Shown: one piece after another, positions 1 to 64,000 of the stretch
How positions within the stretch are numbered: the first letter of the stretch is position 1
Layout of the letters: each line of letters begins with the position of its first letter
From: Cetorhinus maximus
Lineage: Eukaryota
Direction: 5' to 3'
Length of the DNA stretch: 64,000 nucleotides
Assembly (NCBI RefSeq): GCF_964194155.1
Contig: NC_135893.1
Coordinates: 54,436,001-54,500,000, forward strand
Notes under the pieces: generated by a model
Told to the model about the DNA's origin: nothing
Seen by the model: the letters and a program-made list of their open reading frames with translations, nothing else
Databases searched by the model: none
Translations under genes and position numbers: made by a program

Positions 1-2494
1 TGGACAAAGTGTGAGTGACCACACATTTATCATTATAATCTGGGTTTAAAGACACATAGTTCCATCATAGCAGCATAATATACACATTACATAACAGCTG
101 TCCTTCCTCATAAAACAACATCTTGTGAATTAACCAGGAGATCTGTGCTAGTAGATTGAAAAAAAATGTCCTATACAATGTAATTATTCTTTAGATAGTT
201 TGCAAAGGACAGAACGGTCACAGAAAATTTACACAAATGGACACAAGGAGGAACTAGCATGCATTGTAGGCACAGAAAACAATAGTTTAAGTTTCCCTTT
301 TAAAAAAGGGACACTTCTATTAAATTTATTTTTGATTGGCGTTAGGTTGCCTAAATGTCTTGTAATTGGTAATTACCAGTGACAAATAGTGGCTACTGTG
401 CAGAATGTTAAATTGCACAACCAATAATAATCATTCATCAATAAACTGTAATTGATACATCTATTTTAGGCCTCCAGTGCAAATTATTTTAAATTTGTTC
501 TTGAGATGTTGATGTCGCTAGCAAGGCTGGCATTTATTGTACACCCTTATTCGCCTTTTAAGGTGGTCGCGGTGGTGAATCTTCTCCTTGACCCACTAGT
601 CCATGTGGCGATGGTGCTCCCAGTGTGGTGTTAGGGATAGAATTCCAGGATAGGTGACCTATTCAAGGAAGGGTGATATACGTCTGTCAGGATTGTGTTT
701 CCTGGACATTGCTCATCCTTTTCATTGGTAGAAGTTTTAGGGTAGTGAGGTGATATTGAACTTGCCTGCCCTGGCTGTATCTGACAACAATCTTGGGGCA
801 AGACTCAGCATAAACTGAGATAATCCAACTTTGGCTAATGGACAACCACTTGCAGCAGTGCTCCTGTTCTGACCAATGGACATCCCCCCCCGCTTCACAG
901 CAATGTTTCTGTTTTGACCTATAGTATGTGTTTTGACATGGAGGGTCTTCAGCCTGAATGAAATCTATTTTCCCAGGAACAGAATAAATGGACACCAGTG
1001 ATCACAAATTATTCCGTCAACATGATGTAATAATAGAACACAATGTCCAAAGTTTGCCAGACAAGACCACTGAATAACAGGACAGCCCATTCCACAGAAG
1101 GCTACAAATTACAGCGTAAGAAAGAAAATTGATTACAACAGGTTTCTGTTTGCTAGGATCATTTATAGACCATTGGAACAGTAGGAGGCACTCAGCCCAT
1201 TATGCCTATCCCACCATTCAATGTGATCATGGCTGATCTGCATTATATTATCAAAAAGACCTACTCCCAAATAGAGCAAATCTGTTGCAATAAAAGCCAA
1301 TGTTGGAGATTAACAACACGATTATAAATAAATAACCAAAAGATGATTAATGTTATAAGAGATAAAGGCTATGAGCTGATATAATATCAGGGAAGTATTC
1401 CAATTGCTACAAAATGCTGATCTGTTGCATTTGATATAATCATCTCCAAAATCAAACTATCCTCATTACTGTAAAAAGGATTCTGAAAAGAATCAAGATC
1501 TTGGACACTATTTTGAAATAAATCAAGGTAATGTACAAATAGAGTGCTGCTTTACCAATTATTCTTTGTACTCCTTTTACTCCTGTATAATTAAAAATAC
1601 ATATAAATTACTAGCGTTTGTATGAATGAGGATTGGCAGGAACTACAAGTGGGGTTCAGGGTTATTAGAAATACACCAAGGAAATACTGCCGTTAGGTAG
1701 ACTAGGTGGGCCAAAGGTATTCTGCTGAAACAGTTAATATGCAAGATGAGTAAAAACGCAGAGATCAACCATGATCTCATCAAAAGGTGAGAAAGGCTCA
1801 AAGAGCTGAATGGCCTCATCCTGTTCTTATAAAAAATTGGGACAGCTGATGTTTTGACATGGATTACAAATTTATTTAATTTCCTCAGCCATAATGTTGT
1901 ACACTGGCAGAGAATCATGTGCTAAACATGCAAGAGACAAATAGTTAATCCGTAATATCCTTGGGACATTACTTTCAGATTAAATGCCATGAAAACAGAT
2001 CAACCAACTTCTCTGGAAAAGAAATTTGATTTATAATATTCAAAATTTTAAAATACTAAAGTCAACAGCAGCTCAGTATTAAAATGTAACTGATTTTCAA
2101 TATTTATTCCTAAAGGTCCTATATCCCTCTCTCCCAGTACTCTACTACCTGTTTATAACTGAACAAGTCTCATGGCTAAGTGACAGCTACACAAGCTATA
2201 CCTGGCTTTGGGATGCTGACCACCAATTAAGACAGGTGTTAACATTTACAACTCATCCCAGAGAGCTCAGGACCCAAGTCAAACCCCGAAGAGCCAGTCA
2301 CAGCTCCCAATGGCCAGTTCTATGGGGTAACAGCTGCACGTGAACAAGGAAAGAAACCTAACACAGAAGTGAACACTGTAGAAATATAGAATCAGTGTAA
2401 TAAACCACATACAAACACCAGGCAGAACCAGGAAAGTACTATCACGGCACAATTAACACAAGAGGGAAACAGCACAATAGTCATTAATGCTGTA

Positions 2495-2785
2495 CTGCAC
2501 CAGTGTTACTGATGAACACGCACCCACAGGTGCTGTAGCCCAGTGTTATAATGTGAGACCTATGCCCACCAGCAGTGTACCCCAGTGTTCTACAGTAACA
2601 AGACCTGTACCCACCGGGACTTTACTTCAGTGTTATACAGGACAGTGACGGATAGAGACTGTATTCCAGTATTATACAGTGACAGAGCTATATCCTCCAA
2701 AGTGCCCCAGTGTTGTAGTCTGAGACCTGTACCCACCAGAACTGAATCCCCAACATTATATAGCAGAAACACTCTCCCCAGCCAC
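2495..2785. repeat. Degenerate ~42-bp tandem repeat, about 7 units
   Basis: A CAGTGTTA-like core recurs at 2501, 2541, 2583, 2628, 2667, 2708 and 2751, with AGACCTGTACCCACC between cores. Confidence 0.8.
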
Positions 2786-3717
2786 AACTAAAGTACAGAA
2801 CTTAGAATATTTGTTGTTTTTTCCAGAATCAAGGGAATATGGAAAGTAAGTTTCACACTTGCACTACACTTCAGTAAAATCAGTAATGATGCTGCCTCTA
2901 ACTTACTCCTTAGTCACAAACTTGTGCATGATGTGAAAAAGAAGCCACAGTGGTTAGTACAACAATTTACTAACATAGCCAGCCTGCTCCACAAACATGG
3001 CTGATATTTCCAGGTGATTTTAAACAAAAGTAAAATACCAACATCTTGAACTTGGACTTAAACTGAAAAATAACCCTGCAGCATGTCTGAATATTACCCT
3101 GTCTCAGTGTGAGGAGCTGAAATCAAAAAGTCATTCTCTGATCAGTCAACGCCTGTTAAAATTCAGACAAAAGGGACCTCTGACTAAAATCATCGTTCCT
3201 ATTAATTTCAATCCACCCACCACCCTCCCCCACCAACCCCCAGACTCCTCACGTTGTGAAATGCACCAAATCCAGAATGGTTCCAATTCACCAAAAGCAG
3301 AAACGCCATTTTCAGGAATAAAATTCACAGATGGGGATTTGAATCGGAGGCTTCTGATGACTGGGTTTAGTAACGGCGCCCATATTGTTTCCAGAGCCTT
3401 CAACTGGGCACCCAGCAGAGTGTAGCAGCGGGTCCCAGATGGTTCATCACCGTCTCACACCACACATCCGCCCCCGACATCACCAGAGTGGCTGTGCTTC
3501 AGCAACATATAACCAGGTGCTGTACAAAGAAAAGTCTATATTAGTGAAAACAGGAATTAGGCTATCTGCTCTACTTGAAGGCTGGCAGCACATTAAGAGC
3601 TGTTTGCGTGGGGTTCCGTTGGCTTTGGCAGGAAAGGCCAGAGAATGGTGAAGCTTGTAGCTTTCTCTGCAGTCAGAGTTTCCAGTTTATTGCCAAATGT
3701 CAGTGCTGCAGAAAGAG

Positions 3718-3842
3718 TCACCGGTTTTGGGGGCACTTTGTTCTGGTGTGTCCCGGCTGGTGACACAGCCCACAGGATCGTGGCTTCTTTGCAGTCGGAC
3801 CATTTCTTGAGGAGTTTCCATCCTGCCGTTTATTTGTCACCC
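3718..3842 (-). CDS. TOP3A: TOP3A last coding exon (CCHC knuckle and stop)
   Basis: Polypyrimidine tract plus CAG; GVTNKRQDG...[23 protein letters not shown] then TGA. Confidence 0.95.
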
Positions 3843-6800
3843 CTGAGATAGGAGAAAAAAAAATTAGATTGCGAGCTTTGAATGCCACGAGTGCCTTCTC
3901 TTGTGAATGACTTAAAATCGTTTCAGGGTGAAGTAGTCATTTATTTCACTCACTCCAGGCCAAAACAATGGTTTCTAGATATCTAATTGGTGGCACCATT
4001 CAATGCTCTCAGCTCCCCTCAGCCAGGCCAACAGCTAAGCTAACAATAAACAACAGGAGTAAAAAGTGGCTAATGAGGGATTTAAATTGACACTTCTGTC
4101 CCTCTATAAATCTTTTATGACTTCAAATAACTCTCTCGTTTTCTCATGTATACACGCTATACACATGAAATCACACGTTATCCGCACACATGAATTACAA
4201 ACTACGTCACAGACTATGGGATTTCAGAAAGAAGTTGTAGAGCTACAATTTGCCAGTGAGTGGTGCTGGACAGGATGATCGATGAAGAAACAAGGACATG
4301 TACCTGGTGGAACATTCTCATCAGCCCACTGGAAGAAGCCACACTGCTGGTCTCTGGGTTTGGAGCAGGTATGGAACGCCCGTCCCTTGTTAGGTCCGTC
4401 TTTCTGCACCGTGCGTGTCACTGCTAACTGATTGCATGTGCACACTGTTTCCCCTCCACCAGAGGCTCCATTGCTTCCGGCACGACGGAAGCCCCCTGCA
4501 CCAGGGGCCGCACTCCCCCTACCGACCGATCCGCCTCGGCCAGAGTCACCCACATCCTGGTCAGCCCACAGGAAGAAGTTGCAGCTGCCCGCGTTGCATT
4601 TATAAAACCTCCGCCCCTGGTTCGGTCCTTCCTTCCGAACGGTCAGTAGCAGTGCGTCTTGGGAACAGTTGCAAACAACTACGTTATCAGTTGCCATCTG
4701 TGAAGGAACAGTCCTGGACATTGGTGCCACAGCCACCTCCTGATGCTTGGGCACAGTGTTCCTATGATCCCGGAACGACCGGGTCTCTGACCTGCTCTGT
4801 GGCACATGGTTGGCAGTTCGATTGTTTGATTGTGATGCTCCTCGTAAATACCTCAGGTCCAAGATCTCTCTTAGCATTTCATCACACCCCCCAATACAAC
4901 CAACAAACTCCAGGGGAACCAGTGGAGGCATGCTTCCTCGTTTGAACTTGAACTTTAGCCTGAAAATTCAGAATAAATAAAGTAACCATTCATTCTCAAA
5001 AGAAAACAACTGTAACAGCTGTTGGGTTTATATTTTGATACTATAGTCCTTACCTGTGAATAGGGTGGGGTTTACATGTGGGACACACACTCTCATCTCT
5101 GCTGACCCCCAGAACAGAGTCAGGAAACCAGACTGCAGACTTGCAGTTTGGGTACCCTGTACACGAAAGGTAAAACCTGCAAACAAGAACAAAACATATT
5201 ATGACAGGTGACAATAACTTGGTTTTAAACATAGGCTTTAAAGGAGCATTTTAATGGAAGAGAAGAAGTGCAGAAATTTATGAAGTGAATTTCAAAAGGG
5301 AGAGCATTAATAGATTTGAGCCCATGAATAAATACACCAGGAGAGATTCACAGTGGAATTGGGTCACACTGTTTACCAGGGGAGATTCACACACTGCTGA
5401 GGATGGGACTGGAATTGACAGACTAGTGGATCTGCAGCATAGAAAGGAGGAAAAATTAATGGCAAGTATATGTTCTAAGGCATCAGGGAATAAAAACAGA
5501 GATTAGTGCTATGGCATTGCACAATTGTGGGGCATTTTAATCTTCTGGAACAGTGGGGTATGAGGGAGTTTACTGAAGTCCTTGAAAACTGTTTTCTTAA
5601 ACAGGTGAATCAATGGGAAGATACAATATTACATGTGCTCCTAACTAATTATGCTCAAGTGAGGAACATTTGGGGAGCCTGCCAAGAGCATCACCACCAA
5701 GTGACAGCATCAGGACACGACAGCAACAGGGAGCCAGAGGTAGGGTGTGACCAGAAGGATTTTTGTTGAGTAAGGGTATCAAGGGAATGGAGCAAAGGCA
5801 GGTAAATGGAATTCAGGTAAAGATCAACAATGATCTAACTGAATGGCAGAATAGGCTCAAGAAGTGGAATGGCATCCTCCTGTTCCTATATATAAGGATA
5901 GACTTACCCTCCATCTTTCTTTGGTTTGAGAACCATGTCCCTACCACACTGAGGACATTTTCTAACAGGTTCCGAAATCTCCATTAGGAACTCCTCGGAC
6001 TGTGTAATTTCAGTCACCTCCCCGAAGTAATGGGATAGAGCCTCATCCAGCCTGTCAAAACACATCACCGAGCACTTAGTGTCTGTGCTTCACTGTCATG
6101 TAGCTCAAAATAAAATGCTCCAAAAGCTTGCACAACCCTCAGAAGCACAGACTAATAATTTAAAGAATTCAAGAACAAGTCCTACCAGGGCAGTTTGAGA
6201 AAATTCAGCCATAAAAACAATGCAGAAGAAATGAAAAGTTGGTCTCAGTAAAAGAGATCATGAATCTGTCAGATTGTCATAAAAACCCAACTGGTTCACT
6301 CATGTCCTTTAGGGACAGAAACCTGCCATCCCTTCCTGGTCTGGGCTAATATGTGACACCAACATGTTGACTCTTAACTGTGCTCTGAAGTGGCCAAACA
6401 AAACCCTGAGTTGTATCTAATGTTACAGCACAACTGGGCATGAGCAATAAATGCCAACCAGGCTAGTGTCACCTACATTCTAAGAATGAGTATTTTAAAA
6501 ACACACTCACTTCTTTGCCTTTGTCACTGCCTCGATGAACACCTGCTTGTATTTCTGAACTTGCTGATGCAACACACTAAACTTGTCCTTCTTGCCCTCG
6601 CAAACCAGCTTCAGATCTGCCTCAAGCTCAGCTCGTAGATCTGGCTTAGACATCTCATATCCCATGGAGTCATACCCTGCAGCAGAAGCACAAACAGTCA
6701 CCACTCCAGACATACACTGCTTGATATAAGGATGTCAGCATTTATCTGTGTGGGATTAAGCTGGAGTACCTGTAATACACAAGCTGAGAGGTACTCCAAC

Positions 6801-9800
6801 TGGAACAACAGAGTTCAAATCCCAGTGCCCATTATTTTGGGAGTGGGGAGGTAGATAGGTTTGTCAGTTGCAGGGTCAGTTGCAGGGTCAGGTACCCTTG
6901 TCTGGGAAGCAACCTTTCCCTCACACAAAGTTACACCCAGACAGCCTAAAGCAATCTCTTACCCTACTAAGCAACAGTCACTACCCTTCAAGCAACACAG
7001 CATAGTACCACTTTAAGATTTCAATTACATGATAAGCTGCTCTGTTAATGCAAGTATGTCCTTGTCCCAACACAATGGAAAGCAAGAATGGAGGAACATT
7101 AGCCCATTGGTCTTGCTGCACCACCCTGATAGTTACAGCAGTTCTTTCTGTCAACCCAGTTTCCTGGTCTCTTGCCATATCCCTAAATACCTTTGCTCCC
7201 TAATAGATATTTCTCTCTTTTAAACACCCGATTTGATTCTGCATCAATGACCATCTGGGACAGCGAATTCCATATTCTCAAAGCCCTGCATCTGTGTGAC
7301 ATTTTTCTTGGATTTTTAGTGGCTTTAGTTCCAATCCAAAGACCGTGCCCTTTTTAACTGGTGAAAGCTGTCCGGCTCCCTCCCCCTCACTCAATCATTA
7401 TTCACATAGGCAGTATAATTTATTAATTCACTTAAGTTAACTTCACCAAGGGGAACCAGGTTAGAGGTTACTGAGTGAAGAAGCTCGATTTATAATTAAA
7501 TCTATAAATAAAGTGCTTCAAAATATGATTTCAGAAAATAAAATGTGTTAAAAATACTTTAGAACTTTTGCTGTCACCTTCCACCAGTCCCATTCCTAAT
7601 TCCCCTGGGAGGAACCTTTGATCCGGCGTCAAGCCCACATACATTCGGGATTTGATAGTTTCGATGTGTTCTGCATGAGTGGCATCAGTCCCTGAGAGGA
7701 AACAAATATACATGTCAGTGGTAACATAGCCCCACAGCACTAGGATCTAATGCATTCGGTCACACCCAGACTCAGACACTCAGTTCAGTGTCACCAGTCA
7801 CTCCCATAAACAGACCTCACGGCCCTTATGACCCAAAGTACATCTTTATTGCTCAATATATAATTAAACAATGCAGGAACTGTAATAACTTTTTGTTACA
7901 CGTACTGACACTCTGATCTGACACACACTGCCACATGCATGCTTCTCTCTTCTCAGAAAGCAAACCAAAAATCACTCTTGCAGCAGCAGGCCGACCATTC
8001 TCCAACAAATTGGTTTAGCTTGCACAAAACACGAGTGCAGAAAAACTAAAAAATGCATATATTTTTTATGACTTCTTGTACCTTGGAAAATAAGAAAAAA
8101 TTCCACTTTGCCCCTTCGGTTATTCAGGGCATTGGTGAGACCACCTCTGGACTACTATGTACAGTATTGGTCTCCTTATTAACGGAAGGTTGTAAATGCA
8201 TCGGGAGCAATTCAGAGCACGTTTACTAGACTAATGCCTGGAATGGGTGGGTTGTCATGTGAGGAAAGGTTGGACAGGCTAGGTTTGTATCTGCTGGAGT
8301 TTAGAAGAGTAAGAGGCGACTTGATTGAAACATATAAGATCCTGAGGGCTCTTGACAGGGTGGATATGGAGAGGATGTTTCCTCTTGTGGGATAATCCAG
8401 AACTAGGGGGTCACTGTTTAAAAATAAGGGGTTGCCCATTTAAGACAGGGATGAGGAGAAATTTTCTCTCCAAGAGTCATGGGTCTTTGGAACTCTTCCT
8501 CAAAAGGTGGTGGAAGCAGAGTCTTTGAATATTTCTAAGGCAGAGCTAGATAGATTCTTGATAAGCAAGAGGTGAAATGTTATCGGGGGTAGGCAGGAAT
8601 GTGGGATTGAGGTTACAATCATTTCAGCCATGATCTTATTGAATGGCAGAGCAGGCTCGAGGGGCCGAGTGGCCTACTCCTAATTCATTTTTAAAATTCA
8701 TTTACAGGATGTGGACGCCACTGGCTAGAGCAGCATTTATTGTCCATCCCTAATTGCCCTTGAGAAGGTGGTGGTGAGCTGCCTTCTTGAACCGCTGCAG
8801 TCTATGTGGTGTAGGTACACCCACAGTGCTGTTAGGGAGAGAGTTCCAGGATTTTGACCCAGCAACAGTGAAGGAACAGCGATATATTTCCAAGTCAGGA
8901 TGGTGAGCGGCATGGAGGGGAACTTCCAGGTGGTGGTGTTCCCAAGTATCTGCTGCCCTTGTCCTTCTAGATGGCAGCAGTCATGAGTTTGGAAGGTGCT
9001 ACCTAAGGAGCCTCTTCCAAACCCATGACCACTACCATCTAGGACAAGGGCAGCATATACACAGGAACACCACCACCAATTCGTATACTCGTATGCATGT
9101 ACTGATGAGCCAAACTCAATTTACAAATTAGCAGTCTCTACACTGGCTGGCATTAGCTTTTTACTTAACCTGTCAAATGTATTCTCAAGTCAGTCTTTGG
9201 CTTACAAGAAGACCGACCTCTCTCTTGCTGTTCCAGGTATTGATTTGCTTTACACTGACTTTTCCAGAGGCAGAAAGGGAAAGGCTGATCTCTGACCTCT
9301 CCCTCAGCTCTGCGTTGTTGTGGATTGGCTCAACAAGCTGCCAATCAAAGCTACTACCTTGAATAAGAAACCTCCTGCTTTGCTGGGGATGAAGGAATTA
9401 AATAGTCTGGTTAGCTAAAGCTTCTGCTGGGAATACTGAATAAAAACGATTCTGACATGAATGGCTCTAGAATGTACTCAATGGCCTGAATGTGGAAAGA
9501 CAGGACAGATCTGAGGTGACAGATTCAACTGGTATTTCTGAACCTCCCAGATAGCTTACCCCTCTCTCTGGACTTAACCCTTTGTGAATTGAATCAAACT
9601 CCATTGCATTTAATACAAACTAAATCAAAAACCCATTCCAGCAAAATAGGAGAAAACCTCTAAACGTTAAAGCAGAGTTAAGGAAACCATATTCAAGCCC
9701 TGAAACTGCCTTCACCCAATGTCCACATACTCCAATCCCAGCAGGAGCAATTGGATAGCAAACAGTAGCAGGAATTATTTTCCAATCTCTAACAGCAATG

Positions 9801-12800
9801 GCCACTTTCTCTGCAAAAACCAGGCATCAAACCCAAGATCCAACATGGTTCAGAATCATACCAGGCAGTACATTCAGCCATTGAGCCAAGGAAGGCCCCT
9901 TAATAAAATGAATCTCGGGCTTCAGACTAACCTATGCCATGCTTCTCCATCAGGGCAATAAGATCAGCCTCAGTTAGGAGTTGGGGTGGACTTGTCTCTC
10001 CATCGACCATCTCAATAGTAGTGGGCTGGAACTTCTTGCCTCTCTCATACACAGGTATGACCTGGAACAGAGATCCCATCATTTTAGAACCACACAAACT
10101 CCTAAACAATCACTTCTTTTCCCCAATCTCCCCAGATGTCCCTTGGCTGAGGACCAGGATGAGCTCTGGAAGCCTGCCAACCTTCCATTATTATTTTTAC
10201 CAGCTATACTCTCCTTTCCATACGAACAATCCTCCGTGGGCAAGCCTCGAGTGGGTTTCAGCATTTTTTTTTTTACTGCAAAATGATTCACAGTTAGACC
10301 CAATCCTGTCACATTTCCCCACCCCCAAACTCTGACGTACACTAACACCAACAGATTTATCAGCTGAACATTACAAGATGTCCAACCAGAGCAGGAGCAG
10401 GAACGCCTCCCTGGTCCAGCAGTGTTGAGGCTAATTGTAAGCTACATCCCTGAACAAATAAATCAAATTGCTAATCAAGTTTTACAATTTTGCTCCAATC
10501 CCCAATACAATGATAATTACTTGCCCCAACCAGACAGCAATCTGCAATACAATAAACTATCCCCTGCTGTGATCAGGGTGGGGTGGGAAAACAGACAATA
10601 ATGTCTTTACTTCAATACCTTAGCATTCCATTTGTCATATGGATAAACCTCCAGGTAATTCCGTGCAATAATCATTAAGCCGTAACCAGCAAAGAGCTCT
10701 CCTGCAATGTCTATCTCCACTGTGGTTTCCTGTCCCTGTGCATCCTGGGAGCAGCATGCCAGAAAATGGCGCACGACAAACTCATAAATACGCTGTTCAG
10801 TTCCCTAAAAAAAAAGGAAAATATTCAGTAAATCTAAATATGTATATAAAAAAAAATTACTACACTAAGTACTATACACTCACACACTAAGTATTCTGAT
10901 GGTTCAGTATATTCCAAACAGAATGGACTGCAACATGTGTCATTCAACTCAGCCCATCCCTACCCCATGGGCCAAAGGTCAGACCTCCCGAATCCTGTGA
11001 GTCACAGGTAAGCCTGCCGCCGCCACCACACCCTGTGCTGCAGGGTCAGTCACAGGTCAGGTCATCCCATCCAACCCCACCCCCCTCCCCTCCCCTCCCC
11101 AGGGCTGCAGGTTCTGCTCCACACCGTCACCCCCACTTCCCCCAACCCTGCAAGGGCCACAAAACATGGCCAACTGAGGGGATTTGGACAGCACAAGTTG
11201 CATGTCATTACAAAGGCAAAACCACTTCACATCAATGTTAAAGTTATGATGCAAATACAGTCCAACTCTCCCAGACCAACAGCCGATTACATTTTGAACA
11301 CCCTGAAGACTCTCCCCATTGCCTTGCACAACAGATCACAAGCTCATCATTCTTTGAATGTGGACATGTTTCCTAACTACTTCTGAGTTTTCATTTAAGT
11401 TTACTTCCTCTGGTCCCACTGCCTGATTTATCTTGAACATTCTGGGTTCACCTCAGCTATACCTGTATCACTTTATGCACCTTAGTGAGGTGGGCCCTCA
11501 GCCTGTACAGACTGCAGAGATTAAGCTCCTCTAATCTTTCATCACAGTGTTACTTTTCCGATCAGTCTTTCAGCTTGACTGCACTCTCCCTGTGCCTGAA
11601 CACAATGTAACTGTGGCAGTGGGTGGTTCTCTATCCATAAAACGTTCCATTTACCAAATAGACCAAACTAGTGCTGTCTGCTGCCTCAGCGTTTTAAAAT
11701 TGCATTTAATTCTTTTTCCCCTGTATGCTCTCCCTATTAGTCTTTGTGTAACAGACATCTGTCAAAGGTCAAAAGTAGACCCACTTCCCCTGACTCGGCT
11801 GCAGTCAGTTAAATTTGGGAGCAACTTGCTCTATTTTCCCTCCCAACCCTCCACAGCCCACATGACCCCTCCCATAACAATTTCTTTTGTAAAAAAGCTT
11901 TTAATTTGATAAAAAGAATTTAAAATTCTCACCATTTCCAGAGTTATTTGCATACAAAGTTCCCCAAGATAGGGTCACTCTTAAAGTAGATCAAACAAGC
12001 AAAGCAAGGTTACAATGCATTGTTAATGACACCAGTTATAAGACAGAGTCATTACCTGCAAGTTGTTGGTGTATTTAGTTGGATGGATAGGTGGATGGGC
12101 CTGGTCTGACTTGCTTCCACTTCGGGGTGTTGGCCCACCTCTGTCCAAAATACCCTGAGCAAATGTCCCCCAGTGTGGGTCCACAGTTTGCTGCTGCACC
12201 AATGTGGAGAGGTTCAGGTCCTTGGGGAAGATGTTGGTTTCAGTGCGAGGGTAGCTAATGTACCTGCACAAACAGAAACAAGGAGCAATGTGATGAGTTT
12301 GCAAACTGAGCGATTTCTTTCGCATCACAAGCATTCTCGATCCCGCTCTAATCTTACTCACCTTCTGTCCCAAAGACTGATTCATGCTGAGGTGGAGTGC
12401 AAAGGGCAGCAACCCCCCGCATCTCACCCAAACCATCCACTTTTTAACATAAGTCTGGACAGTAAGTCTCTGTAAATGATACAACTACATGGGTAAGGGT
12501 AACACAGCCAGCCTGACCCACCTTCCACACCTAGGCACCTCGCAGCAGAAGTAAGTATACACACGAACTTAACTCATTTTTCCCCTTCTCTTGACTTACC
12601 GTTCACACACAGAGCTCACATTTATACAGTACATTTAATTCAGTGAGTGGCCCAAAGTGCTTCAGCAGAAGCAGATGCCAAGCAAATATAGCAGAGTCAG
12701 GAAATATGACTAAAGGCACAATGGAAGAAACTTCGAAAAGATTTTAAAGGCTGGGGAAAGTGTAGTAAGAGAGCAGGGCCAAGGGAGAGAGATTGAGAGT

Positions 12801-15800
12801 AGAGCTGGGCCTGCATAAGGCTCCAAATACCATGCAAAAAAGTTAACATTTCTCATACAGTAAAATATATATTCTGAAAACAGCTAGTGCAACAGCACAC
12901 AGAGCCTCACCCTTGTGTATACAGCTTCTCCGCTATCCTCATAGTCTCCTTTGCATTGATCTTCAGCTTCCTTGAAACCAACTTCTCCAGTTCCTGTTTT
13001 ATAAACAGAATTTGTTCTTTAAAATTCAAATTCCAGTCCTTATTAAGATCATTCAGGTACTTTCTGCTAACAACCAATCCTTGCATGTAGTAAATGGCCA
13101 CAAAAGGCTTCTTCCAGGCAAAGGCAGAGATGAAGCATTAAGTGGAGAAAGATTGGGGAAGGTAACCAAAAACAAATTTAAAAGGTGCTTTTGAAGGAGA
13201 CAGAGAGGACATACAGGATCAATGTTAAAAAACCCTCATGTTCAGTCTGTCATGTGTTGTGCCAGTCTGTACATTCATAACAATCACCAATGACAGATAT
13301 CTCATGTTTTGTTTGAGTTTTCAGATACTAACCAAAATGTACACTCCATAATTAACCAGCTGAGTACTATCATGCTTCAACATACAATGGAGAACAAACT
13401 CACCAAACCCTTTATACTCTTGTAGCCTGATGAAATTATTGAGAATTTTGATAACTTTTCAAAGCTTGAGCTTGATAAAGAAAAGGCAGGAGTCTTGGGG
13501 CTCAGTTATAAACCATTTCTCTGCAGCGATTGGAGTGTGTGGGTATTGAGGCAGGGTCAAACTCAGCTGTGGTTACCCCTCCCTGGATCTTCAGAACAGG
13601 GAAGCACACGGTCCTTCCCTCCTAATGTCACTGAATCCTCGCTTGCCTAATGTCCCATAGCTGCCAACTGTGCTCTAAGTTTACACAATGGTCAATATTG
13701 AAACATGAGCTTCAACAGTGAGTGTTGGCCATGGAGGTCATTTCTAATTCTCATTGAACATCCTAGGACTTTTGTCAGGGGTCCCTGGACAGTGACCGGG
13801 AGTGCTAGTTCATCTCTCCCTTCTAACCCAGACACAGCAAGGTGAAAATACTGGCCTGGCTGAGATCAGCTAACCTGGCACAGACCAGGGGTCAAAAGCT
13901 GGAATTTTCCTGGTTTGCATGTCACTACATAAACCCGTTGAGTTAAAGTAGCAGGTAGCATTCTGTTATAAATAACCTTAAAAAGCATAGAATGACGGCA
14001 TTCAATATAAAAACATTAAAACAGAAACTAACATCTGAAACTCATGCTGCTGCAGCACGTCACAACCATATTTCGATACAGGCCCATTCTTTTTTTCCAA
14101 AAAAACATTGTTAATCACGATAGCAGGTTTTTTTTAAACAATAGAACTTGTCCTACATCCAGATACTCACCACAGTATCGAGGGGTAAAGGTCTCCATTT
14201 GCTCTTTGGTTTAGTGAAGACATCAAGTACAGTTGCAACCGGATCCTATGATCAGCAAAGAAAAGATATCAAGGGAGCATTCAAAAAGCATACAAAATCT
14301 TTACAAAACTGAGGTGCTAATTATTTTTTTCTGGATTTACTTAAATAACATCCTGTGCAACTAACAGTTGAGAGGCTGTGAGTGAAATATTATCCTATTA
14401 ACTGGGTTTCACTCACAGTCCTTTCACCAACCCCTACCTCTACAGAATAGGCTTCCCAAGAGCCACAAGCTCAACCACACAAAACTGTTTCACTCAGGGG
14501 TCGGAGATAATTCAATCACATTTACGCATCCAGTTCCCATTTTGTTGAATCCTATTTTCCTTCATCCACCTATCCAAACTAAGCCAGAATGTTTGGAGTT
14601 TCTGCCTCAAACACAATGGGAATTTCACAATTGTGTGTGAAGATTTATCTCTTCCACTGTTCTAAATCTCTTGCATTTAATCTTGTCTCTATTGCTTCTC
14701 GTTCTAGGCCTTTCAATGACTGGAAACAGTTTTTTTCTATCTAACCTGTCCCATCCCTTCAGAATTTTAAACACTTCTATTATAATTGTGTTATTCTATC
14801 AAGAAAGACCCAATTATTAAAGTTTTTCTTCAGGCAGCATTCTAATGAATCTGCAATTTACCGTCTGACAAATCTCAATATCATTCCAATAAGGTGGAGC
14901 CCGATACACAAAGAGGTCTAATTAAGGTTAATACAAGCTCATCATTACCTCTGTGTTCATACTCTGCACCCTTAAGATAAAACCTAGAATTTCATTTGTT
15001 TCCATTCTGATGAAAGGTCATCAAGCTGAAACATTATGTCTTTTTCTTCCTCCACAGATGCTTCCTGAGCTGCTAAAAATTTCCAGCATTTTCTATCATT
15101 ACTTCTATTTATTTTTCTATATTAGTTTCTGTATTTAATTTTTCCACAGCCATATCACCTCGAGCTATCTTTAATATCCTGTGAAGCTGTTCCCCAAATC
15201 CCACAGCACTATTTCGATTCACACACAATTACTGATGATAGATTTTTTAAACCAAACTGCATCTCCTTGCACTCAAGCATATTGAATGCCATCTGACACT
15301 TTTTAGACAAGTCCTCAATCTTATCAACATCGCTTTGCAGCTTCCTTTGCTCTTTTAAAGAATTAATTCTACCTATTTTTGCATCATCTGTACTCCCTCT
15401 GAGCCTATATCCAAATCATTAATAGTGAATAGAAGTAGTCCCAGAACAGAACCCCATGGGACACCACAACCCATTTCCAACTACAGTGAAATATAACCTT
15501 TAAAAACTTCTCTCTATTTCCTCCCTCCCAGCCAATTTTTAATCCAGTTTTCTATCCTCCTCCTACTTCCAAATATTTTAGGAATTCAGGAGAATCAGAA
15601 TGAAATACGTGTTCACCTCCATGCAGATCTGGTAAAGTACAAGGCATGCTGTATGGTTGAAGAGGCGATGTCTTTTCCAGTTAAATTCTACGTTTCCATC
15701 TTCAGTCTCATGGGTAACTGAAAAGCAAAACTCCTGGCTGATATCTGGCACATCTGGCATGAAAAAAGTCCACAACAAAGACTGGACCCTGATCACCCAC

Positions 15801-18800
15801 ACCATGTTAGCAAAATAGAAAAAAGGGAACTCTGTAAAAATGCACCTGTCACCAAAAGGTACTTATCCAGTTATCCATCTCTTCAGAATCTGGATATACA
15901 ATGTTTTGGGCATGGGTCCATAATTGCTTTTTCAGTAGTTTGGACTTCAATTATTGAAATATCTGACTACCATTTAATTGACAGAACTAACATGCAGCAA
16001 TGACCTTTTAATACAGAATCCATTGTATTGTACTCATTGGAATCAACACTATTTTTTCCTTCCTCCTTCCTTGCAGAGGTTCATTCTAGGGACTGATTTC
16101 ACACACTCCATCTCTCTGCATACCTCACCCCAAGTTATCACTTCTTATATGTGAACATCATTGGGCTATTCAACTGTACAAGCAGGCAGGGGCAACATAC
16201 CAGAGCATGATCCCCCTGTCACTTAATACCCACTGACACGCACTTTCAACAGGGTTCAGAAACATCCAACAGCTACACCATACCTTTAATTTTATAGAAT
16301 GTTTCTTGGATAAAAGCCTGGATCGCTTTGAAACGCTCGACCACAAACCCCAGCGTAGGAAACTGACAGCTGCCATAGCTGATGAGCTGATTTGACAGCA
16401 CGTTCGGGAATATTTTCTGTAGTCGCAAGGTCTGAAACCGGGTGAATGAGGCACCTATATAGATAAAATTACACAACTCAGTTCAATCAGCACTGCAAAG
16501 GCAAATTTCAGTTACATTTCTGTCATCTAGACTCACTTGGTGGTATTCTCGATCAATCGTGGGTTCAAACCTCACTCCAGAGGCATGTGCACAATCTAGG
16601 CTGACACCTCAGCACAATACTGAGAGTGCACTGTATTACTAAGGTCCCCTCTACTTGTACAGGTGACATGGGGGGTTCTCCTGATCACAATTCAACATTT
16701 AACATTTAACACCACCAAAACAAATTAAGTGGTCCATGTAGGAGTCACTGAAATTGGGTAAGAACAAAGTTTTTGGAGGATTGGGCAGAGTGGGGGTGGG
16801 GGGCTGTTGCTGGGGATTGTTGTGTGAACTTACAAGTTATTTTCACATGGAAAAGCACAGGGCAAACAAATGAAATTGAAGTTCCTTTGGGCTCCTTACC
16901 TATCCTAAGGTCCAACTCCTGTCTTACATCGACAGCATCGCTCACTTTCTGATCAGGTTCCACCAGATTCTCACAGGCCTGTCTGATAGCGCGAGGTGTA
17001 ATCTCGGAAAATCGTGCTCGCAACACCTGTAGATTGGGCTTCACTGCCCAGGGAAAGACAAGGCAGAGTGACCATCATTAACAAATCAGTTCCTCAAACA
17101 TTGCAGCAAAGTCTTCCAGCAACACACCAAGCTTTTCCAAAAGAATAAACAATAGAAACTAGAAATTACAAACAGCTTCACCCAATCCCAGTCCTTGCCA
17201 GATGTCAGCCTGCCAGCATCTCCCTGCCAAGATCAGCCATTTGTCTTCTCCACACCTCAGAGACACTCGAACACCAACTGCAGTGCCACCCTGGCTAACA
17301 TCGACTAGCTCACTGTGCAACGAGGATCACATCTCATTCTGATTTGTATCCCTCAGGACTGTCCCAAGTAATGCAGCTCCCACTGGACAATTGTGAGGCT
17401 ACCACAACTGAGCCAAGTGAGTCCTCTTCACCAACTGCATTCACGAACTCACGTTTAATACAGACACTGGCGTCATCAGTTATGTTCTAAATAAAATGCA
17501 GAGATGACGACAAAACATTACAGCACAGGATGCCATCGTCGATACCAACACCACTGAGTATTTAGTGATAGATATAGCTGCCATGTCCTCTTGCTTGATT
17601 TGTGTTGGTCAGTTCAGGGTAGGGTAAGCAGAGGTTAGAAAGCTGTCTGGTTCCAGGCACTGCCTGACCTGCAGAGACCCCAACAGGAGGCTGAGTGAAA
17701 GAGTAAATCCTTTTTCCCACCTGCCACCCAAAATCAATAGAGATTTCTATAAAATTCTTCAATGATTACTGAAACACACTGGCACACGTCATGCTATTAG
17801 GATCTAATAAAGCGTGCCATCACACCAGTGTACACAAACCTGCTTTACACACGTGAACAATTTCAAATCCAATGTTCTCCCCTTCACGATCACAGTCAGT
17901 CCAAAGGATCAGGGCCTGACATTTCCTCACCTCTCGCTCCAGGGTTCTCTACAAACAAACAGAAGCCAAGAATCAGCTACAACGATTATGTTATGTGATA
18001 AACTGCTGATCAAACATCATTATGCAAAGATTCATTATTTTAAATTTACACAATTTCATTCATTTATCTGATCATCAAGGTGATAACACGGGAATAGAGC
18101 ACTTCCTCCCTTCCAACATTCAATCTCTCATAAAACACTGCTAGGGCAGGTGCAGCACATGTTGAATATGGTGTAAAGCTCTCTGTCCCATCAAACACTC
18201 CCACAACAGGTACAGAATGGATCTGATACACAGTAAAGCATATGTGCAGCACGTGATCCTGAGCCATTGATATGATAATTAGCGTACCTTAATATCCACA
18301 TAGCTCTCTGGGCAGTACTTTTCCACCTCAGCATCAAAGAGAGTCACAGGGTTACAGCTGCGCCTAGATATCAGAAACAAAAGCTTCAATGAGCAAAATC
18401 CAGACTTACCAAACAGATTCTTCTTATTGAGAGATATTGCTGAATTCTGAAAATTGTTTGTTTAAAATGAGGACAGGATGATTTTTGTATTCTTCTGACA
18501 CAGAGGAGTGAATAAACAAAATTATAATAAGATTTTTGCTTCTACGTAGATAGTTTAAAGTTATATCACTTTAAGTTGGCATATAGTTTACAGTCCATCC
18601 ATGTACATCTGATTAGTGGGCTATGAGAACAGGCTGCACCATCTCCCAATGCTGAGATCAGCCTCCCTCTACCTGCTGACAGAGGTCTGTACATGAGATG
18701 AGTCTCAGCATGGCTTCATATTTACATAAAAACTTACCATTTCTGAAAAGGTGATTTGAACTCTAACTCGAGGAGGTGACCTGAGACAGAGGTCATCACT

Positions 18801-21800
18801 ACAGCAACATTCTGTATTCATGGTGGCATGAGAGGAAGAGAAAGAAAAAAAATTGAGTGAGCTCAACAAAGTAAACTTTACATTACACATGTTTTTGTGT
18901 TCCCATTTTTAGATTTTACTGTCCCACACCCTTGCACACGGCCAAAGAAAGAAAATATATTTTCACTCACTTCCTGAAAGACTCTCTCCATTTATCTTGT
19001 CTTTAATATCGATTTTAAACTGAGCTGTAGCAGGATCTGACAACAGTGGATGGTCTCTGCTGCCCTCTACCAGTGGGTTAAAGGTTTTGAATCTGGTTTT
19101 GTGTAGCAGTATAGAAGTAGTACACTGCACCTCTCCTCCTGGTCATTCCTCCCAAGTGAAGCAGTTTTAAAAGCAGTTTTTGTTTTAAAATCATTCCACT
19201 TTCAACTCACAAAATTCTAGCACTTCTATATCCCCATTCCATGTTTGATTTCCAAGAGGCCATCCCTAATTTTCATAAGACTATGAAGTGCTTGGGGAGG
19301 TCAGTTTGGTGGTCCAACATATATTTATCAAAACAATCTGCTTTTTCTTTTTAACTGTACACGAGGAACAGAAATGTGAGATTACAGGTAGTCTTTCTAC
19401 TGTCCAAAATCACACCTCCATTTCTAGGAATTTTCAAAAAATTACAACGCCCAGAGGGAAGCAACATTGTGGCACATGTTAGTTGTATATTAATTGTGTC
19501 CAACTGTATGCATGTGGTGGGCATAAACTGGAGATTTACTTATGCCTTTATAAATTGGCACAGACTGAAACTGTGGTACTTGGGTTCAAGATGAATGCTT
19601 GTAATATGTAATTCCGTAAATAAATGCGCATAGTGTAAAGATTAGCTTAAGTTCTACCCTTCACTAACTGGCTTTCAACACCACAGCCTGTTACGGACAC
19701 TCAATACACATGGTCAATTGGCAGTACCCACCCGAGCTCTACCATTATGAGTAGCTTAGGAAGGGGGAGGCGTAAATAGTTCGGAGTTATTCACTGCATG
19801 CATACCACTGTCCTCCAACCCTGCCGTCACCCTTGTAACCCCTCTTAGTGCCGGATCAGACAAACCTCTGGCTGAGGCTTGTGAGCAGTCACTCAGACCC
19901 TACCTCTCACAACAGATGTCACAGTGAGAAAAGAGATGAACAAAAGAAAATTCCAGAAGAGTTTTTAAGAAAAACATACCTGACCGAATAGATGATACTC
20001 ATATTCATAGATCTTGTTGAATTTTGAAAGTCCTTCTCTCTAATTGAAGCAAAAACAGGAAGATTATTGAGAAGCAGTATTTGGAAATTAAATAAAATTC
20101 AAATAAGCCAAACCATCAAAACACATGCCGGAGCTTCCCAATTCAAGTCAGGACATCACTTGGGCTGCTACTGAACTCTAAAGACTAGAAAACCCAGGCT
20201 CCATGGTACTGCTCTTATGATGAACTCACTGATCTTTATCAGAAAAACAGCAGTAGCCAAGAGAATTAGAGAAAAAAAATCCAGGAATCATGTTCTCAAC
20301 TGTTATCAAATGAAAGTCCCAGAAAGAATGCATCCGTGAGGTTATCTGGTGAAGACAAATTTGGCTCAGCTGTAATGATCCCAATAGTTGAAATGCCTGC
20401 TAAAATTCACAGCCTGGACACTTTCATGAGTACCCGAGGGTACCCAGCGTTCTTCAGTCCCTAATCCAGCTCAAATCACTGGACCAGATTTTCTTGCATT
20501 GCCAGGAGAATTGCACAGCTGTTACCCAAATTCCTGCCATTTTTAAATTAATTGCTTGAAAAGTCTTCACATTCCCTTACGGGCATCTGATCCTTCCTGC
20601 CCTGCACCTATTTGATCCAATACATCCAGGCCCAGAAACATCTGCCACCTATTTGCAGGAGAGGAGAGATAAAGGAAAAATCCCAAAGATGTAAAGCCAC
20701 TGATGATTTCATTGGATGAGGGGGAGAGGGATCTTTAAATGCCTACATAACAAGTCACTGCACTAACACACGGACGGATGAGGGGGAGAGGAATCTTTAA
20801 ATGCCTACACACACACTATATGATAGGTTTTGGTAAGGCTTCCCAACAATTAGTATGTGAGATCACTCAATCAAAGCTGGTGCACATGAACAACGCCCGA
20901 GGTAACACAGTTACATGTCAAACTCATCACAGCTGACTTAAAATACATGCAGGCAAACTAGCAGAGTGAACAGAGTGCTGTAAATGCAAGGAATAAGCAA
21001 GCTGACCAGTCATGCAACAACTACTACTTCAACACCTGCTGGAGAAACTGAGGGGGGGAAATAAAAAAGCAACAACTTCAGCATCCAGGAAAAAAGGGAA
21101 TTTGTAATGGGAGTTAGTCAAAAATAGATGTGGGGTCAGTCAGTGGGAAATCATCAGTGATTTGGAGGGTAGAGGATATGAGAGGGGTGGAACTGGTGGA
21201 AGAGCAAAGGCTGGACACACCAAGGTGACTGGGAATACTTAGATTCAGACGGAAGATACAATGATAGATAGGATAGTTAGAGCTAGGAGGATTCTATTTG
21301 GACCACAAGTCTGGACTCATGCCAGCTCTCCGCAAGAGCAACTCTCACACCCACACCCTTTCCCCATAGCCCTGCAAATTTTCTCTCATCAGCACTCATC
21401 CAATTCACTTTTGAAAGCCAGGAGTGAATCTCCTTCCACCACACTTCCAGGCACTGCATTCCAGATCCTAACCACTCATTGCGTTTTTCATGGCACTGGT
21501 GGGTCTTTTGCCATTCACCTCATATCAGTATCCTCCAGTCCTTGACCCTTCTGCCAACATGAACAGTTTCTCCCTACCTACTCTGTCTAGAGCCCTCATG
21601 ATTTTGAGCAGCTCTATCAAATCTCTCTCAACCTTCTCTTCTCTAAAGAGAACAACCTCAATTTCTCCAATCTATCCATGTAACTGATGTTCCTCATCCC
21701 TGGAACAATTCTCATAAATATTTTCTGCACCCTCTCTAAAGCCTTCACATCCTTCCTAAAGTGTGGTGGTTAAAATTGGACACACTACTCCAGTGGAGTC

Positions 21801-24800
21801 CAAACCAGTGTTTTATAAAGGTTCATCATAATCTCCTCGCTTTTACACTCTATGCCTCTATTCATAAAGCTCAGGATCCTGTATGCTTTTTTAATCACTT
21901 TCTCAATCTGCCCTCCCACCTTCAACAATTTGTGCACATTTACTCCCAGGTCACTCTGTTCCTGCAACCCCTTTAGAACTGCACTCTTCATTTTGCCTCT
22001 CCTCGTCCTTCATGCCAAAATGTACCACTTCACACTTCTCTGCATTAAATTTCATCTGCTGCACATCTGCCCATTCCACCAGTCTATGTCCTGTTGAAGT
22101 CTATCACTATCCTCCTCCCAATTCACAATATTTCCAAGTTTTGTTTCATCAGCAAAGTTTGAAATTGTGTCCTGCATACCCAAGTCTAGGTTAAGATATA
22201 TCAGTGGCCTTACAACCAGCCCCTGGGGAACTCCACTATATACCTTCCTCCAGCCTGAAAAACAACTGTTCAACGCTACTCTCTCATTTCCGGTCATTCA
22301 GCCAACTTCATATCATTGCTGTCACTCTATGGGCTTTAACTTGCCAGCAAGCCTGTTATGAGTTACTTTATCAAACGCCTTTTGAAAGTTATGTACAGCG
22401 TATGAACCACATTACCCTTATCTAGCCCCTCCATTTCATACCTTTACGCCCTCAACTCAGTGAATTTCGGGCTTGGCACGATGCTGAACTCTTCTTCCGC
22501 CGCCTCCGTCTCCGTGCTCACTTCTTTGGGCAGGAGTCTTCTCCCCGATCAACGGGTCCTTTTACCCGCCTTCAATATTCTCCCTCCACCTGGAACCCTC
22601 CCTCTGGATTTTTACCTGCTCTTGATCTTATCATTGAGAACTGTCGGTGTGACATCATTCGTCTCAATTTCTCTGCTCCTCTCACCAACTCTAACCTGTC
22701 TCTTTCTGAACTTGCCGCACTCCGTTCTCTCAGGTCCAACCCTGACTTTGTCATCAAACCCACTGACAAGGGTGGTGCTGTTGTTGTCTGGCGCACTGAC
22801 CCCTACCTCTCAGAGGCTGAGCGTCAACTCGCAGACACTTCTTCCTACCTCCCCCTGGACCATGACCCCAGCACTGAACATCAAGCCATTGTTTCCAGGA
22901 CTGTCACTGACCTCATCTTCTCTGGAGATCTTCCTTCCACAGCTTCCAACCTCAGTCTCCCAACCTCGGACGACCCGCTTCTACCTCCTACCCAAAATCC
23001 ACAGACAGGACTGTCCCGGCAGACCGATCGTGTCAGCCTGTTCCTGTCCCACGGAACTCATTTCTTGCTAACTTGACTCCATTCTCTCTCCCCTTGTCCA
23101 GTCTCTTCCCACTTACATCCACGATTTCTCTCACGCCCTACATCATATCAACAGCTTCCAGTTCCCTGGCCCCAACCGCTTCCACTTCACCATGGACGTC
23201 CGATCCCTATACACCTCCATCCCCCACCAGGATGGTCTGAGGGCTCTCAGCTTCTTCTTCGAACAGAGGCCCGAACAATCCCCATCCACCACTACTCTCC
23301 TCCGTCTGGCTGAGCTTGTTCTCACACTGAACAATTTCTCCTTAAACTCGTCTTACTTCCTCCATATAAAAGTTGTGGCTATGGGTACCCACATGGGCCC
23401 CAGTTATGCCTGTCTCTTTATGGCGTTTGTGGAACATTCCTTGTTCCAGACCTACTCAGGCCCCCTCCCACAACTCTTTCTCTGGTACATCGATGACTGC
23501 TTCGGTGCCGCTTCATGCTCTCGTCTGGATCTGGAAAAATGTATTAATTTTGCTTCCAATTTCCACCCCTCCATCATTTTCACGTGGTCCATCACTTACA
23601 CTTCCCTTCCCTTCCTTGACCGCTCAGTCTCAACTTCTGGTGATAGACTGTCCACCAATATTCATTACAAGCCTACCGACTCCCACAGCTACCTCGACTA
23701 CAGCTCCTCATACCCCGCTTCCTGTAAGGACTCCATCCCATTCTCTCAGTTCCTTCGCCTCCGTCGCATCTGTTCTGATGATGCCGCTTTCTAAAACAGT
23801 TCCTTTGACATGTCTTCCTTCTTCTTCAACCGAGGTTTTCCACCCACGGTGGTTGACAGGGCCCTCAGCCATATCTGGCCCATCTCCCGCGCATCTGCCC
23901 TCACACCTTCCTCTCCCTCCCAGAACCATGATAGGGTTCCCCTCGTCCTCACTTATCACCCCTCCAGCCTTCGGGTTCAAAGGATCATCCTCTGCCATTT
24001 CAGCCAACTCCAGCATGATGTCACCACCAAACACATCTTCCCTTCACCCCCCCGGCGGCTTTCCGCAAGGATCGTTCCCTCCGGGACACCCTGGTCCACT
24101 CCTCCATCACCCCCTACACCTCAACCCCCTCCCACAGCACCTACCCATGCAACCGCAGAAGGTGCGACACCTGCCCTTTACTTCCCCCCTCCTCACCGTC
24201 CAAGGGCCCAAACACTCCTTCCAAGTGAAGCAGCGCTTCACTTGCACTTCCCTCAATTTAGTTGACTGCATTCGCTGCTCCCAATGCGGTCTCCTCTACA
24301 TTGGAGAGACCAAACGCAGACTGGGTGACTGCTTTGCAGAACACCTTCGGTCTTTCCACAAGCATGACCCGGACATCCCTGTTGCTTGCCATTTCAACAC
24401 ACCACCCTGCTCTCATGCCCACATGTCCGTCCTTGGCCTGCTGCAATGTTCCAGTGAAGCTCAGCGCAACCTGGAGGAACAGCACCTCATCTTCCGACTA
24501 GGCACCTTACAGTCTTCCGGACTTAATTTTGAGATCAACAATTTCAGATCATGAACTCTCTCCTCCATGCCCACCCCCTTTCCCCAATAATTTATAATTT
24601 TTTTTACAAATATATTTTTCTTTTCCCTATTTTTAAATTTACTTCGACCTATTGTTTCATCCCCACCTTTTAGCCCATTTCGCGCCACTAGGGCCATCTG
24701 TCACTTGCTCACCCTGCTTTCTACCCTTAATGTCACCATTAGCACATCCTTTAGATAATAGCACCACCGTCAACACCCCTTTGTCCTTTTGTCTATGACA

Positions 24801-25234
24801 TCTTCAGCAGATTCGCTAGTTTTGATTGAGCAAGTTTTAGAAATGTTAAAATTAAAAACATACATAAGCATTGCTTCTAGATGGAAATGGTTACAGACTA
24901 TAGTACCCTCCAAAGTTTCCACAGTCTAACTCCAAGTGGCAACACCACGCAAATTTCAACTCAAAGGGGCAGGCGGATCCTAAACAAGGACATCATCAAG
25001 GAACAAGGCTGGTAGTTAGGAAGCTGTTTTCTCCGATAACTGGTGCTGAAATTATAACAGGCAGACTTCAACGAAAGCAATGTTTATTCCTCTTACCCTC
25101 CGGAAGCGGCCACCCGACATGATATCCGCGATGCTTTTGGCCGCGTCGTTCTTCTCGGCCACACACAGAACTTGGCGGGCCTGCAGCCGCCGGCCCATCA
25201 CGCTGCTCATCATCCGGCTTAACACCGATATCAT
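3718..25234 (-). CDS. TOP3A: DNA topoisomerase III alpha, complete 19-exon CDS (2883 nt, 960 aa)
   Basis: All 18 introns are GT-AG and exon phases join without a break. Motifs: TOPRIM ([23 protein letters not shown]), catalytic [10 protein letters not shown]4 zinc finger, two GRF zinc fingers ([16 protein letters not shown]; [16 protein letters not shown]) and C-terminal [18 protein letters not shown]. Matches vertebrate TOP3A as I recall it. Confidence 0.98.
4304..4959 (-). CDS. TOP3A: TOP3A exon 18 (two GRF zinc fingers)
   Basis: [12 protein letters not shown]...[14 protein letters not shown]; CAG acceptor, GTACAT donor; 656 nt. Confidence 0.95.
5054..5176 (-). CDS. TOP3A: TOP3A exon 17
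   Basis: [21 protein letters not shown]...[11 protein letters not shown]; CAG acceptor, GTAAGG donor; 123 nt. Confidence 0.96.
5908..6051 (-). CDS. TOP3A: TOP3A exon 16
   Basis: [10 protein letters not shown]...[20 protein letters not shown]; CAG acceptor, GTAAGT donor; 144 nt. Confidence 0.96.
6511..6676 (-). CDS. TOP3A: TOP3A exon 15
   Basis: [21 protein letters not shown]...AVTKAKK; CAG acceptor, GTGAGT donor; 166 nt. Confidence 0.96.
7578..7691 (-). CDS. TOP3A: TOP3A exon 14
   Basis: [19 protein letters not shown]...GMGLVEG; CAG acceptor, GTGACA donor; 114 nt. Confidence 0.96.
8120..8686 (+). mobile_element. CR1-type LINE 3' fragment
   Basis: ALVRPxLxY..Q.WSP-like C-terminal coding remnant, and a 3' end GGCTCGAGGGGCCGAGTGGCCTACTCCT. 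Confidence 0.85.
8687..9077 (-). mobile_element. 3' fragment of a second LINE family with a fold-back 5' end, inserted into the CR1 tail
   Basis: Shares the tail GGGCAATTAGGGATGGxCAATAAATGC with copies at ~31860, ~59160 and ~60700. AATTC flanks both sides. Confidence 0.75.
9932..10061 (-). CDS. TOP3A: TOP3A exon 13
   Basis: VIPVYERG...[16 protein letters not shown]; CAG acceptor, GTTAGT donor; 130 nt. Confidence 0.96.
10619..10804 (-). CDS. TOP3A: TOP3A exon 12
   Basis: [33 protein letters not shown]...; poly-T TAG acceptor, GTATTG donor; 186 nt. Confidence 0.96.
12056..12263 (-). CDS. TOP3A: TOP3A exon 11 (catalytic tyrosine)
   Basis: [12 protein letters not shown]...[15 protein letters not shown]; CAG acceptor, GTAATG donor; 208 nt. 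Confidence 0.97.
12911..12993 (-). CDS. TOP3A: TOP3A exon 10
   Basis: [28 protein letters not shown]; CAG acceptor, GTGAGG donor; 83 nt. Confidence 0.96.
14171..14245 (-). CDS. TOP3A: TOP3A exon 9
   Basis: [25 protein letters not shown]; TAG acceptor, GTGAGT donor; 75 nt. Confidence 0.96.
14560..15560 (-). mobile_element. Old CR1 fragment interrupted by a short PLE 3'-end remnant (15005-15110, plus strand)
   Basis: Decayed GVPxGSVLG-like remnant near 15440-15465. The insert reads CTGATGAAAGGTC...GAAAC...CCACAGATGC. Confidence 0.6.
15617..15717 (-). CDS. TOP3A: TOP3A exon 8
   Basis: [33 protein letters not shown]; CAG acceptor, GTGAAC donor; 101 nt. Confidence 0.96.
16284..16454 (-). CDS. 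TOP3A: TOP3A exon 7
   Basis: [12 protein letters not shown]...[17 protein letters not shown]; TAG acceptor, GTATGG donor; 171 nt. Confidence 0.96.
16900..17043 (-). CDS. TOP3A: TOP3A exon 6
   Basis: [15 protein letters not shown]...RQELDLRIG; CAG acceptor, GTAAGG donor; 144 nt. Confidence 0.96.
17840..17948 (-). CDS. TOP3A: TOP3A exon 5 (contains [12 protein letters not shown])
   Basis: TAG acceptor, GTTTGT donor, 109 nt; TOPRIM DxD motif. Confidence 0.96.
18288..18363 (-). CDS. TOP3A: TOP3A exon 4 ([25 protein letters not shown])
   Basis: TAG acceptor, GTACGC donor, 76 nt. Confidence 0.96.
18738..18811 (-). CDS. TOP3A: TOP3A exon 3 ([25 protein letters not shown])
   Basis: CAG acceptor, GTAAGT donor, 74 nt. 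Confidence 0.96.
19980..20039 (-). CDS. TOP3A: TOP3A exon 2 ([20 protein letters not shown])
   Basis: TAG acceptor, GTATGT donor, 60 nt. Confidence 0.96.
21280..22428 (-). mobile_element. 5'-truncated CR1 LINE (RT C-terminal half and 3' UTR)
   Basis: ORF fragments SGVPQGLVV...FADETKLG and [11 protein letters not shown]. Confidence 0.88.
22428..24805 (+). mobile_element. Penelope-like retroelement, Neptune-type (RT plus GIY-YIG endonuclease), truncated and disrupted, in TOP3A intron 1
   Basis: [12 protein letters not shown] (DKG motif), [33 protein letters not shown], a Cys-rich linker and [19 protein letters not shown]. Contains internal stops and frameshifts. Confidence 0.93.
25097..25234 (-). 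CDS. TOP3A: TOP3A coding exon 1 (MISVLSRMM...GGRFRR)
   Basis: ATG at 25234, donor [18 protein letters not shown] motif. Further in-frame Met at codons 8, 9 and 13. Confidence 0.9.
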
Positions 25235-26051
25235 ACCGAACTGGAGTCAGGCCCAGTCGAGGGCTCGGGCCTGGTTACCATGGCGTCCCCTCAAAAGTCG
25301 CGCCACCCTTACCCGCCATTTAGCGCTGTCCGTGACACCAAACGTGCGCGTGCCCTGGGAGATGGCCGAGCAACCACAGGAACCCGCCCACTTGTGATTG
25401 ACAGCCGCTCACCTGCAGCTGATATCTGGGTGCTGTACGTCCAGGTCACTGTCAATAAACACACTCCCATATTTTTCAAAGGGGTTTGCGGCCCGTGTCA
25501 CATAAACAAAATAAAAATAAAAGGTGAAATAGAAAAAGAAGTTCAGGTGTTCGCAATCTGAACTAAAAACAGAAAACACAAGGGCCAAAAATAAAGAAAT
25601 AGCCAACGTTTCGGTTGACAAAAGGTCGCAGACCTAAAACGTTAATGTTGTTTCTATCTCCACAGGTGCTGCCTGATCTGCAGCATTTTCAACTTTTTAT
25701 TTCAGATCTCCAGCATCGGGGGGACTTTGGTCTTCCAAAAATATTAGTCCTCGACATCATATGTTGTTGTAACTGATCACTGTCTACTGGTTTTACCCCT
25801 GCACACTATCTGTGTTATGCATAACTAATTGTGAGAAAACGATTATTCAGGTTGTATCACAAAATGGTTGAGAAATACTGAAACGAAGATTCTAGGGTTA
25901 ATTATAAATCGAAGTGATTGTAGTTTGGCAGCAGTTGGTTATTTTGGCTGTGTTGAGTCGCCGCTTCCCTGCTTGCAGTGTCAGGCGGAACTATTGAGCC
26001 AGTGCACTGGGTGTCGGGGGAAGAGGGTGGGCCGGATGTGTTGCCGTAGAA
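25235..26051. promoter_or_regulatory. Putative bidirectional promoter region between TOP3A and UQCC4
   Basis: Divergent start codons are 817 bp apart, with CpG-rich flanks at both ends. YY1-like AAATGGCGG at ~25313-25321 (minus), E-box-like CACTTG/CACCTG, and X-box-like GTTACCATGG. No transcription start data available. Confidence 0.6.
25548..25717. mobile_element. Degenerate inverted pair of PLE 3'-end fragments (hammerhead region)
   Basis: AATCTGAACTAAAAACAGAAAA...AACGTTTCGG followed by AGGTCGCAGACCTAAAACGTTAA...CCACAGGTGCTGCC...TTTCAGATCTCCAGCATC. Confidence 0.6.
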
Positions 26052-28570
26052 ATGAGGATGATGGCGGCCAGTGTGGGCCTTGTGCGGGCTCTCGGGATCC
26101 CTTCACTTTCAACCCCACGCCGGTTGGGAGTAACTTTCGCCGGCTTCGTGGGACAGAGGTGCGTTGATTATGAGCTCCGGGGGAAGGCTTGGCGCCGTGG
26201 GGTTGTGTTAGATTGGGGATCGTTGTCTATGCTGCATGACTCTCATCAGCCTTCAGTTACAGCCTACCATGACTCCCAAGACCTTGGGAGCGTTACTCAT
26301 ACAGTAGAAATTCCAAATTGGGGTTAGTGGGCATTAAGTACAGGAAGTTAATACTGGCTGATTTGATCTTTTTGTTTAAACCTTTGAAAGAAAAATGAAT
26401 GGTCACTGTATGCTTTTGCAACCTATACCCAACATCATGATATTATCAGAGACCTTGGAACTGCGATTTGGTTAAAGCTCGTTCCTTTTCCCTGTTGTTG
26501 CGTGACTCATAAACCCCTCAGTTACCTTTTTGTAAATTATTTTCATCGTGTACTGTTTGGCGACGGAAGGTTGACAATATAACCACTTCAGGCAGTGCTG
26601 TTTTTGCAAGATTCAGAGATTCCATACATATACTTTGCCACATTGCAAGTCCAAGTCAGTGGATGCAAACATTGCAGGAATTTTAAAAGACCTGTTCACT
26701 TGCAGGCAGAAAGAAATACAGAGCTCAACGTTTCAGTTTTAAAGTCCTAGGAAAAAATGAGTTAGACGGTGAAACGAGTCTTGAACTCAGCACAGTGTAA
26801 GGCAGGAAGATGGTATTTGAGAGTCTTTTTCCCCATGCACAGTGATAGTAACGTTTGATTAATTTCTAGTGGCACCTAGCAAAATTTTGAAGCTAAATGG
26901 GATCAGTTAAGTTAAAAAAAATCTGGAGCTAAGAGATTGCTTCATTATGCTGGGCCAAAATTTGAACATTTTTTGTCTGTGGATTAATTAGCATGGCCGG
27001 GAAATTCCTTGGAGTTGCTCCTGCAAATCTCCAAGTTAACATTTTTTCCTCACTGGTCACAATATATAGAGTTATTGTCACAGACTTGAGCTACAGAGAA
27101 TTTTTATTACAATCCAGCAAGTGCCCTTTTAAAAGGATTATGTGGAATTGGATAAAGGGGGTATAATCTCAAACTTGCTGATCACACATCATGAGCACCA
27201 TCAGATGATGTGGTTCAGATCAGGAACTGTAGCAAGAACTTAAAGCACTATTCACTCTATCTGAAGGTTGGCAACTTTGTGAAATCTTCCCTCTCCTGTA
27301 AATGTCATATTTTTAATCAATTGCTGTACTTATTGTTGAGGGAGACCACTGCTGAAGTTATGTCTGGGAGCACCAGTCACCTTCCTGTACCTTATTCAAA
27401 TAACTATTGCTTGTGCATGAATTTCAATAGTGAGTATTGACAAACTAGTAAACTTTAGCAGTCATTCATGGGGGTTGGGGTGTAAGAGTAAGGACATCTT
27501 TCTACAATTTATAAAAGCCTTTGGTGAGGCTAAACCTAGAGGACTGTAGAGATTTGGTTCCCGCACCTCGCCTTGGAAAAGATATTTCCTGGGGTGAGAG
27601 GGTTGTCATACCAGGAGAGATTGAATAGAATGGACTTGTATTCTCTGAATTTAGAAGAATGGAAGATGATTTCATTGTCACATAGAAAATTCTTGAGACT
27701 CTTGACAGGTTAGATATGTTATCCCTGGTGGGAAGTCTAGAGCAGGAGGTCGTAGTCTCAGGATAAAGGGTTGACCATTTAGAGAGAGGAGGAGAAATTT
27801 CTACGGTCAGAGGGTTGTGAATCTTTGGAGTTCCCTACCCAAGGGGGCTGTGGATGCTCAGCTGATGAGTATATTCAAGATTGAGATGGATAGGATTTTT
27901 GGGCACTAAGGGAATCAAGGGTTATTGGGATTGGGTGAAAAAGTGGAGTTGTACTAGAAGTTCAGCCATGATCTTATTGATTGGCGGAACAGGCTTGAGG
28001 GACCACATGGCCTACTTCTGCCCCTATTACTCATGTTTTTATTCTAATCCAGTCTGACCCTGACTCTAGCATGTAGCTTTGTATCTGTTCTATTGGTTAA
28101 TGATCGAGTCTTAGAACCATCTTTAGGAGAAGGGGAGAAAATGAACGTGATTTGTGTTCTAGTGTAGTCTAACCTACAGCTCTGGTCTGCCTCTAACTGT
28201 TAGAACTTTTCTCAGGAACAACAATGCAGCAAAAGCTTCCTTCTCTACAACTCCGGGTGATGACAAATCTTCACCAAAGGATAACAAAAGCAATAATGGT
28301 GATGGAACCTTAAAATTTAGCACCAGCAAGGCAAGCTATCGTGTTTGGACAGTGAACAAGTCCCTGGGCAGTGATTACCAGAACACCCGGTGGAAGGTTC
28401 TTTCTCTGAGCCTTGCTGGAATTGCATTTGTAGTCTGGTGTTTCCTACGGAAAGAAACTGAAATTGATAGAACACTGGAACAGACATTGCTTGACCATTT
28501 GCCTGATTTTGAGCAGCCTACAGCTGAACCAGAGGAGCTTGCCAAGCAAAGAAACACAACACAAAGGTAA
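26052..28570 (+). CDS. UQCC4: CCSMST1-family mitochondrial protein / ubiquinol-cytochrome c reductase complex assembly factor 4 (C16orf91). Exons 26052-26158 and 28216-28570 (alternative acceptor at 28204)
   Basis: Exon 1 encodes an Arg-rich, acid-free presequence-like MRMMAASVGLVRALG...GQR, with donor GTGCGT in phase 2. Exon 2 continues in frame and encodes LKFSTSKASYRVWTVNKSLGSDYQNTRWKVLSLSLAGIAFVVWCFLRKETEID, resembling the human motif FSSSKA..W.V....G...RPWWKVL...WCYLREE plus a TM helix. The start could be 26052, 26058 or 26061. Confidence 0.87.
27460..28035 (+). mobile_element. CR1 LINE 3' fragment in the UQCC4 intron
   Basis: LYKALVR-like remnant and a CR1 3' UTR ending ATGGCCTACTTCTGCCCCT. 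Confidence 0.8.
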
Positions 28571-28680
28571 AATACTGCTGCTGGACATCTGAAATGAAAA
28601 CAGAAAAATACTGAAACAGAATCTGTAGAGAAAGAAACAAAGTCAACAGTTCAGATCAATGATCTTCTGTCAGTTTGGAG
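28563..28680 (-). mobile_element. PLE 3'-end remnant overlapping the UQCC4 stop codon
   Basis: AAATACTGC...GCTGGACATCTGAAATGAAAACAGAAAA is the reverse complement of the PLE tail seen at 57620-57680. Confidence 0.6.
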
Positions 28681-29965
28681 AAAGGAACATAACAAATGAA
28701 CTATAAAGGCCTCCCACAGACAGCAATACTTTACTGCATATTCATAATATTTTGTACAGGAGTAAAAGGACAGGTGATTAAATGACAGACTGTTTCAAAC
28801 TTCATCAGTGAAAATTTGGACAGCTTTAAATTTGATTGAGACATTGCAGCACCTGCTCTTGAAATTACTTCAAAGGGAGGGTTTTGGAGGTGAGCCAATC
28901 TTCACTACCTTCTCCCTATTTAGTATTGGTGAAAGATGAAGAGTTAGGCCACCTGTGTAACCTCTTGGTCACTGGACAGTATAGATGGCAATACCTAATT
29001 CTGAATTTTCCAGACCAGGTTTGTCTGTTTGATCCTTGTTCCGTGTTCAGTTAACTGCAGCTTTTGTGGCTGCAGCAGCTGCGGTTTGCCTCCGTGTCCC
29101 CAGGCTATGCAAAAAAAGCAGCCAGGTTTTCTGCTTATCCTATCCTGTTAGATGTTGGGAGAGGAGATTTTGGGCCACTTGCCATTGCCTGGGCATCGTC
29201 CACTAACATAAGTCCCATTTTCAGTGGAGGAAATGTAGCTACTGGGGAGAAAACAGACAAACTAAACCTTAGGTTTACCCCTTGACAACTCAGTGATCAG
29301 ACAATAAGTGGTGAGAAATGGAGCTATATAGCCCAACAGAGAATGGTATTGTCACATGGCCACCAGTCTGCCATTGCCATTACCAACACAGCATCTGTCA
29401 GCCTCTTGATTCATTACCACCATGAGTAAGAGACCTGTAACCGTAAATACTGCAGCTCCCCTAATGTCCCATTGAGTAAAGACAGTGTAGCAATCGCCAT
29501 AACAATCCCAAAATACCAAACTCAGTTCTTGATCTCTGCCCAGCCAGAGCAAGTGTGCCCCATTGGTATCCAAACTCATGCAGGGAGAGCAAAGGGGGGG
29601 CCTTCTGAATATTATCCATTGACTCCTTTTAGAAAGTATACTTTATTGTGCATCTGAGGACAGGATCAGCTCTGCTGTGTTGACCTCAGAGTTGAAGAGC
29701 GAGGATACTATCTATAATCCTTTTGCAATTTATTGTTCAAATGGATGAAATGCGAATGTTTCTCTATTCCACCTTTCCTGAAAGCTGAGTGATGAACACC
29801 TCACACTAACTAAAAAATGATTAAAATAATTCATTTTGTCACACCACTGCCTCCCAGGCCAGCATCAATGCTACTGTTTGCACACGTCAGCAGTTGACTA
29901 GAGCAAAAAAAGGATCATTAGTACAAATGTATTTTTTAATCAATCTGTTCAATTGTTAAATCTCT

Positions 29966-29971
29966 AATAAA
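29966..29971 (+). terminator. Candidate polyadenylation signal for UQCC4
   Basis: AATAAA about 1.4 kb after the stop codon; no transcript support. Confidence 0.35.
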
Positions 29972-32900
29972 TGTCTGATACTCACTTCCACCTGCTAGAC
30001 TTATTCTTGGCTTCTCATAGGATCTTAGTCTAGTCCTACAAAATGATAGAGCGTCAAATTGGACCTTGTTTCAAGTTTAAAATATCAAGCAGTTTACAAA
30101 AGATTAACAGGCTAATAAGTAACAGTCATATAGTAAAATTTACTGTGTTTTTGCACAGCTCAGATTATTACCTCAAAAGGCACCTGAATCTGTGCTGACT
30201 GATTTATTGTGAATAATCATGATACTGCACAAGCTTTGAATGTGATCAATGGTAGAGTCATTGCCTGTGGCCTTTTTTGTTGCCCTTTGTGAACATGGAC
30301 GTTGACCTGCATTTTCACCATGGGGCCAGTAACACACACTTCTAATGGTTGCTTCTGACATGACATCTCTCCAGTCTTGCAGGATTCTTGGTAAATGCAA
30401 TCCCTGAGTCTTCATTGGTTTTCAGCCCATTTTGCTGGCCTAAGTCTTCAGACTTATTTACACATAATTAATTTTACTTCAGTTATCTCTGCAGTTGAGT
30501 CCATGACTTTTTTTGGAACTGACCTCAATTCCAAAGAAGTTATTTGGATTCAAAACATTAACTCTATTTCTCTCTCCACAGGTGCTGCCAGACCTACTGA
30601 GTTTTTCCAGCACTTCATTTTTAATTTCACCAGGATGATACCTGAATTCCAAGGGTTAAATTAAGATATTACACAAACTGGGGTTGTATTTCCCGGAATT
30701 TAGATGGTTAAGTGGTGATTTCATCAAAGTTTTCAAATTATTAAGAGTAACAGTTTCTCTCTATCCACCCTATTTCCACTTGGGCAGTCTAGGACTGAAG
30801 GGGGGGAAAACAGTCTAAAGTTAGAGTTGGACTTAAGGAGTGAAATTAAGAAAATGTTTACACAAAGGGTGGTAGCAGTTTGGAACACACTCCTGTGAAC
30901 AATTGGCTCTAGATAATAAATTTTAAATCTGGAATTGATAAATATTAAGGTAGAATGCAAATATGGATAAATGGAGTTCAACTGCAAATCAACCATATTG
31001 ATTGAATGGTGGCAGAACAGACTCAATGGATAAATGGTCTATCTCACTCTTAAAAGTTGTGGTATCATTCTATTCCTCTTTCTCATGTTTATCTAGCTTT
31101 GTCTTTAAATGCATCTATATACTATTTATCTTATCTAATGAGTGAGTGAGTTCCACATCTTGTCACTCTCCAGGTAAAAATGTTTTTCATGAATTCTCTG
31201 GTCTTGCCTGCAAAGTAGAAACATCTAGTCTACATCTGCCCTATCAAACCCTTTCATAAGCTTAAAGGCCTATCAGGACAATTCCATAATCTTTTGAGAG
31301 ACTGCCTGTTCAAATGTTTGTGATAGGCATAAAACTATCTTCCCAGTGCCTCTGTTTTATGATGTGGAGACAAACTGTTCAGAATCCAAGTGTTGTCTCA
31401 CTAAGGTCTAACTCAACTTCTGCTTTCCAATTCTATCCTAAATGAACCTATGTTCTATTTGCTTTGATCTTAACTTGCTGTGAAACTTTTAATGATTTAT
31501 GCCTGCACTCACCCATTGTTCCATCCCATTTAGACATTTGCTTTCATCAGTACATGGTCTCCTTTTTCTGCAAAAACTAGAGGAGAAGTGCTGAGTGGAT
31601 GATTCATTTTGGCCTCTTCCAGAGGTCCCCAGCAGTTCAGCCAATTTGATGCACTCCATGTGAAAAAATGGCTGAAAGCACAGGATACTGCAAAGGCCAC
31701 TCACCATTGCGACTGACTTCAGTCACTAGGTCAAAATCCTAAAACACCCTCCAACAGAACTGTGGATGTACTTACACTTATCGTGTCCATGGACAGTCTA
31801 TACATGGCCCAGCCAGAGCACTAAATGGACTGCATCAGTTCAAGGCAGTTACCACCACCACCTTAAAGGGCAATTAGGGATGGGCAATAAATGCTGACCT
31901 AGCCAGCGACATCCACATGAATGAAAAAATGTGCTGTCACATATACCTATATTTGAGTTTACATCAATCTAGCACTCATTCTACATCCTTAATGTCTTCC
32001 TCTTAGTTAATACAGAAAACTATCTTTCCCAAGTTGGTGTCACCTGCAAATTTAGAGTTAGTTCAAAATGCAGACCCCAGTCTATAATTGATAAACTGCA
32101 TCACCATTTACCAATCTGAAAAACTGCTAACTTAGTTGACATTATCACCAGCTGCCTAATCATTCTGCTACTTGTCCCAACTCCACTTTGAATCTTGTCA
32201 AGCCTGCTTTGTAGTACCTCAGGACTTCTCGAAAATCTATTACACCAATTGCATCACCCCTTTCAACTGTTACCCTTGCTGGTAGCTGCACTTCACCCAC
32301 CTAATCTTAAGCTCTGGAATTCCAGCCCACACCCACCAAACATCTCTACTGTTCTCCTTTAGCATGTTCCTTCAAAGTGCCTTGGCCTGTTTCACTACAT
32401 TAAAAAGGCACTATATAAATGCAACTTGGAGTACATGTCCACTCTCTATGCTTATGGGCCAAGGTCAGCCTCGGACAAAAATTTATTTACATATTGCAAT
32501 ATTTACCAATTGCTTTAAGATGCAGTGTTTTGGAAATGCTACTTACATGCATATACTACACAAATTAAGGATCTGTGGAAAATGGAGTCCACAAGACTTG
32601 TGCCAATCTCATCTCCAAAAGATGGAGGTGGATGAGAGGTGCGAGGTCAAGGATTATCTCCTACCATCACTTGGAATGGACTCCAGTAGCCTTGATGAGC
32701 TTTGCCATTGTAGGGAAATATTCGATAACTATGTCCACCAATAAAACTGAAAAGCAAGGGGAAAAGCTAGACAGCATGAGGGACCTGTGACCTCAGTTTA
32801 CAGTCAGTCTTTAACTGATGCAATAATTGCATTATATGGAGTACATTCATTTGTTTGATGCTCAGTATGACACTTACCCACATTTGCAAAACAGGTCTCA

Positions 32901-33466
32901 ACTCCCCACCCAACTCAGGAGATTTACCTTAAGCTATGGGAACTATTAATGCAAGATTTTGTTGGGATAAGACTAAAAAAAGCAATCTGGTTTCTTAGAG
33001 CTTAAAAAGGTCCCATGTTTAAATCACAACACCCACCCAAACAAACCTTCAGGCACCAACAGCCAACAAATTCTTTGGCAAGTGAATTTGCATTACTGAA
33101 ACCAAGACAATTCCTATTTGATGCTGTCCTTACATCCACTTGTCACAGTTGTTAACACAGCAAAAGCCTGAATAACCTAGCCCAATCTATACCGCAACAT
33201 TGTCCTGGGGTGTTAAAGACAAGATTTTAACCATTGCATGGTACTATTTCGAAGAAGCAAACTCACCCAGTGTTCGAACCAATTTCTCTTTGCAGCGATC
33301 ACTTGCAGGACAGTCGCTCTGCAATTTCATACACAACTAGTTGCAGCATACCATTTGGGGTAACAGTGCAACTATTTCCAGAATACAAACCTGTATCTTT
33401 GCACAGCAGCTACTTAAATGTTGACTTAAAACAAAACACTAAAATATAGCTGAGGTAGTGGAAAGT

Positions 33467-33606
33467 TTTATTTACAACCCCATTGAAAATCAGCACAATG
33501 CAAAGGAACAGCCTACAATTCCCCCCCAATGCATGCAAGATAAAGAGTCCGGCCTTACACAATAAAATCAGGAGGTAGCACGGACAAAAGATACAAATGT
33601 TTTATT
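33467..33606 (-). terminator. Two candidate AATAAA poly(A) signals in the H3.3 3' UTR
   Basis: AATAAA on the minus strand at 33601-33606 and 33467-33472. No histone stem-loop seen, as expected for polyadenylated H3.3. Confidence 0.55.
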
Positions 33607-33810
33607 TTGCAACCTGAGCCAAGAGTTCGAAGGAATGTTTACAAAATGTTTTGCTACTTCCACTAAGTCACAATCAATACTCGATACTAACAAAAATACA
33701 AAATAAAGGCCCAGCCTCCACAAGAAGCCAAGTTTACAGTCCAATAACGTTTTAGAAATTGTTTAAATGTCACTTCAAAATAGTCTGGAGAAAATGTAAT
33801 GAAGCAGAGT

Positions 33811-35335
<1,525 letters not shown>

Positions 35336-35967
35336 TCACAGGATCTACAAGACAGGAGGGGGAAAAGAAAAAAAGTCAGAAGCGGCCACTCTCCCGCCGC
35401 CGCCAGCTTACCCCGCCTTGTACTGGAGTGGCAGCGCTGACTCCAAATCAGGGGAAGCGGAGGTGGGACTTGCACCAACCTGAAAGCACGCAACGAAATG
35501 GCGGCCGTTTGGCAGTCTCCTGGACTGCAGGCTAAGAAATCAGCCAAGCCCAGGGGTAGTCACACCCCGCCAAGTCACTCCACTCCGGGGGCTCGTCAGA
35601 TCACCGCCACAGCCGAGCGAGCGGCCGACACAAAGCGGCGAGAGGCACCCCGAATAACTACAACCACTTATTCCTCCTCCCCCCCCCTTCATTTCCACTC
35701 CGGGACCCGCAGCGCCGCCCGGAGACAAACCCGAACTCCGGGTCACTCTACAAACTGGAGGAGGAGACAAAAAAAAACACAACACAGGCCGAGGCCGAGG
35801 CCGCCCAGCTCGCACCCTGCTCTAAACAGGCACGCACGCTTCACCCACAGGAAAAGCCACAACCCGGCGGCCGAACCCAGGACAAATACTAGCCACGCCA
35901 ACGGATTCCAATCCAATCTCCGCCAGAATTTACACAATAACAAGTTGCTTTGCAGTGCTTCACTTAC

Positions 35968-36003
35968 CAAATTGACCACCCGCAGTAAGAGCCCGATTAT
36001 GAG
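35968..36003 (-). other. Probable non-coding first exon of the H3.3 gene
   Basis: GTAAGT donor at 35967 lies just downstream of a TATA box. The exon 2 acceptor TTGTAG at 35345 is 15 nt before the ATG. The intron between them is CpG-rich. The 5' boundary is an estimate. Confidence 0.7.
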
Positions 36004-36024
36004 TCGTTGCCGCTCCGCCGCCAC

Positions 36025-36150
36025 TATTTATAACATGTCTGACGTCATTCCAGGGTCAACGTTCCACAACAGACTGCCCTTGAAGCCCATTGGCCAGCGC
36101 TCCTTGTCGTTGTTGTAGTATGGTAATAAGGCGGGCTGACTCCGCCCCCT
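36025..36150 (-). promoter_or_regulatory. H3.3 core promoter: TATA, CRE, CCAAT and GC boxes
   Basis: TATAAATA at 36025-36032 (minus), palindromic TGACGTCA at 36040-36047, CCAAT at 36089-36093 (minus), GC boxes at ~36130-36148. Confidence 0.8.
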
Positions 36151-38826
36151 TTGCTCCCTCTTGGATTCTGCCCAGTTCCTCCTTCACGTTCATGAACATA
36201 AACAAGAGAATTATTGCAGCAGTCGAGGGGTGATGTTCGTATAATTTAACCTGCTCAACGCAAACATCATCTGTCTCTTTCTCTCTCCAAAACCAATGAC
36301 TGCCCCGTATCCCCCTTTTTTTTTAAACATTCAAAAGCCAGGTTATTTTAAAATTCCCTTTGCAATTTAAATATATTTACCTATTCATCCTCTGCATAAG
36401 AGAGTACTTTTGTTTTTGATGATGGCGGTGAGGCAGTTTTCGTGTTTAATTGCGTGTGTTCTCAGGAGTTGTCCTCAAGCCACCTCTCGCCCACTCGTTT
36501 TCCTCCCACTGTATTTTCATTCAGCTTCTAACTGGTTTGGGGTTGCACTGAATACGTTTGTGTGGTTTCAATGAATCTTTAGAAAACATTTTCGTCATTT
36601 ATAGGTGGTTTACACATTTACTGCCAAGCGGAACTGACCATGAAACTCGTGAATATCGTTAGCATGAATCATGACGAACAGCACGCATGGTTTATTTTCG
36701 GAAACCATACATCCCTCACTTGGATCTTATTTGTGTGAAACGTGACTATTTTAAAACGGGTTATCAAGAGATTTAATTTTTGGTGAGCTCGGCCAAATCT
36801 TTAATGAGTTGTGGAGAAGGATGTGGTACTGCCTAAAATACGCAAAAGGTAATACAATTTTAATGTAAGAAAAAAATTGCAGACTTTCAGGAATACATAG
36901 CATGTAGATACATTAAAATTAAATTATTCGTGGAATTTTACAATATAGAAAGAGACCACTCGTCTAAAGAAACACCAAAAATTTGGCCGAGCCCACCAAG
37001 AAACAGCATTTTTTGTTAGATTTATTTTATTACCTGATCTGACTGCTTTGTCCAATTAAAGGAATACAAGAAGGCCATTAGTCCCAAAACACCTGTACAG
37101 TCACGGCACCTCTTTGCTCCTCCACTTTCGTCTTTCGACTTTTACCAGATGCTGTAGAGAGGGATGGGTAGATCAGAGGTCTGCTGCATGCTAGGGTGGC
37201 CTTGTAAGGTAGCCTGTGGTGCCCACCAGTACACTTGGGGCCTACCACAATCAGTGGTCACTACAAGAGATAGTATGTGTTATAAGTAAATGTGCAATGA
37301 CATTGTGTCTTATTTGGTAGGATTAATTTTGTTTTCCTGGTTGCTTTAAGAAAATGAGTTTAATTGGACTGCATATTAATTGCTATGCTAGTAGGGCCTT
37401 AATGTGCAATTCTTGTTTGTTGACGCTGACTCAATCCCATTATATATAAAACAGCATCACAACTTATTCAAAGGCAAATACTGTGGATGCTGGAAATCTG
37501 AAATAAAACCATAAAATGCTGGAATGCAAGCCAGGTAGCATCTGTGAAGAAAGGTGCAAAGTTAATGTTACAAATCAATTACTTTTTCAGGTCATGTTAA
37601 CTTTGCTTCAAAAGTAATTCAGTGGTTGGGAAGTGCTTTGGGATGTCCTGAAGATGTGACATGATGCAATATAAATCTAGTTCATTTTATAATGTGGAAT
37701 TGAGCTATGCAGCCCAGGTACTGGGTTGGAAATTTGATAATACCGTATTGAAGTAGGAGTTCCCAGTATAGGTGGTAATAAGACCATTGGGCTTTGACTT
37801 GGGCAGGGAGAAGATGAGGATTTAGATTGCAATGTTTGAGGATGTTCCAGATTTATTTTTCCCTCCACTTGCTTAAGGTGCTGACTGCAGACGAGATGAG
37901 TGGGATTTGGTGACAGGCTTAATACTGCAGCAGAGTGACCATGTTTTATGTGCAAAGCAGTCCAGTCAGCTATTCCACCATTTTGTCTTCATTTAAATTG
38001 CACAAACTTGGAGTCACTGGCTGAATCGGAGGATTGAACTGGCAGTGATCTGTATGACTGACTTTCACGCCAGCCAGTACAGAATCGCAACCCTCCGGTA
38101 TTTTCTGTGCACCTAGGCTGACCTCAGTAACCCTCGGCACTGGATGCCTCATTGTCTCCAGTCATTCTCCGCAGTAATTGCAGATATACTGAAAGCCAAT
38201 GGTATATGTGAACATAATAAATCATTCACTGTGCCCGGGGCGGCTTGTAATTATGGCTCTATCGTACTTCATCTTGTGTTACATGACATCAACAGCAGAA
38301 GATAAAAGAGGAAACTCAATTCTACCATTAATCACACCTCGTGGAGATTGGCAGGTCCTCTCTGATGAGGCAATCATGAGTAGTGTCTGATTTTTGTGTG
38401 GACAGTTTACAGGTGACACTCCAGATGAAACTGAAAGCTAGACCCGGATGAAAGCACAAAAGAATAGGCAAAATCCTTCTGGAGAAGCTGGGAGGATATA
38501 GTGACCTCACTATATTACTATTAGGAAAGGGATGGCGTACTGTAATGAGAAGACTGTGATCAGAGGGCACCTACCCTGAGAAGCTGAAGGCTCATTTTGC
38601 AACTTATTATGGTAGAGGCCACTTGGAAGGCCAGAGCAGAGAGGATGTGTTGGCTGAGGGGAAAGTGAGTTCTAGGAACCAATGCTCAAAATGATGTGAT
38701 ATCGAACTTAAAGTCCTGTTCTTTGCTTCCAATTTATCTCCTTCCAAACCCCCTTCTGTCTCTTGCACATCAGTGCTTTCTCACTGGTCAGTGTTCTCCC
38801 GCTCAGTGTTTTCTACAGTCACTGTT

Positions 38827-38913
38827 CCCCAATCACCTCTCCCTCCACAGTCAGTGCTCCCCCAATCACCTCTCCCTCCACAGTCAGTGCTCCCCCAGTC
38901 ACTGCTCCCTCCT
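38827..38913. repeat. 33-bp tandem repeat, about 2.7 copies
   Basis: Unit CCCCAATCACCTCTCCCTCCACAGTCAGTGCTC. Confidence 0.8.
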
Positions 38914-39113
38914 CACCCTGATCACTGCTTCTCTGAGCTTCTCTTCCTGCCTCCTCCCTACTCCCACCCAACAAAGCTTACTCTATTACTCCCTACAAAC
39001 CATTTGCCAATCCCCTCTGGCTCCACACTGTATTGAAATCAAAAATGAACAGCAATGCTATCTTGAAATTCAGAAAGTTCTTAAACAGAATCCACACTTT
39101 TAAAAATTTAACC

Positions 39114-42100
39114 ATGCATCAGAATTTCACACTTCCAAATCAATTCAGACCAATCCAAGGCCTAGATCAATCACATAATTGGGTACTTTGGAGCAAAAGA
39201 TTACTAGGATACAGCATCACTTAAGATTTAGTCAGAAGCAGAGCAGGAAACACACTGTTTTACTCAGTAGGCCCGATTGCAAACAACATTGAAAGACAGG
39301 GAATCAATTAATCATCTGCTAAATTTGAAGAAGTACTAAAATCTTTTGACACGTATTTCAATCTAAGAAGCAATAAAATACATGAAAGAGTTAAATTTAA
39401 CAAGCGAGTCCAGCAGCCAGGAGAACCTGTTGATTTATTCACCAATGATCTGTACAGGATGGCAGAAGGTTGTGAATATGGAGACTTAAGATCAGAACTC
39501 ATTGGAGACAGAATAGTGGTAGGAGTAGCAGGCATTGCACTCTCTGACCTCATTAAAGCAAAGGGAGATCTAATCCTGGAAAAGACAATCCAGATAGTTA
39601 AGCAATCAGAACTATTTGAGCAGCACAGAACCATTTTAAGAGGAGAAACTGTGATGCAGAGGCCAACTCACAGTGCAGCTAGTTAAACAACAAAGACGCA
39701 GGCCAGGGAAAGCAATACCCGAACCAGCCAGCAGAGAGACCGTTCCAATGCTGTGGAACAAAGCGTCCCCACAGATGAGATCAACGTCCTGCAATTTCAG
39801 CCAAATGTTTTCAGTGCAACAGGATTGGACCCTACGGCAAACTGTGCAAGCCAAAAACTCTGAAACGCACAGAAGACCCAAAGATTATCCACAAGGTCAA
39901 GACTGCAATCCATGAGACCCTCTTTGTGATCCACAACCAGGACTGTTCATCACTAAGCAGCAAAGCCTGTGTTGAAGTTAACCTGTTACAGAAAATTGAT
40001 GAGGTCTGCCAGCAAGGGCCTGGCTCCAAGTGCAAATGTGAGTTCAAAAAACTCTTCACAAGACTGGGGCAACTGAAAAGTGAATACATGATCACACTGA
40101 GAGAGGCTGTTAAACCTGTATGCTTATTCACATCACACAAGATTCCCCCAACCACTTGTGAAGCAGATGCAGCAGCAGCTCGATGAGATGACAAACGTGG
40201 GAGTCATCTTCCCAGTCACACAACCAACTGCATAGCATTCCAGGAAGGTTTCAGTCCCTAAACCAAATGGGTACATCTGTTTCTGCGTCCACCTGACACA
40301 GCTCAATAAAGCTGTCGCCAGAGAATTACATCCATGTAGTATGTCCCATGTTCTCACAGGACAAAAAACCTGACTAAACTCTTGAAGAGCACGTTTTTTC
40401 CAAAACTGGAAACAAACAGCGGCTTTTGGCAACTTCCCCTCAATGAAGAGTCCAAGCTTCTGACCACATTTATTACCCACTTCAGCAGATTCTGCTCTAA
40501 CTGCCTGCTGTTTGGAATCACATCGGCATCAGAAATATTCCAATATACGATATTGACCATTTTGCAGGGCCTTCAAGGGCTCATTTGCCACAGGGATGAT
40601 GTATTGGTTCACGGTGCAACGGTGGAGGAATATGACAAGAGTCTCTCAACTCTTAGAGCGCCTGAAGGAAGCAGGGCTGAATGACAAATGTGAGTTTTCA
40701 AAAACACCAATTCAATTTCTGGACCAAATCATCAGCGTTAAAGGCATCACGCAGACCCACTAAAAACCAAGTTCCCAACCCCATCCTTAATTCCAGACTT
40801 CCAGCAATTCATGGACATGCTGAACCTGCTGGCAAAATTTTTACTGAATTTGGCATAGATCACAGAGCCCTTGAGGCATCTAGTTAAGAAGGACCAAGCA
40901 TGGTGCTGGTATTTTCATCAAGAGCAAGCATTCACTGGCATCAGGGTGATGCTGTTCTCCACAGACATTCTGGCCCACTACGACCCAGCACTGCCCACCA
41001 CCATTGCAGCGGATGCTTCGTCCACAGGTCTGGGAGTGGTCCTGTTCCAGGAACAATCGGATGGAAGTCGCTAACCTGAGTACTATGCATGCAGAGGGAC
41101 ACAGAGATGAGGTATGCCGTCACAGAAAAGGGAGCCCTTGCAGTTGTGTGGACATGCGGGAAGTTTTCAGACTATATCATCGACCTCAAGGTTACAATTG
41201 AAATGGACCACAAGCCATTAGTCTCCTTAATGGACAAGAAGGAGCTATCAAAGATGCCTCCCAGAGTCCCGACGTTTCACTTGCACCTCATGAGGTTCAC
41301 CTACGAGACCGTATACATCTAAGGTAAAAACCAAACAACAGCAGACACCACTTTCCAGAGCCACAGTGGGCTTCCTGACAAAACAGGTCGTCAATCTCAT
41401 TGAACAACTGGAAGCATACTCCCAATTGACAAGGAGTCGGCCTCCAGCGACCACAAGTAAACTCCAACAGAACCGCCAGGAACAAATGCACGATGAGGAG
41501 TGTGGCTGCATCTGCAGTTACTGCCAACAAGGATGGCCTCAGCAGAGACAAAACAGAGGGATCATGAAAACCTGATTCGAACAACAAAAACGCTCTACGA
41601 TTATAGATGACTTCCTGGCCTATGATAAGTGGCTGGTCATCCCAGTCTTCCTGCAGCCAGACATACTTCAAAAAATACACCAGGGAATCACCAAGTGCAG
41701 AGCATAGACCCAACCCACTGTCTGATGGCCAGGCATTTCCAAGACGATTGAAGAAATCAGAACAAATTGCCAGATGTGTGCATTGCACAGGCAGGACCAA
41801 AGAGAGTCCCTCACCCCCATATAAATCCTTACCAGGCCATAGGAGAGGCTGGGCATTGACCTGTTCATCTTCAACAGCAAATCGTTCCTTATAGTGCTGG
41901 ACTACAACTTCAGATAGGTTGTGGTGAAGCAACTATATACGACGACCGCAGAGACAGTAATTAAGGCAATGAAAGAGACGTTCATAAGTCATGGCATCCC
42001 AGACGAGATTGTATATGATAATGGCCCACAATTTTCAAACAAGTACTTTACGCACTTCGCCGCCACACCCGGCTTCCACCATCATACCAACCCCCCAAGA

Positions 42101-43096
42101 TACCCACAGTCAGATGAGGAGGCTGAAAGAGGGGTCCAAACTGTAAAAGCTCTCTTTAAAAAAAAGGAACGTGGACTTCCCACAGTACTGCTCACATACA
42201 GGTCCATCCCTTCACAATGTAGCCTGTCCCCATCCAAACTCCCGATGGGCAGGAAACTCACGCACAACTTTCAATCCTGCTGAGAAAACTCATACCAGGG
42301 CTGGTGACCAAGGATTACCAGGACATCCAACAAGAAAGTAGTCCTACAGGCATAAGCAGCCTTCTGCCTACAACAAAAGGTACCGCTCCAGACACTTGCC
42401 ACAATTACAGAAAGGTGACAAGATCTGGATTAAAGACCAAGAGAGAAAAGGTACCATCATTACAAAGAGTGAGGACCAACCTCGCTCCTATCTGATTGGC
42501 ACCGCAGAGGGGACAGTCAGGAGAAACAGGAGGAGTCTCGTCCCTGATTGCTTGTCCCCACTGTGCAATGGAGGGATATCAAGAAACATTTTCAGATGCC
42601 AGAACAACCTCCAAACCTCCAGAAAGAACCAGCAGCGACAGACAGTAGGGTGAATGAGATATGGAAGGGTTATAAAGCCTCCGGACTGCCTGAACCTTTG
42701 AATTCAAGGACTTAAAGGGGGGAGATGTGGTAGTCAATAATGTAGTAATGACAATGTAAATGTAGGATAATAATAACAATGTAAGACATAAGGTAAACTA
42801 TAATCACTTAAAAACCATTGGATAAAGACTTGGGGAAGGGTGTTATAGGTGTGGCACATATAGGGTTAATGTGGGACTGAGTACAATACCACCCACAGAG
42901 TGATGTAAGAGAGCACATGATCTGCACCCAAGGTCAGTTGAGTGTTGGAAAGAGCCTTGTGCACCAGCTCCTAGCATGTACCCTTTACTGTATATTTGTA
43001 AATAGTTCTAGGAGTCAATAAAGACTTACAGTTAACCTACGTATGACTATGAAGACTTCTTCAGACCTATTGGACTGTAACCAACACCCATAAACA
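39114..43096 (+). mobile_element. Decayed Ty3/Gypsy LTR retrotransposon (gag, partial protease, RT, RNase H, integrase, 3' LTR); no 5' LTR found
   Basis: gag ERVKFNKRVQQPGE/AEGCEYGDLRSELIGDRIVVG; RT SGFWQLPL...FGITSASEIFQ...DDVLVHG; RNase H ADASSTGLGVVL; integrase HQGITKC...CQMC, DNGPQF, EAERGVQTVK. Domain order is RT-RH-IN. Many stops and frameshifts; the protease DTG motif was not found. Confidence 0.92.
42841..43096 (+). repeat. Probable 3' LTR of the Gypsy element
   Basis: Preceded by purine tract GGGGAAGGG. Termini TGTTATAGGTG...CACCCATAAACA are near-inverted. Internal AATAAA at ~43017. Confidence 0.65.
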
Positions 43097-43129
43097 GTAA
43101 CATTGTTTTTTTGTGTGGTGTTTGTTTAG

Positions 43130-43480
43130 AATGGAATGTTGTCCAGGACATCAAGAAAATGCCCTGCACTTCTTCATATAGTGGCATGGGACCCCTTCGC
43201 ATTCACCTGAACAGGCAGGCATCTAGGTTTAACATTTCATCTGAAGCCAAGCCTCCAACAGTGCAGTGCTCCCTTGGCACTGCCCTCCCCCTGACAATGC
43301 AGCATCTCCTTGGCACTACCCTCCTGACAATGCAGGCCTCTCTCGGTGCTGCCAACCTATACTGCAACCTTCTCTTGACACTGCACTGGAGTGTTAGTCA
43401 AAATTATGTGCTCAAATCCTGGAGTGAGGATTGAATCTACTGCCTCTGAGTCAGAAGCATGATTACAAGCCAATGATATT
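43130..43480 (-). mobile_element. Deu-domain-like tRNA SINE with an internally triplicated ~32-bp unit
   Basis: CCTCCAACAGTGCAGTGCTCCCTTGGCACTGC-type units and CTGCACTGGAGTGTTAG. Related copies at ~16555-16740 and ~43900-44230. Family named from memory only. Confidence 0.55.
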
Positions 43481-44543
43481 GTACTGCATTTCACATTAAA
43501 CATTGACCCATCGAACACTTCCAGAAAGGTACAGCATGTATTCAACACAGAGTAAAGTTCCCTCTACACTGTCGCATCAAACATTCCCAGGGCAGGTGCA
43601 AAGTAAAACTCCAACCATATTGTGTCATTAAGATATTAATATTCTGCTTATATTAATGTGACAAGTAAGTGAATTCTTTCCATCACTGTTTTCTTTCTAA
43701 ACTGATGCCTACATTCTGAATTTCATTAGATTCCTTACTTTAAAGTCTGTATTTGGGTACAATTACTGACATCTGTTTCCTTTAATGAACTTCCCAAGCT
43801 ATTGTTCTGTTGAAGATTAAAACCATTCTTTTCCCTGTTAGCTTCCCAGTTGTGATCTGGAGCCTAGATTTTTACTTCCTTTATTAGAAACTGAATTCAC
43901 CAATGAGGGTGTGTTGTACAGTCCGAGGTGCTACCTTCCATTATATTGAGAGGCCCCTTTTTCTCTCTCAGGTAGTAATAAAAGATCTCATTACACAATT
44001 TTGAAGAAGCATACTGGAATTCTCCAGGGTGTTCTGGATGATAATCCCATAATTGAGCATCACTGAAACAGATTATCTGGTCACTATCTCATTGCTGTTT
44101 ATGGAAACTTGCTGTGTGCAAATTGACTGCCCCGTTTCCTACATTACAGACAATGAAGTACTTTAGAAGTGTAATCACTGTTGTAAAGTTCTTTGGAACA
44201 TCCTGAGGTTGTGAACGGCACTGTATAAATTCAAGTCTGTGTTTAAAGTCTGGCTGTTTAGAAGGTATCAAATCAGGAGAATCACTTTTATATTAAATGC
44301 CATGTTACTTTCAGTTAAAGAAAAGCAAATTGATAACAGATTTCTTTAGGCAGGGTAGGAATGTCAGTACGGTTATAGTGATTTGAATGTTAGACTTAGG
44401 GAGGGAGAGGGGAATGGAGCAGGGGAAGGGAAATGGGGATATTGCAGGGAGTTGGAGCAGGAGGAGGTAGAGGGGAGGGGGAAGAGGAGCGGTGCGAGTG
44501 GAAGGGGGCAATAAATCATCGAAACTTAACCAAATGTTGTGTA

Positions 44544-47160
44544 AAGACCATAAGACCATAAGACATAGGAGCAGAAATTAGGCCATTCGGCCCCTCGAGT
44601 CTGCTCCGCCATTCAATCATGGCTGATAAGTTTCTCAGCCTCATTCTCCCGCCTTCTCCCCGTAACCTTTGATCCCCTTACCAATCAAGAACCTATCTAT
44701 CTCAGTCTTAAATACACTCAATGACCTGGCCTCCACAGCCTTCTGTTGCAATGAATTCCATAGATTCACCACTCTCTGGCTAAAGAAGTTTCTCCTCATC
44801 TCTGTTCTTTACTCTGAGGCTGTGCCCTCGGGTCCTAGTCTCTCCTACTAATGGAAACATCTTCCCCACGTCCACTCTATCCAGGCCTTTCAGTATTCTG
44901 TAAGTTTCAATCAGATCCCCCCTCATCCTTCTGAACTCCATCGAGTATTGACCCAGAGTCCTCAAACGTTCCTCATATGTTAAGCCTTTCATTCCTGGGA
45001 TCGTTCTCGTGAACCTCCTCTGGACCCTCTCCAGGGCCAGAACATCCTTCCTGAGATAGGGGGCCCAAAATTGCTCACAATATTCTAAATGTGGTCTGAC
45101 CAGAGCCTTATAAAGCCTCAGCAGCACATCCCTGCTTTTATATTCTAGTCCTCTCGAAATAAATGCCAACATTGCATTTGCCTTCCTAACTACCGACTCA
45201 ACCTGCAAGTTAACCTTAAGAGAATCCTGGACTAGGACTCCCAAGTCCCTTTGCACTCCAGATTTCTGAATTCTCTCCCCATTTAGAAAATAGTCTATGC
45301 CTCTATTCTTCATACCAAAGTGCATGACCTCACAATTCCCCATGTTGTGTTCCATCTGCCACTTCTTTGCCCATTCTCCTAACCTGTCCAAATCCTTCTA
45401 CAGCCTCCCTGCCTCCTCAATACTACCTGTCCCTCCACCTATCTTTGTATCATCTGCAAACTTAGCCAGGATGCCCTCAGTTCTTTCATCTAGATCATTA
45501 ATGTATAAAATGAAAAGTTGTGGTCCCAACACTGACCCCTGCGGAACTCCACTAGTCACCGGCCGCCATCCTGAGAAGGACCACCTTATCCCCACTCTCT
45601 GCCTCCTGCCAGACAGCCAATCTCCTATCCATGCTAGTACCTTGCCTCTCACACCATGCGCTCTTATCTTACTGAGCAGCCTCCTGTGCGGCACCTTGTC
45701 AAAGGCCTTCTGGAAGTCCAAGTAGATAACATCCATTGGCTCTCCTTTGTCGAACTTACTCGTTACCTCCTCAAAGAATTCTAACAGATTTATCAGGCAT
45801 GACCTCCACTTGATGAAACCATGCTGACTTTGCCCTATTTTACCATGCACTTCCAAGTATTCTGAAAACTCATCCTTAATAATGGACTCTAAAATCTTAC
45901 CAACAACTGAGGTCAGGCTAATCGGCCTGTAATTTCCCGTCTTTTGCCTCACTTCCTTCTTAAACAGGGGGTTACATTAGTGATTTTCCAGTCCTCTGGG
46001 ACCCTCCCTGACTCCAGTGATTCCTGAAAGATCACCACTAACGCCCCTACTATCTCTTCAGCTATCTCCTTCAGAACTCTGGGGTGTAATCCATCTGGTC
46101 CAGGTGATTTATCCACCTTCAGACCTTTCAGTTTTCCTAGCACCTTCTCCTTGGTAATGGCCACCATACTCAACTCTGCCCCCCGACTCTCTTGAATTTT
46201 GGGGATGTTACTCGTGTCTTCCACCATGAAGACTGATGCAAAGTACCTATTCATTTCCTCCACCATTTCTTTGTTCCCCACCACTACTTCTCCAGCATCA
46301 TTTTCCAGCGGCCCAATGTCCACTTTTGCCTCTCTCTTACCCTTTATATATCTATAAAAAATCTTGCAATCTTCTTTTATATTACTAGCTAGTTTACTCT
46401 CATATTTAATCTTCTCCCTCCTTATTTCTTTTTTAGTTGTCCTCTGTTGGTCTTTGTAGGCTTCCCAATCCCCTGGTTTCCCACTGCTCTTCGCCGCATT
46501 GTATGCTTTCTCTTTAGTTTTTATGCTGTCCCTGACTTCCCTTGTCAGCCATGGTTGCCTCGTCCTCCCTTTAGTATGCTTCTTCCTAGGGATGAATTTT
46601 TGCTGTGTCTCCCAAATTACTCCCAGAAACTCCTGCCATTGTTGTTCCACTGTTTTTCCTGCTAGGCTCATCTCCCAGTCAATTCTGGCTAGCTCCTCCC
46701 TCATGCCTCTGTAGTTGCCTTTATTCAGCTGTAATACCGTTACATCTGATTCCAGCTTTTTCCTCTCAAATTGCAGGGTAAATTCTATCATATTATGGTC
46801 ACTTCCTCCTAAGGTTCCTTCACCTTAAGCTCCCTTATCAAATCTGCCTCATTACACATCACTAAATCTAGAATTGCCTGTTCCCTAGTGGGCTCCACCA
46901 CAAGCTGCTCCAAAAAGCCATCTCGTAGACATTCCACAAATTCCTTTTCTTGGGATCCACTACCAACCTGATTTTCCCAGTCTACTTGCATATTGAAATC
47001 CCCCATGATCACTGTAACCTTGCCTTTCTTACACGCCTTTTCTATCTCTTGGTGTATCTTGTGCCCCACATCCTGACTACTGTTCGGAGGCCTGTACATA
47101 ACTCCCATTATGGTTTTTAACCTTTGCGGTTCCTCAACTCTACCCACACAGATTCTACAT
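44544..47160 (-). mobile_element. CR1 LINE, about 2.6 kb, relatively young (end of APE endonuclease, tether, RT, 3' UTR and microsatellite tail)
   Basis: [72 protein letters not shown]. Tail (CTTATGGT)n at ~44544-44563. Confidence 0.95.
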
Positions 47161-49292
47161 CATCTGGAGATCTTCCTCCCACAGCTTCCAACCTGATAGT
47201 CGCCCAATCTTGGACGGCCCGCTTCTACCTCCTACCCAAAATCCACAAACAGGACTGTCCCGGCAGACCGATCGTGTCAGCCTGTTCCTGCCCCACGGAA
47301 CTCATTTCTCGTTATCTTGGCTCCCTTCTCTCTCCCCTTGTCCAGTCCCTTCCCACTTACATCCGTGATTCCTCTGACACCTTACGTCACGTCAATAATT
47401 TCCAGTTCCCTGGCTCCAACCGCCTCCTCTTCACCATGGACATCCAAACCCTCTATACCTCCATCCCCTACCAGGATGGTCTGAGGGCTCTCAGCTTCTT
47501 CCTTGAACAGAGGCCCAAACAATCGTCATCCACCACTACTCTCCTCCGTCTGGCTGAACTTGTTCTCACACTGAACAATTTCTCCTTTAACTCCTCTCAC
47601 TTCCTCCAAATAAAAGGTGTGGCTATGGGTACTTGCATGGGCCCCAGTTATGCCTGTCTCTTTATGGGGTATGTGGAACATTCCTTGTTCCAGTCCTACT
47701 CTGGCCCCCTCCCACAACTCTTTCTCCGGTACATCGATGATTACTTCGGTGCGGCTTCATGCTCTCATCGGCACCTGGAAAAATTTATTAATTTTGCTTC
47801 CAATCTCCACCCCTCCATCATTTTCACATGGTCCATCTCTGACACTTCCCTTCCCTTCCTTGACCTCTCTGTCTCAATTTCTGGTGATAGACTGTCCACC
47901 AATATCCATTACAAGCCTACCGACTCCCACAGCTACCTCGACTACAGCTCCTCACACCCCGCTTCCTGTAAGGACTCCATCCCATTCTCTCAGTTCCTTC
48001 GCCTCCGTCGCATCTGTTCTGATGATGCTACCTTCAAAAACAGTTCCTCTAACATGTCCTCCTTCTTCGTTAACCAAGGTTTTCCACCCACGGTAGTTGA
48101 CAGGGCCCTCAACCGTGTCCGGCCCATCTCCCGCACATCCGCCCTCACGCCTTCTCCTCCCTCCCAGAAACATGATAGGGTCCCCCTTGTCCTCACTTAT
48201 CACCCCACCAGCCTCTGCATTCAAAGGATCATCCTCCGCCATTTCCGCCAACTCCAGCATGATGCCACCACCAAACACATCTTCCCTTCACCACCCCCCC
48301 GGCGGCATTCCGTAGGGATCGTTCCCTCCGTGACACCCTGGTCCACTCCTCCATCACCCCCTCCTCCTCAACCCCCACCTACAGCACCTCCCCATGCATA
48401 CGCAAAATATGCAACACCTGCCCTTCACTTCCTCTCTCCTCACTGTCCAAGGGCCCAAACACTCCTTTCAAGTGAAGCAGCATTTCACTTGCATTTCCCC
48501 TAACTTAGTCTACTGCATTCGTTGCTCCCAATGCGGTTTCCTCTACATTGGAGAGACCAAACGCAGATTGGGCGGCCGCTTTGCAGAACACCTTCGGTCT
48601 GTCTGCAAGAATGACCCAGACCTCCCTGTCGCTTGCCATTTTAACACTCCACCCTGCTCTCTTGCCCACATGTCTGTCCTTGGCTTGCTGCATTGTTCCA
48701 GTGAAGCTCGACGCAAACTGGAGGAACAGCACCTCATCTTCCGACTAGGCACTTTACAGCCTTCCGGACTGAATATTGAGTTCAAGAACTTTAGATCTTG
48801 AACTCCCTCCTCCATCCCCACCCCCTTTCCGTTTCTTCCCCCTCCCTTTTGTTTTTTCCAATAATTTATATAGATTTTTCTTTTCCCACCTATTTCCATT
48901 ATTTTTAAACCTATACCTTTTATGCCCTTTTAGTCTTATTTCGCCCCACCCCCACCAGAACTATCTGTACCTTGCCTGTCCTGCTATCCATTCTTAATTA
49001 GCACATTCTTTTAGATAATATCACCACCTTCAACACCTCTTTGTTCTTTTGTCTGTGACATCTTTTGGTTATCCGCTCCTATCACTGCTTGCTTGTCCCT
49101 ACAACCACCCCCCCCACTTCTCCCCCCACCCCCCCCCCATCCCCCCCACCACCACCACCTTAAACCAGCTTATATTTCACCCCTCTCCTATCTTTACTTA
49201 GTTCTGTTGTAGGGTCATGAGGACTCGAAACGTCAACTCCGCTGATGCTGCCAAACCTGCTGAGTTTTTCCAGGTATTTCTGTTTTTGTTTT
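47159..49292 (+). mobile_element. Penelope-like retroelement, Neptune-type, 5'-truncated, with open RT core and a 3' end carrying a hammerhead motif
   Basis: ORF 47124-48503 holds the RT motifs (YIDD). The GIY-YIG domain ([22 protein letters not shown]) is in 48394-48801. The 3' UTR is shared with the other copies. Confidence 0.95.
49200..49238 (+). ncRNA. Minimal type-I hammerhead ribozyme-like motif (core variant, with a further A9 mutation)
   Basis: AGTT-CTGTTGT-A-GGGTC-ATGAG-GACTC-GAA-ACGT-C-AACT: stem I AGTT/AACT, stem II GGGTC/GACTC, palindromic stem III ACGT, GUC site. Confidence 0.65.
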
Positions 49293-49825
49293 AAAATTTT
49301 AACTGGTTCCCTATTGGTGGAATTCCTGTGGAGTACAATACATCCTGATCAGGAAGGAATTTCAATGTCTTGCCAATGTGACAAAGAAATTAAAGCAAGC
49401 TTGTTGAAAGAGATGTAAAATCAAAACAATAGAACTAGAGAAATTACAGCACTAAAAGAGGCCATTTGACCCATCAAGCCAATGTTGGTGCATTCCCCAC
49501 ATTGGAGCTTTATCTCCAGTTACAGCTCCTTCTCCTAAATCCTGCAAGAGTATCTCTAATTCCCTCTGTGACTGACCTAGATTTAGTAGAACCTGTGGAA
49601 ATGAATGGGATGTCAAACTGATGCCCCATCTGCAAGCTCAGGTGAATGGTGCTGTTCAAAGAACCCAATGAAGAGCTGAGGAAGTCTCCCAGTGTCTTGA
49701 GCCAACATTCCTCACTCAACAAAGACTAGTAAAGCAAATTAACCAGTCATTTATCACATCCTTATGTGTGAAACTTGCTGTGCTGCATTCACTTGCATAA
49801 CAGTGATACATATAAAAACTTCATT

Positions 49826-50200
49826 TTTAAAAATTTATTCTTTCTTGGGATGTGGGTGTCACTGGCAAGGCCAGCATTTGTTGCCCATCTCTAATTGCCC
49901 TTGAACTGAGTGGCTTGTCTGGCCATTTCAGAGTACATTAAGAGTCAGCTATATTGCTGTAAGTCTGGAGTCACATGTAGGCCAGACCAGGTAAGGATGG
50001 CTGATTTCCTGAGGGCATTAGAGAGCCAGATGGGCCTTTATGCCAATTTATGATAGTTTCATGTTCAGCTGGTACTGAGACTAGCTTTATATTCTAGATT
50101 TATTAATTGAATTTAAATTCCTGAACCTGTATCCTAAGGGTATCTGCCTGAGCCTCTGGATTACTAGACCAGTGACATTACTGCTATGCTACCGCTTGTC
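49826..50200 (-). mobile_element. tRNA-derived SINE sharing its 3' tail with the second LINE family
   Basis: Head GGTAGCATAGCAGTAATGTCACTGG...GGTTCA (A/B-box-like) and tail GGGCAATTAGAGATGGGCAACAAATGCTGGCC. A related 3' piece lies at ~6280-6490. Confidence 0.6.
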
Positions 50201-52440
50201 TCCATGCCCCCATCCCTACCCCTACCCCCCAAACCCCTCCCTGCCCTGGGAACTTAATTCATGTCAAGTGATTTGAAGCTTTGCTGGAAGATCTGGTAAA
50301 GCATGGTGTAAATGCAAATCTGGACCAGCAGAGGGAGTTGCCCTGGAGGAAAGCCTGGGACTGCAAGGAAATACTGTATCCAGGGACAACATACCTCACT
50401 CAGTTTCCTTCCCACAGACACAGAGTGTGTTTAGTGGTTGAGGGTCTAGAATGAGGAGCTATTGATATGAGATTACACAATCACAGAATCTTTCCAGTGC
50501 AGAAGGAGGCCATTTGGCCCATCGAGTCTGCACTGTTTCTCTGCAAGAGCATTTGACCTAGTTCCACTCCCATGCCTTATCCCCGTAACGTTGCACATTC
50601 TTTCTTTTCAAATAGCCGTCCAATTCTCTTTTGAATACCTCGATTGAACCTGCCTCCACCTCAGGAAGTTCGTTCCAGACTCCAACCACCTTCTGGGTGG
50701 AAAATCTTTTCCCCATTAAATTAAAACAGATGAAATAGAATCATGCAATCATAGAATTATACAGCACAGAAAGAGCTATCTGGCTCATCGAATCTGCACC
50801 GAATCTTTCAAGAAGCAACCCACATCCCACTATCCCCCCTTATACCTGCAATTTTTCCTCTTTCAAGTATTTATCAGCTCCCTTCTGACAGTTACAATTG
50901 AATCTGTTTCCACCACCTTATCAGGCAGTACATTCCAAATCCTAACCACTCAATCTATAAATAGGTTTTCCTCATATCGCTTCTGGTTCTTTTGTCAATC
51001 TGTTTACTTTAACCCTATTAAAGATCTAGAACAGAGGGCAGGAGAAACATTTTCATAGCTATGAAACTGTGGAATTCAACCCCAGGGTTTGTGGTTGGAA
51101 CAGAAACTGTCTAACATTCCAGATCAGATTGGATAGGTGGGACAAAGGAGAAGGGGAGGAGGGATATGGGAACAGAATGGGTAAATGTGATTAGAACTAT
51201 TTGCTCATGTGACATGGACTGGTTGTACCACATGGCCTGTTTTATGTTGTAGCTTTTCTTTCTATGCGGATTTTAAAGCATGATAAAGAGCAAAATCTTA
51301 AGGAGAAAGGGATAATAAAAATATTTTTTTAATCAGGGGAGGAGCCAGAAGAGAGGCCCGGGAGTAACGCTAGGCTTGGGGATTGACAGTGGGCCTGAGA
51401 ATGAAAGAAACAAAAGGATAAAAATAATAAAATCAATTTGAAACATAGAAAATAGGAGCAGGAGTAGGCCATTCAGCCCTTCAAACCTGCTCCACCATTC
51501 AATATGATCATAGCTGATCCTCTATCTCAACGCCATATTCCTGATCTCTCCATACCTCTTGATGCCTTGAGTTCAGAAATCTATCTATTTCCTTCTTAAA
51601 TATATTCAGTGACTTGGCCTCCACAGCATCCTGTGGTAGAGAATTCCACAGGTTCATCACCCTCTGAGTGAAGAAGTTTCTCCTCATCTCAGTCCTAGAT
51701 GGCCGACCTCGTATCCTTAGACTGTGAACCCTTGTTTTAGAAACCCCCAGCCAGAGGAAACATCATCCCTTTAACCAGAGTGTCCATCCCTGTCAGAATT
51801 TTGTACGTTTCAATGAGATCCCCTTTCATTCTTCTAAACATGTAAATACAAGCCTAGTTGGCCTAATCTCTCCTTATATGACAATCCTGAAACCCCAGGA
51901 ATGAGTCTGGTGAACCTTTGCTGCACTCCCTCTATGGCAAGTATATCCTTTCTTAGGTAAGGAGACCAAAACTGCGCACACTACTCCAGGTGGGGTCTCA
52001 CCAAGGCCCTTTAAAGCTGCAGTAAGACATCCTTGCTCCTGTACTCAAGTTTTCTTGTAATGAAGGCCAACATACCAGTTGTCTTCTTAACTGCTTACTG
52101 CATCTGCATGCTTGCTTTCAGTGATCAGTGTACAATGACACCCAGGTCTCTTTGTACATCAACATTTCCCAATCTATCACCATTTAAATAATACTCTGCC
52201 ATTCTGTTTTTACCTACCAAAGTGAATAACTTCACACTTATCCACGTTATACTGCATTTGGCTTGTGTTTGCCCGCTCACTCGACCTGTCTAGATTGCCT
52301 TGAAGCCTCTCAACACCCTCCTCGCGGCTCACATTCCCACTTAGTTTTGTGTCGTCAGCAAACTTGGAAATATTACAAAACAAAAACAGAATTACCTGGA
52401 AAAACTCAGCAGGTCTGGCAGCATCGGCGGAGAAGGAAAG

Positions 52441-52479
52441 AGTCGCCGTTTCGAGTCCACATGACCCTTCAACAGAACT
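52441..52479 (-). ncRNA. Minimal hammerhead-like motif, left arm (cleavage triplet mutated to GGC)
   Basis: AGTT-CTGTTGA-A-GGGTC-ATGTG-GACTC-GAAAC-GGC-GACT. Confidence 0.6.
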
Positions 52480-55400
52480 GAGTATAGTTAGGAGAGGGGT
52501 GAAATATAAGCTGGTTTAAGGTGGGGGGCGGGGGGCGGGGGGAGAGAAGTTGAGGGTGGGGTGGTTGTAGGGACAAGCAAGCAGTGATAGGAGCAGATAA
52601 TCAAAAGATGTCACAGACAAAAGGATCAAAGAGGTGTTGAAGGTGGTGATATTATCTAAGAAAAGTGCTAATTAAGAATGGTTGGCAGGACACTCAAGGT
52701 ACAGCTCTAGTGGGAGTGGGGTGGAAAGACTGACAAGGTATTAGTTGTAGATTTAAAAATAATGGAAATAGGTGGGAAAAGAAAAATCTATATAAATTAT
52801 TGGAAAAAACAAAAGGGAGGGGGAAGAAACGGGGTGGGGATGAAGGGAGGGAGTTTAAGATCTAAAGTTGTTGAATTCAATATTCAGCCCGGAAGGCTGT
52901 AAAGTGCCTAGTCGGAAGATGAGGTGCTGTTCCTCCAGTTTGCATTGGGCTTCACTGGAACAATGCAGCAAGCCAAGGACAGACATGCGGGCAAGAGAGC
53001 AGGGTGGAGTGTTAAAATAGCAAGCGACAGGGAGGTTTGGGTCTTTCTTGCGGACAGACCGCAGGTGTTCTGCAAAGCGGTCGCCCAGTTTGCGTTTGGT
53101 CTCTCCAATGTAGAGGAGACCGCATTGGGAGCAACGAATGCAGTAGACTAAGTTAGGGGAAATGCAAGTGAAATGTTGTTTCACTTGAAAGGAGTGTTTG
53201 GGCCCTTGGACGGTGAGGAGAGAGGAAGTGAAGGGGCAGGTGTTGCATCTTCTGCTTGGGCATGGGGAGGTGCCATAGGTGGGGGTTGAGGAGTAGGGGG
53301 TGATGGAGGAGTGGACCAGGGTGTCCCGGAGGGAACGATCCCTACGGGAATGCCGCTGGGGGGGGGTGAAGGGAAGATGTGTTTGGTGGTGGCATCATGC
53401 TGGAGTTGGCGGAAAAGGCAGAGGATGATCCTTTGAATGCGGAGGCTGGTGGGGTGATAAGTGAGGACAAGGGGGACCCTATCATGTTTCTGGGAGGGAG
53501 GAGAAGGCGTGAGGGCGGATGCGCGGGAGATGGGCCGGACACAGTTGAGGGCCCTGTCAACGACCGTGGGTGGAAAACCTCGGTTAAGGAAGAAGGAGGA
53601 CATGTCAGAGGAACTGTTTTTGAAGGTAGCATCGTCAGAACAGATGCGACGGAGGCGAAGGAACTGAGAGAATAGGATGGAGTCCTTACAGGAAGCGGGG
53701 TGTGAGGAACTGTAGTCGAGGTAGCTGTGGGAGTCGGTAGGCTTGTAATGGATATTGGTGGACAGTCTATCATCAGAAATTGAGACAGAGAGGTCAAGGA
53801 AGGGAAGGGAAGTGTCAGAGATGGACCATGTGAAAATGATGGAGGGGTGGAAATTGGAAGCAAAATTAATAAATTTTTCCAGGTCCCGACGAGAGCATGA
53901 AGCAGCACCGAAGTAATCATCGATGTACCGGAGAAAGAGTTGTGGGACGGGGCCGGAGTAGGACTGGAACAAGGAATGTTCCACATACCCTATAAAGAGA
54001 CAGGCATAGCTGGGGCCCATGCGGGTACCCATAGCCACACCTTTTATTTGGAGGAAGTGAGAGGAGTTAAAGGAGAAATTGTTCAGTGTGAGAACAAGTT
54101 CAGCCAGACGGAGGAGAGTAGTGGTGGATGGGGATTGTTGGGGCCTCTGTTCAAGGAAGAAGCTAAGGGCCCTCAGACCATCCTGGTGGGGGATGGAGGT
54201 GTAGAGGGATTGGACATCCATGGTGAAGAGGAAGCAGTTGGGGCCAGGGAACTGGAAATTGTTGATGTAACGTAAAGTGTCAGAGGAAACACGGATGTAG
54301 GTGGGAAGGGACTGGACAAGGGGAGAGAGAAAGGAGTCAAGATAACGAGAAATGAGTTCCGTGGGGCAGGAACAGGCTGACACGATCGGTCTGCCGGGAC
54401 GGTTCTGTTTGTGGATTCTGGGTAGGAGGTAGAAGCGGGCCGTCCGAGGTTGGGCGACTATCAGGTTGGAAGCTGTGGGAGGAAGATCTCCAGAGGAGGT
54501 GAGGTCAGTGACAGTCCTGGAAACAATGGCTTGATGTTCCGTGGTGGGGTCATGGTCCAGGAAGAGGTAGGAGGAAGTGTCTGCGATTTGAGGCTCAGCC
54601 TGCGCGAGGTAGAGATCAGTGCGCCAGACAACAACAGCACCACCCTTGTCAGTGGGTTTGATGACAATGTTGGGGTTGGATCTGAGAGAACGGAGTGCAG
54701 TAAGTTCAGAGAGAGACAGATTAGAATGGGTGAGAGGACCAGATGGTCGTTGACAGGGTCCTCAACCATCTCCGGCCCATCTCCCGCGCATCTGCCCTCA
54801 CGCCTTCTCCTCCCTCCCAGAAACATGATAGGGTCCCCCTTGTCCTCACTTATCACCCCACCAGCCTCCGCATTCAAAGGATCATCCTCCGCCTTTTCCG
54901 CCAACTCCAGCACGATGCCACCACCAAACACATCTTCCCTTCACCCCCCCGGCGGCATTCCGTAGGGATCGTTCCCTCTGGGACACCCTGGTCCACTCCT
55001 CCATCACCCCCTACTCCTCAACCCCCACCTATGGCACCTCCCCATGCCCAAGCAGAAGATGCAACACCTGCCCCTTCACTTCCTCTCTCCTCACCGTCCA
55101 AGGGCCCAAACACTCCTTTCAAGTGAAGCAACATTTCACTTGCATTTCCCCTAACTTAGTCTACTGCATTCGTTGCTCCCAATGCGGTCTCCTCTACATT
55201 GGAGAGACCAAACGCAAACTGGGCGACCGCTTTGCAGAACACCTGCGGTCTGTCCGCAAGAAAGACCCAAACCTCCCTGTCGCTTGCTATTTTAACACTC
55301 CACCCTGCTCTCTTGCCCACATGTCTGTCCTTGGCTTGCTGCATTGTTCCAGTGAAGCCCAACGCAAACTGGAGGAACAGCACCTCATCTTCCGACTAGG

Positions 55401-55820
55401 CACTTTATAGCCTTCCGGGCTGAATATTGAATTCAACAACTTTAGATCTTAAACTCCCTCCCTTCATCCCCACCCCGTTTCTTCCCCCTCCCTTTTGTTT
55501 TTTTCAATAATTTATATAAATTTTTCTTTTCCCACCTATTTCCATTATTTTTAAATCTACAACTAATACCTTGTCAGTCTTTCCACCCCGCCCCCACTAG
55601 AGCTGTACCTTGAATGTCCTGCCATCCATTCTTAATTAGCACTTTTCTTAGATAATATCACCACCTTCAACACCTCTTTGATCCTTTTGTCTGTGACATC
55701 TTTTGATTATCTGCTCCTATCACTGCTTGCTTGTCCCTACAACCACCCCACCCTCAACTTCTCTCACCCCGCCCCCCACCTTAAACCAGCTTATATTTCA
55801 CCCCTCTCCTAACTATACTC

Positions 55821-55859
55821 AGTTCTGTTGAAGGGTCATGTGGACTCGAAACATCGACT
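55821..55859 (+). ncRNA. Minimal hammerhead-like motif, right arm (stem III CpG mutated)
   Basis: AGTT-CTGTTGA-A-GGGTC-ATGTG-GACTC-GAAAC-ATC-GACT. Confidence 0.6.
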
Positions 55860-56934
55860 CTTTTCTTCTCCGCCGATGCTGCCAGACCTGCTAAGTTTTT
55901 CCAGGTAATTCTGTTTTTGTTTTGGATTTCCAGCATCCACAGTAGTTTTTTGTTGGAAATATTACATTTGGTTCCCTCATCCAAATCATTGATATATATT
56001 GTGAATAACTGGGACCCAAGCACTGATCCCTCCATTACCCCATTAGTCACCGCCTGCCACTCCAAAAAACCCCATTTATTCCTATTCTCTTTCCTGTCTG
56101 CTAAGCAATTCTCAATCAATGCTAATATATTACCCCCAATCCTATGTGCTTTAATTTTACACGCTAACCTGAAAATCCAAATACACCACATTCACTAGTT
56201 CTCCCTTATCTATTCTGCTAGTTACGTCCTCAAAAAACTCCATTAGGTTTGTCAAACATGATTTCCCTTTCATGAACCCATGTTGACTTTGTCTAATCCC
56301 GTTGATATTTTCTAAGTGTCCTGTTATCATATCCTTTATAATAGACTCGAATATTTTCCCTACTATTAATGTTAGGCCAACTGGTCTGTAATTCACTGTT
56401 TTCTCTCTCTCTCTCTCTCTCCCCTCCCCCCCCACCTTTTTAATAGTGGGGTTACATTTGCCACCCTCCAATTTGCCGGGACTGTTCCAGAATCTACAGA
56501 ATTTTGGAAAAGGACAGCCAGAGCACCCACTATTTCCATGGCCACCTCCTTTAATACCCTGGGATGTAGATTATCAGGCCCTGGAGATTTTTCAGCTTTC
56601 AGCCCCATTAATTTCTCCAGCACTATTGTTTTAGCAATACTAATTTCCTTCAATTCCTCCTTCTCACTAGACCCTTGGTTCCCTAGCATTTCTGGGAAGT
56701 TATTTGTCTTCCTCCGTGAAGACAGAACTAAAGTAGTTGTTTGAGTGCTATGCCATTTCCTTGTTCTCTATTGTAAATTCTTCCGTTTCGGACTGTAGGG
56801 GACCTACATTTGTCTTCACTAATCTTTTTCTTTTTACATACTTATAGAAGCTTTTACAGTCTGTTTTTATGTTTCTTTCAAGTTTACTCTCATACTCTAG
56901 TTTTCCCTTCTTAATCAATCTCTTGGTCCTGATT

Positions 56935-57233
56935 TGATTCTGCTGTTGCCATTCACACCTCCTCTAGACCCATCTTTTGTTTCTTTACTTATCACATTGC
57001 TACTAATTTCTCCTGCCTTCCAGCCTATCACAGACTCTCCTTTTCTCTCCTCCTCATCTTTTCCCACCTTTGTATTTGCTTAAAACTTGTTACATTTCTA
57101 ACTTTTTCCAGTTCTATTGATCTGAAATGTTAACTCTGGTTCTCTCTCCACTGATGCTGCTTGTCCGGCTGTGTATTTCCAACATTTTCTGTTTCTATTT
57201 TGGATTTTCAGCATTCACAGTATTTTGCTTTTC
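56935..57233 (+). mobile_element. PLE 3' UTR and tail fragment (older subfamily)
   Basis: CAGTTCT...GATCTGAAATGTTAACTCTGGTTCTCTCTCCACTGATGCTGC...CAGTATTTTGCTTTT. Confidence 0.65.
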
Positions 57234-57504
57234 TATAATTAAGCACATGTTTGGAAAGGAAAAGTAGTAGTCGGTGAGTGAGATAGTGCTTCCTACACTA
57301 GCTGTCAGTGGAAAAAGAGATATGATGAATCAACTCATAAGAGACTCTACATTATTACACTTCACTCTGGAATTTTAGTGACTGGTGATCATGCTACTGG
57401 AGTTTGATGGGTGCTTGCTGCAAACAGCTTATCCGTGAATACCTGAAATACAAATTGTTTGATTTTTTTGCCAAAGCCACTTAAAAAGTGTAGATATATG
57501 AATC

Positions 57505-57680
57505 AAAAATAAAAACAAAAAATGCTGAAAAACTCAGCAGGTCTGGCAGCATCAGTGGAGAGAGAAACATAGTTCACGTTAACTTTATTTCCCTCTCCAC
57601 AGATGCTGCAGACCTGCTGAGTTTTTCTAGCATTTTTGTTTTTCTTTCAGATTTCCAGCATCTGCAGTATTTTGCTTTCT
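57505..57680. mobile_element. Miniature palindromic PLE-derived element
   Basis: Inverted arms of ~73 bp meet at ACGT (57576-57579). Flanked by GATATATGAATC and GATAGATGAAGC. Confidence 0.75.
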
Positions 57681-58329
57681 GATAGATGAAGCACCTCTAT
57701 CTAGGTGGACAGCTTAAAGAGCGTAAGTTGGCAAGTTCACAGATGTGACAGAAATGTTTATATTGATTACCTATTTGTGAGGAGACAGATCTAATAGTCC
57801 GAGATTGATAATCTATGGGTGTGGGAGGAGGGAGATCTGATCTTGTTCTGCATGAGTTGCATTGTTTCTCTGATGTAACATTATATCAGGAAAATGGGGC
57901 AACCAGTTTAATGCCTTTAAATCCTTCTGTAGTTGACAGCTGTATTTAATTGTGAAATATATATTTTATTTGCCTCAGTTAAGCTTTCAAAGTAAAGAGA
58001 GGTTTCTTTAGTGAATTTGTGTTTCTCCAGACTAGTGCAAACACTCCACTGATATTTGATTTCATGCATAACCTTCTCCTCACATATATGTTTGGTGCAA
58101 TTCACAAGCAAATTATTAAAGTTACAAGAGACTTATTAATTTTGTAATCAGTTTAAAGTACTGGTGAGAAATCAAGGGTTAACAATTGTAAGGTAGTGAA
58201 CTCTGCTGTGTTTGGTTTGTTTCTGTTTATAATTCTATCTGCTAATAAACCCGATTGATAGTTTGTATCCTGAGATCTGTGGTCTGTCAGAGCATTATTT
58301 ATCTGTCAATTGGAGGGACCAGAAAAATA

Positions 58330-61300
58330 ATTTCTCCTCAACTCCCCACTACGCTTTCTGCCAATTACTTTAAGTTTATGACCCTAGTTATTGACTTCTC
58401 TGCTAAGGGAAATAGATCCTTTCTATGCATTCCTATGTCCCTTATGATTTTATACACCTAAACAAAATTTCCCCTCAGCTTTCTCTATTCCAAAGAAAAC
58501 AATCCCAGCCTATTCAATCTTTTCTCAAAGCTAAAATTCTCAACTCCTGGCAACATTTGCTTAAATTGCCTCTATCCTTTATAGTGCAATCACACCTTTC
58601 CTGTAATGCAGTGACCATAATTGTACACTGTACTCTAGCTGTGACCTAACTAGTGTTTTACGCAGTTCTAGCATAACCTCCCTGCTCTTCCATTCCTCAG
58701 CTAATAAAGGAAAAGATTGTGTATGCCTTCTTAACCACCTTATCTAGCTGTCCTGTTACCTTCAGGATCTGTGGACACGTGCTGCAAGTGCCTTTGTTCC
58801 TCTACACCTCAGCATCCTACCATATATTGTGTACTCCCCTGTCTTGTTTGTCCTCCCCAAATGCATTACCTCGTACTTCTCTAGATTGAATTTCATTTCC
58901 CACTTTCCTGCCTAACTGACCAATTCATTGATGTCTTCCTGCAGTCCCACCTAGAAGGACAATGGCAGCAGATGCTTGGAAATTCCACCACCTGCAAGTT
59001 CCCGCCCAAGCCACACACCATACCGACTTGGAAATATATCGCCACGCCTTCACTCTCACTGGATCAAAATCCTGGAACTCCCTTCCTAACAGCACTGTGG
59101 GTGTACCTACACCACATGGACTGCAGCAGTTCAAGAAAGCAGCTCACCACCACCTTCTCAAGGGCAATTAGGGATGGGCAATAAATGCTGGCCAGGCCAG
59201 AAACGTCCACATCCCATGAATGAATAAAAAAAATCATTTCTAAATGCTTTCTTACCATCCAGGTTGAACTGACCAATCTATAGTTGCTGGGTTTATCCTT
59301 ACACCCTTTTTTGAACAAGAATTGTTCAAAATTGAACATTGGGAGGTGGAGGCCAAGATGCTAAACCTTTAATATTTCCTCTCTCAAAATGGTTATATGA
59401 TCCAATATTTTACACTCCTTAACTACAACTACAATTGTCTCCCTCTTATGTGAAGAGAACCATGTCCACGTCTTCTGTCTTCACACACTGGCTCCCATTT
59501 TGATCCCCAATAGGCCATAATCCTCCTTTAATTATCCTCTTCCTCTTTATAGGAAGATAGGGAGCAGGAGCAGGCCATTCAGTCCTTCAAGCTTGCTCTG
59601 CCATTCAAAGGGATCATGGTTGATCTGTTTGCGTCTCAACTCCACTTTGCCATCTGCCCTCCATAACCCTTGACTCCCTTGTCGATCAGAAATCTGTCTA
59701 AATCTGCCTTGAATAAATGTGATGACCCAGCCTCCACTGCTTTCTGGGGAAGAGAGTTCCACATACTAACTACCCTCTGAGAGAAAGAAATTCTCCTAAT
59801 CTCCGTCATAAACGGTAGACTTCTTATTCTTAAACTGTGTCCCCTAGTTCAAGTCTCTCCCACAAGAGGAAACATACTCTCTCTCGGTATCTACCCTATC
59901 AAATCCCCTCACGATCTTATTTGTTTCAATAAGATCACTTTGCATTTTTCTCAACTCCAATGGGTATTGGCCCAACCTGTATAACCTTTCTTCATAAGAT
60001 AAGCCCCTCATCCCAAGAATGAGTCAAATGAGCCTTCTCTGAACTTCTTCTCACGCAATATATCTTTTTTCAAATAAAGTGGATAAGTTCACATTTTCCC
60101 ACATTAAACTTCATCTGCCAAATTTTTGCCCACTAATTTAAACTGTCTATATCCCTTTGCAGACTCTCTACCTTGTCTTGGCAACTTACTTTCCTACCTA
60201 TCTTGATGTCATCGGCAAATTTCGCTATCATATATTCAGTCTCTCCATCCAAATCATTAATATAGATTGTAAATAGTTGAGACCCCAGCACTGATTCCTT
60301 TGGCACTCCACTTTTCACAGCCTTGCAACCCAAAAAAGACCCATTTATCCCTACTCTCTCCTTCCTCTTTGCCAACCAATCTTTTATCCATGCCAATATG
60401 TTACCCCTACACCATGTAATCTTATTTTGTGTAGTAACCTTTGATATGGAACCTTATCAAATGTCTTTTGGAATTCCAAGTACACCACATCTACTGGTTC
60501 CCCTTTATCCACCTTGCTTGTTATTTCTTCAAAAAAACTCTAATAAATTCGTGAAACACGATTGCCTTTTCACAAACCCATGTTGACTCTGCTTGATCAC
60601 ATTATGATTTTCTAAATATCCTGCTATGACCTCCTTAATAATGGATTCCAGCAATTTTTTTTTATTCATTCACCGGATGTGGGCTTCACTGACTGGGCCA
60701 GCATTTTATTGCCCATCCGTAGTTGCCCTTGAGAAAGTGGTGCTGAGCTGCCTTCTTGAACTGCTGCACGATTCCTAGCCTTTGACCTGCTCTTGTAGCC
60801 ACAGTATTTATATGGCTAGTCCAGTTCAGTTTCTGATCAATGGTAACCCCCAGGATGTTGATAGTGGGGGATTCAGTGATGGTAATGCCATTGAACATCA
60901 AGGGCAATGGTTGGATTCTTTCTTGTTGGAGATGGTCAATGCCTGACACTATGTTAGGCTAAATGGCCTGTAGTTTACTGCTTCCTGTCTCCCTCCTTTC
61001 TTGAATAAAAGTGTTACATTAGTTGTTTTCCAATCCACTGGGACCCTTCCAGAATCCAAAGAATTTTGGGAGATTATAACCAATGCATCTACTATCTCTG
61101 CAGCCACATCTTTTAAGACCCTAGGATGCAGGCCATCTGGTCTTGGGGATTTGTCAGCCTTTAGGTCTAATAGTTTTCCCAGCACCTTTTCCCTAGTGAT
61201 TGTGATTGTTTTAACTTCCTCCCTCCTGTTCACCTCTTGATTTTCAAGTATCTTTGGGAAGGTTTCTAAGTCTTCTACATGAATACAATTACAAAATACC

Positions 61301-62420
61301 TGTTCAATGCTTCTGCAATTTCCTTGTTTTCATCAATTCCCCAAACTCACTCTCTAGGAGACAAACCTAGCTTTAGTTACTCTTTTCCTATTTAAATACT
61401 TGTAGGAACCCTTACCGTCTGCTTTTATATTACTAGTTAGATTTCTCTCATACTCTTCTTTCTCCCTCTTCATAATTTTTAGTCATTCTTTGCTGGTTCT
61501 TAAAATTTGACCAATCTTCTGACCTACAATAAATCTTTGCAGATTTGTAGTGTTTCTTTCAATTTGATACTATCTTTAACTTCCTTATTCAGCCATGAAT
61601 GATGCATTGTTCTCAAAGAGCCTTTCTTTCTCATTGGGATAAATCTTTGCTGAGCGTAAGTAAATATCCCCTTATGTATCTATAAATCATTTTTAGGTTT
61701 TGCTTGAATTTACTTGTTGAATTCATCCCTCTTTGCTTTCCTCATTTATTTTTTAATGTCACCCCTTCACTTTCTATATTCCTCTAGGCTTCCCTTTTTT
61801 GCTTATCCTACATACTCAGTATGCTCTTTGACATCCAGGTGTGTCTAGATTTGGGAGACATACCCTTTGTCTTTGTGGAAACTTATTTGTTCTGAACCCT
61901 CTCTATCTTCTCCTTGAACACCTCCCACTGTTCTGGCACTGATTCAGTCTTCAAGTAGCTGTTTCCAGTCCACTTTTGCCAAAGCACATCTTAACTTAGT
62001 AAAATTGGCCTTTCCCCAATTGAAAACTTTTACTCTTAGTTCATCTTTGTCCTTTTGCATGATCATGTTAAATGTAACTGAGTTATGATCATTACCACCA
62101 AAATGCTCTCCCATTGATCCTTTCTACCTGCCCAGCTTCACTTTCTACAACTTAACAAGAGATGCCCTTCTCTTGTTGGGCTTGCTACATATTGGCAAAA
62201 AATCTTCTCCTGAATGCATTTTAAGATTCTGCACTCTATAACTTTCATACCGATGTTATCCCAGTTGTTATTAGGCTAATTGAAATACCCTATTATTGCC
62301 CTGGTATTTATGCACTTTTCAGCAATTTTCCTACATATTTGCTCTTCTATCTCTCTGTGACTGTTTGGGAATCTATGGCACACTCCAGCTACAGAATTGT
62401 GATTGCCCTGGGTGTATATC
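58330..62420 (-). mobile_element. Cluster of nested and fragmented CR1 LINEs, with second-family LINE tails at ~58945-59232 (plus) and ~60655-60948 (minus)
   Basis: GVPKESVLGS..FTIYINDLD..KFADDIKIG (60133-60396), KSPRPDGLHPRVLK..NYRP (60949-61233) and ILGVTIDQKLNW (60686-60949). Confidence 0.85.
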
Positions 62421-64000
62421 ATAGATCTGTCCTTCTTGTTGCCTTCTCACCAACCAATGGAAACTAAACATCACTACTTAGCTCTAACCTCTTACCCTTC
62501 TCAGCTTCATTGGAAAAACCCTAATTTCTCATCCCTTTTAACTGTAAACTTTCATCTCTAATAGCATCCCAATGCATATATGCTGCACCTTCTCAAGTGA
62601 TTTTAAATCCTTCAAACAATGGAGTCCCCTAAATTGTACACAATACTCTGTTACTCTACTGAAAATAAATGGTGTACCCCATTGCTGCATGGGTTCAATA
62701 TCCGAAAACAGTACCGCAGGGCATTCGGCCCATCGAGTCTGTGCAGTCTCTCTATAAAGAAATCCAGTACCTTGCACATAACAAATTACTTTGAAATTCA
62801 GTAACCGGTGTATCGTTAAATCTACGGATTGGATAAAAATTTCCTTTTTAGAAAGGGACCCTTTTTGTTCTTCCACATCTCTCCCCACCATCAAATGATC
62901 GTCTGCATATATTGTAATTTTTTCTCAATCAGGATTTTACATAATTACTTAGTTTTTCTTGTAAAACTGTACTATCTTCTGTTCTTTTTTTAATGTTTTC
63001 GATACAGTAGGCGTATATATAAACCAATAGACAAAAAAGGGCTTTAATTTTGTCACCAGCAGCTGGGTGGTCTAATGTTTAATACAGTACACATCACCTC
63101 TGTGTTTACAAATAAATAAGAAACGGTTTGTTAAACATTTCTCTTGGCATAGATTCAAGTTCTTCATTTTATGTATACACTTGTTTAAGACATCCCCAAC
63201 AATTGCCGTGCACGATTCCAATATGCACAAGACGTTTCACGCACTGTACGAAGTGGGAGACTGAGCTGAGCAGGAGGCTGAGAGGTAGAGAAAGGTGAGC
63301 AGTATGGAGAAACGGGAATAGTAGAGAGAGCAGAATGGGGTCAGATGCACATTACTTTGCTTCAAGAACAAGGGGTAGTGCCATCCAACATAAAACCACA
63401 ATCCTATACACTCCCCTCAACCTTTAACCCCAAAATATTGATCCAAATGTCTAACTAGCTTCTGCATACATGCGGCAAAAATTCTGCGTCGTTTTACATT
63501 TATGATTTTGGGGTGTTTTTTTAAAAACTTAGCCATTGAACAAGGAGCTGAAGATTCATCCAGTAACAGGATCTTTGTCAGATCTGCCCTCATATTATGG
63601 CATGGTTTGTTGCTGTGGTCTCCGTGGAAACGAACGCTGGAGGGGGGAGTTGAGCACAATATGCAAACATATACAGGCCTGGTGATTGTTCAGGTTGTAA
63701 TCGGGTGGCAATTTCCTTTTGAATTTGAAAGACCAGATCGTCAATATCAATATTCCTTTCTGAGCAATGGGGAGCAGCAAAAGAATCTCGGACGAGACAT
63801 TTGAGAATATTTCAAGAGTCTAATAATCCCATCAGAAACAGTTTGACAAGCCTGATGAAAGAGAAGTACAATGTGTATTTAAAAGTTATCTACAAAAGTT
63901 AAGCTTAACTCAAGGTTCGCGATCTGTCATTTTATCTCTTTAAGGAGTTAGAGAAAATACAATTTACTTGTAAATATGTATTTACTTGTTCATTTAATAC

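What the first reader, a model, noticed from the sequence alone, without database searches (positions are those of the whole stretch)
57493..57692. Miniature loopless fold-back element built from the Penelope hammerhead region, with a probable TSD
Seen: two ~73-bp inverted arms (roughly 85% identical by eye) join with no spacer at ACGT (57576-57579). That ACGT is the self-complementary stem III and cleavage-site region of the PLE minimal hammerhead (GAAACGTTAAC). Only the right arm carries the extra ~28-nt tail (GATTTCCAGCATCTGCAGTATTTTGCTTT). The unit is flanked by a 10/12 direct repeat (GATATATGAATC / GATAGATGAAGC). This is the architecture of the 3.6-kb element at 52378-55952 reduced to ~176 bp. 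Known: PLEs carry minimal hammerheads with palindromic stem III and often insert as inverted structures. Inference: either a non-autonomous MITE-like hairpin retroelement whose axis is set by the ribozyme, or a large inverted insertion that collapsed at the 4-6-bp palindrome. If transcribed, it would form a long RNA hairpin.
Basis: partly seen in the sequence, partly recalled or inferred. Interest (0 to 1): 0.7.

Follow-up and report, generated by a model that had tools for sequence, protein, structure and literature searches.

The report
Head-to-head Penelope retrotransposon stub
This 176-base mirror-image repeat is one of over a thousand similar stubs of a Penelope-type jumping gene in this genome; its fold point in the ribozyme is a rare exception, because the halves of most stubs stop further upstream, at what is likely the start of the element's RNA, which suggests each stub was likely built on landing from two copies of one RNA end.

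Summary
The fold-back is real: arms are 67/78 identical, the tail is on one side only, and there is an 11/13 target duplication. It is the pLTR end of an autonomous Penelope-like element (PLE), one of at least 1,053 such palindromes genome-wide. The ribozyme does not set the axis: only 6 loci match this AACGTT junction, against 470 at an AGCT axis about 30 nt upstream. Arms pile up at +1..+5, just 5' of the hammerhead and 31 nt below a TATAAAA, likely the transcription start. About 6 of 100 arms end near the cleavage site. The unit has lost the catalytic core. It is not a propagating MITE: junctions are diverse, and one asymmetric junction faces the tail either way (20 vs 11). None of 171 palindromes has two tails, and the two arms share subfamily alleles. 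Best reading: both nicked target strands primed on one uncut RNA at its two start sites, and the two cDNAs were joined head to head. Later collapse of a longer centre is not excluded. The architecture is published; I did not find this mechanism in print. This scan already reached the same reading on other genomes.

The parts
57493..57505 (+). Left copy of target-site duplication (13 bp; the last base or two could also belong to the arm)
   Evidence: 11/13 match to 57681-57693; 14 of 1000 random pairs score as well; family TSDs mostly 14-15 bp
57507..57580 (-). Tail-less arm: inverted PLE pLTR end, family positions +30..+104
   Evidence: 70 identities, 4 mismatches, 1 gap to the family majority; family tail-less ends cluster at +99..+108
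57575..57580 (.). Junction: the self-complementary AACGTT hexamer of hammerhead stem III (here CACGTT), shared by both arms as a 6-bp microhomology; axis between 57577 and 57578
   Evidence: sequence; 6 loci genome-wide match this junction at <=1 mismatch
57576..57678 (+). Tailed arm: PLE pLTR end in sense, positions +31..+135; hammerhead core and stem II absent
   Evidence: 97 identities, 6 mismatches, 2 gaps; no CTGANGA
57648..57678 (+). PLE 'tail' (about 31 nt), on one arm only
   Evidence: a tail on exactly one arm in 133 of 140 and 31 of 31 palindromes
57681..57693 (+). Right copy of target-site duplication
52378..55952 (.). Related 3.6-kb inverted PLE insertion (sister subfamily): tail-less arm about 52378-54740 (-) with RT, tailed arm about 54741-55952 (+) with GIY-YIG; TSD 52364-52377 / 55953-55966
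   Evidence: its subfamily also forms about 450 short palindromes

Best explanation
The unit is a short head-to-head insertion of the end segment of an autonomous Penelope-like retrotransposon, with a one-sided tail and a target-site duplication, and it was likely built at this site from two reverse transcripts of one RNA that were likely joined at the self-complementary AACGTT hexamer. Shown: there are at least 1,053 such palindromes; arms mostly stop at +1..+5, just 5' of the hammerhead; one arm carries the tail and never both; the arms of a unit share alleles; junctions carry microhomology or filler. Inferred: +1 is the pLTR transcription start (TATAAAA at -31). The endonuclease makes a staggered cut of about 14 bp. 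One 3' end primes at the inner RT start (about +103, tail-less arm), the other at the outer start (about +137, tailed arm) on the same uncut RNA, the second RT displacing the first cDNA. Both cDNAs run towards the RNA 5' end and are end-joined. In this unit both stopped about 30 nt early, or were trimmed, and met at the 6-bp palindrome. The ribozyme supplied sequence microhomology, not a cut.
For: Palindrome counts by centre length: 55, 483, 463, 52. Of the first 100 arms that reach +5, 53 end in +5..+1, about 43 run on into the upstream pLTR and about 4 end in -1..-9; there is no shared sequence beyond +1 (by eye). Of 100 arms reaching +38, about 6 end in +38..+30 (by eye). Two tails in 0 of 140 and 0 of 31 palindromes, although 18 of 37 unpartnered arms are tailed (p 1e-15 at an expected share of 0.22). 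Cross-arm discordance at dimorphic sites is 0.19, 0.09 and 0.09, against 0.50, 0.31 and 0.46 if independent. One asymmetric junction faces the tail 20 vs 11. Overlap >=3 nt in 65% of filler-free junctions against 34% in a blunt-join simulation; fillers >=3 nt in 38% against 1%. Long copies join the arm to GIY-YIG coding DNA 80-90% identical to the 3.6-kb element. In vitro, a PLE nicks and extends both strands, starts at two internal sites that bound the tail, and does not need ribozyme cleavage (PMC11167929).
Against: No RNA 5' end was measured, and the D. virilis Penelope intron ends at this same place (PMC4209133), so +1..+3 could be a 3' splice site. Units with both arms reaching <=+5 are less diverged (0.045, n=20, vs 0.061, n=92, p=0.03; Spearman p=0.056), as later collapse would give. 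Stem II position +14 is discordant in 13 of 39 units and 8 of 50 (by eye), above the 0.09 background, which a strict one-template model does not explain. For this unit the joint can lie anywhere in the hexamer, including a parse in which one arm starts exactly at the cut site. Samples are the first-listed, exact-anchor (young) copies, mostly from contigs C1-C2.
Confidence: 0.65

Rival explanations
1. The insertion arrived as a longer inverted unit (for example the common AGCT-axis form, or a kilobase form) and later lost its centre by deletion between the two AACGTT copies, which act as direct repeats.
For: The hexamer is a natural deletion repeat; full-centre units are slightly less diverged (p=0.03); the arms are about 6% from the family majority and the insertion is shared with a relative whose flanks differ at 11 of about 300 bases, so it is old.
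Against: The trend is weak (rho -0.18, p=0.056); fillers and arms ending at many points are equally expected at insertion; it does not explain the one-sided tail or the +1 wall, which still need the insertion model.
Confidence: 0.2
2. Self-priming (snap-back) of a single product makes the second arm, as proposed for palindromic PLE junctions in PMC3846280.
For: It gives identical arms and palindromic junctions (AGCT 470 loci, AACGTT 6).
Against: A snap-back from the tailed cDNA requires the tailed arm to reach furthest 5', but it is the shorter arm in 74 units and the longer in 48. A sister subfamily whose 5' end (AGTT) is not palindromic makes about 450 palindromes at the same wall, with the asymmetric junction in both orientations. 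Tail-less ends also occur in unpartnered copies.
Confidence: 0.07
3. One arm was copied from hammerhead-cleaved RNA (5' end at +36) and annealed to the other cDNA through the stem III palindrome, so here the ribozyme did fix the axis.
For: The 6-bp overlap allows this parse; the same junction recurs at 6 further matches plus L015.
Against: No pile-up of ends at the cut: 1 of 100 arms at +36; 0.9% of tailed and 2.4% of tail-less arms in +34..+38. Recurrence is expected from a 6-bp microhomology alone.
Confidence: 0.05
4. A non-autonomous MITE-like hairpin master of about 176 bp that spreads as a unit.
For: A uniform outer structure with distinct TSDs.
Against: This junction is 1 of 50 listed in its size class and far under 1% of 1,053. 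The other loci with it differ in arm alleles and length. Both allele classes form palindromes. Junction orientation is not fixed to the tail (sister subfamily).
Confidence: 0.02

Closest known systems
Endonuclease-positive Penelope-like elements with an inverted 5'-truncated copy (inverted pLTR), one-sided 30-40-bp tail and TSD (PMC3846280, passages; PMC8557442, passages)
   Same: Head-to-head arms, tail on one arm, TSD, palindrome at the junction, TATA and Inr-like motifs in the pLTR.
   Different: No ORF sequence at all; about 176 bp; at least 1,053 counted; both arms stop at or below a fixed point 5' of the ribozyme. The papers leave the mechanism open or propose self-priming.
Poseidon element of Anolis (PAc) in vitro (PMC11167929, main text parts 1-2 of 4)
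   Same: Two internal RT start sites bounding the tail; both strands nicked and extended; ribozyme cleavage not needed; predicted dimer.
   Different: [quoted passage not shown]
Minimal hammerheads of metazoan PLEs (PMC4209133, parts 1-2 of 4)
   Same: The family motif has CUGANGA, an extra base before stem II, and palindromic stem III; pairs of min-HHRs 100-700 bp apart on opposite strands were noted in Schistosoma.
   Different: This unit has lost the core and stem II.
Non-LTR retrozymes (bioRxiv 10.64898/2026.07.22.740005, abstract and Results part 1 of 2)
   Same: Short, ORF-less, pLTR-related sequences.
   Different: Retrozymes are head-to-tail units with a whole ribozyme; these are head-to-head, made one at a time.
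L1 twin priming
   Same: Both target strands prime on one RNA; inversion joined by microhomology.
   Different: L1 arms copy non-overlapping RNA parts; here both arms copy the same about 100 nt.

Membership tests
EN+ Penelope-like element insertion | Arm sequence belongs to an element with RT plus C-terminal GIY-YIG | tested here: met
   Long copies L143 and L129 link the arm to coding DNA 80-90% identical to the 3.6-kb element, which hits RVT_1 (below gathering score) and GIY-YIG. The clade was not determined.
EN+ Penelope-like element insertion | Inverted 5'-truncated copy with a 30-40-bp tail at one end | tested here: met
   This unit; 133 of 140 and 31 of 31 palindromes
EN+ Penelope-like element insertion | Target-site duplication | tested here: met
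   11/13 here, chance 14/1000; 92 of 140 in the family at score >=8, chance 5/1000
Minimal type I hammerhead ribozyme | CUGANGA core, stem II, GAAA, stem III | tested here: not met
   No CTGANGA on either strand of the unit; Rfam has no gathering-level hit in the window. The motif is present in longer family members.
Minimal type I hammerhead ribozyme | Self-cleavage | not testable with these tools
   Needs an in vitro assay of the family motif
MITE-like or unit-propagating non-autonomous element | Many copies sharing one internal structure and size | tested here: not met
   Junctions are scattered; 6 loci match this junction
MITE-like or unit-propagating non-autonomous element | Internal asymmetry fixed relative to the element's ends | tested here: not met
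   The asymmetric junction faces the tail 20 vs 11, tested on the sister subfamily only
Non-LTR retrozyme | Head-to-tail monomers bearing a whole hammerhead | tested here: not met
   Head-to-head, no core

The most novel reading that the evidence does not exclude
These stubs record the PLE insertion reaction: one RNP primes both nicked target strands on a single capped, uncut RNA at two fixed sites about 33 nt apart, copies the same 5' leader twice by strand displacement up to the transcription start, and joins the two cDNAs head to head. This would explain at once the inverted pLTR, the strictly one-sided tail and the TSD, and make 'strong-stop-like' leader copies a main product of PLE activity.
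Probability: 0.5. Interest if true: 0.7.

Novelty: new member of a known kind. Interest (0 to 1): 0.4.

Why it matters
The unit itself is a dead, old stub and needs no special function. The family matters because how PLEs form inverted ends and a one-sided tail is stated to be unresolved (PMC8557442). The counts here (0 of 171 two-tailed, shared alleles, a sharp 5' wall, junction orientation free of the tail) turn that into a specific prediction for the existing in vitro PLE system. They also indicate that the template is mostly uncut by the ribozyme. About a third of sampled arms sit in short palindromes (11 of 30), a large reservoir of potential hairpin RNA whose expression is untested.

Tried and rejected
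Ribozyme-set axis: rejected by junction counts and end maps. Rfam scan of the window: no hit, uninformative for minimal hammerheads. Empty site: none found. Contigs of two runs of a relative (X22, X23) run from both flanks into the arms, so the insertion is shared, but no listed contig bridges the centre. Expression of this locus: run X1 (RNA status guessed, other organism) has no cover on the flanks, which shows nothing either way; no small-RNA or raw-read run was listed, so the RNA 5' end and splicing at the wall stay unmeasured. Spliced exon 1 as the cause of the wall: no shared sequence beyond +1 (next base A4 C5 G6 T4 in 19 rows, by eye), so it is less likely, not excluded. An extra cap-derived base: no enrichment in those 19 rows. 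RT stalling at structure: the wall lies 5' of the last stem, so unlikely (inference). Two independent insertions: one TSD encloses both arms and the pattern is family-wide. A blind sample of 200 kb plus the window gave 26 arm hits, too few for junction statistics, so pattern-selected loci were used. Literature: searches listed no paper describing this mechanism; the library lacks most subscription papers, and I read no supplements (those of PMC11167929 map RT starts per strand and may bear on it). A sequence look-up in earlier findings gave nothing.

Full report
Observation. The structure is as described. The arms share 67 of 78 aligned bases and fold as one hairpin with z -13. The centre reads GTTCACGTTAAC with ACGT at 57576-57579. 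Only the right arm has the tail of about 31 nt. The flanks carry an 11/13 repeat that 14 of 1000 random pairs match. The unit holds no CTGANGA core on either strand: it keeps only the stem III/cleavage hexamer of the hammerhead.

What it belongs to. A genome search with the unit returned many fold-back relatives with their own TSDs but different centres. Long copies join the same arm to GIY-YIG coding DNA 80-90% identical to the neighbouring 3.6-kb element, whose frames hit RVT_1 (below the gathering score) and GIY-YIG. The arm is therefore the pLTR end of an autonomous PLE lineage. An exact 22-mer of the arm occurs 18,561 times. In the first 30 such arms, 11 lie in short palindromes (10 units) and one has a partner 533 nt away. 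Below, +1 is the A of AGCTCTGAAGA just 5' of the hammerhead core; the predicted cut follows +35.

Is the axis set by the ribozyme? With exact 17-mer anchors on both arms, palindromes number 55, 483, 463 and 52 for centres of 6-36, 37-67, 68-98 and 99-129 nt, 1,053 in all and a lower bound. This unit's type has an 18-nt centre. It is 1 of the 50 listed in the first class and matches 6 loci directly at <=1 mismatch, against 470 for a loopless AGCT axis at +1..+3. I parsed 140 of the 1,053 (25 of 55, 50 of 483, 50 of 463, 15 of 52; first-listed). Weighted by class, 62% have an arm ending at -2..+5, and only 0.9% of tailed and 2.4% of tail-less arms end at +34..+38. Among all arms, partnered or not, 53 of the first 100 that reach +5 end by +1, about 43 run on and about 4 end in -1..-9 (by eye). 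Only about 6 of the first 100 that reach +38 end by +30, one exactly at +36, and none with this fold-back (by eye). The ribozyme cut and stem III are thus minor end points.

What the wall is. Long copies show TATAAAA 31 nt before +1, and short copies share nothing beyond +1. A sister subfamily, that of the 3.6-kb element, makes about 450 palindromes ending at the homologous place, although its first bases are not palindromic. I infer a transcription start; TATA and Inr-like motifs in a pLTR are published (PMC3846280, passages). Against this, the D. virilis intron ends at the 5' side of helix I (PMC4209133) and the sequence here also resembles a 3' splice site. No RNA end was measured.

How the palindromes form. 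133 of 140 have one tail, 0 have two and 7 have none called; 92 have a TSD, mostly 14-15 bp. In the sister subfamily 31 of 31 have one tail. Since 18 of 37 unpartnered arms are tailed, independent choice of start site would give two tails in about a quarter of units. The arms of a unit share alleles at three dimorphic sites (discordance 0.19, 0.09, 0.09 vs 0.50, 0.31, 0.46; background 0.09), less so at +14 (13 of 39). Junctions show excess overlap (>=3 nt in 65% of 66 filler-free cases vs 34% simulated) or fillers (38% vs 1%; the simulation draws its ends from the observed calls, so it is approximate). The tailed arm is shorter in 74 units and longer in 48 (p=0.02), against snap-back from the tailed cDNA. 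A purified PLE nicks and extends both strands, starts at two internal sites that bound the tail, and works without ribozyme cleavage (PMC11167929). The simplest reading is that both target ends prime on one uncut RNA, one at each site, and the two cDNAs are end-joined. Strand displacement by the second RT is my inference; that PLE RT lacks RNase H is recalled.

This unit. Its arms are about 6% from the family majority. Contigs of a relative run from both flanks into the arms, so it is old and shared; none of the listed contigs bridges the centre. It met at AACGTT either at insertion or by later deletion. Units with complete centres are slightly less diverged (0.045 vs 0.061, p=0.03, 112 of 140 units usable), which keeps collapse open at about 0.2.

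Known and new. The architecture is the published PLE inverted pLTR with one-sided tail and TSD (PMC3846280, PMC8557442), and opposite-strand pairs of minimal hammerheads were noted in 2014. It is not a ribozyme, retrozyme or MITE by the tests above. Eight literature searches listed no paper with the coupled two-strand model; subscription papers and supplements were not seen. This scan's notes hold 146 findings with the same keywords in at least 29 genomes, and the eight shown give much the same reading. I had reached it before that call (notes 28, 36, 47, 56) and do not count those notes as support. One note reports a second pile-up at the cut site in another genome, which I do not see here.

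Verdict. Observation confirmed; interpretation partly supported; new member of a known kind; interest 0.4, owed to the family-level evidence on an open mechanism and not to this copy.

Noticed in passing
window 52378-55952: The 3.6-kb PLE has a longer tail-less arm (about 2.4 kb) than tailed arm (about 1.2 kb) and a perfect 14-bp TSD; its flanks translate to a KFADDTKL-bearing frame that I recall as typical of CR1-type LINE RT, so it likely sits inside another LINE.
   Followed up: partly
window 15029-15105, 25636-25717, 28563-28607, 30538-30629, 37470-37570, 49203-49291, 57125-57232: Further PLE pLTR-end copies of several subfamilies in the window, about one per 8 kb.
   Followed up: no
L122-L260 (unpartnered copies ending at -3..+5): Only 3 of 16 short solo copies show a TSD at score >=7, against 92 of 140 palindromes at >=8 (different search windows). 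A clean TSD may need both strands to prime.
   Followed up: partly
family position +14 (stem II), e.g. L163, L170, L171: A/G differs between the arms of one unit in 13 of 39 cases, mostly without a change at the other dimorphic sites; a mutable site or RNA editing, unexplained.
   Followed up: partly
L129, L143, L144 upstream of the arm; window 55790-55830 and 57080-57112: Three subfamilies each have a TATA-like word about 30 nt before the wall, and two have an Inr-like YYANWYY at it (consensus recalled); the same bases also read like a 3' splice site.
   Followed up: partly
L102-L116, L152, L157, L179: Junction fillers are often short templated repeats of the arm ends, like end-joining or RT jumps.
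   Followed up: no
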